From: Phycisphaerae bacterium
GTDB lineage: Bacteria; Planctomycetota; Phycisphaerae; UBA1845
Length of the DNA stretch: 64,000 bases
Assembly (NCBI GenBank): GCA_963666835.2
Contig: CAXXGO010000006.1
Coordinates: 160,001-224,000 of the forward strand
Direction: 5' to 3'
Under the pieces are notes generated by a model that was not told where the DNA came from, did no database searches, and was given only the letters and a program-made list of their open reading frames with translations. A program made the position numbers and the translations under genes. This document shows, in pieces, positions 1-64,000 of this stretch. The stretch's first letter is position 1, and the number at the start of each line of letters is the position of its first letter.

Positions 1-102
1 CCGCGCTGGGGCTGGCTCTCCAACCCTAGCGGCCCGGCTTCGTAGCGCAGGTCCGGTTCATGGAATGCGATACTCGGCATCGCCGATGCAGGGAGTATTG
101 AG

Positions 103-1374
103 GTGAACCGCATCTTTCCACAACGGCTCGCGCCATTGCTGGGAACCGCCGCGGTTCTGCTTGCTTGGGCAGCACTTACCCATGTCAGATCCGAACCGGT
201 CGGGACGGAATCAACGGTTGAGCCGCCCCCTCCGGTACGAGACGTTCGGGTCCTACTCGTTCCTAGTACTCGCATGGTCAGGGTGCGGGCCGAAGGACCG
301 ATCGTCATCGAACCGGTCGAGGGCGAGGGGGCCGCAACGGTCTTCAGCTCATCCGAGTGGGTGAAGATCCGCCCCGGCGCCGGCGGCGGCTTGTCGATCG
401 CCGACGGCTCCGACCTCGGGCCGGCAGTTGCCATCGCAACCGAGTCACCAGCCGGAATCGCACTGACAACACCCGATTCCCCAGCTAAGGCTGCCAAACG
501 GCGTTATCCCGGCCGGCTGCTCGTTAGCATCACCGAAGGCAAAAGACTGCGAGTGGTAAATGCCGTCGGCGTGGAGCGATATGTGGCGGGCGTAGTGGCG
601 GCGGAGGTGTGGCCCACCTTCCACGTGGAAGCCTACCGGGCCCAGGCGATTGCCTCGCGGACTTTCGTGCTTTATCAGATGGAACGCCGCAGGAACGCCT
701 CTTTCGATGTACGGGCGACGCAGGGCTCCCAAGTCTACACCGGCTTGCGATCTGATCGAGCGGGCCGACAGGCACTGGCGGCAACGGAGTACACTCGGGG
801 AATCGTATGCACTTGGCGAGACAGCGGTCGAGATCGGCTCTTTTCGACTTACTACAGTGCCGCGTGCGGAGGGGAATCTCAGTCGGCGAGGATCTTCGGA
901 GAGAACGACGACGTTCCACCGTTGGCCGGCGGCGTAAAATGTGATTATTGCCGCATTGCTCCCGGCAAGACCTACCGCTGGGGTCCGGTGCGATTGAACT
1001 GCGGTGAGGTGCTTAGGAGAATCGTCGCCCGTTATCCGGAATGCTCCTCGCTCGGGGCGATTACCGACATTCGCACGATCGAGCGGACTCCCGGGGGCCG
1101 GGCTATTCGGCTGCGCATCGAAGGAAGCAGCGGGGAGCATCATGAGTTGCTGGCCGAGCACTTCCGGCTGGCCGTCGGGGCAAGCACCATCCGCAGCACC
1201 GATTGTGACATCAAGGTGTCGGGCAGAGACGTGATCTTTGCAAACGGCCGCGGGTTCGGGCACGGGCTGGGTATGTGCCAATGGGGGATGCAGGGGCAGG
1301 CGTTAGAGGGGAAACGCGCGGCGGACATCCTGCGTTACTACTACCCGGGCTCGAAGCTGACCCGCGCGTATTGA
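103..1374 (+). CDS. SpoIID/LytB domain protein (lytic transglycosylase-like)
   Basis: 423-aa ORF with an N-terminal hydrophobic segment and SpoIID motifs VERYVAGVVAAEV, EAYRAQAIASRT, SQVYTG and GRGFGHGLGMCQWG...ILRYYYPG. Confidence 0.9.
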   Translation: MNRIFPQRLAPLLGTAAVLLAWAALTHVRSEPVGTESTVEPPPPVRDVRVLLVPSTRMVRVRAEGPIVIEPVEGEGAATVFSSSEWVKIRPGAGGGLSIADGSDLGPAVAIATESPAGIALTTPDSPAKAAKRRYPGRLLVSITEGKRLRVVNAVGVERYVAGVVAAEVWPTFHVEAYRAQAIASRTFVLYQMERRRNASFDVRATQGSQVYTGLRSDRAGRQALAATEYTRGIVCTWRDSGRDRLFSTYYSAACGGESQSARIFGENDDVPPLAGGVKCDYCRIAPGKTYRWGPVRLNCGEVLRRIVARYPECSSLGAITDIRTIERTPGGRAIRLRIEGSSGEHHELLAEHFRLAVGASTIRSTDCDIKVSGRDVIFANGRGFGHGLGMCQWGMQGQALEGKRAADILRYYYPGSKLTRAY

Positions 1375-1390
1375 AGGCCGCTCCGTACGG

Positions 1391-3535
1391 TCAGTCCTGC
1401 ATGAGCCGATCGATGAAGCGCGATAGCCTGCGGTAGATGGTCGTGGCAATCGGTTCGGTTCGACCTTTGAGCCGCACCCGACCGGTCATCCCCTGGCGAA
1501 ACCGCGCGTCGCCCTCGGGTTGAAGATCGATAGTGATCTCAAAATACGGTTCCGCGGCCTCACCGGTCTCCGGATCCACCGCAACATCACCACCGCCGAG
1601 GTGCGTAAACGTGGGTAATCCAACGTAGCGGGTTCCGGCGGGGGTAACTCGTGCGATGACGCCCGCAGTAGTCGAGCCCGCATCAGCGGCACTGCGAAAC
1701 TGGACGGCGTCGCCGGGTTTCGGCTCCACCGCCGCGAGTTGCTCACCCGAGAGAATGACACGAACCTGCCACTTACCGGACGCGATCGTCGCCACCGGCG
1801 CGCCTTCAGGCACATACGAACCCAAGTCGGTATCTCGAAGCGAACTGACGACGACGCCTGACATCGGAGCCCGAACGCGAAGATCCGCGGAGCGGGCGCG
1901 GTGACGGGCGAGGGCCGCTCGATACACCCCGGCGCGATCCTCTTCCTGCATAGCCCGGTCGGGCTCCGCGACCCGGTAAGCATCCCGGCGGATCTCCGCC
2001 GCCCGCAGGTTCGCTTCCGCGCCGGCGATGTCTTCCACATAAAGATCATTGACCAACCGGGCGAGCAGTTCCCCCTCGTCCACCCGCTGGCCGGACTCGA
2101 CCGCGCACTTCTCGAGGAAGCCCGTCGCCCCCGCTCTGACCACCGTTTCGTGCCCGGAACGCAGCACCCCCAAAGCATGCACGCGGCTGGGAACCGGGGC
2201 CAGAATCAACAGCGCCGGCACGACCACCAGAGCGAACACGCCGACCGCCACGGCTCGGACGCGAACCGGAGCCGTCTCCTCCGCGCACCACAGGTATTTT
2301 GTCAGACTCCGCAGGGTGCGAATGATCGTGCCCCCGAGGTACACGACGGCCAGCCCCATGCCGATCACGAACATCTTCATGGCCAGAATGGCTGAAATGC
2401 TCAGCAGCAAAACCATCCGGTAGAGCGTTGCCGCAATCCCAAAAGAGAGCAAAATGCTCCCCAGCCGCCAGCCGACCGGGGCGTCGTCGGATCTGATCCC
2501 CAGCGTCATCCGCTTGAGGATGTTAAGAACGTACCGCGTCGATCGTGCCCTTAAGTTCGGTACCTCCGTCAAGTCGCTGAGGATGTAGTAGCCGTCGAAG
2601 CGCATCAGGGGGTTGATGTTGAAAAGTGCGGTCACCACGCTCGCCAGGAGCATCACGTTGTAGGCCAGGCTGTTGACCACGGAAGGCCCGGTAAACGCCC
2701 AGACGAACACGGCCAGTGCTGCGATCAGGCTTTCAACATACATCCCCCCCAAAGCAACGATAAGCCGTTCCCGCGTGCTCGAAAAGCCCCACGAGGCGGT
2801 GGCGTCGACATAGGCGCAAGGAGTGAACAGAATGAAGAAGATTCCCATTTCCGGAACGTGTCCGCCGAAGTGCTTGCACGCATAGGCGTGGCCGAACTCG
2901 TGAAAGACCTTAAGCACTACGAGGGTGACCCACATCAGGATGAGATTGCGGGTTGCGAGCAGGCCCTGCAGCGGCTCGGTGAGCCGTTCCCAATTGCGGA
3001 TGACGGTTACGCCGGCACAAATGACCAACATCAGCCAGAGGATGAAGAACGCTCTGCTATACAAAGGCCGCGCGAGGCGGACGGTACGCGTGAGAAAGGC
3101 GTCGGGGTTCCAGATGGGCACGCGCAGGAACAGAAACGCCATGAGTCTCGCCCGGCGTTGAGCGTTCTGTCGGGCTTCGTATCGCTGATAGAGCAGTTTA
3201 TCGTCCGATATCGGCAGCCGCAAAAAACCCAGCCGGTGCAGCCCCATGACGAACAGGTAGAAGTGTTCCTCGTCCTTGGGTTCAGCCAGTTCGCTTTCAA
3301 CCAACTCGGCGAAGACTTCTGCCAGAGTGCGGGTCGGGTCTATCCGGACAAGGACATCGTAATCCGCCGGCTCCAACCGCTGGCTTTGGAAGGTGATAGG
3401 GTCGCGCACCACGTAGGCAACTGCGCCGCGAAACAGGTGGCGACTGACCTCGAGGTCTTCGCGGAGGCCCACCCGCACTCCGCCAAGGCGGGAGGCCAGC
3501 GACGGGCTTGCAGATTGCGCGGGTGCGGCACTCAT
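1391..3535 (-). CDS. Site-2 protease (peptidase M50) fused to an N-terminal PqqD/RRE-like domain and a C-terminal HlyD-type membrane-fusion domain
   Basis: HExxH (FHEFGH), NINPLMRFDGYY motif, several TM helices, C-terminal lipoyl/hairpin adaptor motifs (VRAGATG, VRAPMSG). Start set at ATG 3535, which overlaps the upstream stop (ATGA). Confidence 0.88.
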   Translation of the reverse strand: MSAAPAQSASPSLASRLGGVRVGLREDLEVSRHLFRGAVAYVVRDPITFQSQRLEPADYDVLVRIDPTRTLAEVFAELVESELAEPKDEEHFYLFVMGLHRLGFLRLPISDDKLLYQRYEARQNAQRRARLMAFLFLRVPIWNPDAFLTRTVRLARPLYSRAFFILWLMLVICAGVTVIRNWERLTEPLQGLLATRNLILMWVTLVVLKVFHEFGHAYACKHFGGHVPEMGIFFILFTPCAYVDATASWGFSSTRERLIVALGGMYVESLIAALAVFVWAFTGPSVVNSLAYNVMLLASVVTALFNINPLMRFDGYYILSDLTEVPNLRARSTRYVLNILKRMTLGIRSDDAPVGWRLGSILLSFGIAATLYRMVLLLSISAILAMKMFVIGMGLAVVYLGGTIIRTLRSLTKYLWCAEETAPVRVRAVAVGVFALVVVPALLILAPVPSRVHALGVLRSGHETVVRAGATGFLEKCAVESGQRVDEGELLARLVNDLYVEDIAGAEANLRAAEIRRDAYRVAEPDRAMQEEDRAGVYRAALARHRARSADLRVRAPMSGVVVSSLRDTDLGSYVPEGAPVATIASGKWQVRVILSGEQLAAVEPKPGDAVQFRSAADAGSTTAGVIARVTPAGTRYVGLPTFTHLGGGDVAVDPETGEAAEPYFEITIDLQPEGDARFRQGMTGRVRLKGRTEPIATTIYRRLSRFIDRLMQD

Positions 3536-5433
3536 AACCAGAGACTCATCCGCAGGTAGTCGATGACCCGGTGCAAAGTGATCCACCAGACCGGGCGGGG
3601 ACCGACGTGGATCTTGGCGACCCCCTCCATTCCGGGACGAATCCAACCGGCTTGCGCAGTGAAGTCCGCCTCAGCTATATATGCGTTGCGGCCTTGTCGG
3701 ATTTGGGCTTCCGCCAATACGCGGGCGATACGGAACTCGTGGGTTTCGTCCGGGCGGGCGTAGCCGGCGAACAGCCCGGTCATGGCGGTCGACAGGTCGG
3801 CCGAGGCGGATTCGGCCACCTCCAGCTCCAGCGTCCAATCGCCCAGCGGTGCCACTTCGAAGAAAGGATCGCCGCGGGCCACGACGGAACCGATCGACTT
3901 GCGCAGGTCACCTTTGACGATCACGCCGTCCATGGGGGCTCTCAGAACCGTCTGTTCGATTCGCTGGTTCACGATGTCCAACTTGGCCTGCACGAGGTGC
4001 TGATTAGCCAGCGCCAGTTGCACCTCCACCGGCATGCTCTCGGCCATGGCCCGGTCTTTCGTCCGTTCGAGGACTGCAAGCTCGGCCAGTAGCTCGGTAC
4101 GTTGTTGAACTAGATCTCGGTCATCGAGTCGGCAAAGCACTTGCCCTTGTCTAACGCTATCGCCCTCCAGGACGGACGCGGAGGCGAGCACGCCTTCAAA
4201 CGGGGCGGTTACGTGCCGGATCTGCGCCGGGCGTACGATGCAAGGGACCGTAAGATCGTAGTTGACGGTGCCGAACGCGAACCACGTCACAGCCACCAGG
4301 GCGAGGCCGACCGTGATCTTCCTGCCGAGTCGCCGGGGAGCCATAACGGCCTTGATCGACTCGCCCAGCGAGTCGCAAGCGTGGCGCACGAAACTGCGGG
4401 CCGCCCGATCGGTGAGGCGCAAAGCCGGAACAAACGGCTCGACCCGTTCGCGAACGCTGTCGATCTGTTCGGAGCTGAGCGGGGCGTCGGCCCGTTTTCG
4501 GATGCTTATAACCGCGCAGATTCTCTCCGCTTCGCGCAGGGGAATGGAGACGACGGCGTCGCCCTGGGTGGCGGTGTGCCACTGTTTGTGCAGGCGATAG
4601 CTCTGGCTCATTTGATCTGTAGCCCAGCCGCCTGCACGATCGAAGGCGATCGGAGTGCCGGCATCCAGACACTCCTCCATGGCTCCCCGCAAGTGAACGA
4701 CCCCCGGAGATTGGCGGCGCACGGTATCCATCCCGGAGATGGACACGACCCGAACCCGCCGTCCGACCACTATCCCCAAAGCAACCTGTTCGCAGTCGAG
4801 TTTGTTGCACAGATCGTTGGTGATAGCGAAAGCCAGCTCCTCCATGGTGCGGCACGTAGCCGCCCGAGCAAGTGCGGCACTGGGCGCGGCTGAGCCGGCC
4901 GCCGGACCGGTTGAACCGCCTCCCTGCCCGCCGGATTTGACCAAGCCGGCGGTGTAGGACGCAAACCGAGCCAGAGTCCCGAGCGTGCTTAACCGATCTT
5001 CGACCTCGTCATCGGCGATCGGAACCAGAACCAGGGCTATGGCTCCGATGGGCCGACCGTTGTCATCCACGACGGGAGACGCCAGGTATGCCGCGGTTGT
5101 CCGGTCCGTTCTGGACCTCAATAGCCGTGCCCTCGGCGCCGGCTCCGCCAGTGATTCCGTCAAAAACTGCTGCAGTCCGCTTTTCCAGAAGTTCGGATCC
5201 GTCGAGCCCGTGTGCCAGTCATCTTGAACGACCTCCGCAGCGTAGCTCACATGAATGGCCGCATACGGGCATGCGAAGTAGGCCGCGATGCGGCGAAACG
5301 CATTAGTCAGGAAGCTAATGTGCGATCCGCCGCGCCTTGCCAAGGCGGCAATCTCGACAAAGGGATCGACCAACGCGCCATCGGAAGGCGGCGAAGCCTG
5401 GTCGATCGTTGACGATGTCGGATGCTCAGTCAA
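3532..5433 (-). CDS. GAF-domain HlyD/efflux periplasmic adaptor protein
   Basis: N-terminal GAF-like regions (AMEECLD, VVSIPL), one TM, adaptor motifs VTAPFEG...GDSVRQGQVL...LRAPMDG...RPGMEG. Start set at TTG 5433 behind a GGGAG RBS. Confidence 0.82.
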   Translation of the reverse strand: MTEHPTSSTIDQASPPSDGALVDPFVEIAALARRGGSHISFLTNAFRRIAAYFACPYAAIHVSYAAEVVQDDWHTGSTDPNFWKSGLQQFLTESLAEPAPRARLLRSRTDRTTAAYLASPVVDDNGRPIGAIALVLVPIADDEVEDRLSTLGTLARFASYTAGLVKSGGQGGGSTGPAAGSAAPSAALARAATCRTMEELAFAITNDLCNKLDCEQVALGIVVGRRVRVVSISGMDTVRRQSPGVVHLRGAMEECLDAGTPIAFDRAGGWATDQMSQSYRLHKQWHTATQGDAVVSIPLREAERICAVISIRKRADAPLSSEQIDSVRERVEPFVPALRLTDRAARSFVRHACDSLGESIKAVMAPRRLGRKITVGLALVAVTWFAFGTVNYDLTVPCIVRPAQIRHVTAPFEGVLASASVLEGDSVRQGQVLCRLDDRDLVQQRTELLAELAVLERTKDRAMAESMPVEVQLALANQHLVQAKLDIVNQRIEQTVLRAPMDGVIVKGDLRKSIGSVVARGDPFFEVAPLGDWTLELEVAESASADLSTAMTGLFAGYARPDETHEFRIARVLAEAQIRQGRNAYIAEADFTAQAGWIRPGMEGVAKIHVGPRPVWWITLHRVIDYLRMSLWL

Positions 5434-5479
5434 ACCCCTGGTCTCCCACCCGCAGAAACGGCCGCTCTTCTTGCCAGCG

Positions 5480-5905
5480 CTACTTGAGCGCAGACGCACT
5501 CGTGGTCAGTTCCTCCGGCAGGCAGATCGGCCGGAAGAAGGAGAAACCTGCTTCGAAGGCGTCTTCGCGAATCAGACGGCAGCGTACGCAACGGGCAAAG
5601 GTCAGCGGGAGATCAATCGCCTTGGGGTCGAATTGGAGGCGGTATATATCGCCGACCCGCGGTGGTATCGGGAACAATACACTGCACCCGCCTTCAGAGA
5701 TGTCCCCCGAAATTCCCTTGACCTTGAAAGTAAGAACTTCGCTGGCGTTGCCCGCTTGCAGAATCACCCCGACCTTCACGGCCAGGCGGAAATGAGCGCG
5801 CTGACGCCGAATCTCCTCGGTCGTGTTACGTTCGAGCTCCTGCATCAGGTGAAACGCCTCATCGCTTGTCAGCTTGTTGGGCTGCCCCTCGATGTCATCA
5901 AGCAT
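5480..5905 (-). CDS. PilZ-domain (c-di-GMP-binding) protein
   Basis: RxxxR (QRAHFR) and DxSxxG (DISEGG) motifs; ATG at 5905. Confidence 0.85.
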   Translation of the reverse strand: MLDDIEGQPNKLTSDEAFHLMQELERNTTEEIRRQRAHFRLAVKVGVILQAGNASEVLTFKVKGISGDISEGGCSVLFPIPPRVGDIYRLQFDPKAIDLPLTFARCVRCRLIREDAFEAGFSFFRPICLPEELTTSASALK

Positions 5906-5918
5906 GAATACGGGTCCT

Positions 5919-6902
5919 CTACTCGGGTTCGACCTCTCCAGGTAGACCGGCGGTTGCGGAGACGTCTTTGGTCGGCGGCGCGGGGACCAGAGCAATGTCG
6001 TCGGACTTTGGGGGTCTCCGGCCGGGCAAGTCCACGTTTACCTTCAGCCCCGACAGCCATTCCGCGCCCTCGTTGGGTACGTTGATCTTCACTTTGAACG
6101 TCTGACTGGCCCCGTCCGCTACCCGAGATGCCAGCGTTACCGTTCCCCATCTTTGAGACTGATGGAGATCGGCGGTCCGAACCAGAACCTGATCACCGGT
6201 TCGAATGTGCGGGGCGAGATCGATCGGGCAATCCACCAACACCTTGAGAGGGTCGAGTTGGACCAACGTGACGACGCCTTCGCTCTCTTCAACCGTCTCG
6301 CCCACGTATTTGAGTTGCTCCGATACGTAACCCGTAAACGGAGCACGGGCGGAGTACTCCTTGAGAGTCTCTTCCTCGCGCCGATGGGCCAGCACCGCTT
6401 GGTGATGCTCGAACTTGGCCAGCTCGTGCTCGATCCGCGTTGTCTTCTCATCCGAGCGGGCGTCGTTCAGCTCCTTGATAGAAACACTGTGTTTCTTGTT
6501 AAGGGCTTCAAGACGTTCCAGCTCTAATCGAGCCCGCTCCCACAGTGCGGCCGCCAAATCGATGTCCAGAGTCGACTCGGCAGTCGCCCGGGCTATCTCG
6601 GTCTGGGCTCGTTGCACCCCGTCTTCGAGAATGAACACCAAATCGCCCTGGGAAACCGGTTGCCCCTCCGCCACGAGAACCGCTCCGATCCGGCCCGGTT
6701 GGACCGCGGCCAGGGTGGCCTCTTGGTTAGGAGCGGTCATGCCGACCAGCGACCTCCCGGATGGGTGAGAATCGCCCGGAACGTGGTTCTCGCCGCGCGT
6801 GCTTCCGGTGGATCCGACGACGCACACCACCATAGCACCAAATGCGCAAATGCCCGGGCTGCGCCGCGAGATCGCACGAGTTGTCGATCCGGTTCTCACC
6901 AT
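5919..6902 (-). CDS. Efflux RND/HlyD-family periplasmic adaptor subunit
   Basis: Motifs PGRIGAVLVAEGQPVSQGD, RAPFTG, SRVADGASQTFKVKI, LSGLKV, with a helical hairpin between the lipoyl halves; start uncertain. Confidence 0.85.
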   Translation of the reverse strand: MVRTGSTTRAISRRSPGICAFGAMVVCVVGSTGSTRGENHVPGDSHPSGRSLVGMTAPNQEATLAAVQPGRIGAVLVAEGQPVSQGDLVFILEDGVQRAQTEIARATAESTLDIDLAAALWERARLELERLEALNKKHSVSIKELNDARSDEKTTRIEHELAKFEHHQAVLAHRREEETLKEYSARAPFTGYVSEQLKYVGETVEESEGVVTLVQLDPLKVLVDCPIDLAPHIRTGDQVLVRTADLHQSQRWGTVTLASRVADGASQTFKVKINVPNEGAEWLSGLKVNVDLPGRRPPKSDDIALVPAPPTKDVSATAGLPGEVEPE

Positions 6903-7331
6903 CGGGACGTCCGATAAACCTCGTCTGCCTGTTCAGGGCAAACCTAGAGCCCATATCTCACCATTAGCTTGTCGGATTCTGCCGTGCTTGCGGTTAGCTC
7001 TGCTTGCGGGATGTCTCTGTCTTGTTGCGCTCGAATTCCCTTGGACGTGTGAGAACGTAGGGATCGCCCGTGACCCGGAACGGGTCGGTCGTTAATGCGA
7101 CACGGACAATCCCGGATGAAGTTGTCGGCTTTTCAGGCGACGTATCGGCTCGCACCGAAGCAAGGTAGGGTGGGCTCTGCCCGACACACGCCTGCCAAGG
7201 CGAACAACCCCGCGCGAGGCGTCGGACGCAGCGCAGTCCGCACATCACAGAGAAGACTCGCTCGTCTCGTCTGCCAAGGTTAGTACCATTCGGCAGAGCC
7301 CGACCTACTTGGCTTGGACGAATGGTGCGGG

Positions 7332-10300
7332 CTACCGCCGCCGGTGACCACGCTGGTCGGACTGGTCGCTTCGGTTCGACGTACCGGCCAGGCCGCGGAG
7401 AACGCCCCAGACCTGGGCAAGGAACCCGCGCGGAGTCGTGTCGGCCGAAGCGGCATTCTCGTCCGTGACGGCCATCGACTGCCCCCGGACCTGCACCGTT
7501 TCGGACGACAGATCTCGCTGAGCCCCATCCTCTTCGTCGTAGCCTGACCCGCGCATCACATCTTCAACCGACGCATCGTCGGCCTCGAAGACATCCTCGG
7601 CGGTGGCGTCGCCTACCTGAGCAAGCACCGGCGTGGTCGCGGCCGAGACTACCGATCTTGCCGCCGGGATCTCGATGTCACCAACCGGCACGTATGCCTC
7701 TTCCGGCTCCTCCGCATCCACGTCGAAGCCTATCTCCGCAGGCATCTGATCGTCACCCGGCATGACGTCGAAAGCATCGTCGAGCCCTTCAAGCGGGTTC
7801 ATCACCCCAAGCTGCTCGAGATCGTCTTCCGTTACATCGGAGGTTTCCTCCGTAGCGGCCGCAACTGCCGAGGCGTCCGGCTCGACCTTCACCGACCCGC
7901 GATCGTCGCGGGTTTCCGGCTCCGTCGCATCATGAACCGGCCCGGAGTCGTCAACGGAATCCGTCGGACCCGGAACGACCGGATCCGGAGTGACGACAAC
8001 GGCATCGCCGGAATCGGGTTCCGGAGCGACATCCACGACGTCGTCCGTCGGATCAGGCGCGGGCGACGAATCGTCAACCGGTGCATCATCAGGACTTGGA
8101 GCAATAGCATCCGCGTCACCGGGATCGGGCTGGGGCGGATTGTCCGGTACGACATCCGGTACGTCGATCGAATCCACCGGCTCGTCCGGCGCGACATCCG
8201 GTACGTCGTTTGAATCGACCGGCTCTTCCGGCGCGACATCCGGGGTCGGTTCGTCGTCTTGTCCCGCGATTCCACCCGTTGCCGGCGGGTCGGCCACCGG
8301 AGCGTCGTTGACCGTTACGGTCACCGTATCGGTGCTGGTACTTGTGCCGTCGCTGACCTCAACCTGGAATGTCAAAGTCGTCTGCTCAGAGACGTCCGGC
8401 GCGTCGAACGTCGGCTGGGCTGAACCGGGATCGCTCAACGTCACGGCCGGTCCGCCGGTCTGGGTCCAGGTGTAGGTCAAATTGCTGTCCGGCGCCTCAT
8501 CGGCCTCATAGACCCTGACATTGCTGAACAGGCTCTCCGCAGTTGCGCCGTTGACATCGTGGTCGTTGACAAACGTCAACCGGTCGAAACTGCCGGTGAA
8601 ATAGTCACCAACCCGAATTCGATAATGCTGCCATTCACCGGCCGAACCGTCGTACGAATCTTGCCCACCGATTCCCCAGTCCTGCGTTCCGTACAACTGG
8701 AAGGTCGTGTTTTCGCTGATCGCCCCGTCGGTATCGAAACCGATCCCATGTATCTCACCCTCAACGCCGCTACGGAAGTCAAACTCCAGAATGGTGTCCG
8801 CGGTGACCGTGTAGGGGTGGTCCGTGGATTTCCATCCGTTGCCGGTAAGGTGCAAAGTGGCGCCATCGTCCTCTATCGCCACGGTGGCACTGACATCCTG
8901 CTCGGCTCCCCCGTACGAGTCGACGTTACCGTCCTGGAAAGCAATCGGGCCCTCTTCCGCCGAGGCAGCCAGCGAAACCGTCTCGCCCTCCACAACTACC
9001 TGATCGGGTCCGGCATCGACGATCAACTCCGGCTCGTATTGGGCTTCGACCGTGATAGTCACGAGATCCGTTACCGTAGTCGTTCCGTCGAATGCGTTAA
9101 CCTGGAATACAAGCTCCGTATCCTCGTCCACCGCCGGGGCGTCGAATGTCGGATCGGCAGCGTTCACATCACTCAGAGTTACCGCCGGCCCGCCTACTTG
9201 CGTCCAGGTGTAGGTCATGTTGCCGTCCACGGCCTCGTCGGCCTCATAGACCCTGACATTGCTGAACAGGCTCTCTACGGTTGCGCCGCTGGCATCGTGG
9301 TCGTTGATGAACGTCAACCGGTCGAAATCGCCGGTGAAGTAATCGCCGACCCGGATTCGATAATGCTGCCACTCCCCGGCCGAGCCGTCGTACGGATCTT
9401 GCCCGTCGATTCCCCAGTCCTGCGTTCCGTACACCCGGAACGTCGTGTCTTCGCTCTGCAGACCATCGGTATCGAAGCCAATACCGTGGATCTCACCCTG
9501 GACACCGCTGCGGAAGTCGAACTCCAGGATTGTGTCTGCGGTGACCGTGTAGGGGTGGTCTATGGATTTCCACCCGTTTCCGGTGAGGTGCAGGGTTTCG
9601 CCATCATCCTCCACCACCATGGTGGCCTCGACATCCTGGTCAATTCCCCCGTACGAGTCGACGTTCCCTTCCTGGAAAGTCACCGGCGCTACCGCGCTGG
9701 CCGAGGCATTCAAAGAAACCGTCGCTCCCTCCGTGACATCCTGATCAGGTCCGGCAAAGACGATCAACTCGGCCGCCGGGGTGTCGTTTACATTGGCCAG
9801 ATCCGCAATCTGCTCCGCGGTCAAGACCGAATCATAGATCTGTAGTTCGTCGAGGCTTCCCTTGAAGTAGGCCGTTTCGGGATCACCATCGTTGAAGTCG
9901 AACGTCCGCCCGATGTCCTGAATGGGACTGGTGAGCACGCCGGCCGATCCGTTTGCACTCCCGCTGAGCACGCCATCCACGTAGACCTGCACCTGGCCGG
10001 TTTCCGCATCACGGGTGAACGCAACGTGATGCCATTGACCGTCGTTGATGGCGGTGTCGCTCCGGGCGCCGGATTCATCTCCGACCGAAATGCCGATCCG
10101 CCCCTGGTCATCAATGGCCCCCCACCGGATGTCGTTCGTGCCCCCGGACTGCTCACTGCCGACGATCGACGGTGAGTAGTAAGACTGGGGAACGCCGGTC
10201 TGATCCGTCTGGATCCACGCGGAGAGTGTTGCGGTGCCGTTCAGCCACTGACCCAAGTCCGTATCGGAGTGAACGTAATCGTCCACACCGTCAAACGTGA

Positions 10301-13300
10301 GCGCGTTGCCGTGCTGACCAGTGGACCACTCGTCCCCATCCATGTTCGTCAACGTGCCGTCCAAATCGCCGATGGACTCGTCCGAAGTCGTACCCGATGC
10401 TTCGTTGAACGACCACTGCGCCACCGGGGCCGGCGAAGCTGCCGAGGCGTCATCGCTAGCGTTGACGAGAATCGTCACCGTATCGATGCTGGTAGTCGTG
10501 CCATCGCTGACTTCAACCTGGAACGTAAGAGGCGTTTGCTCAGAAACATCCGGCGCCGTAAACGTCGGCTGCGTAGCGTTGGCATCGCTGAGCGTCACGG
10601 CCGGTCCGCCGGTCTGGGTCCAGGTGTAGGTCAGATTGTCGCCATCCAAATCGGATGACGCGGAAGCGTCCAGCGTTACCTCGACGCCTTCATCCACCGT
10701 CTGGTCCGCCCCGGCTTCGGCCACCGGGTCGTTGTTGGCCGCACCTACCGTCACATTGACCGTAGCCGTGTCCGTGCCGCCGTTGCCGTCGTCGACCGTA
10801 TAGGTGAAGCTGTCGGTGCCGCTAAAGTCAGCGTTCGGCGTGTAGGTAAACGTACCGTCACCGTTGTCGGTGACCGTACCGTTACTGCCCTGGGTGAACC
10901 CCGTGATGCTCAGAGTATCACCGTCGGGGTCGGTATCGTTAGCCAGCACATTGCCCGTAGTGACGGCCGTATCCTCGGTGGTGGCCACCGCGTCATCGAC
11001 AGCGTTTGGAGCCGTGGTCGTGCTTTCAACGGGTTCAGCGGCGGTCGTTGTCGGCGGGACCTTACCCCCGGAGTAGACGACCTTTGTAGGGGAGGTGAAG
11101 TCCTCGCTATAGGTGTAAGCGTTGTCACTCAGGTCGAACTGACCGCTCGCGCGCTCAACCGTGAGCGTGCCGCTCGTGAAGTTACCGACGGATAACGCAT
11201 CCAGATCGCCATCGATCGTGATTGTGGCGTTGTCGCTGATCTCGTCACCAGCCGAGATGGATCCGACATTGCCACCGACGTTAACGGTGCCCTTGAGGTC
11301 ATCCCCGACGTCGAGCGTCCCCAGATCGCCGCCCACATTGACGACGCCGAGTAGTTCGTCCCCGGACCCGTCAGCCTGGACGGAGATGGTAGTCACGCTG
11401 CCGGTGACGTCGACGTTACCGCTGAGCCTCCCGCCGGAAAGCGTGGTCAGATCCCCACCGACGGAGATGTCTTTGGCGATACCAGCGCCGGCCGTGATAC
11501 TGTCGGCACTACCGCCAATTGTGATCGCGCCATCGTATTTGATCTCATCACCGGCCGAGATGGATCCGACACTGCCGCCGATGGTGACGGAGCCCTTGAC
11601 GTCGTCCCCGACATCGAGGGTCCCCAGATCACCCCCTACGGAGAGGTTGCCGAGCATTTCGTTCGAACCACCCTCGGCCTGCAGCGTGATGGTGGTCACG
11701 CTTCCGGTGACGTTGACGTCACCGCTGAGTCCCCCGCTGGAGAGCGTGGTCAGATCCCCACCGACGGAGATGTCCTTGGCGATACCGGCGCCGGCCGTGA
11801 TACTTCCGGCATCACCGCCGATCGTGATCGCGCCGTCGTATTTGATCTCATCGCCGGCCGAGATAGATCCGACGTTGCCGCCGACGGTTACGGAGCCCTT
11901 AAGGTCATCCCCGATGTCGAGGGTCCCCAGATCACCGCCTACCGAGAGGTTGCCGAGCATCTCGTCCGAACCACCCTCGGCCTGCAGTGTGATAGTCCCG
12001 GCGTCTCCTGTAACACTGACATCGCCAACGATCCGGCTGACCTGCAGGGTAGTGAGGTTACCTGTGACAGACAAGTTCGCATCCAGGCTATCCGCTGACA
12101 CACTCCCGACATTGCCGTTTACGGTGACGTCAGCCTCGATGTCATCGTCAACGACTACCGAGTCGACGTGAGCGTTGACTGTAGTAGCAGTCTCGATGTC
12201 ACCTTCGCAGTGCAAGGTGCCGATAGTGCCGTTTCCCCCACCAACAGTGATCGCACCGATGCCGGTGCCGTCGGCAATCGTCACGGTGTCCAGGTTGACG
12301 TTGCTCGATAGGGCTCCCAATTCGGTATCCAGAGTTATGTTGTCGACGTTGAGATTCGCTCCGGTGAGATCGGTGATGCTCAGCGTGGAAGCGGTGCTTG
12401 CACCGTCGGCGTCGGAGATCGTCAGCGTGTTGGAATCGGCAGCATACGAGAAGTCAACGGTGCCGCCGCCGGTCATCTCGACCTTGAACGCCTCGTCTCC
12501 TTCGATGAAGACGCTCGTTCCGCTGACGGCCGTACCGGTGTAGTCACCGTGGAGGACGGTAGCACTTACATCCCCGAACTGAATGGACTCGATGTTCGAG
12601 TGATTGATCGTGAACGACTCGCCGTTGCCCATGTCAATGGTCAAAGCTCCGTCGCTGAACGAAGCGTCGGCCAAGTTATAGCCACTTAGATCCAGCGTGT
12701 CGTTGCCGCCACCGCCGTCGACCGTGTAGGTCTCCCCGGCCACAGCGTGGTTGAAGTCGATTACGTCATCGCCTTCGGTGCCGGCTATCTCGGCGAGCGA
12801 GCCCTCATAGGCTGCTGCTTCGACAACATCTATATCGGTGTCTATGCCCGCGGCCAGTTCCGCCTCACCGCCGGCGGATACGGCCTCGAGATCCCAGTCA
12901 CCGCCGGCCCCGGTAACGTCGTTCGAGCCGAATACTTCGGTGCCGGTTAAGCCCGACAGAGTATTGAGAAGATCCTGCCCTTCACCGGAACCGTCAACGA
13001 CGTTGCAGCCGTACGCATAGATATTGGCGTCTTCAGTGAAGTTGTCGGCCAGAGACTGCCATGCGGCCGATTGCTCTGCAGACATCTCAGAGGTAACCGT
13101 CTCGTTCCCGAGGTCGAATTGTCCACCCTCCCCGTGGGAGAGAATCGACAGCGATTCGATCTGGGCGCCTTCGGACTCGGACAGAGCTTCCACCCGAGCC
13201 AGTACGGCGGCCGCCGACTCGTTGGCACCGTCGTACTCGATTACCGTGGCGCCTTCTTCCACGGCATCCGCCAGCACCTCGGTATCTTCCAGGGTCGAGT

Positions 13301-13973
13301 CAATCAGCACGATCTTGAGCGGCGTTACCTCGGCCGAGGTTTCGTCTTCGATCAGACCCGCCTCGTCCGCATCGTCGTCAACGTCGGCCTCGACGCTATC
13401 CTCGGCGTCGTCGACAGCGTCGTCTTCCACAACGGCTTCGGTATCACCGGCCGATTCAGCATCCTGGTCCACCTGCTCGCCGTCGTCGACGTCGGGCAAC
13501 CCGGCCTCGGCTTCAGCTTCCGAGGTCTCGGTCGCTTCCTCTGCAGACACCGCCTCCTCCAAACCGGCATCAGCTTCGTCGACCGGCTCGGTGGCAAAGT
13601 CCGGGTCGGCGTCCGCGATTATGGGAGCACTTTCCTCCGACGTGGGTTCATCGAAGCCGTCGAAGAGTCCTTCACCACCATTGTCGTCAATCGTGGCAAT
13701 GGTGACCTCGGCCGCCTCGGCATCGAACACGTCCTCCCCGGCGCCGTCGGCTTCGGTGTCGGGCGCGTCATCCACATCGACCCAGGTGGCCGAAAGGAGA
13801 ATACGTTCTTCGAGCGCTTCAGTGCGGAACGACGGCTTGGCAACGGTGCCAAACTCTTCCTTGGTCTCACGGACCCGACGATCCTTGCGTTTGCGGATTT
13901 GACGTAGCTGCTTCTTGCGCTTGCTCACGTTGGTGCTCCCCGGTTTGGTTTGGACCTGCGCCTTATCGGTCAC
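7332..13973 (-). CDS. Giant (2213 aa) acidic repetitive surface/secreted protein: LEPR-XLL-like leader, DUF4347-like, beta-helix repeats, Ig/cadherin-like, PKD-like, LamG, and a duplicated beta-rich domain
   Basis: [14 protein letters not shown] motif; [11 protein letters not shown]...YGCNV...GGDWDLE (DUF4347-like); VGGDLGTLD repeats; [12 protein letters not shown]...FTYTP; AGADQTV...[18 protein letters not shown]...VYVDG...[11 protein letters not shown] (LamG). Confidence 0.9.
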
Positions 13974-14483
13974 AGGTACGCCCGAATGTACCCACTGAAA
14001 ACGTACGAAACAGACTTCACCTGAGCAAACCTACAGTGACGTTTGGTTGTCACTTATTATCGGCGGTATCGTGGTCGGCGGACCTGCGGGCACTCCGGGC
14101 GCGTTACCGGAGCCTATAACAAACGCGGGCCGAGTGAGACTCGCGGCGCGCCGCTCCGCTCGGTGACATGCGGCATGCACCGCAGCGCCGCGTTGAGGTT
14201 CGTCCGCGGCAGCTCTCCCTCCCAACGCGCTGAGGACGTGCAATACTTCACACGCCCCGCGCCTCTGTTTAGTACAGGAGAAAACCCGCCCCTGCCTTGA
14301 CAGTGCCTGCGTAGCGGGTAGAGTATAGCAACAGCGCGTGCTGGATAGTCGAAAGACTTCGCATCCGTGCTTGCGGGCGTCCTATTTTGCCCGCCAGCGA
14401 TCGGAAGACTTAGCACACCTCGCACCACGTGGAGGTGTGTCGTGGGGTTTTTCTGGTTATTCACATATCTTAGGGAGCACGCC

Positions 14484-14924
14484 ATGCTCAGAACAACCCA
14501 GCTCAAGGTGATTCTCACCGCGTTCGTTGTCGTGTGGGCCGTCCTCGCCGTGGTAATGGGGCAGGCACAGGGTGTGTCACCCTTCCTTTGCCTGCTCCCG
14601 GCCTCCCTGGTCCTGATAGTCGCACTACCTTCGGCAACCGGCCTTACGCGCAGGCTGTGGTTCCTGCCGGCGTTGGCTCTATGGTCGGGCATCACCGTTC
14701 CGGCGATGTTATTGACCTTTCGGTGGGCGGCCGGGTTGAGCAGCAGGTGCGATCAACTGTTTTTTGCCTGCGGGCTGTTCGCGGCGCTGGCGTTTCTTAC
14801 CTTGTGGGCGGTCAGCGGCGTTAGGACCCGGTGGGCTCGGCAGACGGGAGCAAACCGCGGCGCCGGTCGCGGACGGCACGCGGTCGGCTGCTCTTCAGGC
14901 ACCGGACACATAGAGAGTCTGTAA
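14484..14924 (+). CDS. Hypothetical 4-TM membrane protein
   Basis: GGGAG RBS before ATG 14484, four hydrophobic segments, followed by a terminator. Confidence 0.65.
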   Translation: MLRTTQLKVILTAFVVVWAVLAVVMGQAQGVSPFLCLLPASLVLIVALPSATGLTRRLWFLPALALWSGITVPAMLLTFRWAAGLSSRCDQLFFACGLFAALAFLTLWAVSGVRTRWARQTGANRGAGRGRHAVGCSSGTGHIESL

Positions 14925-14939
14925 TAAACCAAACGAAAC

Positions 14940-14977
14940 GGGGGAGCCGGATGAGCCCGGCTCCCCCCCCTTTTTTT
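14940..14977 (+). terminator. Rho-independent terminator
   Basis: GGGGAGCCGG-atgagc-CCGGCTCCCC stem followed by a T7 run, just after the stop at 14924. Confidence 0.8.
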
Positions 14978-15328
14978 ATGCGCACCGACTGCAACACCGG
15001 TGGCCCCGCACCGCTCAGGAGCAGCGTCACACCCGCCCGGGTGAAGCCCCTCCGAGCGACACGTCCTGTAGCCCCACGGCGTAAGCCTGGGGCAACCGCT
15101 CGGGCCATCGCGGGTTTTGCGGCAGGTCTCGTGCCTCGACCTGCCCTGCAGGTTCGCGCGCGGGGGGGCCATGCCGGGCGCCGGGACCGCACGCATGTGG
15201 TACGTCATCCTACGTCCCGATGATGCTCAATCGTCTTGGATGTCGACGCGGTAGGCACGCAGAGGACACAGCAAACCGAGCCGTGCCCACGCAAGCGTGG
15301 GGCATGCCACCCACCACCCGTTACGAAA

Positions 15329-15437
15329 GGCGGGACGTCGTAAGTGACGTGGCTGACAAGAGTTACGAACGACAGGCAACCCCTGACAAACAGCGGGTGA
15401 TGGGACTTGAACCCACGACATTCACGTTGGCAACGTG
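15329..15437. repeat. Left attachment site: displaced 3' part of tRNA-Gly plus ~63 bp of extra shared sequence
   Basis: Near-identical direct repeat of 27022..27130 (about 3 mismatches by eye); 15392..15437 equals the tRNA 3' part. Confidence 0.92.
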
Positions 15438-15927
15438 TGAGCCCCGAGTACAAGCCTTGAAACCACAAGGGGTTACGGACGGGGGTGCATTCGCTTACAC
15501 CAATGCTTACACCGAATCTCAGAATCCGGTACGCCCCGAGGCCGCCGAAGTGGTCAACGAAACCGGGGGCGGAGACTCCGGCCGGCGGGCGTCCGACGAA
15601 GGCGACCGGACCGCGGAGGGGGCTGCCATCCCTCCCGAGGATGCGGCCGTTGCCGGGGCCGATGTCGAGACCAACGCCGGGCCGGATGCCGCGACCACCA
15701 CGGGGGCGGATGTCGAGACCGCCACGGGGGCGGGTGCTCAGGCGTTGGTCGATGCCCTGGCCATGCTGGACCGGCTTCCGCTGACGGACGCGGAGCGAGC
15801 CGAGGCCGTTCGTCGGTTGCTGGGCAGGCCGGGCGGACCGGGGGAGGTGCAACCCGAATTGGAGGACTCGACCGGACCGGAAGACACGACCGGCCGGGAG
15901 CCGACGGGAGGCGGGGCCGATGCGTGA
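15436..15927 (+). other. Open frame continuing the integrase reading frame across att (putative detached integrase C-terminal segment)
   Basis: ORF 15220..15927 shares ...KQRVMGLEPTTFTLAT in frame with the integrase end and continues for 163 codons. Confidence 0.6.
15493..15513 (+). promoter_or_regulatory. Putative integrase arm-type site (tandem GCTTACACC)
   Basis: GCTTACACCAATGCTTACACC, identical to 26936..26956 at the other end of the element. Confidence 0.7.
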
Positions 15928-16249
15928 CCTTCCGTGCAATGTACTCCAGAGCTTCGGGCGTGTTGCCCGTGGGGTGCGGGTGTGCGTGGACGGTTGGCCG
16001 CGCGGACAGCGAATCCGGCGGGACCGGTTGCGGTGCGGAGCGCGCCAACGGGAGAGCCCCCGAAGTGTCCGTCCGCGGTTGGCTCGGTGCGGAATCGGGC
16101 GGAACGCGGTCTCGGTTGCCGGGAAAGGTAGCAAAGCTGTGGCGGGAATCTCACCAACGGGGGCGGAATGTCCCTTGAAATATCAGGACTCAATATGTTA
16201 CAGTGGCGGTTTCATGGTCTAGCTCGGTCTCTTGCTGTGAGGGGATATC

Positions 16250-18475
16250 ATGTTGCGAGCACGTTCCGCAATGTTCTTTGTTCTTGTGGTTCTGGTCTGT
16301 CTTCCGCCAGTGGGTGTCGGTGGAACCGTCACCGAGATCATTTACGGTCAGAACACCCTCAATTGGCCGCGCGGCATTGCCGTAGACGATGCAGGCGCCA
16401 CATACGTTGCAGGCTACCACAATGCTCTCAAGATCACGTCGGACGGAGTCATCACCGAGATCATCGACGCGCTAGGCGACGGCAAGGGAAACGCGCTCGA
16501 GTACTCCTCCGGCATCGCCGTGGACGATTCCGGAATCGTCTACGTCGCAGGATCCTACAGCAACAACGCCTTCAAGATCACTCCGGACGGAGCCATCACG
16601 GAGATTATCGACTCGACCGGCGATAACATGGGGAACGAACTTGGTGACCCGTCCGGCATCGCCGTAGACGACTCCGGGAACGTCTACGTTGCTGGAGGTT
16701 CAAGCAATAACGCTTTTCGGATTTCGCCGGACGGGATTATCACCGAAATGGTCGATCAAACTGGCGACGGATTGGGGAACACGCTTGATGGGCCGTGCGG
16801 CGTTTCCGTGGACGGTTTGGGCAATGCATACGTCGCTGGTGTTGCAAGTAACAACGCTTTCAAGATTACACCAGACGGAACCATCACCGAGATCATCGAC
16901 GCGACGGGCGACGGATTGGGGAACACGCTTGACGGGCCAGAGTGTATCGCCGTGGATAGCTCGGGCAATGCCTACGTGACAGGACACTGGAGTCACAACG
17001 CCTTCAAGATCACTCCGGACGGAGCCATCACGGAGATTATCGACGGGACTGGGGACGGCAATGGAAAGACGCTTGAGTGGTCGCATGGCATCGACGTGGA
17101 CGACTCCGGAAACGTCTACGTTGCTGGAGGTTCAAGCAATAACGCTTTTCGGATTTCGCCGGACGGGATTATCACCGAAATGGTCGATCAAACTGGCGAC
17201 GGATTGGGGAACACGCTTGACGGGCCAGAGTGTATCGCCGTGGACACTTCCGGAAACGTCTACGTTGCCGGGAAGCGAAGCAACAACGCTTTTCAGATTT
17301 CGCCGGACGGGATTATCACCGAGATCGTCGATCAAACTGGCGACGGATTGGGGAACACGCTTGACGCGCCGCGCGGCATCGCCGTGGACGATTCGGGCAA
17401 TGTGTACGTCGCTGGTGTTGCAAGTAACAACGCTTTCAAGATCACGCCGGACGGGATCATCACCGAGATCATTGACAGGACCGGAGACGGCAATGGAAGA
17501 GCGCTTGTGTGGTCACACGGCATCGCCGTGGACGATTCGGGCAATGTGTACGTGACAGGATACTGGAGTAACAACGCCTTCAAGATCACACCAGACGGAA
17601 CCATCACCGAGATCATCGACGCGACGGGCGACGGTATGGGGAACGCTCTTTTCGCCCCGTTCGGCATCACCGTAGACGAGTCAGGCAACGCGTACGTTAC
17701 TGGACTCAGCAGCGATAACGCCTTTCAGATTACGCCGGACGGGGTCATAACCGAGATCATTGACAGGGCCGGGGACGGCAGAGGAAACACGCTCGTCGAT
17801 CCGCGGAGCATCGCCGTGGATAGCTCGGGCAATGCCTACGTGACAGGACACTGGAGTCACAACGCCTTCAAGATCACTCCGGACGGAGCCATCACGGAGA
17901 TTATCGACGGGACTGGGGACGGCAATGGAAAGACGCTTGAGTGGTCGCATGGCATCGACGTGGACGACTCCGGAAACGTCTACGTTGCCGGAGCTTCAAG
18001 CGACAACGCTTTTCGGATCACGCCGGACGGGATCATCACCGAGATCATCGACTCGACGGGCGACGGCAGAGGACACACGCTTGATTATCCGACCGGTATT
18101 ACCGTAGACGCCTCAGGCGCCGCCTATGTTGCTGGATACTCCAGCCACAACGCCTTCAAGATTACGCCGGACGGGATCATCACCGAGATCATCGACTCGA
18201 CGGGCGACGGCAATGGAAGAACGTTCGGGTGGGCGCACGGCATCGCCGTGGACGACTCGGGCAACGTCTTCGTGACGGGATATGTCACTGACAACGCCTT
18301 CCGGATCGAACTATGCGACACGCTGACGGACTATCCCCTATTCGAGGACTGCTGGGCCGCAAGCGGGCCGGGGGCGGTTGTCGACCAGAGCTGCGCTTGT
18401 CCCGATGATGATGCCGACGGCGACGTAGATCTGGCCGACTTTGCCCGGTATCAATTGACGTTCGTGGGGCCGTGA
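16250..18475 (+). CDS. Secreted NHL/SBBP-type beta-propeller repeat protein with a dockerin-like C-terminus (island cargo)
   Basis: Signal peptide, 14 repeats of ~49 aa (ITEIIDxTGDGxGxxL...GIAVDDSGNVYVxG..SNNAFKITPDG), C-terminal DDDADGDVDLADFA. Confidence 0.88.
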   Translation: MLRARSAMFFVLVVLVCLPPVGVGGTVTEIIYGQNTLNWPRGIAVDDAGATYVAGYHNALKITSDGVITEIIDALGDGKGNALEYSSGIAVDDSGIVYVAGSYSNNAFKITPDGAITEIIDSTGDNMGNELGDPSGIAVDDSGNVYVAGGSSNNAFRISPDGIITEMVDQTGDGLGNTLDGPCGVSVDGLGNAYVAGVASNNAFKITPDGTITEIIDATGDGLGNTLDGPECIAVDSSGNAYVTGHWSHNAFKITPDGAITEIIDGTGDGNGKTLEWSHGIDVDDSGNVYVAGGSSNNAFRISPDGIITEMVDQTGDGLGNTLDGPECIAVDTSGNVYVAGKRSNNAFQISPDGIITEIVDQTGDGLGNTLDAPRGIAVDDSGNVYVAGVASNNAFKITPDGIITEIIDRTGDGNGRALVWSHGIAVDDSGNVYVTGYWSNNAFKITPDGTITEIIDATGDGMGNALFAPFGITVDESGNAYVTGLSSDNAFQITPDGVITEIIDRAGDGRGNTLVDPRSIAVDSSGNAYVTGHWSHNAFKITPDGAITEIIDGTGDGNGKTLEWSHGIDVDDSGNVYVAGASSDNAFRITPDGIITEIIDSTGDGRGHTLDYPTGITVDASGAAYVAGYSSHNAFKITPDGIITEIIDSTGDGNGRTFGWAHGIAVDDSGNVFVTGYVTDNAFRIELCDTLTDYPLFEDCWAASGPGAVVDQSCACPDDDADGDVDLADFARYQLTFVGP

Positions 18476-18571
18476 CGACCGCGTCCGGTGGCGGTTGGGC
18501 GGCGCTCGAGGGTGCCGCGTACGGGCCGATTGACCTACCGGGTGACCACCTGGACCCCCCCGAAGCGGTTT

Positions 18572-18620
18572 GGGTCCTTCCGGAGGGGTAGGCCGGGGGG
18601 GGGGACCCCCCAGCATCGGC
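18572..18620 (+). other. Putative lambda-like cos packaging site
   Basis: GGGTCCTTCCGG (lambda cosQ is GGGTCCT) followed by a G/C dyad GGGGG-A-CCCCC, just upstream of the Nu1-like gene. Confidence 0.45.
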
Positions 18621-18676
18621 TGAAAAAAACGCGCGGGGGGTAAAAAAGTATGTCCTGTCCTACCGGAGTACAGACA

Positions 18677-19144
18677 ATGATCGAGACGACGACCGAGCCG
18701 TTGTATGCGTGTTCCCGGGTACAACTGGCTGCAATGCTGGGCGTAACCGAGCGGACGGTGGGCCGTTGGCTAAGCGACGGGGCGCCCAAGAAGGCCAAGC
18801 GGGGCTACAACCTTCGGGAGTGGTTCGCGTGGTGGGCTGCAAACACCGGGCAGACTCCGGACGCTGACGGCGGGACCAGTGCCCGCGAAGCTGACCGGCG
18901 GTGGAAGAACGCCCGGGCGAGCCGAGAGGAACGCAAGAACCAACTCGAAGCCGGGGAGGTCATCACGATGGACGAACACAAGAAGAGCCGCATGGCAGTC
19001 GTTGACTGCTTCGTCGGCATGTGCGACTCGGCGGGTGCGGAGTTGTCGACGATGTTGATTGGTAAGGGTCCTCAAGAGGTGCGGCGGATCGTGGATCGGT
19101 ATTGGAAAGATCGGCGGCGGGAGCTGATCGAGGCGCAACCGTAG
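18677..19144 (+). CDS. Terminase small subunit, lambda Nu1-like
   Basis: N-terminal wHTH QLAAMLGVTERTVGRW..G.P...YNL, then a coiled coil ending LEAGEVI; alternative start at 18650. Confidence 0.7.
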   Translation: MIETTTEPLYACSRVQLAAMLGVTERTVGRWLSDGAPKKAKRGYNLREWFAWWAANTGQTPDADGGTSAREADRRWKNARASREERKNQLEAGEVITMDEHKKSRMAVVDCFVGMCDSAGAELSTMLIGKGPQEVRRIVDRYWKDRRRELIEAQP

Positions 19145-19484
19145 CAGCTTGGCGCAAGGCCGCTTCGGGGGTCCGCACGTCGACCGCCGGGACACCCGAT
19201 CGGCACAAAATCGCGCAAGTAGACGGGCTCGAACGCCTTCCGAAGTGCTTTCTCGTATCCACCGGTCACACCCGAACATTTCCCGAACCCCTTGCAGGAT
19301 AACGACTTACGAGTTTGTGCCGCGTGGCTGTCGTTGGGGGGTGCTTGCGTTAGGCTTGCAGGCCGGTATCGTGGCTGGCATAGGTAGGCGGCTCATGACC
19401 GCCGATTGCTGACCGGTCGGACGTGCTTTCGTACAGTCCGGCGCGCCGACCGGTTGGCAGCCTCCCTCTGAAAGGACTGTACAG

Positions 19485-20909
19485 ATGCCCCAAGAAGCAG
19501 ACTGCCTCGTCGAGACTCCAGACGCCAAGAGGACGCCCACGCCGGCAACGAATCGCAAGGTAAGGATAGGCCGCAGAGACCTGGCGGAAGTGGAACGGCA
19601 TGGCGGATATTGGCACCTAGAGCAGAACGCCACAGAGCGCGCACCGTTCTTCCTGCAAGTGATTGACGTCAGACAGGTCTGTTCTGCATGCAAATTGACC
19701 GATGTGGCGGACGAAAAGGTGATTCTTTGGCTACACAAACTGGACAGAGTCTTCCGCGCTGAACAAGACGAATGGGCCCGTCCTGACGACCTTGTACTAG
19801 ACTTCGAACATCCGGATGGAGCACCACAGCGGAGATTCACTAAACGCGTTCTAGCGTTGTCGGCGAGCAAGCGAAGATCCTGCGTAACCGAACATACATG
19901 GAAGCCACGCTACACTGGTGATGTAGACCATTCCGGGGAGAGCTTCGCGGTGCAAGCGGGCTTCGCCGAACGAGGCACGGCCCAAACGTACTGTACGGAC
20001 TCCTGGAAGTGCTTGAGGGGTTTAAGCTGCATTCAACGCCTGGAGTTGGCTGTCCGCAATTATTCCTGGAGGTTCTCCGATTGCAGTCTTCCACAGGCTG
20101 AAGTTGTGGACGGAGTGGCCAGACGTGAATCACGATGGATGGGCGGGGCTCCTGAGCCAGACGAAGCGGGGCTGTTCATACCATGCTGGCGTTTTCTATC
20201 CACAAAACGGGCTGGCCGAAACGCTCTAGGATGCGATGTGTTTCGCCCGTGGTTACCCATGTTGTTCATCTGCAAAGATCAGAGTCTGCTGAAGCGAGCG
20301 TTGCAGGAATGGCATAACTCGATCTGCTGGCGCATCGCTAGGGATGTCTACAAGCACGTTCAACCTTTGCTTGCTGAACAACGGCGGCGAAGCTACCCGA
20401 ACGCACCCGGAGTGGACCCGGTCACTGAATGGATGTTGAGACCAAACAAGGATACGCATTACGAGGCAAAGTTGTTTCTAGAGCCTATCATGGAAAGGGA
20501 GGCACACCGCGGATTCATGGCACAAAACGGCGAGAGCTCTGCGGACGCGCAGCCGCCTGTTGGGGGTTCAAAGGCTGTGGGTGAGGACGTGGCCGCGGAA
20601 TCTACCTGCCCTAACGCGCCCCCCGAAGCGGATGTTCCGCACGATCAGCCTAAGAAACTGAAGCCGTCGTGGAAGAAGGCGAAATGCCTGTTCGAATGGG
20701 CGCTAGAGCACGTCGAGGGTGCCGACTCGATGACGTACAAAGAGATATTCGACTCGCTCCAGCACGATCCCCGTTGCGCCGGTGAAGGGCTGCCCGACAA
20801 ATGGGAGACGTTCGCCCACTATTGCCGTGAAGCTGGCGTCCGTCGCAATACTCCGCTTCGGGCGAGAAACCCGACGGGGAGTATACGGCGAGCATCCCAA
20901 CTACCGTAG
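19485..20909 (+). CDS. Hypothetical island protein, possibly with a C-terminal DNA-binding domain
   Basis: 474-aa ORF with an AAGGA RBS, visibly lower GC than its flanks, no recognised family. Confidence 0.65.
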   Translation: MPQEADCLVETPDAKRTPTPATNRKVRIGRRDLAEVERHGGYWHLEQNATERAPFFLQVIDVRQVCSACKLTDVADEKVILWLHKLDRVFRAEQDEWARPDDLVLDFEHPDGAPQRRFTKRVLALSASKRRSCVTEHTWKPRYTGDVDHSGESFAVQAGFAERGTAQTYCTDSWKCLRGLSCIQRLELAVRNYSWRFSDCSLPQAEVVDGVARRESRWMGGAPEPDEAGLFIPCWRFLSTKRAGRNALGCDVFRPWLPMLFICKDQSLLKRALQEWHNSICWRIARDVYKHVQPLLAEQRRRSYPNAPGVDPVTEWMLRPNKDTHYEAKLFLEPIMEREAHRGFMAQNGESSADAQPPVGGSKAVGEDVAAESTCPNAPPEADVPHDQPKKLKPSWKKAKCLFEWALEHVEGADSMTYKEIFDSLQHDPRCAGEGLPDKWETFAHYCREAGVRRNTPLRARNPTGSIRRASQLP

Positions 20910-21134
20910 CTTCAGAGGTCCGACGTACCGAAAACGGACCGAAACGGACCCCCCCCAAAAAAAATCAGCGCCCCCATATCGCGATTAGTAGCTCTCAAAG
21001 GCGGATCTCAGTCTCTCCCGGCGGACGGTCCGGTCCGGTCCGATGGTCCGCTCTCCCCCTTTTTAAAGGCGAGCGTGGTTGATCGGTGGCAAACAGTCGC
21101 TGACACGGTCGCGACATGAAATGGGAGATTGGAC

Positions 21135-21392
21135 ATGAATTGTACTCAGAAGGCGAACGTGGGCGGACGAAGTGGCGAGGCCGATCGGGTACCGGTTGAG
21201 CTTGTCGACGTCGAAACGGTGGCTCGGGTGTTGGGGTGCTCCACCCGGACCGTCTACCGGCTGGCGGATTCCGGGAAGATGCCGAGGCCGGTCAAGCTGG
21301 GGCAGTTGGTTCGCTGGCCGCGGACCGAGTTGGAGCGGTGGATTGCCGACGGCTGTCCGGCCGTTCGCTCTTGTCGGAGGGCGAGCCGATGA
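21135..21392 (+). CDS. AlpA/excisionase-family HTH regulator
   Basis: LVDVETVARVLGCSTRTVYRLADSGKMPRPVKLGQLVRWPRTELERWI. Confidence 0.88.
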   Translation: MNCTQKANVGGRSGEADRVPVELVDVETVARVLGCSTRTVYRLADSGKMPRPVKLGQLVRWPRTELERWIADGCPAVRSCRRASR

Positions 21393-21883
21393 GGGGGGCG
21401 GATAGCGGAATCACCGAAGGTGAACGGCGAAAGGCCGAAGCGCTCGCCCTGCTCGAATCGCGGCGGGAGCTGTACGTGCTCCGTGGGCGGCGGGCGTTGT
21501 TGCTCGCACTTCTGGCGACCGGGGAGGCTACGGCCGACGCGGTCCGGAACGTGGTCAAGCTTCCGCCGGGAATAGACCCGAAGCTATTCGGGAGCGTCCC
21601 GGGGGCACTCGCCCGCGGCGGGATCATCCGGAAGGCGGGGTTCACGGAATCGGATCGGCCGCAGGCCCATCGACGGCCGATTCTGGTGTGGCAACTGGCG
21701 GATCCGGCGGCGGCGCGGCGCTGGCTGGCGACTCACCCGGACCGCCAGGACCCGCAAGACGAGATCGGCGGCGCGCCGACTCTTCCGATTGAAAGCAGAC
21801 CCTCACCCCGTGACAGCACACCGGGCGAGGGATCAACAAGAAAGGAATATTCATGTACGGTTATAACAAACCGACACGATTAA
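21389..21883 (+). CDS. Hypothetical protein (winged-helix-like)
   Basis: ATGA-coupled to the AlpA stop; lies in the island replication operon. Confidence 0.65.
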   Translation: MRGADSGITEGERRKAEALALLESRRELYVLRGRRALLLALLATGEATADAVRNVVKLPPGIDPKLFGSVPGALARGGIIRKAGFTESDRPQAHRRPILVWQLADPAAARRWLATHPDRQDPQDEIGGAPTLPIESRPSPRDSTPGEGSTRKEYSCTVITNRHD

Positions 21884-22407
21884 GCGACATTCTAGCGGGC
21901 GAAACTCAACAGAATCTGGCCAAGCAATGGGAGAGCACCGAAGCGGCGCCGGACTTCGTCCTGTTGCCGTCCGGGACCTACGAAGCACACGTTCAGGCCA
22001 TCGAGCTTTTCAACGCTCGAACGGGGACGCCGGGCGTCAAGGTGACGTTTCGGCTAGCCGAGGGCGAGCACGCCGGGCGGAATCTCTATTCCGATCTGTG
22101 GCTAACACCGGCGGCACTCCCGCAAACGAAGCGCGATCTTGGGAAACTCGGGGTCCAGACGCTGGAACAACTCGAATCGGCGAAGTTGACTCCCGGGCGG
22201 ATTCGCTGCCGGGTGCGGGTTGCACTTCGGAGGGGGGATGACGGCTCCGAGTACAACTCTGTCCGCGGGTTCGATTTCGTCAAAGTGGAAGGACCCGAGG
22301 CGGACCCGTTCGCGCCTCCCGATGAGGCCGCGCCGGTGGCGCCCGAGAGCACTGAACCGGAGAACGGGGCGGACCCCGAGGAAGGGGGCGACGGTGTACC
22401 GTTCTGA
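21853..22407 (+). CDS. DUF669-like putative single-stranded DNA-binding protein
   Basis: DFVLLPSGTYEAHV...GEHAGRNLY..., acidic tail ending GDGVPF, AAGGA RBS. Confidence 0.7.
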   Translation: MYGYNKPTRLSDILAGETQQNLAKQWESTEAAPDFVLLPSGTYEAHVQAIELFNARTGTPGVKVTFRLAEGEHAGRNLYSDLWLTPAALPQTKRDLGKLGVQTLEQLESAKLTPGRIRCRVRVALRRGDDGSEYNSVRGFDFVKVEGPEADPFAPPDEAAPVAPESTEPENGADPEEGGDGVPF

Positions 22408-23458
22408 TGATTTCCGCTTCGGGTTTCGGGTCTTGGGGGATTGTCGACAGCCGCGCCGGGTGGTCGACGCCGGCGCGGCGCTTACCGCCTATGCGGCTTG
22501 TCACGCGCGTTGCGAGTTGGACCGAGAATCCTACCTGTCCGCGTTCTGCTTTGACGCCGGGTTCCGCCGTCACCTGGACGGCACCAATTCAACCGCAGGC
22601 TATCACGGGCCGTGCTGGGCTTCCTGGCTTTGGTGGGATGTCGATGCACCGGACGGGGAGCTATCGACCGTCAGAGAGCCTCTGAGGCGGCTTATCGTGG
22701 CCGTGGTGGACGGCTTGCAGACTGACGAAGACGACTTGCTGGTGTTCCTCAGCGGGTCGAAGGGCTTCCATGTCGGCATTCCCACGGCGTTGTGGTCGCC
22801 CGAGCCGGGGCGGGACTTTCACCGAATTGTCCGGCGGTTTGCCGAGACCGTGGCCGAACGTGCCGGGGTCGACATCGACAACGGCGTTTATGACCGGGTC
22901 CGGTGTTGGCGGGCTCCGAACTCTCGGCATCCCAAGACAGGGCTTCACAAACGCAGGCTGACCGTGGACGAAGCTTCGCACCTGTCTACCGAGGCCCTGT
23001 TGACCTTGGCCAAGAAGCCGGAGCCTCTCGAGCTGCCGAAGCCGACCGCCCGAAGCGAACCGGCTTCCCGGTTGTGGGCCGAAGTGGCCGGGCAAGTCCG
23101 CAGTGAAGCCGAAGCCAAGGCCGCGCTCCCGAATGGCGGGACCGGACCGGTGAGGCTGAACCGCGGGACTCTCGAATACATCCGTAACGGGGCCGCGACC
23201 GGTGACCGGCATCGGCTGCTTTATTCCGCGGCGGCGGATCTGGCCGGGGCGGGGGCATCTTTGGGGCTTTGTGACGCGCTTCTGTCTGAGGCGGGGCTTG
23301 ACTGTGGGCTTCCACCGACGGACGTACGCCGAGCGGTAGAGAACGGATGGACAAGCGTTCAACCGCAGGTGCGGGACGCGTGCGAAGCCGTGAACGGGAA
23401 AGTGGTTACCGTACATTCAGGGCCGACCGAGGCCACTACGGAAGGGGGTGCCGCATGA
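22394..23458 (+). CDS. Primase/primase-polymerase (AEP-like)
   Basis: WWDVD (DxD), FLSGSKGFHV, IDNGVYDRVRCWRAPNSRHPKTG, PriCT-like GDRHRLLY; GTG start at 22394. Confidence 0.78.
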   Translation: MYRSDDFRFGFRVLGDCRQPRRVVDAGAALTAYAACHARCELDRESYLSAFCFDAGFRRHLDGTNSTAGYHGPCWASWLWWDVDAPDGELSTVREPLRRLIVAVVDGLQTDEDDLLVFLSGSKGFHVGIPTALWSPEPGRDFHRIVRRFAETVAERAGVDIDNGVYDRVRCWRAPNSRHPKTGLHKRRLTVDEASHLSTEALLTLAKKPEPLELPKPTARSEPASRLWAEVAGQVRSEAEAKAALPNGGTGPVRLNRGTLEYIRNGAATGDRHRLLYSAAADLAGAGASLGLCDALLSEAGLDCGLPPTDVRRAVENGWTSVQPQVRDACEAVNGKVVTVHSGPTEATTEGGAA

Positions 23459-24546
23459 ACGCGAACTACACTACTGCTGCCGATGTCTTCGTTGACTGGA
23501 GGGACACCCTATTTAACGGTGAGCGTCCGGTTCTGTATCCCGTGGGGTTGGGAGCGTTTGACCGGGTCGAGATCGGGCCGGGGCGCGTGGTGCTCATCGG
23601 CGGCTTACCGGGCGGCGGCAAAACCGCGCTGACTATGCAGTTTGTGGTCGAGGCATTGCGGTTGTCCAAAGACCTTAAGGCGGTGGTTGTCAATGTGGAA
23701 ATGACTCCGGCCGTCTTGCTGGACCGGCAGCTTGCCCGGTTGTCGGGGGTCCCGCTCGATGTTATCGCCAAGCGGAAGCTGGACGAATGCCACGCCGACA
23801 ACATCGATCAGGCGTTGGCTACCCTGGAGAGTATCGCGGACCGGCTGGCGTTCGTGCGACCGCCCTACGATCTGGCCAACACGGCCGAAACCGCGGACGA
23901 TTTCGAGGGGGAGCTGTTGGTCCTCGATTACTTGCAGCGGATCAAGCCGCCCGGGGAACACGCCGATCGGCGCGGCTCGGTTGATTCCGTTATGGGATAC
24001 TTGCGGGGGTTTGTCGATGTCGGTTGCGCGGTGTTGTGCGTCTCCGCAATGGCGCGCACGAAGGACCGGCGGGGGCGTTCGTCCTATGACGGGGACTCGT
24101 TGTCGCTGGCGAGCTTCCGCGAATCGTCGGAACTGGAGTACGGGGCGGATACCGCTTATGCCCTGACACCGAATCCGCGGGATCCGGAGTCAGTGACGTT
24201 GCGTTGTCTGAAACATCGACACGGGGAACCGGTCGATACGGCTTTGTGTTTCGACCGGCGGCTGCAACGCTTCACGCCCGAGGGTCCGGCGCCGACTCGG
24301 ACGAAGGCTGAACCGGGCAAGATGGCGGCCGCGCTTGGCGAGTTGTGGAGACGGACGCCCGCGGCGAATGATGACGACGGGGCGAGTCTTGAACTCGGAT
24401 TCGCCCATCATTCCACCCGGGCAGACCCTTCCGGCGATGGACTCGCCCGAACCTTCAACCGGCCGAACCAAGCGGGCGGGTGGCAACACCCGTCCGCGGC
24501 CGGGGAGGTCGACCGGGCGCTGGCAGACCCTGAACTACTTCTGTGA
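23455..24546 (+). CDS. DnaB-like (SF4) helicase ATPase
   Basis: Walker A GGLPGGGKT, NVEM, LVLDYLQ, FRESSELEYGAD, LKHRHG; ATGA-coupled to the primase. Confidence 0.85.
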   Translation: MNANYTTAADVFVDWRDTLFNGERPVLYPVGLGAFDRVEIGPGRVVLIGGLPGGGKTALTMQFVVEALRLSKDLKAVVVNVEMTPAVLLDRQLARLSGVPLDVIAKRKLDECHADNIDQALATLESIADRLAFVRPPYDLANTAETADDFEGELLVLDYLQRIKPPGEHADRRGSVDSVMGYLRGFVDVGCAVLCVSAMARTKDRRGRSSYDGDSLSLASFRESSELEYGADTAYALTPNPRDPESVTLRCLKHRHGEPVDTALCFDRRLQRFTPEGPAPTRTKAEPGKMAAALGELWRRTPAANDDDGASLELGFAHHSTRADPSGDGLARTFNRPNQAGGWQHPSAAGEVDRALADPELLL

Positions 24547-24799
24547 CGTGACGATGCGGACGCTTTCCCCGTTGGCCGCGGCTCTGTGGTTTCAACTGTT
24601 CCGAAACACGAAGCCGGACGGGGTGGCGCAAGTGTCGCAAGTCGAGTTAGCGCGGCGAATCGGTAGGTCGGTGCGGGCGCTTCGGGCGGCACTCCGGCAA
24701 CTGCAATCGGCGGGGCTGGTGACGGTAATTCACCGCGGCTCGATGAACGCCGGATCAAGCATCTATCGGGTGCGAGCAAGGCGAAAGGATGACCGTTGA
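24368..24799 (+). CDS. Winged-helix protein, replication-initiator-like
   Basis: SQVELARRIGRSVRALRAALRQLQSAGLVTV...SSIYRV, followed directly by iteron-like repeats; start uncertain. Confidence 0.65.
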   Translation: MMTTGRVLNSDSPIIPPGQTLPAMDSPEPSTGRTKRAGGNTRPRPGRSTGRWQTLNYFCDVTMRTLSPLAAALWFQLFRNTKPDGVAQVSQVELARRIGRSVRALRAALRQLQSAGLVTVIHRGSMNAGSSIYRVRARRKDDR

Positions 24800-24800
24800 C

Positions 24801-24912
24801 ACCGGAAGCATACTGCCGGTTTACGGAGGAAGTATGCTTCCGGTATACGGCGGAAGTGTGCTTCCGGTTACGGCGGCAGAATCGCGCACACACGCAGGAA
24901 GCAGGCTTCCGC
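24801..24912. repeat. Iteron-like palindromic repeats (putative island origin)
   Basis: Four copies of GGAAG-N4-CT(T/G)CCG at ~24804, 24827, 24852 and 24897. Confidence 0.65.
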
Positions 24913-25029
24913 CTGTCCAGAATGGACCAGAACACGGGTGTGCACTGACGTGCACGGACCCGTAGGAAGACAGAAGAAGCGCGGCTGTGGGGCTTGACTC
25001 CGGCCGAACATAGGATGACGCTGGACATC

Positions 25030-25248
25030 ATGAAGAAGCAAACCACCGAATCACGAACGCTGACCGAGGTACTCCGCGAAGCTCTGAACAACGCCGAATC
25101 GGTGCGGGCGGTTGCCCGGGCGACCGGGCTTGAACAGGCTTCGCTTGTGCGGTTCCGGACCGGGCAACGAACGCTCCGACTCGACAAGGCCGACATCCTG
25201 GCCGCTTACTTCGGAATCGAATACCGCCAGACCAAACGGAAGGGGTAA
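25030..25248 (+). CDS. Small XRE/Cro-like HTH protein
   Basis: SVRAVARATGLEQASLVRFRTGQRTLRLDKADILAAYFG, directly upstream of the integrase. Confidence 0.75.
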   Translation: MKKQTTESRTLTEVLREALNNAESVRAVARATGLEQASLVRFRTGQRTLRLDKADILAAYFGIEYRQTKRKG

Positions 25249-25253
25249 CCGCG

Positions 25254-27131
25254 ATGGGACATGTTTACCGCCAAGAGTACACGAAGCCGCTACCCGACGG
25301 GGCCGAAGTATCCGTCCGCAAGGGGGAACGGGTCGCCCGGTGGGTCGATGGGCGCGGCCGGAAGCGGACCGCGAAGGTAACCACGGGGCGGGACGGAACG
25401 GACCGTATTCTCGTTCAGAGCGGCATCTACACCGCGAAGTACCGCAACGGGGCCGGGCACGTCGTGACGGTCGCGACCGGGTGCCGATCGAAGGATGCGG
25501 CATTGTCCATGCTGACCGAGCTTCAAGGCCGGGCCGACAAGGTGCGGTCCGGCGGATGGACCGCGGCCGAAGATGCGGTCCTGGACCACAAGAGCACGCC
25601 GATTGCCGAGCACGTTGCCGCTTACCTGGCCTACCTGCGGACGAAGCGGGGCAAGGGGGCTCGGGCGAGGGTATCACCGCACCACGTGGAGAACGTGCGG
25701 CATTGTCTCCGGATCGTCCCCCAATGCGGTTTCGAGCGACTCCGCGACTTGAACCGCGAAGCTGCGGAAAAGTGGGCGGACCGGGCCGAGGCCGACGGCA
25801 TGGGGGCTCGGACGATCAACGATTGTCTTTCGGCGTTGACCGCGTTCGGGAACTGGTGTGTCGAGACGAAGCGGATTATTGCGAACCCGTTTACCCGGTT
25901 ACCGATGCGAGACCAGAAGGCCGACCGGCGGAGAACTCGCCGAGCGCTCACGGGCGATGAACTCCGGCGATTGCTCAAGGTGGCGCGGCTCCGTCCGGTA
26001 GCCGAGTACGGGCGTAAGACCGTTCGCACCGCGGAAGGCGACTCCCCGACCGACAAGCGAAGCCGACGGACCTGGAAGAAAGAGCCGCTGACCTATGACG
26101 ACATCGAGGCCGCTACCGAACGGGGCCGCGACGCTCTGGCCAAGCGGCCGGACTATCTGGCCAAGCTGGAAGAACGGGGGCGAGGTCGGGCCCTGGTCTA
26201 CAAGGCGTTGGTCCTAACGGGGTTGCGGAAGGGGGAGCTTACCGCGGTGACGGTCCGGCACCTGGAGCTATCGGGACCGCAACCGTTCATCGTGCTCGAT
26301 GCGGCAGATGAGAAGGCCGGACGGGGAGCCGAGATACCACTTCGGGGCGACTTGGCAGAAGACGTGCGGGAGTGGCTGGCGGACCGGCTGGAGAAACTCC
26401 GAGCCGAAGCACGTGCCGAGGGCAGACCCGTTCCCGCCATGCTCCCGGCCGATCTTCCGGTATTCGACGTTCCGGCCGCGCTGGTGCGGATCATGGACCG
26501 GGACTTGGTGGCGTGTGGGATAGCCAAGCTGGTCACCGATGAGCGGGGCCGGGTGCGGGTCGACAAGAGCGACGATCGGGGCCGGACCGTGGACGTTCAC
26601 GCGCTACGGCACACGTTCGGAACCCACCTGAGCAAGGGCGGGGTTGCCCCACGGACCGCACAGGCCGCGATGCGACACAGCAATATCGACCTGACGATGA
26701 ACACCTACACCGATCCGCGGCTTCTGGACGTGGCCGGGGCACTGGACGTGCTCCCGTCCCTCCCGCTGGCCGGGGGGGGACCCGAAGCCGAGCAGCAAAG
26801 GGTGACCGGGACCACGGACCGGACGGTACCCGCGGGGCGTGTTCGGGGTCTCGACGGGACCGCCGACGGAAACCGGGCGGAGCCTCAGCGGACCGCGACC
26901 GGCCGGGCCGAACCCACCGAAAACAGGTCGAGTTTGCTTACACCAATGCTTACACCAAATTCCGGCAAACGGTGCATATTCGGGGCATCTGGTGACAAAG
27001 GCGCGACATCGAGCCCGGAAGGGCGGGGCGTCGTAAGTGACGTGGCTGACAAGAGTTACGAACGACAGGCAAGCCCTGTCAAACAGCGGGTGATGGGACT
27101 TGAACCCACGACATTCACGTTGGCAACGTGA
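25254..27131 (+). CDS. Tyrosine recombinase/integrase
   Basis: Catalytic motifs TGLRKGEL (R), EKAGR (K), HALRHTF (HxxR), MRHSNIDLTMNTY (H, Y); the 3' end overlaps the tRNA on the opposite strand. Confidence 0.95.
   Translation: MGHVYRQEYTKPLPDGAEVSVRKGERVARWVDGRGRKRTAKVTTGRDGTDRILVQSGIYTAKYRNGAGHVVTVATGCRSKDAALSMLTELQGRADKVRSGGWTAAEDAVLDHKSTPIAEHVAAYLAYLRTKRGKGARARVSPHHVENVRHCLRIVPQCGFERLRDLNREAAEKWADRAEADGMGARTINDCLSALTAFGNWCVETKRIIANPFTRLPMRDQKADRRRTRRALTGDELRRLLKVARLRPVAEYGRKTVRTAEGDSPTDKRSRRTWKKEPLTYDDIEAATERGRDALAKRPDYLAKLEERGRGRALVYKALVLTGLRKGELTAVTVRHLELSGPQPFIVLDAADEKAGRGAEIPLRGDLAEDVREWLADRLEKLRAEARAEGRPVPAMLPADLPVFDVPAALVRIMDRDLVACGIAKLVTDERGRVRVDKSDDRGRTVDVHALRHTFGTHLSKGGVAPRTAQAAMRHSNIDLTMNTYTDPRLLDVAGALDVLPSLPLAGGGPEAEQQRVTGTTDRTVPAGRVRGLDGTADGNRAEPQRTATGRAEPTENRSSLLTPMLTPNSGKRCIFGASGDKGATSSPEGRGVVSDVADKSYERQASPVKQRVMGLEPTTFTLAT
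26936..26956 (+). promoter_or_regulatory. Putative integrase arm-type site
   Basis: GCTTACACCAATGCTTACACC, identical to 15493..15513. Confidence 0.7.
27022..27130. repeat. Right attachment site
   Basis: Direct repeat of 15329..15437; includes the tRNA 3' part. Confidence 0.92.
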
Positions 27132-27156
27132 TGCTCTACCACTGAGCTACACCCGC
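27085..27156 (-). tRNA. tRNA-Gly (anticodon GCC), CCA not encoded
   Basis: Reverse complement GCGGGTGTAGCTCAGTGGTAGAGCATCACGTTGCCAACGTGAATGTCGTGGGTTCAAGTCCCATCACCCGCT folds as a cloverleaf. Confidence 0.97.
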
Positions 27157-27549
27157 ACTTCGGTACACCAGCACAATACCCTAGTCAACTCCGCCGGGCC
27201 TGTCAATCCGTGCGGACAAGGACGTCGGAGCCATTTCGGCAGCGGTCTGCGGCGTGCTTTTCTCGGACTGCCGCCCCTGTAACGTAGGCATCCTGCCAGC
27301 AAAACGCCGCCCGACGCGCAGTCCGGTAGGTCGGGCTCCGCCCGACGCGAGATTCCGCCTGTAGAGACAAACCGCCCCCCCCCGGGGAAGGTGTCTGGCA
27401 GAGCCCAACCTTCTTGGGGAGCGCTCCGCTGCCGGGGTGTGGGAGGGCGGGGCGACGCAGATTTGCCAAGTCCCCCAATCGCCGTTAGGTTGCGTGCCCT
27501 AGCAGAGCCCGCAGTTCTGCGGGCCGGACTCTAACGAAAGGTAGCCAAA

Positions 27550-28251
27550 ATGAACCGTCGCGTAGGCGTTATCGTGTTGACCGTGCCGTTCTTCGCTCTT
27601 TCCGGACTCGCTCGCGCGGAAGAGACTGTTGAGTCCATCGAGAAGAAGATCATCGCCAAGTGGGCCAAAGTTCCGTCGATGACGGCCAAGACCACGATGG
27701 ACATGACCATGCAGGGCATGTCGATGAAGTCGACGGGCACGATGGAGTACATGAAGAAAGGCGAAAAGGAGCTGTACCGGATAGAAATGACCATGTCGCA
27801 GAGCTTCGCCGGCCAGGAGATGAAGGGAGGCGCGTCCACCGTCTGTGAGGGAGACTACGTCTACGTCCTCACGGACATGATGGGTCAGAAGAACGCCATG
27901 AAACAGAAGGCCGAGGACTTCAAAGGCTCTCCGGGCGGCGAGCAGATGTTCAAGACTCTCAAGGAAACCAACGAGCTGAAGGTGCTGCCGGATGAGAAGG
28001 TGGATGGTCAAGCGGTTTACGTTCTTGAAGCGAAGCCCAAATCAGGCGGAATGCAGCAGATAGCCAAGACCAAGTTGTTCTTCGCAAAGGACACCGGGAT
28101 CCCCATTAAGACCCTTGGGCTTGGTCCGAATGACGAGGCCATAATGACCATGACGGTTACCGACATCAAGCTCGGTGCAAACGTCGATGCCGCCCGGTTC
28201 GTCTTCAAGGCTCCGGAGGGCGTGGAAGTCATAGACGTGCCCGAGTCCTAA
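27550..28251 (+). CDS. LolA-like outer-membrane lipoprotein-sorting/carrier protein
   Basis: Signal peptide, EKVDGQAVYVLE, C-terminal FVFKAPEGVEVID. Confidence 0.7.
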   Translation: MNRRVGVIVLTVPFFALSGLARAEETVESIEKKIIAKWAKVPSMTAKTTMDMTMQGMSMKSTGTMEYMKKGEKELYRIEMTMSQSFAGQEMKGGASTVCEGDYVYVLTDMMGQKNAMKQKAEDFKGSPGGEQMFKTLKETNELKVLPDEKVDGQAVYVLEAKPKSGGMQQIAKTKLFFAKDTGIPIKTLGLGPNDEAIMTMTVTDIKLGANVDAARFVFKAPEGVEVIDVPES

Positions 28252-28259
28252 CCGCCGCG

Positions 28260-29456
28260 ATGGCCCCGAATATTCGGGACATTCGACACAAGATCGAACA
28301 CGGTGAGCCGCTCACCGCCGCGGATGGGGTGTGCTTATACGAATCGGTCGACATCCACACCTTGGGTGAGCTGGCCAACGGATTGCGGGAGAGCATCAAC
28401 GGGCGCCGCGCCTATTACAACATCAACCGGCATATTAACTACACGAACTACTGCGTATTGCGCTGCCGGTTCTGCTCGTTCTATCGCCCGTTTCCGACGG
28501 CCCGGGTGAATAAGGTCGGTCCTACTCCCGACGGCTATGAGCTGTCGGTGGACGAGATCGTCGGCCGCGCGAGAACCGCGTACGCCGCCGGCGCGACGGA
28601 GATTCACGTGGTCGGGGGCTTGCACCCCCGGCTGCCGTTTTCCTATTACACGGACATGTGTACCGCGGTGCGGGAGGCGTGCCCGCACCTGCACATTAAG
28701 GCGTTCACCGCGATTGAGATAATCCACTTCGCCCGGATCGCCAAGCCGCGGTTGTCGGTCGAAGTGGTGCTGCGCCGATTGCAGGAGGCCGGGCTGGGCA
28801 GTCTGCCGGGGGGCGGGGCGGAGATCTTCGACGACCGGGTCCACGACGACGCGTTTAAAAACAAGGTCGGCGAGACCGAGTGGTTCGAGGTCCACCGGAT
28901 CGCGCATGATTTGGGCATCTACACGAACGCGACCATGTTGTACGGTCACATCGAGACCAAGGCCGAGCGAATCGAACATCTGATCAAGCTTCGCAAGCAC
29001 CAGTCCGAGAGCCTGCGCCGCGGCAACGCCGGTTTCAATTGTGTCGTTCCTCTGTCATTTATTCCGGAGAACACCGCCTTGGCGCACTTGCCGGGGCCGA
29101 GCGGGCTGGATGATCTGAAAACGCTGGCGATTACCCGGTTGATGTGCCCGAACATCCCGCACATCAAGGCGTTTTGGATCATGCAGACGCCCAAGCTCGC
29201 GCAGGTGTCGCTCAACTGGGGGGTGGATGATATGGACGGCACCGTCGTGCAATACGACATCACCAAGCGCGAGGGCGGCGGAACCGTCCATCAGGAGCTT
29301 TCCGTCGACCGGCTCAAACGGCTCATGGTCGAAGCCGGTTGCGAACCTGTGGAGCGTGATACGCTCTATCGCAATATAACTCGCGACGAAACCTGTTGGC
29401 GGGTGGAAGGGGAAGCCTGGTCGGTGCCGTACGACGCAACCGCCTTGTCCGGGTAG
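28260..29456 (+). CDS. mqnE: Aminofutalosine synthase (CofH/MqnE-family radical SAM)
   Basis: HINYTNYCVLRCRFCSF (CxxxCxxC), KAFTAIEI, PGGGAEIF, NATMLYGH, HIKAFW, VERDTLY. Confidence 0.85.
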   Translation: MAPNIRDIRHKIEHGEPLTAADGVCLYESVDIHTLGELANGLRESINGRRAYYNINRHINYTNYCVLRCRFCSFYRPFPTARVNKVGPTPDGYELSVDEIVGRARTAYAAGATEIHVVGGLHPRLPFSYYTDMCTAVREACPHLHIKAFTAIEIIHFARIAKPRLSVEVVLRRLQEAGLGSLPGGGAEIFDDRVHDDAFKNKVGETEWFEVHRIAHDLGIYTNATMLYGHIETKAERIEHLIKLRKHQSESLRRGNAGFNCVVPLSFIPENTALAHLPGPSGLDDLKTLAITRLMCPNIPHIKAFWIMQTPKLAQVSLNWGVDDMDGTVVQYDITKREGGGTVHQELSVDRLKRLMVEAGCEPVERDTLYRNITRDETCWRVEGEAWSVPYDATALSG

Positions 29457-29564
29457 CCCCGTAGCGCTGGCATCCCTCAGACAGCGCCGGCGTCCCCCAC
29501 GTAACGTAGGCATCCTGCCTGCAATACGCCGGATAACGTCGGCGACGTCGGAACGTCGGCATGC

Positions 29565-29652
29565 GTAGGGCACGGTCGAGGTACGAGACCTGCCGTAGTC
29601 CTGGCGCGATATGCGTTTTGATGGCAGGTCTCGTACCTCGACCATGCCCTAC
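29565..29652. repeat. Inverted pair of a 30-bp GTAG-type REP (GTAGGGCAYGGTCGAGGWACGAGACCTGCC)
   Basis: Further copies at ~15121, 32356, 32505, 32566, 36087, 36479, 39159, 54141 and 57060. Confidence 0.85.
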
Positions 29653-29717
29653 GGCCCTTACGCGAGGCACCCCCCGCCGAAAATAGGTGACTGTCCCTAA
29701 TTAAGAAGGTCGCCCGC

Positions 29718-31178
29718 CTAGGCGCTGCGGCGGGTGACGATCCGAGAGAGAACCACAAGCCCGGCCGTGATGACACCCTGGATCACCACGCCGCTCATCA
29801 GCCATGATGGGACCGGACCGGGCTGCCAGGCGGTGTAAAACACTCCCGCGGGAGAGCACGCCATAAGAAGAGAGTATTCCGATTGCGCGTAGTGGGTGGC
29901 GGCGAGGTCCGCGCGAAAGCAATCCACGAGGGGAGCGACTGCCCAGAGGGCGATCAAGAGGAGCGTCCCGATTGTCATCGGCCGCTTACTGATCGCGTTG
30001 AAGAGCCGATACACCGCCCACGCCGTGAGCATGGCCAATACGCACGCCACGAGACTGAGCACCTTTCCGGTCACAGTCGCGGCCATGAAACGCTCGTCTT
30101 TGAACAGCGCCGGCCCGATCAGACCTATGGCCAGACAGATGAGTGCGGCCGCAATCAGCGCAACCGTCAATGCCGGCACCCGATCGGACGGACCCCGCAC
30201 CGGGGAATCGGCGCAGGCTCGCGCCCGGCACACCACCGCACCGGCGATTGCGGGCAGCGCCAACAACAACGAGAAGGCCAACGTGGCGACCCACTGATTG
30301 CGGTGCCACGCGATCAAGTCCCATGAACTGGTGCGAAAACCGCCGCCCTTCACATCGACCGCAATGCCCGCGATTCCGAAACCCAGCCAGAACAGCAGCA
30401 GAACGAGCCCGCGCCAGGTGTTGAGGGCCGGCAAGTCCGGTCGACGGTACTTCACGGCCGCCACGTCCAGCCAAAACGCCGCCAACAGCAAGTTGATCGC
30501 GATCAACGCCCCGACCACCCCCGTAGAGGTGGATGCCGCGAGCTTCCCCGTAATCACCTGAAAGCCGGCCCCCATTGAATAAACGCAGGAAAGCACCCCA
30601 GCGGCCGGCAGCGGCGCAATGATGAACGAGAATACGCCGAAGCCGACCGCAAAGGGAACGAACGAAATCGGCGTCTTCTGCCGCAGTCCAGGGGGCAGCG
30701 ACATGGCCCAAAGTGTCACGGCGCCACTGAGCAAGAGCAGGTTCCCGAGGATCCAATCCGGAATCGGGTACTTGGCCAGGGCGGTCAGAACGCCGCCGCA
30801 GATCAAGTTGACGACGAACAGAACCAGGATCTGAAGATTCGGCCCGAACAGGTATCCCAGTACTATCCCGGCATTGGACATCGGGGTAAGTCGGTGCGAT
30901 TCAATCATCTTGCCTGTGTAATCGCGTGACATGGCTCGATAGACGGCGTTACACCCGCCCAACACGAGTACCAGGATTTGTACTCCGGCAATCCCGTTCA
31001 GGATGTAGCTTGCCACGCTGACGAGTGGTTCCGCCCACAACAGCCGCCTCACCCCGTACGACCCGAGGGCGATGAACGCTATGCAGATCGCCGCTACTAT
31101 CCCCGTGCGCCGCCATCCACCGAGCAGTTGGAACTGCACGCGCCAAAACGGGAGCGGGATCTGGAATCGTTCGCGCAT
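29718..31178 (-). CDS. Multi-pass membrane protein, probable ABC transporter permease
   Basis: Many TM segments; ATG at 31178 is coupled (TGATG) to the ABC ATPase stop. Confidence 0.75.
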   Translation of the reverse strand: MRERFQIPLPFWRVQFQLLGGWRRTGIVAAICIAFIALGSYGVRRLLWAEPLVSVASYILNGIAGVQILVLVLGGCNAVYRAMSRDYTGKMIESHRLTPMSNAGIVLGYLFGPNLQILVLFVVNLICGGVLTALAKYPIPDWILGNLLLLSGAVTLWAMSLPPGLRQKTPISFVPFAVGFGVFSFIIAPLPAAGVLSCVYSMGAGFQVITGKLAASTSTGVVGALIAINLLLAAFWLDVAAVKYRRPDLPALNTWRGLVLLLFWLGFGIAGIAVDVKGGGFRTSSWDLIAWHRNQWVATLAFSLLLALPAIAGAVVCRARACADSPVRGPSDRVPALTVALIAAALICLAIGLIGPALFKDERFMAATVTGKVLSLVACVLAMLTAWAVYRLFNAISKRPMTIGTLLLIALWAVAPLVDCFRADLAATHYAQSEYSLLMACSPAGVFYTAWQPGPVPSWLMSGVVIQGVITAGLVVLSRIVTRRSA

Positions 31179-32110
31179 CAATCCACCTGCCTTATCCCGG
31201 AACGAAGGTAGGCCTCCTCCAGGCTGGCCTTGACCATAGTGAACGACAGCACCGGAACATCCGCGGTCAGCAACCGCCGGAGCAGGGCCGCGGCCTGGCG
31301 GTCGTCGGCATGGTAATCGAACGTATAGGTGCGGCCGTTTCGATCCAGGCTGCCGACCCCCTCGATCGCCTCTATAATCTCGGAATAGGGCCTTTCGTCG
31401 AGCGTAATTAACTGATACGTGCGACGCTGATCCTGATCGTGATGCAACGCGTCGGCCGCATCCCAACGCAGAATGCGCCCCTGCTCGATAATGGCGATGT
31501 GGCTGGAGATCTCCTCCAGGTCGGAAAGGATGTGCGAAGAGACGATCATCGCACAGCCCTGCTCGCGGAGCATGTTCAACACGCCGCGGATTTGGACCCG
31601 ACCGGCCGGGTCCAAGCCGACCAACGGCTCGTCCAGCAGAACCACGTGCGGTCGGGGCAGGAAGGTCCGCGCCAAAGTGACCCGCTGCCGCATCCCGCGC
31701 GACAGGTTCTTGATGAGCGTGTCGCGTTTGTCCGTCAGCCACAACTGTTCCAGCCAGAAGTCCATACGCTCGGCGGTTTCGGACCGGCTCAGTTCGTAGG
31801 CCCCGGCGATGAACTCCAGAAACTGGCGGATGGTGACGTCTTCGTAGGCCGGGGGGGAGTCCGGACCGAAGCCGATGTGGTGGCGGACCACCTCGTGCTC
31901 GCCCAGAACCGGCTTGCCCATGACCCGGGCCATTCCACGGGTGGGGATGTGCAGCCCGGCCAGCACCCGCAGCAACGTGGTTTTCCCCGCCCCGTTAGGA
32001 CCGACCAAGCCCACCAACTGCCCGGCCGACATCTCGAACGACACATCGCGCACGGCCACCAGCGGCCCGAACTCGACTCGTACATCGTGAGCTGTCAGCA
32101 ACACACCCAT
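31178..32110 (-). CDS. ABC transporter ATP-binding protein
   Basis: GPNGAGKT, LSRGMRQR, LLDEP, SSH. Confidence 0.95.
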   Translation of the reverse strand: MGVLLTAHDVRVEFGPLVAVRDVSFEMSAGQLVGLVGPNGAGKTTLLRVLAGLHIPTRGMARVMGKPVLGEHEVVRHHIGFGPDSPPAYEDVTIRQFLEFIAGAYELSRSETAERMDFWLEQLWLTDKRDTLIKNLSRGMRQRVTLARTFLPRPHVVLLDEPLVGLDPAGRVQIRGVLNMLREQGCAMIVSSHILSDLEEISSHIAIIEQGRILRWDAADALHHDQDQRRTYQLITLDERPYSEIIEAIEGVGSLDRNGRTYTFDYHADDRQAAALLRRLLTADVPVLSFTMVKASLEEAYLRSGIRQVD

Positions 32111-32355
32111 CAGGACCCGCTCCGGGATCTTTCGCCAATCCCTCGAACGCCACGCCCAGCAGAGAATCGAGCTCGATCCCCCTTGTCGAACCCGCCTTGC
32201 TGATCCCCCCCAAAACGAACTGAAGCGAAGGTCTCCTACCTTATGACGTTCTCTTGTAGCCGATTGTTAACAAACACGTCAAACCGCGACCGGCGGGGGA
32301 CGGATGAAGTATGTCGGATAACACCGGCGGCATAGATCGGGCAGCGATGGCGTGC

Positions 32356-32595
32356 GTAGGGCACGGTCGAGGAACGAGACCTGCCGTTAGAACTCGCGCG
32401 ATTCGCGCTTTGTTCTGGCTGGGTGCCCCATTCATTCCGGCGTTTGCCGACCTGGAACAGCCCTGTTGATTCGCCGCCGGAATGGGTGGGGGACGGACGT
32501 GCGCGTAGGGCACGGTCGAGGAACGAGACCTGCCGTTGAAATTCGCGCGATGCGCGGCTTGTTCTGGCAGGTCTCGTTCCTCGACCATGCCCTAC
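32356..32595. repeat. Cluster of three REP copies
   Basis: 32356..32385 (+), 32505..32534 (+), 32566..32595 (-). Confidence 0.85.
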
Positions 32596-32746
32596 ATGAA
32601 GCTGCGATACGACGCCGGGCGAAGGTATGAGGTACCCGCACCCGCACCCGGCTTCTTCATTCGCCCGTCAGGGCGACGTTTGCCGGAAACGCCGGAAAAC
32701 CCTACACTTGCCGGCGCTTACGAAGTGCTTTCAAAGGAGCCGTGCG

Positions 32747-33106
32747 ATGTCTGAGGAACCGAAACCTCCGCCCAGTGATCTCATCAGCTTCGATGATTTC
32801 CTGAAGGTCAAACTGCGGATAGGGCGGGTGGTCGAAGCCGCCGAGCACCCCAACGCCGACAAGCTCCTGGTGCTGCAGGTCGACCTCGGCGACGAGAAAA
32901 GACAGATCGTGGCCGGGCTGAAGGGGTACTACACGCCCGAGCAACTGGTCGGCAAGAACCTGGTTATCGTGACCAATCTCCCGCCGCGGATGATGCGGGG
33001 GCAGCCGAGCCAGGGCATGCTTCTGGCGGCCAGTAACGCCGATCATAGCCAGGTCGTGGCGCTCACGACGGAATCCGAGATCGAGCCTGGGTGCTCAGTC
33101 AGCTAG
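32747..33106 (+). CDS. Stand-alone tRNA-binding OB domain (MetG C-terminal/Trbp111/CsaA-like)
   Basis: ISFDDFLKVKLRIG...HPNADKLL...RQIVAG...SQGMLLAA; AAGGAG RBS. Confidence 0.9.
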   Translation: MSEEPKPPPSDLISFDDFLKVKLRIGRVVEAAEHPNADKLLVLQVDLGDEKRQIVAGLKGYYTPEQLVGKNLVIVTNLPPRMMRGQPSQGMLLAASNADHSQVVALTTESEIEPGCSVS

Positions 33107-33274
33107 GCCCCGTTTTCGGAGAGGTGGTCAGAGCTTTACCGCCTAACCGGGCGTGTTCAAGGGTAGACTGGAAGCTTGCACTGCAGGGTGGCCCGGCAGG
33201 AGCCGAACTTGGCGTGCATCCGGACGGCGGCCGCAACGGTATACGATTCGGGGCGATCTGGTCGATAAGCTGAT

Positions 33275-33658
33275 ATGGCAACAAGATTGACGAAATCGGT
33301 GCGGTGGGGGGCTATCCTCGGGATCCCGCTGTTGCTGCTGGCCGGGGGTTGCCAGGATCCGGCGTACAAGACCAAGCAGACCGCCCGCCAGGAGCGCATC
33401 GAGCATTTGTGCGAAGGGTGGACCATCCGCGAACAGCAGCGGCCCGACAAGATAGAATTCGTAACGCAGGCGGTTCGAAGAGAGGAAGTCCGCAGCGTTG
33501 AGCAGCTTGACGCGACCCTTCTGTTAGTCAAAGAGAGCCAGGCGCGAGACCGCACGGATTGGGTCGAGCAGACTCCGGAGCGGCAGGAGAAGATTCGGAC
33601 GATCTTCGCCGGAAAACCAGAGCGAATCCCCGAGACTTGGCGGAAGCTGACGTATTGA
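33275..33658 (+). CDS. Hypothetical lipoprotein
   Basis: Signal peptide with lipobox LAGGC; stop overlaps the prmC start. Confidence 0.7.
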   Translation: MATRLTKSVRWGAILGIPLLLLAGGCQDPAYKTKQTARQERIEHLCEGWTIREQQRPDKIEFVTQAVRREEVRSVEQLDATLLLVKESQARDRTDWVEQTPERQEKIRTIFAGKPERIPETWRKLTY

Positions 33659-34557
33659 GCACTGCCCCCGACACGAGCGAATCCGGTTGGACGATCGGTC
33701 GTTTGCTGTCCTGGACCGCCGGCTACCTCGAGCAACGTGGCGTGGACGACGCCCGGCTGGCCAGCGAGGTGCTGCTCGCCCACGCAACGGACCGGCGCCG
33801 AATCGACCTCTATGCTCGCCCCGACGAACTTCCGGAACCGGAGCAGACCGATCGGTTCAGGGCTCTGGTGAAACGCGCCGCTACCCGGGAGCCAATCGCC
33901 TATCTGGTGGGCGAAAAGGAGTTCTTCTCGTTGCGGTTTGCCGTTTCTCCGGCGGTCTTGATTCCGCGACCGGAAACTGAGACTCTGGTCGAGAAGGTAA
34001 TCGACCATTGCACGGCGGCGGGGCTGGGAAGCCCCTTTTTGCTCGACGTCGGGACCGGCAGTGGCTGTCTGGCCATTACGGCTCTGACCCAGCTCGCCAA
34101 CGCCCGCGCGGTCGGTACCGACGTTTCCGAGGCGGCGCTGACCATCGCCTACGCCAACGCCGAGCGGCACGGTGTTGCCGACCGCTTTACGGCCATCAAG
34201 GCCGATCGGCTGGCTTTGCCGGATTCCCTGGACCGGGGCGACGGGTTCGATGTGCTGATGTCGAACCCGCCGTACGTGGAAGCGGGGCTGATGGCGGGGC
34301 TGGACCCCGAGGTGCGCGATTTCGAGCCGCACGAGGCCCTGACCGACGGCGGTGACGGCCTGTCGTTCTACCGCGCGATCGCCGCCGAAGCCGCCCCGTT
34401 GTTGGTTCCCGGCGGGATGGTGTTTGTGGAAGTGGGTGACGGGCAGGCCCCGGCCGTGCAGGAGGCGATGGACCAAAGCCCGGAGTTCTCGCACTGTAGC
34501 ACCTGGAAAGACCCCGTGGTGGGGCAGGAGCGGGTTTTGGTGTTCAAACGGCGCTGA
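33655..34557 (+). CDS. prmC: Release factor glutamine methyltransferase
   Basis: EPIAYLVG, VLIPRPETE, DVGTGSGC, SNPPY, DGLSFY; TTG start at 33655. Confidence 0.95.
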   Translation: MSTAPDTSESGWTIGRLLSWTAGYLEQRGVDDARLASEVLLAHATDRRRIDLYARPDELPEPEQTDRFRALVKRAATREPIAYLVGEKEFFSLRFAVSPAVLIPRPETETLVEKVIDHCTAAGLGSPFLLDVGTGSGCLAITALTQLANARAVGTDVSEAALTIAYANAERHGVADRFTAIKADRLALPDSLDRGDGFDVLMSNPPYVEAGLMAGLDPEVRDFEPHEALTDGGDGLSFYRAIAAEAAPLLVPGGMVFVEVGDGQAPAVQEAMDQSPEFSHCSTWKDPVVGQERVLVFKRR

Positions 34558-34597
34558 TTGATACGGCGGTATTCGATCGAAGGAAAGAGGGTGAACC

Positions 34598-35863
34598 GTG
34601 CAGTTTTTTGAGATCACCGGAGGCAGTCGGCTGAAGGGGGCGATCCCGATCAGCGGTGCCAAGAATGCGGCACTTCCGATCATGGCCGCCTCGATACTCG
34701 TGGATGGGGAGACCGTCCTGCACAACGTCCCCGATCTGGCGGACGTGCGCCAGCTTCAGACCCTGCTGGGGCGGCTGGGGGTAAAATCGCAGCGCGACGA
34801 AAGCGGGGCGATGCACCTGCGCGTCGACGACGAGATGAACACCCATGCCGAGTATGATCTGGTAAGTAAAATGCGCGCCAGTGTCTGCGTGATGGGTCCG
34901 CTGCTGGCTAAACGCAAACGCGCCCAGGTCTCTATGCCCGGAGGCTGTGCCATCGGGGATAGGCCGATCGACCTGCACGTGCAGGGTTTGCAGGCCCTAG
35001 GGGCGGATTTTGAATTCGTCAACGGCGACGTCCTGCTGCGGGCCAAGAAGCTCAAAGGGACCGACCTGTTTCTCGGCGGCCCGTTCGGGGCTTCGGTTAC
35101 CGCGACCGCCAACGTCATGATGGCCGCCACCCTGGCGAACGGCCGGACGGTGATCGAATCCGCCGCCTGCGAACCGGAAATCGTGGACTTAGGCGATTAT
35201 CTCAACGCCTGCGGAGCCCGAATCACCGGGCACGGGACCCCGCAGGTCGTTATCGAAGGCGTCACCTCGCTCACCGGCGCCGAGCATACCGTAATCCCCG
35301 ATCGGATCGAGGTCGGTACGTTCATGGTGGCGGCCGCGATAACCAACGGTGAACTGGATCTTACCGGAGCGAAGCTCGAACACGTTCGGGCGGTCGTGGA
35401 TCGGCTCCGCCACGTCGGGGTCATCGTTGAACGCCACGACAAAGGCCTCTGCGTGTCATCCTCGCGCCGGCTCGAGCCGGTCCAGATCACGACTCAGCCG
35501 TATCCCGGCTTCCCGACCGACCTGCAGGCCCAGGCGATGGCTTTGCTCTGTCTGGCCGACGGCAACAGCATGATTACCGAGAAGGTGTTCCCGGACCGTT
35601 TCCTCCACGTGGGCGAGCTGAGCCGGATGGGGGCCCAATTGCGCAAAGCGGGTCCTACTGTCATCGTGGCCGGTGTGAAACGCCTGGTGGGGGCGCAGGT
35701 TATGGCCTCCGACCTGCGAGCGTCCGCGGCCCTGATCCTCGCGGGACTAATCGCCAAGGGCACGACCTGTGTTCGCCGCATCTACCACATAGACCGGGGT
35801 TACGAACACATCGAAACGAAGCTGGCCGACGTAGGAGCCGCAATCCGCCGACTGGACGAATAG
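34598..35863 (+). CDS. murA: UDP-N-acetylglucosamine 1-carboxyvinyltransferase
   Basis: SGAKNAALP, PGGCAIGDRPID, YPGFPTDLQAQ, DLRASAAL, HIDRGYE. Confidence 0.97.
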   Translation: MQFFEITGGSRLKGAIPISGAKNAALPIMAASILVDGETVLHNVPDLADVRQLQTLLGRLGVKSQRDESGAMHLRVDDEMNTHAEYDLVSKMRASVCVMGPLLAKRKRAQVSMPGGCAIGDRPIDLHVQGLQALGADFEFVNGDVLLRAKKLKGTDLFLGGPFGASVTATANVMMAATLANGRTVIESAACEPEIVDLGDYLNACGARITGHGTPQVVIEGVTSLTGAEHTVIPDRIEVGTFMVAAAITNGELDLTGAKLEHVRAVVDRLRHVGVIVERHDKGLCVSSSRRLEPVQITTQPYPGFPTDLQAQAMALLCLADGNSMITEKVFPDRFLHVGELSRMGAQLRKAGPTVIVAGVKRLVGAQVMASDLRASAALILAGLIAKGTTCVRRIYHIDRGYEHIETKLADVGAAIRRLDE

Positions 35864-35904
35864 GCGTCGTGCCGTGCGGGGACGTTCTTCTCGGACTCTC
35901 ACCA

Positions 35905-36160
35905 GTAGCTCGGGCTCTGCCCAATGGTACTAACCTTGTCAGGGCGCCATGAGGTAGTTCGTCCCGAAGGGACTGTGGGCGAGTAGCCACGGGTGGAGCG
36001 AAGCGGAACCCGTGGGTGAGATTCGCCCCCACATGCTCCCGTCCCGAAGGGCCGGCGGACGTTTACCGGGATCGCGCGAAGACCCCGTAGGGCATGGTCG
36101 AGGAACGAGACCTGCCATCAAAGCCGCAATGGGCCGAATCGCACGAGAACGTGCCACGTG
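35905..36160. repeat. ~255-bp composite REP/MITE-like element
   Basis: Inverted copy at ~57010..57272; partial copies at ~38990..39190 and 44198..44305. Confidence 0.8.
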
Positions 36161-37034
36161 CGTGGCTTGAGGAACCAGCCCGCCAGATCTGCCTGGCCCG
36201 CGGCGCGAGTCGCGGGCTCAAGTCGCACGTCGACCCCAGCCCCGCCAGGCACTTCGATACTCGAACAGGTCCCCGCGGTCGCCAACGTGTTCCCGTATGA
36301 TGCTGCATCACCGGCGTTCGATCGAAACCTCGATGTCCTCTACCGCCCACAAAGGGCTTGGCGCGAAGCGGCCGCACGGTTTCCCCAGGCTTACGCCGTG
36401 GGCCCACAGAATCTGTCGCCCCACGGGGCTGCCCGCTGGCGGCGTATGATGGGAAGGTGCGCGCTACGCGAAAGCAACGGCAGGTCTCGTGCCTCGACCG
36501 TGCCCTACCCCTGGCACCGCTGCTCCACGTACACCGAAGGCCTTACGTCTAACCCGCGGCTACATGCCCACAGTCCCTTCGGGACGGATTACCGCACGAC
36601 CACCTACCGAGGTTAGTACCATTGGGCTGAGCCCGACCTACTCAGAATGGCCCCGGAACAGCAGGCTCTCTACGACCTGCTCCATTGGCCGGGGGTCCCG
36701 GTGTTCAAGTCAGGTCCCGCCCACGTGGCGCCGCGCCGGGGGCGTGTCGTGATGATGCCCGCCAACGGCTACATGTTGCGTAGAGTCAACACGCCTGCAG
36801 ATTCGGCCCGTATCGAGGCTCGCCCGTTCTGGGACGCAACTGCGTAACCTCCGTCCAATGCGAATGTTACGCAGGTTGCCGCCGGTTCTGTTCCCCGCCG
36901 CAGCTTTGGCATACCCGGTGTACCCCTTCCCCTGTGCAACCGTGGAGTGGCGGATTCGTGGCGCAAGCTCGCGGTCCGATCACGGTGGCCTTGGGGATTG
37001 AGACACTTGCTGGCTACGGAGGGGGAGAGGCCGT

Positions 37035-37295
37035 ATGAATGAAGAGACTTTCCAGCGGAAACTCGCTGAACTCATTGCTGAAATCGGGAGCTTGCCGGCT
37101 AATGAACGCGACAAGCTCGAACTACTCGCCGCCCAAACGCGCGAGCGGCATAAGCAGCTCAAGGAGACCGTAAGCAGTCTTCAGGAGAGCATCGACTTCG
37201 TCCGCCTGGCCATCAAGTATCTGCTGTTCGATCTGGAGGCGACGCGCCGAGAGAACACTCAGCTTCGCAAACTGCTCGACGACGGCGCCCAGTAA
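37035..37295 (+). CDS. Small coiled-coil hypothetical protein
   Basis: GAGAGG RBS; helical 86-aa protein ending ...IKYLLFDLEATRREN. Confidence 0.8.
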   Translation: MNEETFQRKLAELIAEIGSLPANERDKLELLAAQTRERHKQLKETVSSLQESIDFVRLAIKYLLFDLEATRRENTQLRKLLDDGAQ

Positions 37296-37403
37296 TAGCC
37301 GTTAACGATTCTGAATACGCCCCCTTGAAGCCCGCGGACGACCATGTTCGCGGGCTTGGCATATATTGGGGCGTCCATCTCTCCTTAAAATGACTTGTCT
37401 GTG

Positions 37404-38600
37404 TCACTGCCCCAGCGAAACGTGCCCTTCGCCGGCCGGGGGGGCCGCGTCCGCCGGCTGCTTTGTCTCCCGCAACTCGTCCCATGCGGATTTCAGCGCC
37501 GTCGATAAGTCCGCGGCGACCTGCGCCCCACGTAACTCCTCGCTCAACCGCTCTACCTCGTCCGCCAGCTCGTCCCGCTGCCGCTCCAACTCGGCCCGCT
37601 CGAGCACCACGGCCACGATTTTGTCCGCCATCACCTCCGCCCGGTTCTCCAAGCGCCGTACGGATTCGCGTTCGTGAGCCAGAGAGTCCTGCAAAACACC
37701 CGTTTCACCGTCATGCCGGGCCTGCAACGCGGCCAACTGCCGATCGTACTCGGCCTGAACCGCCTCCAACTGCCGGTGATAACGCTGCTCGACGACCGCC
37801 AATTCGGCTTGGGCCTTCTCCTCATGATCCCCGCCGCCGCGCATAGCCGCCCGCGCGATTCCCCAGGCAGTCTTCAACGACTCGGTAATCCGGGCGGCGT
37901 GCGTTGTTCGGCGCAGTTTGGCCGCGAGACTCTCGACTTCCGCGGACAGGTAGTCGCGCTCGGCCATCACCCCGGCCATTGCCACCGAACGCTCGGATAG
38001 CTCCCGAGCCAGGTCCATCTCCCGCTGCTCCTGCTCGCTCAGCCGCTCTCGCTCGTGCTCCAACACCCCCTGCAGAGCCGCCGACTCGCCATCGAATCGC
38101 GATTTGACCGAGTTCATCTCCCCGATGTGGCGGACCTCGGCGCTGAGCAAGGCTGCTTCCACCTCCGTCTTCTCTTTAGTCATCTTGCGGGCAGCCTCCG
38201 CCTTCGTCGTGTGATGAAGGCATACCCCGGCGCCGCCCGCGATAATGAGCATGAACGCGACCGCCCAACCGGCGCGCGCCGAGCGTCGAGCTTGGGCCGC
38301 GTCATCTTCCAAACAGATGCGGGCAGCGGACAGGGCTGACACGGTGTCCGAGAACGTCGTTTGAATGGCTGCCAGGGTGTCCGTGTCGTGTTTCTTCTGA
38401 ATGGCTGCGGCCGCACCCACCTCGGCCAGATGTCGGCCAACCTGGGTCACCGTAGCCACAGCCTTGTCCGTGTCCACATCGACGAGGATATTGCGTCCGT
38501 CTCGCCGCGTTCGGAGCAGACCACCCCGTATTCTGCGGCGAATGGTGCGTATTGAACAACCGAGCGCGGCCGCGGCTTCCGTCTGAGTCATCCATGACAT
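37404..38600 (-). CDS. MerR/excisionase-type HTH + TM helix + long coiled-coil protein
   Basis: AGGAGG RBS; WMTQTEAAAALGCSIRTIRRRIRGG; TM AGWAVAFMLIIAGGAGVCL; duplicated coiled-coil units. Confidence 0.8.
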   Translation of the reverse strand: MSWMTQTEAAAALGCSIRTIRRRIRGGLLRTRRDGRNILVDVDTDKAVATVTQVGRHLAEVGAAAAIQKKHDTDTLAAIQTTFSDTVSALSAARICLEDDAAQARRSARAGWAVAFMLIIAGGAGVCLHHTTKAEAARKMTKEKTEVEAALLSAEVRHIGEMNSVKSRFDGESAALQGVLEHERERLSEQEQREMDLARELSERSVAMAGVMAERDYLSAEVESLAAKLRRTTHAARITESLKTAWGIARAAMRGGGDHEEKAQAELAVVEQRYHRQLEAVQAEYDRQLAALQARHDGETGVLQDSLAHERESVRRLENRAEVMADKIVAVVLERAELERQRDELADEVERLSEELRGAQVAADLSTALKSAWDELRETKQPADAAPPAGEGHVSLGQ

Positions 38601-39864
38601 GGGCAGATCCTCCTGGCGTCCGCAGGTCAACAGCGGACACAACGCCGGAGCCGACCGCAGGCGGACACCGGCCAACTTGTCGGCCAAACCCGTGCCGACA
38701 CGTCCGATATCCTAACCGGACACCCGCCGGTTGCCAACATGTTTCTGCGCCGTTCGAAGACTGGCCACGTGCGGCGACGCCACTGCTCAAAACGCCCGGG
38801 TACACCGAGCGCGAACAGCTAGGGTCCGCTCCGCGGACCACATTCTTGGAGACACGGGCGAACGCGAGGTCCGCCCGTTTGATACGGCCCGGCCTGCGGG
38901 ACGGGTGCGGCAGTCAAACGTGTATGATCCGCGTAGCGCAATAGGGCCAACCTTGCCCGGCGGTCATGCGGTGAACCGTTCCGACGTGGGCATGTAGCCA
39001 CGAGTGGAGCGAAGCCGGACTCGTGGGGACGATCGACTCTCCCATAGATGCCGCCCCGAAGGGCCGGAGGAGAGCAGCTTTTGGGGAAGGCTGGAAGCCT
39101 ACGTTGCGAAGTGTCTCGAAGGGCCGGCGGGCCGTTACCGGGATCTTGCGACGGCTACGGCAGGTCTCGTGCCTCGACACTGCCCTACGGGGGATCCGCT
39201 CCGCGGACCACATTTGCCTAAGGATCGGCGGCGCTTGATGGACAACCGGATGAAGACGGTTGCCCGCAGGGGCGGCTTTGGCGACACCCCAAACACCAGC
39301 CCCAGACGGCTGTCCGGTATGTCCGCGCGTGTCCTTTTGATGTCCGGACAGGACGATTCGCTGCTGTCCGGACAGGCGCTGTTGGTAGTGTCCGGACGGA
39401 GAAACGGCTCCTTTGCGCGGCGAATTGTCCCAACGGCGTCCGGGTGGAATCTAGCGTCGACGGTATCGGCATCGCGGCCGTACGCCGACCATGCTGACCG
39501 CCAAGTCCGGTGTCTGTAACATCCCGCCGCTGTGTAGATTATCACTATGTCGTGGTCGTTGGGAGCATTACAGATAGGACAGTTGCCGGCGGGGCTGAGG
39601 GTATCGGAGCACGTGAATGTGTGTCCGGTATGGCTGCTGATATGTCCGGCGGACACGACCATGACGGAATTATATTGCAGGGACGCCGTGTCCGGTTCAA
39701 CCGGCTGCGGCTTTCGGACTGAGGACGGCCCGTCCTAGCGAACGCGGGGGCTTGCTTCGGCCTGCGACGGCGACGGGGCGGCTGACCATTGTGGTTCAAC
39801 CGCCCCATTTCGCCATTCTGGTGGTTGTGGGGTCAGGCAGGCCCTTTCCCGCGGATTCGGTTGT

Positions 39865-40788
39865 TTACGACGCGTCTGTGAACTCCACGCGTACCGCGTA
39901 CTGCCAATAGCCGTACGTCACCCGGTAGCGTGCCCGAACGCCGTAAAGGTACTTCTCGCGGCGGAAGCCCTCTTCGCTGTCGGCGGTCAGTGAGGTGAAC
40001 TCGATCGGCTCTCGATCCTGGAAGATGAACGGCCGAACGACACCGTCGGTCTTGAGCAGATACCACTTGGCCGGGTCACTCAGCCAGGGCAGGGCGATCA
40101 CACGTGCCGCGCCTGCCATGACGTTCGATGTATCCCCGATCAGGGTCGCGTTCAGCGTCTCGAGGGCGGTGAAGTACATCGTCGTCGGCACCACACACAC
40201 CAAACCCGACGCTGAAATCGACATCGCCTCGCCGCGGTCGTCCTTGAGGCCCATCATCTTCGAAATCGCCGTTTTCAGGGCCGCCTTGAACTCCTCAACT
40301 GTCGGATCGGTCGGATCGGCCACCGCGAGTCCGATCCGATTACTCTGCACGCCCGACTCGCCGGACTCGTGGGCGTCGCTGAGGAAACTCACTCCGTCGT
40401 AGCTGTTGAAACCGGCGGTTTCACCGTTGATAAGCAGCGCGGCCGCGAGGTAGTCCTTATGCGAAGCGGCCCGCTCGGCCAATTCCCCGATTCGGATACG
40501 GATCTGCCCGGTCTTGTCGTCGGCGATCTCATCGCGGTCGACCTCGATCGTGGCTTCGTACTTGAGGTTCTCCACCGAGTAGGCCTCGCTTCGCATCCCG
40601 CGGGCCAACCGGCCCGAGCCCCATTCCCGCATGCCGGGCACGGATCCCAACCAGCGGTAGTTCTCACTGTCCGAATTAGACGGAATCCTCGTGGCCAGCT
40701 CCTGATAGTGGGTCGGGGCTTTTCCGAAACGGGCGAAGAACTCGCTGCGGAGCCCCTTGGTAAGCAATCCGGTATTGATAACGGCCAC
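39865..40788 (-). CDS. Mu-like major head (capsid) subunit, gpT family
   Basis: YRWLGSVPGMREW, YEATIEVDRDEIADD, WYLL, PFIFQDRE, YLYGVRARY..YGYWQ; AGGAGG RBS and GTG at 40788. Confidence 0.9.
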   Translation of the reverse strand: MAVINTGLLTKGLRSEFFARFGKAPTHYQELATRIPSNSDSENYRWLGSVPGMREWGSGRLARGMRSEAYSVENLKYEATIEVDRDEIADDKTGQIRIRIGELAERAASHKDYLAAALLINGETAGFNSYDGVSFLSDAHESGESGVQSNRIGLAVADPTDPTVEEFKAALKTAISKMMGLKDDRGEAMSISASGLVCVVPTTMYFTALETLNATLIGDTSNVMAGAARVIALPWLSDPAKWYLLKTDGVVRPFIFQDREPIEFTSLTADSEEGFRREKYLYGVRARYRVTYGYWQYAVRVEFTDAS

Positions 40789-40892
40789 AATGGCCCTCCT
40801 TTCATTCTGTGATTCAACATGTCCCCTGTGCCGGGCTGGAATGAACTTGCCGAAAGGCGGTGCCGGCACCAGTCCGGCTGGCCAACGCACTC

Positions 40893-41657
40893 TCAGACGA
40901 TGTCGACCTGCACGAGGAACGGACCGGGATCGGCGGTCGCCCCGTTAGTTACGGTCAAGGTCAGAATGTCTCCGCTCGCCGCATGCACGCAGGCCAGCGG
41001 ACCGAGTTCGGAAGCCTCGTTGATTGCCGGGAAGACATTGCTCGAATCGAAGGTCTCCGTGACTATCGTGCCGGCGTTTATTGCCAACGTGACCACGCAG
41101 GTACTGCCGCTGCTTATCCCGGTCGCCGTGGTGTCCTGATTGACCGCTCGGGCCGCCACGATCCAGCCCTCGGCGGAGAAAGCGTGAATTGCTCGAGTGG
41201 GCAAGTCGGTTCCCGCGGCGAGATCATCAACCACAAAGGTGATGGTGCGCACGTGCCGGCGATCGGGATCCAGCCGGAGGATGACCTCACCCGCGCTCGA
41301 TACGTCCTGAGCAAGACCCACGAAGCTGTTGCCGGTTGCGTCGAAGGTCAACGTCTCGTCGTCAGAGGCGAAGACCGGACGGCCGGTGTCGGCGGCGGTG
41401 GCTCCGGCCAGGGGATGGCCGAAATCGCCGAGCGTATAGACTCGAACGGTGGTTGCGGCGTCGCCGCCCGCCGTGTTGTCGGCTTCATCATAGGCAAGCC
41501 CGACGAACTTGTCTCCGGCAAGCAAAGGCCGGGCGTATCCGGTCTCGGCGAGCCCGACGAAGGCGCCCTTGTAAATGTGCGCCGCTCCCGCTACCCGAAG
41601 CGTGCGTATTTCCTGATCGATATAATGGTCCACATCCCGGTTTTCAGTGAGTGCCAT
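40893..41657 (-). CDS. Capsid cement/decoration-like protein with an extra C-terminal beta domain
   Basis: IYKGAFVG...GYARP...FVGLA...ADNTAG...GRPVFASDDETL; lies between the protease and capsid genes. Confidence 0.7.
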   Translation of the reverse strand: MALTENRDVDHYIDQEIRTLRVAGAAHIYKGAFVGLAETGYARPLLAGDKFVGLAYDEADNTAGGDAATTVRVYTLGDFGHPLAGATAADTGRPVFASDDETLTFDATGNSFVGLAQDVSSAGEVILRLDPDRRHVRTITFVVDDLAAGTDLPTRAIHAFSAEGWIVAARAVNQDTTATGISSGSTCVVTLAINAGTIVTETFDSSNVFPAINEASELGPLACVHAASGDILTLTVTNGATADPGPFLVQVDIV

Positions 41658-41691
41658 GATGATGCCGTCCTTTCCGGTTGGTTGATTCGAA

Positions 41692-42648
41692 TCAGTTAGC
41701 GTCGGTAGGGCGGGGATGCCCGGCGGCGCGCAGCGCGTCTTGTACGAAGGCCTCTTCGGTGGTCAGCGTCCCCAGATCCGGATTCGCACGAAACTCGGTT
41801 CGAGCGCGCGACGCCACCACGGCCGCCGCCGGGTCTTTCGAAGGCTCACCCACCCGCGGCACGGTCGCCCCGATATTGACCACCACCGGGGCTGTGCGGA
41901 GCCACTCGTCGAACAGCGCCTGATCGCGCCTCGCCAGGCTCTGAGCCCACGCCCGTTGGGCGTCCACGAGCTTACCCGCTTCGGCCGCTTCACGAATGCG
42001 CTGCGCCACCCGCTGGTCGTCACGCTCACGCTGCAGCTCTTCAAGACGTTCGCCGGCCGCGGCGAGCACCGTCTCGACGTCCGCACCACCTTCGAGCCCC
42101 AGCTCGGACCGCAAGGCAGATACGACCGCGTCGCTCACCCCATCAGCCGGCGTCTTGCTCCGATTCACCAGCGCCGGCATGTCTACGATTGCCGGTTTAT
42201 TCGTTAGCGCCGCGGAGTGAATGGCCACGAGCTTCCGGTCCGTCTTGCGGATAATCGCCACCGGCGACAGATAGCGGTATTCGCCGGCGGCCAGCATCTC
42301 CGCCCCGCGCGTAGTCCAGGCAATGTCGGCGAACAGACCGACTTTCGGCACCGCCACCAGCTTCTTGATCCACCCGGCCGCCGGAGCCTTTCCGTTGGGC
42401 GACGAATAACGTCCGCCCAGCGTCTGATGCTCGTAGTCGATCGGCAGATCGGTCCCGTGCTCCTCGAACGCCCGCGCCGCCAGCCGGGCCGACTCATCGT
42501 CCACCACGAAGCTGCCGTTGGCGCTCTCCACCTTCCCCCATGGGGCCAGCAGCACCCGCGTCGGAACGTCGTCTCCCGCCAAAGATGCGGATTTCAGCGC
42601 CCGCATCTCCCGCGCGTCGTCAAATCCCGTTGCCTTGCTTGTCGACAT
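41692..42648 (-). CDS. Mu-like prohead protease/scaffold (gpI family)
   Basis: DLPIDYEHQT, APAAGWI, YRYLSPV, SAALTNKPAI; GAGG RBS and ATG at 42648. Confidence 0.9.
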   Translation of the reverse strand: MSTSKATGFDDAREMRALKSASLAGDDVPTRVLLAPWGKVESANGSFVVDDESARLAARAFEEHGTDLPIDYEHQTLGGRYSSPNGKAPAAGWIKKLVAVPKVGLFADIAWTTRGAEMLAAGEYRYLSPVAIIRKTDRKLVAIHSAALTNKPAIVDMPALVNRSKTPADGVSDAVVSALRSELGLEGGADVETVLAAAGERLEELQRERDDQRVAQRIREAAEAGKLVDAQRAWAQSLARRDQALFDEWLRTAPVVVNIGATVPRVGEPSKDPAAAVVASRARTEFRANPDLGTLTTEEAFVQDALRAAGHPRPTDAN

Positions 42649-42695
42649 GATTACCTCTCTTGGCCATTGGTCTGAAAAACCCCTTTGTCCACATA

Positions 42696-44006
42696 TCAAC
42701 CGGCGCGCTCACTAATCCGCTCAGAGCTGGTCGATCGCCCCGGCACGATCGCGGCGGTTGACCCGGATTGGGGTACGCCCAAGACGTCATGGAGCCACGC
42801 TTGTGGCACTTTCATCCCCAGACGATTCACGGCCGTGTCCAATACTTCGGTGAGTTGCTTGAGATCACGCGGTTGCTTGAGGTTCCGACGGAAATAAGGC
42901 ACGGGCGCGCAGTCCCCGAAGCGCAGCCGAACCAAGGGACCAAGCAAATCACGGCGAATCGTCCGACCCTCTTTGCGGATGTCGCTGGCGAGAATGTCCT
43001 GCCGCACGGTCTCGTGGACTCCGCTGGCCGCCACCGAGCCGCTCTGCCCCGAGATGTCGGTGGTCAGAGTCTGCCCGAGCCAGGTCTTGCTTATCTCCCG
43101 GTTCAGAAACTCGATCAACCGGCGATAGGGTGCTGCCGCCGCTCCGCGGTTCGATTCAAGCACCTGTAACTCGATCGCCTGACTGAACACCCCGGCCGCG
43201 TTGCCCCCCAACGACTCCAACATCTCCAAGAGCTCGCGTTTCTCCTCGGCAGTAGCCGCCGGATCGTGTCGGGCAATGCGAATCGGCATTCCGAACACCT
43301 CGGAGAAGACCAACCAGTCTTTCAACGCCAGGTTCTTCGCCAGGTACACCATGCTCGTTACCCGCAACAAACCACCACGCTGCGGATGACCCGATACGCT
43401 GTGCGGCGTGTGAATAATGAACTTGTTGGGGGGCGGATTGATCCCCTCGTCCTCGTTTTGGGCGGTGAGGATCCGCGGTCGGTCGAACGAATCGAGAGTG
43501 ATCCGGGTGAACTCCACCGGTACGATCTGCGCCAGACTCAACGCCCCGTCGGCGATCTCCCAGACCAACTCCGCTATCGCGATGTTCCGGCCCAACGCCA
43601 GCGCCAAGTGCTGCAAGACTTCGTCAAAAGTCTCCAATCGGCCAAGCACCTCCCGGCAATAAGCGGCCGCTTCGTCCGCCAGGCCTCGTTCCACCCGGTC
43701 GTCCACCTCGGCCGCACTGACCACCCGCCAATCCAACCCGGTGAGCGCCAGCCGCCGCGTATTGGCGACCGCATACAGATGGGCGTCTTTCTCCTCCATC
43801 TCTTCGAACAACTGCATCGCCGCGCAAAGATCACCGTCGTCCGCCGCACGTAACACGGCCGTGAGCCGCGACGGCGTCAAACCCGCGCTGGGATAATCTC
43901 GAACCGCATCCCGACGATCCGGCATGACTACCCGCCCCGGCCTCGGACGCTTCATCCCCACCGCGCGCCGCGCACTACCCAGCCATCGCCTCCAGTTCAT
44001 TGGCAT
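42696..44006 (-). CDS. Mu-like portal protein (DUF935/gp29 family)
   Basis: GLTPSRL, LFEEMEEKDAHL, KDWLVFSEVFGMPIRI, EISKTWLGQTLTT, VHETVRQDI. Confidence 0.9.
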   Translation of the reverse strand: MPMNWRRWLGSARRAVGMKRPRPGRVVMPDRRDAVRDYPSAGLTPSRLTAVLRAADDGDLCAAMQLFEEMEEKDAHLYAVANTRRLALTGLDWRVVSAAEVDDRVERGLADEAAAYCREVLGRLETFDEVLQHLALALGRNIAIAELVWEIADGALSLAQIVPVEFTRITLDSFDRPRILTAQNEDEGINPPPNKFIIHTPHSVSGHPQRGGLLRVTSMVYLAKNLALKDWLVFSEVFGMPIRIARHDPAATAEEKRELLEMLESLGGNAAGVFSQAIELQVLESNRGAAAAPYRRLIEFLNREISKTWLGQTLTTDISGQSGSVAASGVHETVRQDILASDIRKEGRTIRRDLLGPLVRLRFGDCAPVPYFRRNLKQPRDLKQLTEVLDTAVNRLGMKVPQAWLHDVLGVPQSGSTAAIVPGRSTSSERISERAG

Positions 44007-44197
44007 ACCCTCCCCGTGTTCATAGCCGCACTTATCCCCTTTGAGAATCAGGCCCGTTGGGGGCACTCCCCCCAACAGCAAAGACCGTCCAGCCACTTCC
44101 CCGCACCAACAACGGCCGCCCAACGCCCTTCCCCTCGCAACACTAAACGTCGCTCAGCGCACCGGTCCTAACCTCTGCAGGCTGCCATGCGGCAACG

Positions 44198-44305
44198 CGT
44201 CCCGAAGGGACATAAGGCATGTAGCCACGGGTGGAGCGAAGCGGAACCTGTGGGGGCGATCGCACACGTGTTCCCGTCCCGAAGGGCCGGCGGACGGTTG
44301 CCGGA
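44198..44305. repeat. Host REP/MITE-like copy between terL and the portal gene
   Basis: GTCCCGAAGGGAC...GTAGCCACGGGTGGAGCGAAGCGGAACC...CCCGTCCCGAAGGGCCGGCGGAC, as at ~35960..36060. Confidence 0.8.
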
Positions 44306-44361
44306 ATTGCGCGACGGCCTGAATGGACCCAAACTACGGACGGCAATTGACCTTGGGGGTT

Positions 44362-45717
44362 TCACCACGCGCCCTTTCGCGCAAACTGCAACGGGCCGAC
44401 GTTCATGACCTCGGCCTTGCCCGTGCTGCTGCGGGCGGCGTAGACCGCCAGAGCCGCCGCCCAGAACCGATCGGCATGGCTACCCTCCACGCGCGGTGCG
44501 GAAAGCCGTAAGTGCCCCGCACTTGTCACGGCACGTTGTACGGCGTGCCAGTCATTGCGAATGCGCTCATCATCCGGAATCCGGATCTGCCTTGCCTCGA
44601 CCGCAATCCGCAACCCGCCCGCGATCTGTGATTTGAGCGCCGGCGTGAATGTGACCGGTTCGACCCGATGCCCCCCGAACCGCTCGACGAGTTGCTCGGA
44701 CAGTTGCATGCCGAGTCCGCCCGCATCGATCGCGCAGCGGCGCACGGTCGGCAGCGCCATCAGAGTACTGAGCACCTCGAACTGCCGCGTGAACGAGGTG
44801 TTGGCCAGCTCGACGACCGCCACCGTTCGCCACACCGACCCTTCACTAGCCAGGACCCACGCCGCCGTCAGATCGCGCACCCGCCCGACGTCTACCCCCA
44901 CGAACAGCTCACGCGTTTCGCACGCCAGAGGCTCCACTTCGCAATGGCACACCAACGCGTCGTCCACGCAATCGGTTATCTGCTCATAGGTGAGAAACGC
45001 GGTCGACTCATCGATGAACTCGCAAAGAAACTCCTGCCGAAAGAGGGTCTCGTCGCCCATAGCCCGCCGCATCTGCTCCACGTCCACATCTAACCCATAG
45101 GCCACCGCGTCCGGCAGCGTCAACAAGCTGGTGGTGAACCGCGGATTGTCACGCACCTGGCAGAACATGTTGCCGCAGCCCTTGGGCGTGGACGCCACGT
45201 CCAGCTCGCCGTCACCGCGAAGAAGCGTCGGGAACATCGCCGCCCAGATCTCGCGATCGAAGTCGTGCATCGCGAATTCGTCGAGCAGAACATCACCGGT
45301 GAAACCCCGTGCCGTCTGCGGGTTGGCCGGGAGCCCGATGACCCGGACCCCGCCCGGCAGGACGATCTCGAGCTGCTTGACGCTGAGCCCTTTGAAAAAG
45401 CGATCGTCGTAATAGTCCGTCGCAATCTGCAGAGCCCGGCAATGCTGGCGAGCCTTGGCCATCAGCTCCCGACTCTGCCGCTCACCGGCCGAGAGGAACA
45501 CCTGCGTTCGCCGCCGAGATAGTCCGCGGAGGATCCGGCGTAGTGATTTGGTGAAGCTCTTACCCGTCTGCCGCGCCCAGCAGTTCCAACGAAACCGGGC
45601 GTCACTTTCCACGTCTTCACGCTGGTACGGCAGCAGTGGGACAATCGCCCGGGTTTGCGCCGGTTGCCGAACCCGCGCGTTTCCGAGATGACGTTGCGCT
45701 GATAGTAACGTGCCCAT
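44362..45717 (-). CDS. Mu-like terminase large subunit (gp28 family)
   Basis: LLPYQ, ARQTGKS (Walker A), LLDEFA (Walker B), ASTPKG, nuclease motifs GVDVGR...IDAGGLG...HADRFWA. Confidence 0.92.
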   Translation of the reverse strand: MGTLLSAQRHLGNARVRQPAQTRAIVPLLPYQREDVESDARFRWNCWARQTGKSFTKSLRRILRGLSRRRTQVFLSAGERQSRELMAKARQHCRALQIATDYYDDRFFKGLSVKQLEIVLPGGVRVIGLPANPQTARGFTGDVLLDEFAMHDFDREIWAAMFPTLLRGDGELDVASTPKGCGNMFCQVRDNPRFTTSLLTLPDAVAYGLDVDVEQMRRAMGDETLFRQEFLCEFIDESTAFLTYEQITDCVDDALVCHCEVEPLACETRELFVGVDVGRVRDLTAAWVLASEGSVWRTVAVVELANTSFTRQFEVLSTLMALPTVRRCAIDAGGLGMQLSEQLVERFGGHRVEPVTFTPALKSQIAGGLRIAVEARQIRIPDDERIRNDWHAVQRAVTSAGHLRLSAPRVEGSHADRFWAAALAVYAARSSTGKAEVMNVGPLQFARKGAW

Positions 45718-46153
45718 GCGAGTGCATTACCGGTGTCGGACATTGCAGCCGGCCCTCGCGTCGGCATTCTCTCTGCCCGCATAGAACATGCCCCAACAAC
45801 GCATCACCTGAACGCCGGATTAACCTCGCCCCACCGATCGCCCGGGTGCCCCATCCGTCGCCCCAGGCGAAGGGTGGGGGATGGACCCGCAGCTTGATGT
45901 CTCACGTGACTGCCAAGCAAACTCCGTCAGGCAGGGTGGCCCATGTTCTTTTGAATCTAGCGCGGGTGCCCCGTCCTTCGTCTCCGGCGAAGGGTGGGGG
46001 ACGGACCCGCAGCTCGATGTCTCGAACGACGGTCAAGCAAGCCTCCCACCACCGGATGTCCCGCAATAGTTGAAAGCAAGGTGCGACACGTTGTATAATG
46101 TCCGCATCAAACAGGTCATTGCAGTGGGTCAGAATGGAAAGGAGTATAGGTCA

Positions 46154-46480
46154 ATGAGTGATTCTCTTCCCCCTATGAGCGCCCCGTCAATACCGCAGCC
46201 CCCTCAGCCAACCCAACCCGATGGTAAAGCCGTCGCGGCTCTCGTGCTCGGCTTGTGCAGTATGTTCCTGTGGCTGTGTCCTTTGATTGGGGTGATCGTA
46301 GCAATCAACGGTTTCGTTCTTGGTATCATTTCCCGCGAACGCCAGCGCAGCAAGATGGCCATGGCCGGGATCATCCTCAGCCTGATTGGCGGCATAGCAA
46401 GCGTACTCAATATGATCATAGGCGCGTATCTCGGCGCTACGGGTCAGCATCCTGTGATAAACGCGATGCAGCAGGGGTAG
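46154..46480 (+). CDS. DUF4190-like small membrane protein
   Basis: Pro-rich N-terminus, GKAVAALVLG...LGII...MAMAGIILS; AAGGAG RBS. Confidence 0.8.
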   Translation: MSDSLPPMSAPSIPQPPQPTQPDGKAVAALVLGLCSMFLWLCPLIGVIVAINGFVLGIISRERQRSKMAMAGIILSLIGGIASVLNMIIGAYLGATGQHPVINAMQQG

Positions 46481-46974
46481 CGCGGGTGCCCCATCCGTCG
46501 CCCCAGGCGAAGGGTGGGGGACGGACCCGCAGCTTGATGTCTCACGTGACTGCCAAGCAAGCCCCGTCAGGCAGGGTGACCCATGTTCTTTTGAATCTAG
46601 CGAATGCCTAGTCCGTGGCACACGCGGGCGATGTGAGGTTGTTTGAACATGGGGTAGCCGATGATAATACCCGTTCGTAGTTGATGGCGAGTTGCAGCGC
46701 GGGTGCCTTATCCGTCGCCCCAGGCGATGAGTCTCGCTGCTCTACACATCATCCACCGCATTCACTGATTGCAGCCGTTCGGTCTTCGATCTCGATTCTC
46801 CAGCCCGAAGGGCTTGGATGAAGTAGACGGGGGCAAGTCCGCCATCGGCGGACGCCGCCCCCGGACCCGCTCCCCCCCCGTACCTGACCCCGCAGGGGGT
46901 CAAACAGCGCGGTGAATGTGCTTCGCCATTGACTTTTGACGCATTGTCAAAGAGCTCGGGCAGCCGAAACGAAC

Positions 46975-47200
46975 TCGCGGTTCATCGACGCCGTTTCTTT
47001 CACCCTGTCAGGGTGATTGGGGTCCTTGTGACTCCACCGAGGGCGGCGGCCGCTACGCGGCCTTGCCCCCGTCTACTATCTTGTAGGCTTTCAGCCTGAA
47101 AAAGGGGCTAGCTTGCAGCTTGTCAGGCTGGGGAATGCGTCACCGCGGAGTTAGACGGATACGCTCCGCTCCCCCGGCAAAGATGTGTAGAACAACGAGG
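46975..47200. repeat. ~225-bp dispersed repeat
   Basis: Inverted copy at ~56728..56953. Confidence 0.8.
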
Positions 47201-47755
47201 GCGAAGGGGCGCGGGTGCCCCGTCCTTCGCCCCAGGCGAAGGGTGGCGGACGGACCCGCAGCTCGATGTCTCGAACAACTGCCAAGCAAGCCCCGTCAGG
47301 CAGGGTGACCCATGTTCTTCTGAATCTAGCGAATGCCTAGTCCGTGGCACACGCGTGCGATGTCATGTAAACGGATACGTGGTGGACCCGACGAACGCGG
47401 CCGCAGTGATGGAGAAGGTGACGGGTAACTCGGCCGTCGGCGTAGTCCTTGGCGGAACCGGCCCATAGGGTGACTCATCGAGGCACAAGATCTTCCCAAA
47501 CAGGTGGCATCGTTAGCGTCAATTGCCACGGCGAGGAACCCGGTCAAACCCAGTGATTCCGTGTCCGCCCAGCCGTTTTTGCTGGTTTCCCTGTCTCGGT
47601 TGCGTTACAATGGGGGACATCGCATGTGGGAGGTTGGGACTGCGCGCCCCGGCGGGTCCGACGGCAGAATCGCCCGTAAGCACCATCGGTCTCGGGACAG
47701 CCGAAGAGTCGGTTTCTTGGGTGACGCGTCGCGAATCGACTGCAGGAGGGTATGG

Positions 47756-48841
47756 ATGATGAGCAAAGCGACGAGGTTCGCCGCGATCGCGGCCGCGGCG
47801 TTGGTATGCGTTTCGGCATCTCAGGCGGTGGAGATTCAGACGGTAAGCGTCAGCAACCCCGGGAATCCGGCCGACCCGAGGTACCCGGACCCGCCGGTGG
47901 CCAGTTTCGGCGGGGTGGACAATGTCTACAACATCGGCACGTTCGAGGTGACCGCCGGGCAGTACCGGGATTTCCTGAATGCGGTCGACCCCGCGGGCTC
48001 TAATCCATACGGCATCTACAACAGCGCCATGGACATCATTGAATGCGGTTGCCAGATCACGTGGAGCGGTTCGACCTACGACTTCAGTGGACGTCCGAGC
48101 GGGACGGAAGCTGACTGGGTCGACCGCCCGGTGAACTACGTCTCCTGGGGCGACGCGGCGCGGTTTGCCAACTGGCTGCACAATGGCCAGCCGACGGGCC
48201 AGTTGACCGGGGATCCGGCCCAGGATGCGGGCCTGACTGAGGACGGCTCGTACTACCTGAACGGTGCGACGAGCGACGCCGAGCTGATGGCCGTGGTGCG
48301 CGAGGAGGACGCCACGTGGGTGATCCCGTCGGAGGACGAGTGGTACAAGGCAGCGTACTACGACGACGGCGGTAGCGTGTACTACGACTACCCCATGAGC
48401 ACGGACGCAGTTCCGAACAATGGAAATCCGGAAGGCGACACGGGCAACTCGGCCAACTTCGATGATGGTGACGACACGATAGGCAGCCCATACTGGCGTA
48501 CGGAGGTGGGCTTCTTTAGCCTGTCTGCGAGCCCGTACGACACGTTCGACCAAGCCGGGAACGTCTGGGAGTGGAATGAAACGGCGATCGGAGATACGCG
48601 CCGCGGTCTGCGTGGCGGGTCGTTCAGCAGCTACCTCGGCGTCAGCGCCCTGCACGCGGACTACCGGAGCTATAACGGCCTCCCGTCGCGCGAGGGCGAC
48701 TACCTCGGGTTTCGTGTTGCCGAAGTCTTTGAGCAAGCTTCCGTGCCGGCTGTTTCCGAATGGGGGATGGTAACGATGGCCTTACTCGTGCTGACGGCAG
48801 GGACGCTGGTGTGGGCGAGACGCGTTCCGGCGATGTTGTAG
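47756..48841 (+). CDS. FGE-sulfatase (SUMF1-like) domain protein with an IPTL-CTERM-like sorting signal
   Basis: Signal peptide, EVTAGQY, PVNYVSW, PSEDEWYKAAY, DQAGNVWEW, RGGSF, GFRVA, C-terminal VPAVSEWG-TM-RR. Confidence 0.9.
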   Translation: MMSKATRFAAIAAAALVCVSASQAVEIQTVSVSNPGNPADPRYPDPPVASFGGVDNVYNIGTFEVTAGQYRDFLNAVDPAGSNPYGIYNSAMDIIECGCQITWSGSTYDFSGRPSGTEADWVDRPVNYVSWGDAARFANWLHNGQPTGQLTGDPAQDAGLTEDGSYYLNGATSDAELMAVVREEDATWVIPSEDEWYKAAYYDDGGSVYYDYPMSTDAVPNNGNPEGDTGNSANFDDGDDTIGSPYWRTEVGFFSLSASPYDTFDQAGNVWEWNETAIGDTRRGLRGGSFSSYLGVSALHADYRSYNGLPSREGDYLGFRVAEVFEQASVPAVSEWGMVTMALLVLTAGTLVWARRVPAML

Positions 48842-49030
48842 CCCGACAACGGAAGGTGACGGGCGGCGTAGACCATCATGGGTGGCATGGTCCACGCTCG
48901 CGTGGCCATGACGCGCAGAGCCCAGCGTCATTGCCCCTGGACTTATCAAACCGCCGCCGCGCAGGCTTTCTCAACGCCCCCACTATCTTGACAATTGTCC
49001 ACCCGCGCGGTGCGGCAACCGTCACGATCG

Positions 49031-49474
49031 TCAAGACAGCTCACTTGCTTCGACGGCCGGCCGCTCGCCTTCGTCCGCCGGCTCGCCTCCGCGCCCCAGC
49101 GACCAATACACCCACAGCAGAGCAAGCACGGGGACGCCGAGCTTCAGAATGAAGGGCAATAGCGCACCGACGTGATCCCACCAGGTTCGATCGTCTTTCG
49201 AGGTTACAAAGACGATCACCTTCACCGCCACGGGGACCACGAGGAACAGGATAATCGGCAGGTAGAGCCAGAACTTGAACGTCAGCGTCGCCTCGACGCA
49301 CGCTACCGCGCGCTTGCGGGCGTAGAGGTTGACCCCCATGGTGACCACGGCCGCAACCACGCCGATCGGCCCGTGAAACGCCTCCTCAACAACCTCGTAA
49401 ACGTACAGCCCGATCAGCCAAGCCACGACGAACATGACGAGCCCGCGCACCCGGTCAGTCTTGCCCTGTGCCAT
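49031..49474 (-). CDS. Hypothetical 4-TM membrane protein
   Basis: 147-aa ORF, GGAG RBS, four hydrophobic segments. Confidence 0.7.
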   Translation of the reverse strand: MAQGKTDRVRGLVMFVVAWLIGLYVYEVVEEAFHGPIGVVAAVVTMGVNLYARKRAVACVEATLTFKFWLYLPIILFLVVPVAVKVIVFVTSKDDRTWWDHVGALLPFILKLGVPVLALLWVYWSLGRGGEPADEGERPAVEASELS

Positions 49475-50121
49475 TCCACGTCTCCGCGTTTACTCGGTTG
49501 ACCCGGCCTATTCACCCAAACGAAGTACAGGCCGTGCGTCGATGTAACGCCGGGGCCTGTCCACGGTGTGGAGGCCTGCGGTGTCTCCATGACGCCACCC
49601 ACAAGTAGCGTCATAGTGCTCTGCGCGCATTCATGCACCCGCCATGAACGGCACGGGGCGACCGGCGGTACGTCCGCGACCCTCACAACCGATTGATCGT
49701 CAATCCGTTCCGCCGATCGCCTGCCATTCTCGGCCGGGTACGTCGCCCAATAGTCGCCCATTCGCTGTCCGAACCACTGACCGGACACGACTTCGGACAC
49801 GCGTATCGCCCATATCGGACACGTGTCCGCGATGAAGGTGTCCGTTTTGTCCGCCGAATCGCTGTCCGGACACCTCGAGCGCCCCGAAGGGCTCGCGCGG
49901 AGCGTGTCGCCTCATCACACCGTAACTCGCGAGTTTACATGGGTTTACGGCAAACGGACACCGTGTCCGCCTTGTCCGCCGGAGAGAATCGGGCGCGATA
50001 TCGCGCACGGTATGTAGCGGGGATCGGTGGGCAACGAGGCGGGACATGTGCTCCCGTCGCGCCAAGCGTAACGCACGCAGTAGGTCGGGTTCTTCCCGAT
50101 TACCACCTAATTGGAGTGGCT

Positions 50122-50289
50122 CTACGGATTGATCGTCGCGTTGATGACCGTCGTCGCGAGAGTGTTGGCGAACGAGGCCAGGCTGCTTCGCAGAGCGCTC
50201 GTCACCCAACCGCTGTCACAGCCGGCCGACATCACTGCGGCAAGGACTACCAAGAGCTTGACTGTCGACGAGATTCTTCGCTTGTTCAT
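50122..50289 (-). CDS. Small lipoprotein (55 aa), absent from the ORF track
   Basis: Hand translation MNKRRISSTVKLLVVLAAVMSAGCDSGWVTSALRSSLASFANTLATTVINATINP; GGGAG RBS; lipobox MSAGC. Confidence 0.7.
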   Translation of the reverse strand: MNKRRISSTVKLLVVLAAVMSAGCDSGWVTSALRSSLASFANTLATTVINATINP

Positions 50290-50368
50290 GTTATACTCCC
50301 TGTGTCCGTCTGGTTCAGGTTATCGGGTTATCGTAAACGCCGCTTGAGAGCCCTTTGCGCGGAGATTG

Positions 50369-51001
50369 ATGCCCTTGCCGCTGCCCACTGAGACTGCCGT
50401 AGGGGGAATCGTGTTGTGCGGCGGCTGGAGCCGGCGCATGGGCAAGCCCAAGGTCTGGCTGCCGTGCGAAGGCGAATACCTTCTTCAGCGGATGGTTCGG
50501 ATCATTGGGGGCGTTCTCTCACCGGTCGTGGCCGCATGCCACCGCGACCAGTCCCTTCCGCCGCTCCCACCCAACGTGGAACTCGCGTTCGACGAGTACG
50601 AAGATTCCGGCCCTCTTGCGGGCATTTCATCCGGTCTCGATGCAATTGCGCGCTATTGCGATGCGGCATTCGTGTGTGCGTGTGATCACCCGCTGCTCAA
50701 GCCGGGTTTCATTCGGCGGATGGGAGAGCTTCTCGGTGATGCCCCCGGGGCGGTTCCGATGTACGAGGACCGGCTCCACCCGCTTACGGCCATCTACCGC
50801 ACGTCTACCCGGCCGTTGTTGTCGCAGATGCTCCAGGATGGCGAACTGCGAGCCCGGGACTTCGCCAGCAGATGCGGCGCGCGGATCGTTACGCCGGTTG
50901 ATTTGGGTGACGTCGACCCTGAGCTGGAGTCGCTGCGCAACGTCAACGACGCCGAGACGTTTGCTAAGGTCATCCAAGCAGACGGATCACATCTCGCGTA
51001 G
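50369..51001 (+). CDS. mobA: Molybdenum cofactor guanylyltransferase
   Basis: GIVLCGGWSRRMGKPK, GPLAGI, ACDHP, HPLTAIY, LRNVN. Confidence 0.9.
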   Translation: MPLPLPTETAVGGIVLCGGWSRRMGKPKVWLPCEGEYLLQRMVRIIGGVLSPVVAACHRDQSLPPLPPNVELAFDEYEDSGPLAGISSGLDAIARYCDAAFVCACDHPLLKPGFIRRMGELLGDAPGAVPMYEDRLHPLTAIYRTSTRPLLSQMLQDGELRARDFASRCGARIVTPVDLGDVDPELESLRNVNDAETFAKVIQADGSHLA

Positions 51002-51008
51002 GCGAAGC

Positions 51009-52709
51009 TTACTCGGTCGGCTTCGCTGGTGACATCGCCTGCGCCACGCGCTCAATGGCCCGAAGGGGTACGTGAATGTCCACCCGCGCCGGCTGGCCGG
51101 AGAGGCTTGCCGAGACTGCAATGACCGGGCCTGGGCTCAGCGGGCGGATGTTCGGCTTGCCCATCGCCGGGCCCAGCAGCGGCACCATCGCGGCCGGGTC
51201 CAACAACACGATCGTGTTCCATTTCGCGGGAAGTGCTGCCAGGGCCTCCTTCACATAGCGCGACGCGGATAGCGGGCTGATTACCTTGGGCGCGAACGCA
51301 GCCTGGATATCAGTACTGGTACCCGTGCAGTACCGCACCCATTCGGCTCGAATGCCCAAAGCAAAGTGCGTATTCGCTCCAAACATCTCGGCCGCCGGGC
51401 TCCCCGCTTCGGCGGTCATTTCGTATTGCCGTACCGACGTCGATCCGATGGCAACCGGCCCGAGTGCCTTGTAGCTGACACCCTTGAAGTCGTTCAATAT
51501 GGGGTTATCCGCAACGAGGTACTCCCCGGTCAGATCTATAATCCTTTGCGGATTCGGCCCGATGTAATCTCCCAACGCCGTGGCCTGCTCACCCTTCATG
51601 GCCAGCAGGGCCGTGGTTCCCTCAATCGCTCGCAGAAGCTGCCGAGTCATCTCGGCGCTACGCTTCACCGCGGCGTCATCTACGGCCGGTGCCGCATCCG
51701 TGTCGCCCGGGGCGCCCATGGTCGGCGGCGCCTGGAGCACCTTTACGGCCTGGTCGACGAGAAAGTCAAGAAATGGCGACTCGACCCCGGGCATGTGATA
51801 CGCCATGGCTATTAGGTACGGTTGCTCTTCGAACTGGGCAAACGGCGCAATACTCGCGGGCTTCTGGTTCGCCAGGTACTTGCGGATCACCCCGTCCCGA
51901 TACCCCGTTGCGAGTGTGATGTCTGCAGCGTCAGTACCCAGGTCTGCCCTGATGTCGATATACGAGACTTGCTCGACAAACGCCTTCACGGCCTCGAACA
52001 GGCTGGTCAACCCCGCAGTGAGCAAGCTCGGGTCAGCTCCCCATTGTGGGGCCAGCGCCATAGCCATCATCGGGGCCATCTGGGCAGTCTGGGCAACGCT
52101 GGCCACCGCGTCCTGCCGCAACACGCCCATGTTGACGTGCATGAAGACATTACGCTCAGGTAGTCCGTCCGGTCGCAACTTCAGCGTTTCGGCCAAGTTG
52201 CCCTCTCCGGCGGTCGCCCTGCACAGCCCCGCCTCATCTTTGGCGACGAGTGCGTAACCGCCGACGAGTTTCGCGCGTACCTGCTCAGTTGCATCATCAC
52301 CCCGGGGAATCCGCCAGATGTCCCCGTCTTTGGTTGCCCCAGCGATCGCCCCGACCTTTTCGGCAAACCCCGGCACTGCGGCCCAGAACACCATCTTCTC
52401 GTCGGCTTGCCCGTCTTGGATCGTGGCAAGCGCGAACGGCTGTTTGAAGTCGATCAAATCACCGATCCCCAGATCTTCTTTGAGATCCAGTAGCATGGTG
52501 GGCCCATCGCTGTCGGGCTCGACCCGCTTTGCGAAGGCCTTGACGTTCCGATCCAACCGTTCAAGGTCCCTCACGACCACGGTGAACGGTAGATCGGCGG
52601 GAATCAGCCGCAGAAGGCCCGCAGCCGCATCCGGTTCGGCGGATAGCGCCTGCCCGGTCGCGACGCCAACGATGCACAGTAAGGCGAGGAGAGAGAGGCC
52701 GCTTTTCAT
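51009..52709 (-). CDS. Hypothetical exported protein
   Basis: 566 aa, signal peptide, GGAG RBS, co-oriented downstream of parB. Confidence 0.75.
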   Translation of the reverse strand: MKSGLSLLALLCIVGVATGQALSAEPDAAAGLLRLIPADLPFTVVVRDLERLDRNVKAFAKRVEPDSDGPTMLLDLKEDLGIGDLIDFKQPFALATIQDGQADEKMVFWAAVPGFAEKVGAIAGATKDGDIWRIPRGDDATEQVRAKLVGGYALVAKDEAGLCRATAGEGNLAETLKLRPDGLPERNVFMHVNMGVLRQDAVASVAQTAQMAPMMAMALAPQWGADPSLLTAGLTSLFEAVKAFVEQVSYIDIRADLGTDAADITLATGYRDGVIRKYLANQKPASIAPFAQFEEQPYLIAMAYHMPGVESPFLDFLVDQAVKVLQAPPTMGAPGDTDAAPAVDDAAVKRSAEMTRQLLRAIEGTTALLAMKGEQATALGDYIGPNPQRIIDLTGEYLVADNPILNDFKGVSYKALGPVAIGSTSVRQYEMTAEAGSPAAEMFGANTHFALGIRAEWVRYCTGTSTDIQAAFAPKVISPLSASRYVKEALAALPAKWNTIVLLDPAAMVPLLGPAMGKPNIRPLSPGPVIAVSASLSGQPARVDIHVPLRAIERVAQAMSPAKPTE

Positions 52710-52799
52710 CTGATTGCTCCATTGCTTGCGGTATTCGCAGGGCCGCCTGATCGCGTTTGCTTATGGCGTTGGTTCCGTCACTCCGCCCAGCGGTCAGAG

Positions 52800-53738
52800 T
52801 CACTCCATATCCACGCCGAGCAGGTTCGCGATTCGATCGAACTCATCGAGCGAAAAGTACTCGATCGTGATCCGCCCCGTGCCCTTCTTCTTCCCCTCCC
52901 GGAGCGTAACCTTCGTTCTGACAGCAGCTTCGAATCGATTCTGCAGGTCGAGGACGTGAGGTGACCGCGTTTCGGTGCGAGGGGTCGCCGGCGGCGGCCC
53001 CTGTCGGGTCTTCTCCCGGCGGACGATTTCCTCCAACGCTCGCACCGAGAGCTGATTGCTGATGACCGACTCCGCAAGCTGCATCAACCGCATGGGATCG
53101 TCCACGCCCAGGAGACATCGAGCGTGTCCCATGCTCAGCTTGCCGTCTGCCACCCGTCTCTGGACTTCGTCCGGCAGATCCAGCAGCCGCAGGTAGTTGG
53201 CCACGGTAGAGCGATCCTCACCCAGGCGGTGCGCTACCTCCTCGGCCTTTAACCCGAAGGCGTTGCAGAACTGCCGGTACGCGGCCGCCCGGTCTATGGC
53301 GTTCAGATCTTCGCGTTGGATGTTCTCAATCAAGGCCAGTTCGAGCATTTGCTCTTCGCTCGCCTCGCGGACAAGCACCGGGACGCGAGCCATTCCGAGG
53401 GACTTTGCTGCGCGCCAGCGTCGTTCGCCGGCGATTATCTCATATCCGCCTGCGACCGCTCGGACGGCAATCGGCTGAACCATGCCGCTCTGGCGAATAG
53501 ACTGTGCCAGGGACGCTATGTCAGCCCCATCCGCGTTGCTCCGTGGTTGGAACGGATTCGGGATCAGGTCATCGACGTCGAGCATGGTGGCTTTGACCGC
53601 CCCGAGTGCGTCCCCGCTATCGAGGACCTGCTCCGTATGAGGAACGACCACGCCCGGCATTTGCGGGGGCATTCCCGTGGCGAGGTTCGAGACCAGCGAA
53701 TCGAGCCCCCTTCCGAGGCGTCTGGTGATCTTGGGCAT
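52800..53738 (-). CDS. parB: ParB/Spo0J chromosome partition protein
   Basis: RLGRGLDSL, PNPFQPR, IIAGERRWRA, LALIENIQREDLN, HTH, LSMGHAR; GGAGG RBS and ATG at 53738. Confidence 0.95.
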   Translation of the reverse strand: MPKITRRLGRGLDSLVSNLATGMPPQMPGVVVPHTEQVLDSGDALGAVKATMLDVDDLIPNPFQPRSNADGADIASLAQSIRQSGMVQPIAVRAVAGGYEIIAGERRWRAAKSLGMARVPVLVREASEEQMLELALIENIQREDLNAIDRAAAYRQFCNAFGLKAEEVAHRLGEDRSTVANYLRLLDLPDEVQRRVADGKLSMGHARCLLGVDDPMRLMQLAESVISNQLSVRALEEIVRREKTRQGPPPATPRTETRSPHVLDLQNRFEAAVRTKVTLREGKKKGTGRITIEYFSLDEFDRIANLLGVDME

Positions 53739-53841
53739 GACGGGCCTCCCTGCTACGTCCTTCGTTCGATCGAAGATTGAGTTTGCCGATGTATAACACA
53801 CCGACGCCTGTTGGCAAGCGTGAAACACTGCGATTATCGGT

Positions 53842-53857
53842 TGTTTCACGTGAAACA
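53842..53857. promoter_or_regulatory. parS centromere site
   Basis: Perfect palindrome TGTTTCACGTGAAACA ~100 bp upstream of parB; half-site CGTGAAACA at 53819..53827. Confidence 0.92.
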
Positions 53858-54588
53858 GCTTTGCGCATCTCTGCTGGCGGGCGTAAGGCGACATCCACGG
53901 CGGCGCGCGGCTGCGTATACGGGGGCGTAGGCGATTGTTGGTCAACACATCAACCGGCGCATCCGAGAGCGCCCGTTGCGCAGGCATAACGTCGCGCTGA
54001 GCCCGACCTACCCAGGATGGACTCTGAGCAGAAGCCACGCCGCGACCTGCTCAATCGGTTGGGCGTCGCTGTGTCGAAGTCAGGAAGGATGCTGCTGGCG
54101 GCAAGTCCGCCACGGGTGGCGGTCGCTCCCGGATCTACGTGTAGGGCATGGTCGAGGAACGAGACCTGCCACCGATTGCGGGCGTATCGTTATCAGCCTG
54201 CCAATGTGCAGGCAAGCCTATCTCTCGAGGTTCTGGCATGAGTTCGGCAATCGTGCGCTTTAATAAGACAGAGCCCCTCCGGCCAGGCCTTTCGACGCAT
54301 TCCGAGACTGCCCGGGCAGCCGAAACAAAAACGCACTTCATCGATGTCGCCTCTTCCGTTTCGTCAGCGTGGGTTCGGTTGCCGGGACCTCACAGCCGGC
54401 ACGCCGCCTCCTCCGTCCGTCAAACGGTCATCTACCGTTTACGTTTCCTGCTCTCACCGGTCCATACCATTGCCCTCCGCTCGAACACGCAATCTCGACG
54501 AGAACTGCGTATTACGAGTGGAGAACACAGCGGACAGGCGTAAGCTAGCGGGCAGGAATGCGCTATCCGGTGTTCCCTCGCGATACAC

Positions 54589-56382
54589 ATGAAGCCTTCC
54601 ACCGACTGCGGTAAGATCGTCGTCGTGAAAAAGGACGCAATCAACGAGGAAAAACCGCCCGAAGTGCCATTGTGTGGCACTAAACAGGGGCTGGGGTGGC
54701 GAAGTGTCGCACCGGTGGCACTGCTGGCTCTGGCCGTGCGCATGGGCTGGGCATGGTGGACGGCGGAAGTGCCCACAGGGCGTCACTTGGTGGGGGACGC
54801 AGCCGGTTATTGGGCGTGGGCCGAGCGGATCGCCGACGGGGCGTGGGGCGGAGATAAGGCCTTCTATCAAGCACCTTTGTATCCGTACGCCCTCGCCGTG
54901 GTGATGACATTGGGCGCAAAGAGCGTGGCGGCCGTCCGGGGAGTGCAAGCAGTATGGGGGGCGGTGGCGGTGGCGTGCCTGATGTGTGGCACTTGGAGGT
55001 TATTTGGGCGAAAGGCCGCCGTGGTCGCCGGAATCATGCTGGGCCTCTACATGCCGGCCGTGTTCTTCGACGGGATTGTTCAGAAGGCGTCCCTGGCAGG
55101 TGTGCTTACCGCGGCAGTGTTCGCGTTGACCGCGACGACGGGGACGAGGGGCAGGGCCGTAACCACCGCGGCCCTGGGAATCGTTGCCGGGGCACTGGTT
55201 TTGACACGCGAGAATGCGCTGGTCTGGCTGCCGATTCTTGGGCTTTGGGTCGGGGCCGGCAAGGGCAAAACGGGCGGCACGGTCGGACAGCGTGTTGGGC
55301 GACTGGCAATGTATGTGGTGGGGGCGACGGTTATACTGGCACCCGTGGCCGTGCGAAACAAGCTGGTCGGGGGAGAGTGGTCGATCTCGACGTTTCAGGC
55401 CGGCCCGAACTTTTATATCGGGAACCACACGGGCGCCGACGGGCGATATCAGCCGTTAGTCCGCGGGCACGAAACGCCGCAATTCGAGCGGGCAGACGCG
55501 ACGCGCCTGGCCGAGGCCGCCGTCGGAACGCCGCTGAGCAGCAAGCAGGTGTCAGAGTACTGGATGGCCCGGGCGCAGGAAGACATTCGCGCACACCCGG
55601 CCGGTTGGCTAAGACTGCTCGGGCGCAAGATGCTGATGGTGTGGAACCGGTACGAGGTCGGCGATGCTGAGAGCCTGTATGTCTACGCAAATCAATCACG
55701 AATATTCTCAGGCCTGGTATCGATCTGGCATTTCGGGGGATTGGTGCCGCTAGCGGCCGTGGGGATCGTGGCTACCTGGTCGCAACGTCGCCGGCTCTGG
55801 GTCTACTATGCGTTGATAGGCTCGATGGCGTGTGCCGTCGCGTCGTTTTACGTCATGGCCCGGTACCGCTTCCCGCTCGTACCGCTGCTAGTGCCGTTCG
55901 CGGCCGCCGGCTTGGTTGACGTGTTCCGGCTCATCGCCCGGCGGGCATGGCGGCCAATCGCCGGGCGGAGCCTTGTTCTGCTGCTTACCGGGGTGGTCGT
56001 GAACCTCCCCGTGCACCCCGAGGCTCGGCTCAACGCACTGGCCTATATGAACGCCGGCGTTGCGGAAGCGCAGGCCGGCGACCTTGCCGCGGCCACACCG
56101 TACTTCCGCCGGGCAGTGGCGGGTCATCCCGCATCCGCAGAGGCTCGGTACAATCTGGCGCAGGTGCTCGCCTTGCAGGGGAAGTACGCCGAGGCGATCG
56201 AGCATTATTTGGTGGCGCTCAGAGCGGGGCCGACGCTGACTGGAGTGGCCTATAACCTGGGCGTGGCCTACGAGCAGGTCGGCCGCCTGGATGATGCCCT
56301 AGCCCAATACCGCCGGGCCGTGGCGAACGACCCGGCCGACCGCGACGCCCAAGCGGCCCTTGCGCGACTACAGAACCGATAG
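54589..56382 (+). CDS. GT-C (PMT/ArnT-like) membrane glycosyltransferase with C-terminal TPR repeats
   Basis: DAAGY..WA, FYQAPLYPY, GPNFYIGN, ARYRFP, TPRs (AEARYNLA, YNLGVAY). Confidence 0.8.
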   Translation: MKPSTDCGKIVVVKKDAINEEKPPEVPLCGTKQGLGWRSVAPVALLALAVRMGWAWWTAEVPTGRHLVGDAAGYWAWAERIADGAWGGDKAFYQAPLYPYALAVVMTLGAKSVAAVRGVQAVWGAVAVACLMCGTWRLFGRKAAVVAGIMLGLYMPAVFFDGIVQKASLAGVLTAAVFALTATTGTRGRAVTTAALGIVAGALVLTRENALVWLPILGLWVGAGKGKTGGTVGQRVGRLAMYVVGATVILAPVAVRNKLVGGEWSISTFQAGPNFYIGNHTGADGRYQPLVRGHETPQFERADATRLAEAAVGTPLSSKQVSEYWMARAQEDIRAHPAGWLRLLGRKMLMVWNRYEVGDAESLYVYANQSRIFSGLVSIWHFGGLVPLAAVGIVATWSQRRRLWVYYALIGSMACAVASFYVMARYRFPLVPLLVPFAAAGLVDVFRLIARRAWRPIAGRSLVLLLTGVVVNLPVHPEARLNALAYMNAGVAEAQAGDLAAATPYFRRAVAGHPASAEARYNLAQVLALQGKYAEAIEHYLVALRAGPTLTGVAYNLGVAYEQVGRLDDALAQYRRAVANDPADRDAQAALARLQNR

Positions 56383-57290
56383 GCATCGCGGCCCTCGAAC
56401 ACGCCCCCTCGGTGAGAGCTCGCCACGGTCGCGCAAGCAGGTAGGGTCCGCACTGCGGACCGCTGGACTTTGGCCCTTTTTGTCTAGAGCTAGTCTGGCT
56501 GTTGGGCCCGTGGGTCGGGCGAAGATCCCGGAGTTCCCGTGTATTATCAGGTTTCGGCATCTTGAGCTTGGTTTCTCTAACGGAAAAACGGGCACGCTCC
56601 CGATTGACCTGCGACTAGAGATCGAAGGCGTGATTCGGCAGGCGAAACGGACGGGCCCTGAGGTACGGAACCGCATGGGAGACAGGGATGCAGAATGCTC
56701 GACGCGAACCGTTCCCAGGGGCTCGCGTCCTCGTTGATCTACACATCTTTGCCGGGCGAGCGAAGCGTATCCGTCCGACTCCGCGGCGACGCATTCCCCA
56801 GCCTGACAAGCCGCACGCCGGCTCGGTATTCAGGCTGAAAGCCTGCAAGATAGTAGCCGGGAGCAAGGCCGCGCAGCGGCCGCCGCCCCCGGATGTGAGT
56901 CCAACAACCCGAATCACCCTGAAGGGTGAAAGAGGCGGCGTCGATGATCCGCGTGTCTGTTACGGCTGCCCAGCGCTTTTTGAGCGCGTCCGGGGGCGGC
57001 GTTCGGCGAGACACGCGCGTGTCACGTTCTCGTGCGATTCGGCCCATTGTAGCCTTGATGGCAGGTCTCGTGCCTCGACCATGCCCTACGGGGTTCCCGC
57101 GCGATCCCTGAAACCGTCCGCCGGCCCTTCGGGACGGGAGCACGTGGGAAGTGATCTCACCCACGGGTTCCGCTTCGCTCCACCCGCGGCTACTTGCCCA
57201 AAGTCCCTTCGGGACGGGTTACCGCACGACTGCCTAACGAGGTTAGTACCATTGGGCAGAGCCCGACCTACTTGGCTTCGGGATGGGCGG

Positions 57291-58997
57291 CTATACAGGC
57301 AGTTCTTCAAGCTGTCTGAGCACCAGGTCGATCAGCGGGGCGACGGTATCGTAGGAGAACTCGAACCGGGCTCCGGCGGTTTCGAACAGCTCGGGCAAGG
57401 GCCGCGAGCCGCCCAGGGCAAGGGCTTTCCGATAGCTCGCTACGCCGCGCACCCGATCTTCAAGGGCGTTTCGCCACACCTGCAAGGCGCCCAACTGGGC
57501 GATTCCATACTCGACGTAATAGAAGGGCACTTCGAACAGGTGCAACTGCCGCTGCCACGCGTAGGCGAGGGCCTCTTCATACCCGGCAAAGTCCGCGATA
57601 CCGCCGAAACGCTCGCGAAGTTGAAGCCACCGCTCCCGCCGCTCCTCCCGAGTGTGCTCGGGCTCGGAATACAGAAAATGCTGAAAGGCGTCGATCGTAG
57701 CCACCCAGGGGAAGATGGCGATGACCCCCTCGAGCTGGGCCCGCCGGGCCCGGGCGACGCCGTCCGCATCGTAGAACTCGTCCATACCTTCGAGGGAAAG
57801 TAGCTCCATGCCAAAGGAAGCGACCTCCGCGAATTCGATCGGGCTACTGCGGTAGGCCAGAATAGGATCATGCCGGGCAGCGTAGCAGTGAAAAGCGTGC
57901 CCGCCCTCGTGGACCATCGTGCGCACATCGCGCTGCAAACCGACGGCGTTCATGAAGATAAACGGATGGCGCGCCTCTTCGTAGTTCGCCTGGTAACCGC
58001 CCGGGGCTTTGCCCTTACGGCTGGCCAGGTCCAGATAGCCCCGCGTGTTCATCTCGTCGAACTGAGCCCCCAGCTCGGGGTCCACTCGGTGAAAGACCTT
58101 TGACACTTTCGCACAGAGTTCGTCGACGGTCTCGAACGGCCGGAGTGGGTCCCGCCCTTTCACATCGACGGCCAAGTCCCAAGGGCGCAGCCGGTCGACG
58201 CCAAGTGCGGCGCGGCGCTGATGCTGCATAGTCCGCAGAGCCGGGACCCCGGCCCGCTCCACTGCGTCGTGAAACGCCAGACAATCCTGAGGGGTATAGT
58301 CGAACCGCTCCTTGTCCTTGAAGGCATATTCGCGATAGTCGGTGCAGTCGGCCTGGCGGGCCATGCGATGGCGCAAGCGGATCATCTGATCGAAGATGTC
58401 CTCCAACGCCTCCACGTCCTGCAAGCGCCGCTGGGCCTCGACCTCCCACGCCTTTTGCCGCAGATCTCGATCGGTTCGCTCGGCATAGAGCCCAAGCTGC
58501 TGCAGGGTCTGCTCCTTGCCGTCGAACTCGACCATCTGCGCCCCGCAGATTTCCTGATACTGCTGACTCAGCTTCGCTTCTTCGGTTTGGAGCGGGACGT
58601 TCTCTTCGCGAAAGAGCTCCACGCGGGCGCGGATACTGCGGGCGAGCACTCCGTACCGCTCGGCAGGCAGCTCGGTCGCGGCCGGGTTCTCGGTGAACTT
58701 CACGTTAAGCGCGTGGCACCGTGGCTTGCACTGCGGTTCGATGTTCTCGATGAAGTCCAGAAACGCCGCCTTGCGTTCGGGGTCATCGGTCTGGCAGGTC
58801 ATCTTGACGTGCCGGTCGGTACCGATTTCGTCGATCGCGGCCAGCAACTCGCCGTAGTCGATCAGCCATTGCCCCAGCGCGTCGGTCGAATCGCAGGTTC
58901 GCTCTTGAAGCCGATCGAAGTAGGGTTCGATCTTCTCCCATGAATCCAGGACATCCTGCGCAGCGACGAACCGACGTGGGAATTGCGGATCAGGCAC
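57291..58997 (-). CDS. M3B-family oligoendopeptidase (PepF-like)
   Basis: HEGGHAFH, EFAEVAS, RKGKAPGGY, LHLFEVPFYYVEYGIAQ. Confidence 0.92.
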   Translation of the reverse strand: MPDPQFPRRFVAAQDVLDSWEKIEPYFDRLQERTCDSTDALGQWLIDYGELLAAIDEIGTDRHVKMTCQTDDPERKAAFLDFIENIEPQCKPRCHALNVKFTENPAATELPAERYGVLARSIRARVELFREENVPLQTEEAKLSQQYQEICGAQMVEFDGKEQTLQQLGLYAERTDRDLRQKAWEVEAQRRLQDVEALEDIFDQMIRLRHRMARQADCTDYREYAFKDKERFDYTPQDCLAFHDAVERAGVPALRTMQHQRRAALGVDRLRPWDLAVDVKGRDPLRPFETVDELCAKVSKVFHRVDPELGAQFDEMNTRGYLDLASRKGKAPGGYQANYEEARHPFIFMNAVGLQRDVRTMVHEGGHAFHCYAARHDPILAYRSSPIEFAEVASFGMELLSLEGMDEFYDADGVARARRAQLEGVIAIFPWVATIDAFQHFLYSEPEHTREERRERWLQLRERFGGIADFAGYEEALAYAWQRQLHLFEVPFYYVEYGIAQLGALQVWRNALEDRVRGVASYRKALALGGSRPLPELFETAGARFEFSYDTVAPLIDLVLRQLEELPV

Positions 58998-59166
58998 GAG
59001 GCGACTCCTCTTGTTGAGCGGCGAGCATCGCTGGAGGCAAAGAGCTCGGCGAACTCAGGACGACTCCCGCCCAGCCCCCCGGAAGAACTCGGTCAGGCAG
59101 CGCAACGAACTTCACCGGCGCGGGCGGTTATCAGGCCGCAACCGCGCCGGTGAAGACCGCGCAGCT

Positions 59167-60042
59167 TTATTCTGTTACGCGGGCGAAGGCCACGCCGGCG
59201 TCGGGTGCTCCGGCATCGGCCGTGGTGGGCGCGATGGTACCCGCGGGAACGAGGTAGATTTCGACCCGGCGGTTCTGGCTTGCCCCGGCCTGGGTCGAGT
59301 TATCCGCGATCGGCCGGTATTCACCGTAACCCATCACCCCGATGCGCTGCGGGCTGTATCCATCCTTACGAAGCACGGACGACACCGCAATGGCGCGATG
59401 CGCCGACAGGTGCCAGTTGGTGGGATGCTGCTCCTTGGTCTTCGGCTTGCTGATCGGACGGTTGTCGGTATGGCCTACCACGATCACCTCGAAATCAGCC
59501 GCGGCCGGCGACTTGAGGATCTCGCAGAAGCTGCTCAACGACTCCATCGTACTCTGCTTGACGACGTCGCTGCCCAAAGCGAACAGAAGATCCGATTTCC
59601 ACTTGACCGTTCCGCGTACCGGGTCGTAGGCAACGGCCGTGGGGTGCTCGTCGGCGAAGCGCTTCAACGCGCTGTCCAGTGAAGCCGGCAGCTTCGGAGC
59701 CGCGATCTGAATCGTGCTGGCGGTCTGCCGGTTGGCCAGGCCTTCAATCTCGCCTTCCAGCATTCGACGCATGTCGTCGAGCAGTTGATTCTCGCTCCGC
59801 AGATTGACGACGAGTTCATCCTTGTCCGCCAGTTCGCGCTCCAGGGAGGTTGCCCGGTGGCGCAAGGAGTCATTAAGACTCCGGGCGTCAAAGAGCTCCT
59901 GGCTTATCTGCTCCTTCTCGGCGATTACCGTCCGGTGCTGAGCCTGTAACCCGCGATACTGATTCAGGGATACGCACCCGCCCAAAGACGTGACCATCCA
60001 ACCACCCAACACCAAACTCGTCATCCATCCGCCACAGCGCAT
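59167..60042 (-). CDS. OmpA/MotB-family peptidoglycan-binding lipoprotein with a coiled coil
   Basis: LGGC lipobox, GHTDN, NWHLSAHRA, GYGEYRP, NRRVEI; start uncertain. Confidence 0.88.
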   Translation of the reverse strand: MRCGGWMTSLVLGGWMVTSLGGCVSLNQYRGLQAQHRTVIAEKEQISQELFDARSLNDSLRHRATSLERELADKDELVVNLRSENQLLDDMRRMLEGEIEGLANRQTASTIQIAAPKLPASLDSALKRFADEHPTAVAYDPVRGTVKWKSDLLFALGSDVVKQSTMESLSSFCEILKSPAAADFEVIVVGHTDNRPISKPKTKEQHPTNWHLSAHRAIAVSSVLRKDGYSPQRIGVMGYGEYRPIADNSTQAGASQNRRVEIYLVPAGTIAPTTADAGAPDAGVAFARVTE

Positions 60043-60180
60043 CACTAGCCTCCTATGCCAAGTAACCGGGGCCACAGCGCGACGCATCCGCCACTCGATA
60101 ATGCCCGCCGGGCCAAAGCTCCGGGGCTGTACGCCCCGAGCTGAATTCGCTTATTTCCAGCCGGTTCGCGCCGCCGCGAC

Positions 60181-61143
60181 CTACTTGGACCGCCGGGCCA
60201 TGACGAAGGTCACGCCTCCGGCAATCACGGCCACCCCGAGCGCACCCGCCGTACACACCAGAAGGTTGGCGTAGGCGCCCTTGACCAGGGAAGGAACGAC
60301 CCCGCGCACCAGTGCCGCTCCCGCAAGTCCCGCGAACCACATGACCACAACCGCCACCGCCATGAACGCGGTGAGGGCGGCCGAGACGGCATCGCCGCCC
60401 TCTTCGACCATAACAACCGCAGCAGCCTGCGGCTTTGCTTTCGCCTTGGCGGGGGCTTCTTGTTCCCCTTCGATTCCGGTCGCCGTATCGTCGGCAAACG
60501 GCTCGCCGGCCTCTTCTTCGGCTTCAGGCTCCGCACCCGCCCGCGTATCTTCGCTTGCTTCGACGCCGCTATCGGCATCCTCGCCGGAGTAGATCTCTTC
60601 GAGCAACTCGGCGCCAAGGGAAGTGTCGTCACTCTCCTTGGTCAGATCGAGAATGCCCGAGCCGCTGCCTACTCCGTCCAAGCCACCGAGCCCGCCGAGG
60701 TCGGTCACGGCCGTCTGGGCGAGAGGATCGACCGACTCGTCCAGCTCGTCATCGTCGAATACATTGATGCCGACCGACGGGACGACGCTATCGCTCTTTG
60801 CCCGGCTGGCCGTGTCTTCCTTCCCGCCGATACTCGTGGTGCCGCCCGAGGTATCCGCCGAGTCCACTTCTTCCAGGCTGAGAATGTCGTCGTCGGCAGG
60901 GCTCAGCTCGATCCCAGAGTCTTCCGCCGGTTCCAGCACGACTTCGCCGCTCGCGCTTGCCGAACCGAGATCGATCAGCGAATCGCCCCCAAGCAGCTCG
61001 TCTACCTCTTCCACCTTGTAGCTAACGGATCCGGCGTCTCTGAATTCTCGCAGGGTGCCGGCGCGAACCAACTCCTTGATTTCGTCTTCCGTTTTGCCCA
61101 GCCGCTCGGCAGCCTCCGCCGCGGTATAGAACATTTTGGCCAT
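60181..61143 (-). CDS. HTH + acidic linker + two C-terminal TM helices
   Basis: MAKMFYTAAEAAERLGKTEDEIKELVRAGTLREFRD, D/E-rich middle region, hydrophobic C-terminus. Confidence 0.8.
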   Translation of the reverse strand: MAKMFYTAAEAAERLGKTEDEIKELVRAGTLREFRDAGSVSYKVEEVDELLGGDSLIDLGSASASGEVVLEPAEDSGIELSPADDDILSLEEVDSADTSGGTTSIGGKEDTASRAKSDSVVPSVGINVFDDDELDESVDPLAQTAVTDLGGLGGLDGVGSGSGILDLTKESDDTSLGAELLEEIYSGEDADSGVEASEDTRAGAEPEAEEEAGEPFADDTATGIEGEQEAPAKAKAKPQAAAVVMVEEGGDAVSAALTAFMAVAVVVMWFAGLAGAALVRGVVPSLVKGAYANLLVCTAGALGVAVIAGGVTFVMARRSK

Positions 61144-61186
61144 AGGTCTGAATCTCGTCCTCTGCCGGCACCCGCGGAACGGGGTG

Positions 61187-61642
61187 CTACGGCAACTCCC
61201 TCTCACTGGAATGCAGCCGATACTGCCGCTGATCCTCTATCATCTTCTCCACCGCCTCGGGCGGCAGATCACAAACATTGTAATTCTCCAAGTATCGATC
61301 ATAACGCCACGTCCGGGCCGCGGCCAGCCGCAAGCAGCCCTTCTGAGGCAGATACTCGTAGGTCCACATGGTCATCGCGTCGACGTCGACCACGTACACG
61401 CCGTAAGTCGACTTCGAAAGCTGCCCGGAGAACGCGAACACCCCGCGGCTGCCTCCGCTGGATATTGACTGGGCGAAAGCCGAGCCCGCAAACAGCGGAC
61501 CGGACCCGCCTTCGGGACGGACCGTCAGGACCACGGCGATAACAACCAGAGCCCCCGCGATCACCCAGAATACCGGGTGCGGTGACTGCCGCCGCCGAAC
61601 GGCTTGGATCGCCTCAGAGCTGTGCTCCGCCGGATCAGGCAT
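61187..61642 (-). CDS. Hypothetical membrane-anchored protein
   Basis: One TM followed by a globular domain (YVVDVDAMTMWTYEY...ARTWRYDRYL). Confidence 0.75.
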   Translation of the reverse strand: MPDPAEHSSEAIQAVRRRQSPHPVFWVIAGALVVIAVVLTVRPEGGSGPLFAGSAFAQSISSGGSRGVFAFSGQLSKSTYGVYVVDVDAMTMWTYEYLPQKGCLRLAAARTWRYDRYLENYNVCDLPPEAVEKMIEDQRQYRLHSSERELP

Positions 61643-61838
61643 ATTCAGTCACCAAGGCCCCCCCCAACAGCCCGAAAACCACGCCAACCGACGCCCCGCC
61701 GCAGCATGACCACAGTCGGCAGAACGCCCCACGGTGATTATAGCCCGGTCCCCCATCTCCACAAGCCGAGACGCTCGCCAAGACCGGTACGGATTGGGCG
61801 CTCGTGATTGACCTGCCGAACAAGCACGGGCATGATAC

Positions 61839-62555
61839 GTGACGACACGCTGGGATTATCCAGGTACGGGGTCGTCTTGTCTGGGAACCATCTCCGTGGT
61901 TGAGCGTCCAAACGCAGGGAACGAAGCCGCCGCCGGACAGGCGGTACGTCCGATACCTTTGGAGGATCTGGAGCTCGTTGAAAGGGTAAAATCCGGTGAT
62001 GCGGCCGCCTACGCCGATCTCGTGCGTAAGTACCAAGATCGCGTGTTCAACACGTGCTGGCGAATCTGCGGCAATCTCGAAAGTGCTCGGGATCTGACGC
62101 AGGATGCGTTTCTCCGAGGGTTCGAGAACATCTCGTCCTTTCGCCAGCAGAGCGGGTTCTACACCTGGATCTTCCGCGTGGCAGTCAACCTCGCGCTGTC
62201 ACAGAGGCGAAGAGACTCCCGGCGACGTACGGTCTCGCTTGATCAGGCGGCCGACGCCAGCGGCACTCAGGCGGCGGAGCTGGCGCAACGTGTCGAAGAG
62301 CGCGGCGGAAACGACCCCAGCGCCCCGGCGAAAGCAGCGGAATTGCGGGCACGGGTTGTGCGAGCGCTGGGGGGGTTGGACCAAGATCAAAGAGCGGTAG
62401 TCGTTCTCAGGGACTTAGAGGGCATGAACTACAACGAGATCGGGCAGATATTGGATATTCCACCGGGCACAGTGCGTTCCCGACTGCACCGGGCGCGGGC
62501 GGCGCTGCGAGAAGCGCTGGGCCCCACTCAATCCCGGGAGACGTCGAACGGTTAA
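61839..62555 (+). CDS. ECF sigma-70 factor
   Basis: DLTQDAF, FYTWIFRVAVN, VVVLRDLEGMNYNEI, GTVRSRLHRAR; true start may lie downstream (~61897). Confidence 0.93.
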   Translation: MTTRWDYPGTGSSCLGTISVVERPNAGNEAAAGQAVRPIPLEDLELVERVKSGDAAAYADLVRKYQDRVFNTCWRICGNLESARDLTQDAFLRGFENISSFRQQSGFYTWIFRVAVNLALSQRRRDSRRRTVSLDQAADASGTQAAELAQRVEERGGNDPSAPAKAAELRARVVRALGGLDQDQRAVVVLRDLEGMNYNEIGQILDIPPGTVRSRLHRARAALREALGPTQSRETSNG

Positions 62556-62560
62556 GAGCT

Positions 62561-64000
62561 ATGGCTAACGTCGACCCTGAACAACTTGCCGAGCTGATCT
62601 CAGCTTACCTGGACGGGGAGTTGAACGCTTCGGAAACGGAGTTGGTCGAGCGCGCTTTGCGCGATGATCCCGCAGCCCGGCAGCTTATGGAAGAGCTGCG
62701 CCGGACCGTCGAACTGGTCTCGGACCTCCCGCGACATGCGGCGCCACCTTCCATTCTCGAAGATGTCTGCGCCCAGGTGGAACGGGCCGAGTTATTGGGG
62801 GATTTTGATGCGCCAATAGCCACTCCCGGCGGCAGACGCACGCCGGTAGTCGCCTGGCTGTCTATGGCCGCCGCCGTCGCAATCGTGGCCTTCGGTACGG
62901 TCTGGTACGCCCGCGAGCAGTGGAGTGCGGACGGGGACATGAGCGGCAGTGGGGTGGTGGCGCTCGTGCCGACTGTGGACGATATCGCTAGAGACCGTGA
63001 CGACGAAACGACGGCCCGCCGGCAAACCGGTGACAAACGATCTGAACAGGATGCAGAGGAAAAAACGGCCCACGTACCGTTCGTTGTAGCGGACAAAGAC
63101 CTCGAAAAGTCTAAGGCGGCTTCGCCGAAGAAACGTACCGCCAGGCGGGCGAAGGAGGAGAGTGTTGGAGAAGGTCCGTCGAAGGGACCGCAACCCAGTT
63201 TGGGGCCGGTTTACGCTAAGAGCGAAACGCCGGCGCCCGACTTGGCAACCATCGCAAAGACCGACATACCCGTACCAATCCGTCCCCGAGCCAGCGCCTA
63301 CTTCTACGCCAACGCCACCATTGACCAGAAGATTTCAACGACGAGCGTAGGCGAGCTGCGCCGCCACACATTCGACAATGAGCCCGTCCAACTGCGCATA
63401 ACGGTTCCTACCGCGGCCCGGCGCGATTGGGCGACCGGGAGGCTCCTGGCCACGCTCGCGAAGAACGAGGCCGTAGACCTCGCTACCGGTGAGAGTAACC
63501 GGCCGGCCGCGGGTTTGGCCGACGCCGGGTTCTTCTTCCACGGCAGTCCCGGGGTCAACTTCGAAGCGACCGACGACAGCCGGGTTCTCGTACGTGTTCC
63601 GCCGGAGACCCTCGGGGCCGTGCTCGAGGAGATTGACCGGACCCCGGAGCGTCGCGTGGCGCTGACGTCCGGACCGGCTACCGTGCGCGGATTGCGGCGT
63701 ATTCGCCAGACCCTGGGTATGGAGAAGGGCTCCGCGCCGGCGGACGAGGCCCTGGCCGAGCGAAGCTCGTTAAAGCGTGCGTACGACCTGGAGGGCGCGG
63801 GTCTGTTTGATGGCCTGTTCGGATTGGTGGAGCTGGACCCCGATCTCCTGACCCCGCTGGCACCTACAACCGGCGAAGTCGCCGAGCCGACCACGGATTC
63901 GGAGCCGCTGGTGGGCCCGCCGGCTCCCGGCAGGGAAGAGCCCGCCGCTGAGATGGGCTCAACAGTTGAGGTTTTCGAGACCCCAACCGTGGCCCGTGTT
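62561..64000 (+). CDS. Anti-sigma factor, truncated by the window edge
   Basis: Hand translation MANVDPEQLAELISAYLDGELNASETELVERAL..., then a TM (WLSMAAAVAIVAFG); directly follows the ECF sigma gene. Confidence 0.85.
   Translation, partial: MANVDPEQLAELISAYLDGELNASETELVERALRDDPAARQLMEELRRTVELVSDLPRHAAPPSILEDVCAQVERAELLGDFDAPIATPGGRRTPVVAWLSMAAAVAIVAFGTVWYAREQWSADGDMSGSGVVALVPTVDDIARDRDDETTARRQTGDKRSEQDAEEKTAHVPFVVADKDLEKSKAASPKKRTARRAKEESVGEGPSKGPQPSLGPVYAKSETPAPDLATIAKTDIPVPIRPRASAYFYANATIDQKISTTSVGELRRHTFDNEPVQLRITVPTAARRDWATGRLLATLAKNEAVDLATGESNRPAAGLADAGFFFHGSPGVNFEATDDSRVLVRVPPETLGAVLEEIDRTPERRVALTSGPATVRGLRRIRQTLGMEKGSAPADEALAERSSLKRAYDLEGAGLFDGLFGLVELDPDLLTPLAPTTGEVAEPTTDSEPLVGPPAPGREEPAAEMGSTVEVFETPTVARV

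What the first reader, a model, noticed from the sequence alone, without database searches (positions are those of the whole stretch)
39865..45717. Intact head-only Mu-like module (TerL, portal, protease, cement, capsid): candidate domesticated capsid or GTA-like system
Seen: five uninterrupted co-oriented genes with intact ATPase, nuclease and protease motifs, four of them with clear RBSs. Portal and protease are only ~47 bp apart, so the genes found between them in Mu (F and G) are cleanly absent. There is no terS, connector, tail, lysis, transposase or repressor nearby. A host REP sits between terL and portal without breaking either, and the flanks are host-like. Inference: a streamlined module kept by the host that could make tail-less DNA-filled capsids or work with tail genes elsewhere, unlike RcGTA-type clusters, which include tail genes.
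Basis: partly seen in the sequence, partly recalled or inferred. Interest (0 to 1): 0.82.

Follow-up and report, generated by a model that had tools for sequence, protein, structure and literature searches.

The report
Domesticated Mu-type head operon, locally truncated
These five genes are the capsid and DNA-packaging part of an old virus-derived gene set that one order of planctomycete bacteria inherits and keeps under selection, probably to make gene-transfer particles, but the 'head-only' look is a local loss in this one genome, because relatives carry neck and short-tail genes right after it.

Summary
The five intact genes are real: terL, portal, Mu I protease, cement, gpT capsid. They are not a decaying prophage. 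Orthologous capsids (about 64-73% identical, mostly one per genome) occur across one Phycisphaerae order, follow the RpoB tree (16 of 37 splits shared, null maximum 3) and have dN/dS 0.09-0.27. Head-only is not the system's design: 70 of 71 assessable loci continue with the Mu gp36 adaptor, and most then with a terminator-Dit fusion plus hub or a terminator plus tube-fold gene. This genome is the one exception; neighbour order points to an in-place inversion that lost those genes. A shared promoter-like motif led to a second locus (gp25/gp26/probable TerS), present here 37 kb from terL, so the small terminase is probably not missing. Best reading: an independently evolved, multi-locus, Mu-derived GTA-like system, with a truncated copy here. 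Particles, packaged DNA and expression are untested. This scan noted the same system earlier on other DNA (e1-2108029). No paper on it turned up in my searches.

The parts
45791..45843 (-). Promoter-like motif before terL: TGATCG-N19/20-CGA[TG]C[AG] inverted repeat, then a CGTT box
   Evidence: Score 26.8/25.1 with matrices trained without this genome; second-best site in the whole genome. Function inferred, not shown.
44362..45717 (-). Large terminase (Mu gp28 type), 451 aa. Its probable small-subunit partner and a gp26-like gene lie outside the window, at G000:C6:243774-242798 (L337), about 19 kb past the window's end
   Evidence: orthologs 55-72% identical in relatives; outside locus:
44200..44330 (.). 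Host interspersed repeat in the 361-bp terL-portal spacer
   Evidence: 65 blastn hits in the genome
42696..44000 (-). Portal (Mu gp29 type), 434 aa
   Evidence: PF06074 E 8e-88, phrog_113
42688..42740 (-). Second, weaker copy of the promoter-like motif, overlapping the portal stop, before the protease
   Evidence: Score 12.0 (terL-trained matrix) and 19.7 (retrained); 28 of 70 orthologous loci score 15 or more at this place, 0 of 7 mobile loci
41692..42648 (-). Mu gpI-type prohead protease/scaffold, 318 aa
   Evidence: PF10123 E 1e-52, phrog_328
40893..41657 (-). Capsid cement protein with an extra C-terminal domain (254 aa; 135 aa in the C5 prophage)
   Evidence: phrog_1731 residues 1-126; C-terminal part resembles unnamed viral proteins, Atlas score 0.91
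39865..40788 (-). Major capsid protein (Mu gpT type), 307 aa
   Evidence: PF10124, phrog_371
38601..39864 (.). Spacer with host repeats where adaptor and tail-tip genes stand in relatives; likely inversion/deletion breakpoint
   Evidence: No remnant of J, c6, c9, c11 or c13 (best 1.9 bits); bridged by contigs X1 and X2
37404..38600 (-). HTH-coiled-coil gene; not part of the module, marks the inversion
   Evidence: Found in 7 of 61 genomes; upstream of terL and divergent in G020
50366..53735 (.). mobA-like (+), 566-aa gene (-), parB (-): ancestral downstream neighbours, here upstream and flipped

Best explanation
The block is the head/packaging operon of a multi-locus, vertically inherited, Mu-derived particle system of one Phycisphaerae order that most likely works as a gene transfer agent. 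Shown: gene identities, order-wide presence, tree agreement, purifying selection, a shared upstream motif, a separate gp25-gp26-TerS-like cassette. Inferred: a host dimeric regulator and an alternative sigma factor switch on terL-portal, protease-cement-capsid and the TerS cassette together; portal, protease/scaffold and capsid build a Mu-type prohead; TerS-TerL fill it headful with chromosomal DNA, since no replicating phage genome exists; the gp36 adaptor closes it and carries a very short tail (type A: terminator fused to Dit, then hub and fibre-like genes; type B: terminator, one tube-fold gene, fibre-like genes). In this genome an in-place inversion removed adaptor and tail-tip genes, so its own copy can probably build and fill heads but not seal or deliver them unaided; it is a truncated copy that may be starting to relax.
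For: Capsid match in 50 of 61 genomes, 33 of 37 near-complete ones; 24 of 29 genomes of the order against 7 of 171 elsewhere in the class. Five-gene tree vs RpoB, 40 taxa: 16 of 37 splits shared (shuffle mean 0.26, max 3), 14 of 16 strong RpoB splits recovered; the type B tail cassette maps to one RpoB clade. dN/dS 0.09-0.27 in 16 of 16 close pairs. No close viral relative: 0 confirmed in IMG/VR, best phage record about 34-37%. terL-portal sits apart from the capsid genes in several genomes. c5 model = Mu terminator (Z 13.8, 9khy) + Dit (Z 10.7, 2x8k); c9 model = tail-tube fold (Z up to 10.1). Motif found independently before the protease (28 of 70 vs 0 of 7 mobile) and before the TerS cassette (11 of 27 sense vs 1 of 27 antisense). 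TerS candidate aligns end to end with a gene lying between gp26 and terL in a phage-type cassette (HHalign 85%, E 6e-6), which matches PF11985 over its length (E 0.012). Inversion: 12 of 37 clade-B loci show mobA/566-aa/parB within the fetched DNA, all 12 downstream; here upstream and flipped.
Against: No particle, packaged DNA, transfer or expression evidence. No tape measure gene was found in the orthologous loci, so DNA delivery through such a stub is unproven; the models used for tape measure, G and TerS were built from 1-3 sequences and are insensitive (the tube model missed c9). No peptidoglycan hydrolase was identified. The TerS assignment rests on sub-threshold matches (phrog_426 in 4 of 114 members), and the cassette co-occurs imperfectly with the capsid (36 both, 12 capsid only, 6 cassette only, 6 neither). 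The one strongly supported conflict between the trees involves this genome. Trees are FastTree with a single host marker. The motif occurs 7-43 times in five genomes, so it is not specific to this system. Against 'relaxing': all catalytic motifs are intact, substitutions are mostly conservative, and distance ratios are ordinary (1.82; range 1.54-2.43).
Confidence: 0.55

Rival explanations
1. In this lineage the head-only state is itself kept by selection: TerS, gp26, TerL, portal, protease, cement and capsid make tail-less heads (DNA stores, decoys, or heads completed by the adaptor and tail of the C5 Mu-like prophage).
For: What remains is exactly the packaging and head set at two loci, while adaptor, tail-tip, gp25-like and lipoprotein genes are all not found outside the prophage. 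ORFs, motifs and the terL promoter are intact. The C5 prophage has J, K, tube, tape measure and hub. Tail-less capsids that borrow tails exist in cf-PICIs (10.1101/2025.02.11.637232, passages).
Against: One of 71 loci. cf-PICIs keep adaptor and connector, which set tail choice; this copy has neither. Its portal is 38% identical to the prophage portal. It deviates more than most at conserved columns (6.5%, rank 31 of 34; cement 15 of 96, capsid 10 of 152). Time since the loss is unknown.
Confidence: 0.2
2. The order-wide system is domesticated but does not transfer genes: particles act as adhesins, phage decoys, killers, or as helpers for or interference with Mu-like satellites.
For: Stub tail without tape measure; cement with an added surface domain; family f6 loci have no terL beside the portal and no close terL in 3 of 3 genomes; MuA/MuB elements with only capsid/cement/protease occur in the same genomes.
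Against: TerL ATPase and nuclease motifs are kept in 47-50 of 50 orthologs; a TerS-like gene is kept, and lacks its N-terminal domain in 49 of 109 homologs, the change proposed for non-specific packaging in RcGTA (PMC6854486, passages).
Confidence: 0.2
3. An ordinary decayed Mu-like prophage.
For: All genes are Mu-type; the genome holds a real Mu-like prophage (C5) and a remnant (C6:1.57 Mb).
Against: Order-wide near single-copy presence, tree agreement, dN/dS 0.09-0.27, conserved neighbourhood near parB, and closer kinship to orthologs in other genera (about 70%) than to the resident prophage (50%).
Confidence: 0.05

Closest known systems
Gene transfer agents (RcGTA, CcGTA, BaGTA, VSH-1, Dd1, VTA)
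   Same: Chromosomal packaging and structural genes without replication or integration genes; vertical inheritance; several loci; shared control motif; small terminase often without its N-terminal domain (criteria from PMC11841831 section 2 and passages, PMC6854486 passages).
   Different: Mu-type (gpT/gpI/gp29/gp36) ancestry, not HK97-type as I recall for RcGTA; Planctomycetota host; no tape measure found; terminator-Dit fusion; this genome lacks adaptor and tail; this genome's TerS keeps its N-terminal domain; gene transfer untested.
Mu-like transposable siphophages (D3112/JBD, Mushu; resident prophage G000:C5)
   Same: Gene order gp25-gp26-TerS / TerL-portal-I-cement-T-J-K-Dit-hub and homologous proteins.
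   Different: No MuA/MuB, F, G or tape measure at the locus; TerS cassette moved away; capsid at most about 37% identical to named phages.
Capsid-forming PICIs
   Same: Head and packaging genes without a tail; possible use of foreign tails.
   Different: No integrase or replication genes, no own genome to package, Mu-type not HK97-type head, no adaptor/connector in this genome, vertical not mobile.

Membership tests
Gene transfer agent | Phage-derived packaging and head genes, intact, without replication/integration genes | tested here: met
Gene transfer agent | Vertical inheritance and purifying selection across a clade | tested here: met
   dN/dS not measurable on this genome's own branch (saturated)
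Gene transfer agent | Genes spread over several loci under shared control | tested here: met
   TerS cassette and split terL-portal loci, shared motif; control itself is inferred
Gene transfer agent | Tail structure for DNA delivery | tested here: not met
   In this genome adaptor and tail-tip orthologs are not found (92% complete). In relatives a stub is encoded.
Gene transfer agent | Small terminase lacking the N-terminal DNA-binding domain (proposed hallmark) | tested here: inconclusive
   Lacking in 49 of 109 homologs, present in this genome; TerS identity itself is probable, not certain
Gene transfer agent | Particles hold random host DNA, too short to encode themselves, and transfer it | not testable with these tools
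   Needs particles
Mu-like transposable prophage | MuA/MuB, repressor and element ends flanking the head genes | tested here: not met
   MuA found only at C5; flanks are host genes; repressor and ends judged from ORF content only
Mu-like transposable prophage | F, G, tape measure and tail genes in the late operon | tested here: not met
cf-PICI | Integrase, replication module, adaptor and connector beside the packaging genes | tested here: not met
   criteria from 10.1101/2025.02.11.637232 passages

The most novel reading that the evidence does not exclude
A separate origin of gene transfer agents from a Mu-type phage in Planctomycetota, whose particle has a zero-length tail (terminator fused to Dit, hub directly on the neck, no tape measure), is run by a host promoter class, is shadowed by MuA/MuB capsid-carrying satellites, and in this lineage has been pared to a working tail-less DNA-packaging head.
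Probability: 0.2. Interest if true: 0.92.

Novelty: new variant of a known kind. Interest (0 to 1): 0.74.

Why it matters
How common GTAs are outside Alphaproteobacteria is an open question, because they look like prophage remnants (PMC11841831). This gives a concrete candidate in a distant phylum with testable parts: two or three loci, a predicted promoter, a predicted small terminase. The terminator-Dit fusion predicts a virion with no tail tube, which would bear on how little tail DNA delivery needs. This genome is a natural deletion of the neck and tail. The order appears to be known from metagenome assemblies only in what I retrieved, which limits bench work.

Tried and rejected
The best genome-wide motif hit (C5:108039, before a winged-HTH gene) was rejected as a regulon member: 1 of 30 loci (this genome's own) has the motif. 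The HTH-coiled-coil gene next to the capsid is not a module gene or TerS (7 of 61 genomes), despite a weak phrog_57 hit. PF11985 and PF05065 searches of the genome found nothing, and PF11985 rang in no control either. The C5 prophage TerS as query found 5 of 61 genomes. Profile comparisons among tail-tip genes and the cement C-terminal domain gave nothing; no solved structure matched cement or TerS alignments by sequence. No shared inverted repeat explains the inversion breakpoints and no tail-gene remnant lies on either side. No RNA holder listed. Paper searches (Phycisphaerae with capsid/GTA or prophage/Mu-like) returned 0; searches listed nothing on this system (listings and abstract starts only). 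Subscription journals and supplements were not searched.
Full report
OBSERVATION. The five ORFs are there, uninterrupted, on the minus strand, and match terminase, Mu portal, Mu I protease, a virion cement family and Mu gpT. Catalytic motifs, four RBSs, the 47-bp portal-protease gap, the host repeat between terL and portal and the host-like flanks all check out. Contigs X1 (possibly the source) and X2 (another study code, same year) bridge the capsid end to the next host gene with no differences.

SAME GENOME. G000 (6.0 Mb, 7 contigs, 92% complete) holds two more Mu-type capsids: a full Mu-like prophage at the end of C5 (MuA, gp25, gp26, TerS, TerL, portal, F, I, cement, T, J, G, K, tube, tape measure, Dit, hub by family match or by position; capsid 50% identical) and a remnant at C6:1.57 Mb (60%). 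The window's capsid is closer to copies in other genera (about 70%) than to either.

DISTRIBUTION. The capsid matched 50 of 61 genomes, 33 of 37 near-complete ones, mostly as one copy at 64-73% (36-40% in family f6). In a class-wide sample it matched 24 of 29 genomes of the order and 7 of 171 others. Of 33 loci from 185,579 species genomes, 31 are titled Phycisphaerae or Planctomycetota and 2 'uncultured bacterium'. IMG/VR gave no confirmed close relative; named phages reach 31-37%.

GENE ORDER. Orthologous loci read terL-portal-protease-cement-capsid-J (PF07030), then type A (c5, c8, c7a, c7b, fibre-like genes) or type B (c6, c9, c11, c13). Of 80 loci, 71 have at least 1.5 kb after the capsid; 70 have J, and the exception is this genome. 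Left out of the 80: ten mobile-type or second copies, two unplaced second copies, four loci from other orders, a frameshifted long-read locus, a weak distant hit, a contig-end fragment and apparent duplicates. Because loci with MuA or F were labelled mobile, 'no MuA or F in the 80' is partly by construction; those loci are second, more distant copies in genomes that also hold the ortholog. The AlphaFold model of c5 (pLDDT 86) is a Mu-type tail terminator (residues 3-146, Z 13.8, rmsd 2.9, 130 aligned) fused to a Dit domain (149-278, Z 10.7, rmsd 2.8, 118 aligned). c8 is homologous to the prophage gene in the hub position (the hub label is my inference from position and length). c9 has the tail-tube/Hcp fold (Z 10.1, rmsd 5.7), c6 lies near terminator families (0.94). 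So type A predicts neck and baseplate with no tube between them. HMMs of J, c5-c13 and c18 found nothing in G000 outside the C5 prophage.

INHERITANCE. For 40 genomes the five-gene tree and the RpoB tree share 16 of 37 splits (1000 label shuffles: mean 0.26, max 3); 14 of 16 RpoB splits at 0.95 or more are recovered; 1 of 20 strong module splits conflicts, and it holds G000. Type B maps to one RpoB clade, inside which G000 is nested, so its ancestor had J-c6-c9-c11. Nei-Gojobori dN/dS is 0.09-0.27 in 16 of 16 hand-picked close pairs; G000 has no close partner (pS 0.66, pN 0.23). G000's distance ratio is ordinary, but it deviates more than most at conserved columns, above all in cement and capsid.

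HOW THE HEAD-ONLY STATE AROSE. In 12 of 37 clade-B loci the fetched DNA holds mobA-like, 566-aa or parB genes; in all 12 they lie 2.9-7.3 kb downstream of the capsid in one orientation. In the window they lie upstream of terL, flipped. In G020 the HTH-coiled-coil gene is upstream of terL and divergent; here it is downstream and co-directional. Both ends fit an in-place inversion of the five genes with loss of J onward (inference). No remnant or shared inverted repeat marks the breakpoints.

PROMOTER AND SECOND LOCUS. Upstream of terL lies TGATCG-N19/20-CGA[TG]C[AG]-N6-[AG]CGTT (19 of 48 loci above the shuffle maximum, training sites included, one artefact row dropped). The terL-trained matrix finds it again before the protease in 28 of 70 loci and 0 of 7 mobile loci, which fits the point at which loci split. 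An exact pattern search hit 30 of 61 family genomes (reversed control: 1 match; G000 has no exact match); of 30 first-match loci 8 precede terL or protease. Three matches precede a cassette [lipoprotein]-gp25-like-gp26-like-g27, the order that precedes terL in Mu-like phages. The gp26-like gene matched 44 of 61 genomes; in the 30 best loci 25 have g27, 28 gp25, none terL or MuA within 1.5 kb; the motif scores 15 or more in 11 of 27 sense and 1 of 27 antisense flanks. g27 aligns end to end with a gene lying between gp26 and terL in a phage-type cassette (85%, E 6e-6) that matches Mu gp27 weakly over its whole length; terminase small subunit is the commonest PHROG among 114 members, but only 4. 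I call it a probable TerS. Its N-terminal domain is missing in 49 of 109 homologs, like RcGTA gp1 (PMC6854486, passages). G000 has gp26 and g27 at C6:243774-242798, outside the window, with a weak motif (13.7), keeps the N-terminal domain, and lacks gp25 and the lipoprotein there.

MECHANISM. Inferred from the known roles of the families: joint induction, Mu-type prohead assembly, headful packaging of chromosomal DNA, closure by J, a stub tail, lysis by genes not yet identified. For G000, heads without an adaptor would be expected to leak DNA and not to attach a tail (my knowledge of tailed-phage assembly), unless the C5 prophage's J fits a portal only 38% alike. I put 0.9 on domestication of the system, about 0.6 on gene transfer as its function, and 0.2-0.3 on the head-only copy being kept for its own use.

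LITERATURE AND EARLIER NOTES. Read: PMC11841831 (section 2 and passages), PMC6854486, PMC12946183 and 10.1101/2025.02.11.637232 (passages). Searches showed no description of this system; subscription papers and supplements were not covered. The scan noted the same system in another genome (e1-2108029); I had the distribution and tree before seeing it. It should not be filed as a GTA until particles are shown, and this genome's copy fails the tail criterion; the order-wide system behaves like one on the inheritance, selection and gene-content tests that I could run.

Noticed in passing
G000:C6:1568981-1574994 (L003); L069, L071, L073, L074, L075, L080: Small elements with a conserved 165-213 aa gene before a Mu-type capsid, often cement, protease and a tape-measure-like gene, and in four cases MuA/MuB, without portal or terminase: possible transposable capsid-carrying satellites. 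The capsid of L069 nests inside the domesticated clade B (weak support).
   Followed up: partly
G008, G251, G252, G261, G272: The promoter-like motif occurs 7-43 times in these genomes, near-identical in G252, mostly before unrelated genes where I looked: an expanded regulon or a repeat derived from it.
   Followed up: partly
G000:C5 about 278000-308221 (L001, L002): Apparently complete Mu-like siphovirus-type prophage cut by the contig end inside MuA.
   Followed up: partly
L076, L077, L078, L157-L159 (family f6): Diverged version: portal, GNAT-like gene, protease, cement, capsid, J, then in L077 and L078 a lipoprotein and a small two-helix holin-like gene (labels by eye); no terL beside it, and G058 and G031 hold about ten distant terL-like copies.
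   Followed up: no
G000:C5:108449-108799 (L196:5450-5800): Conserved 117-aa winged-HTH protein, in 33 of 36 family genomes, two paralog groups; no link to the module shown.
   Followed up: partly
window 45839-47368: Three to four copies of a 160-nt repeat around a DUF4190 gene, touching the terL motif.
   Followed up: no
window 39300-39720: Cluster of TGTCCGG/GTCCGGAC-type short repeats and palindromes in the spacer after the capsid.
   Followed up: no
L052, L053, L056, L062, L063, L145-L147, L149: Type A loci of families f2 and f3 and G052 lack the hub gene or stop after the terminator-Dit gene: repeated shortening of the tail tip.
   Followed up: no
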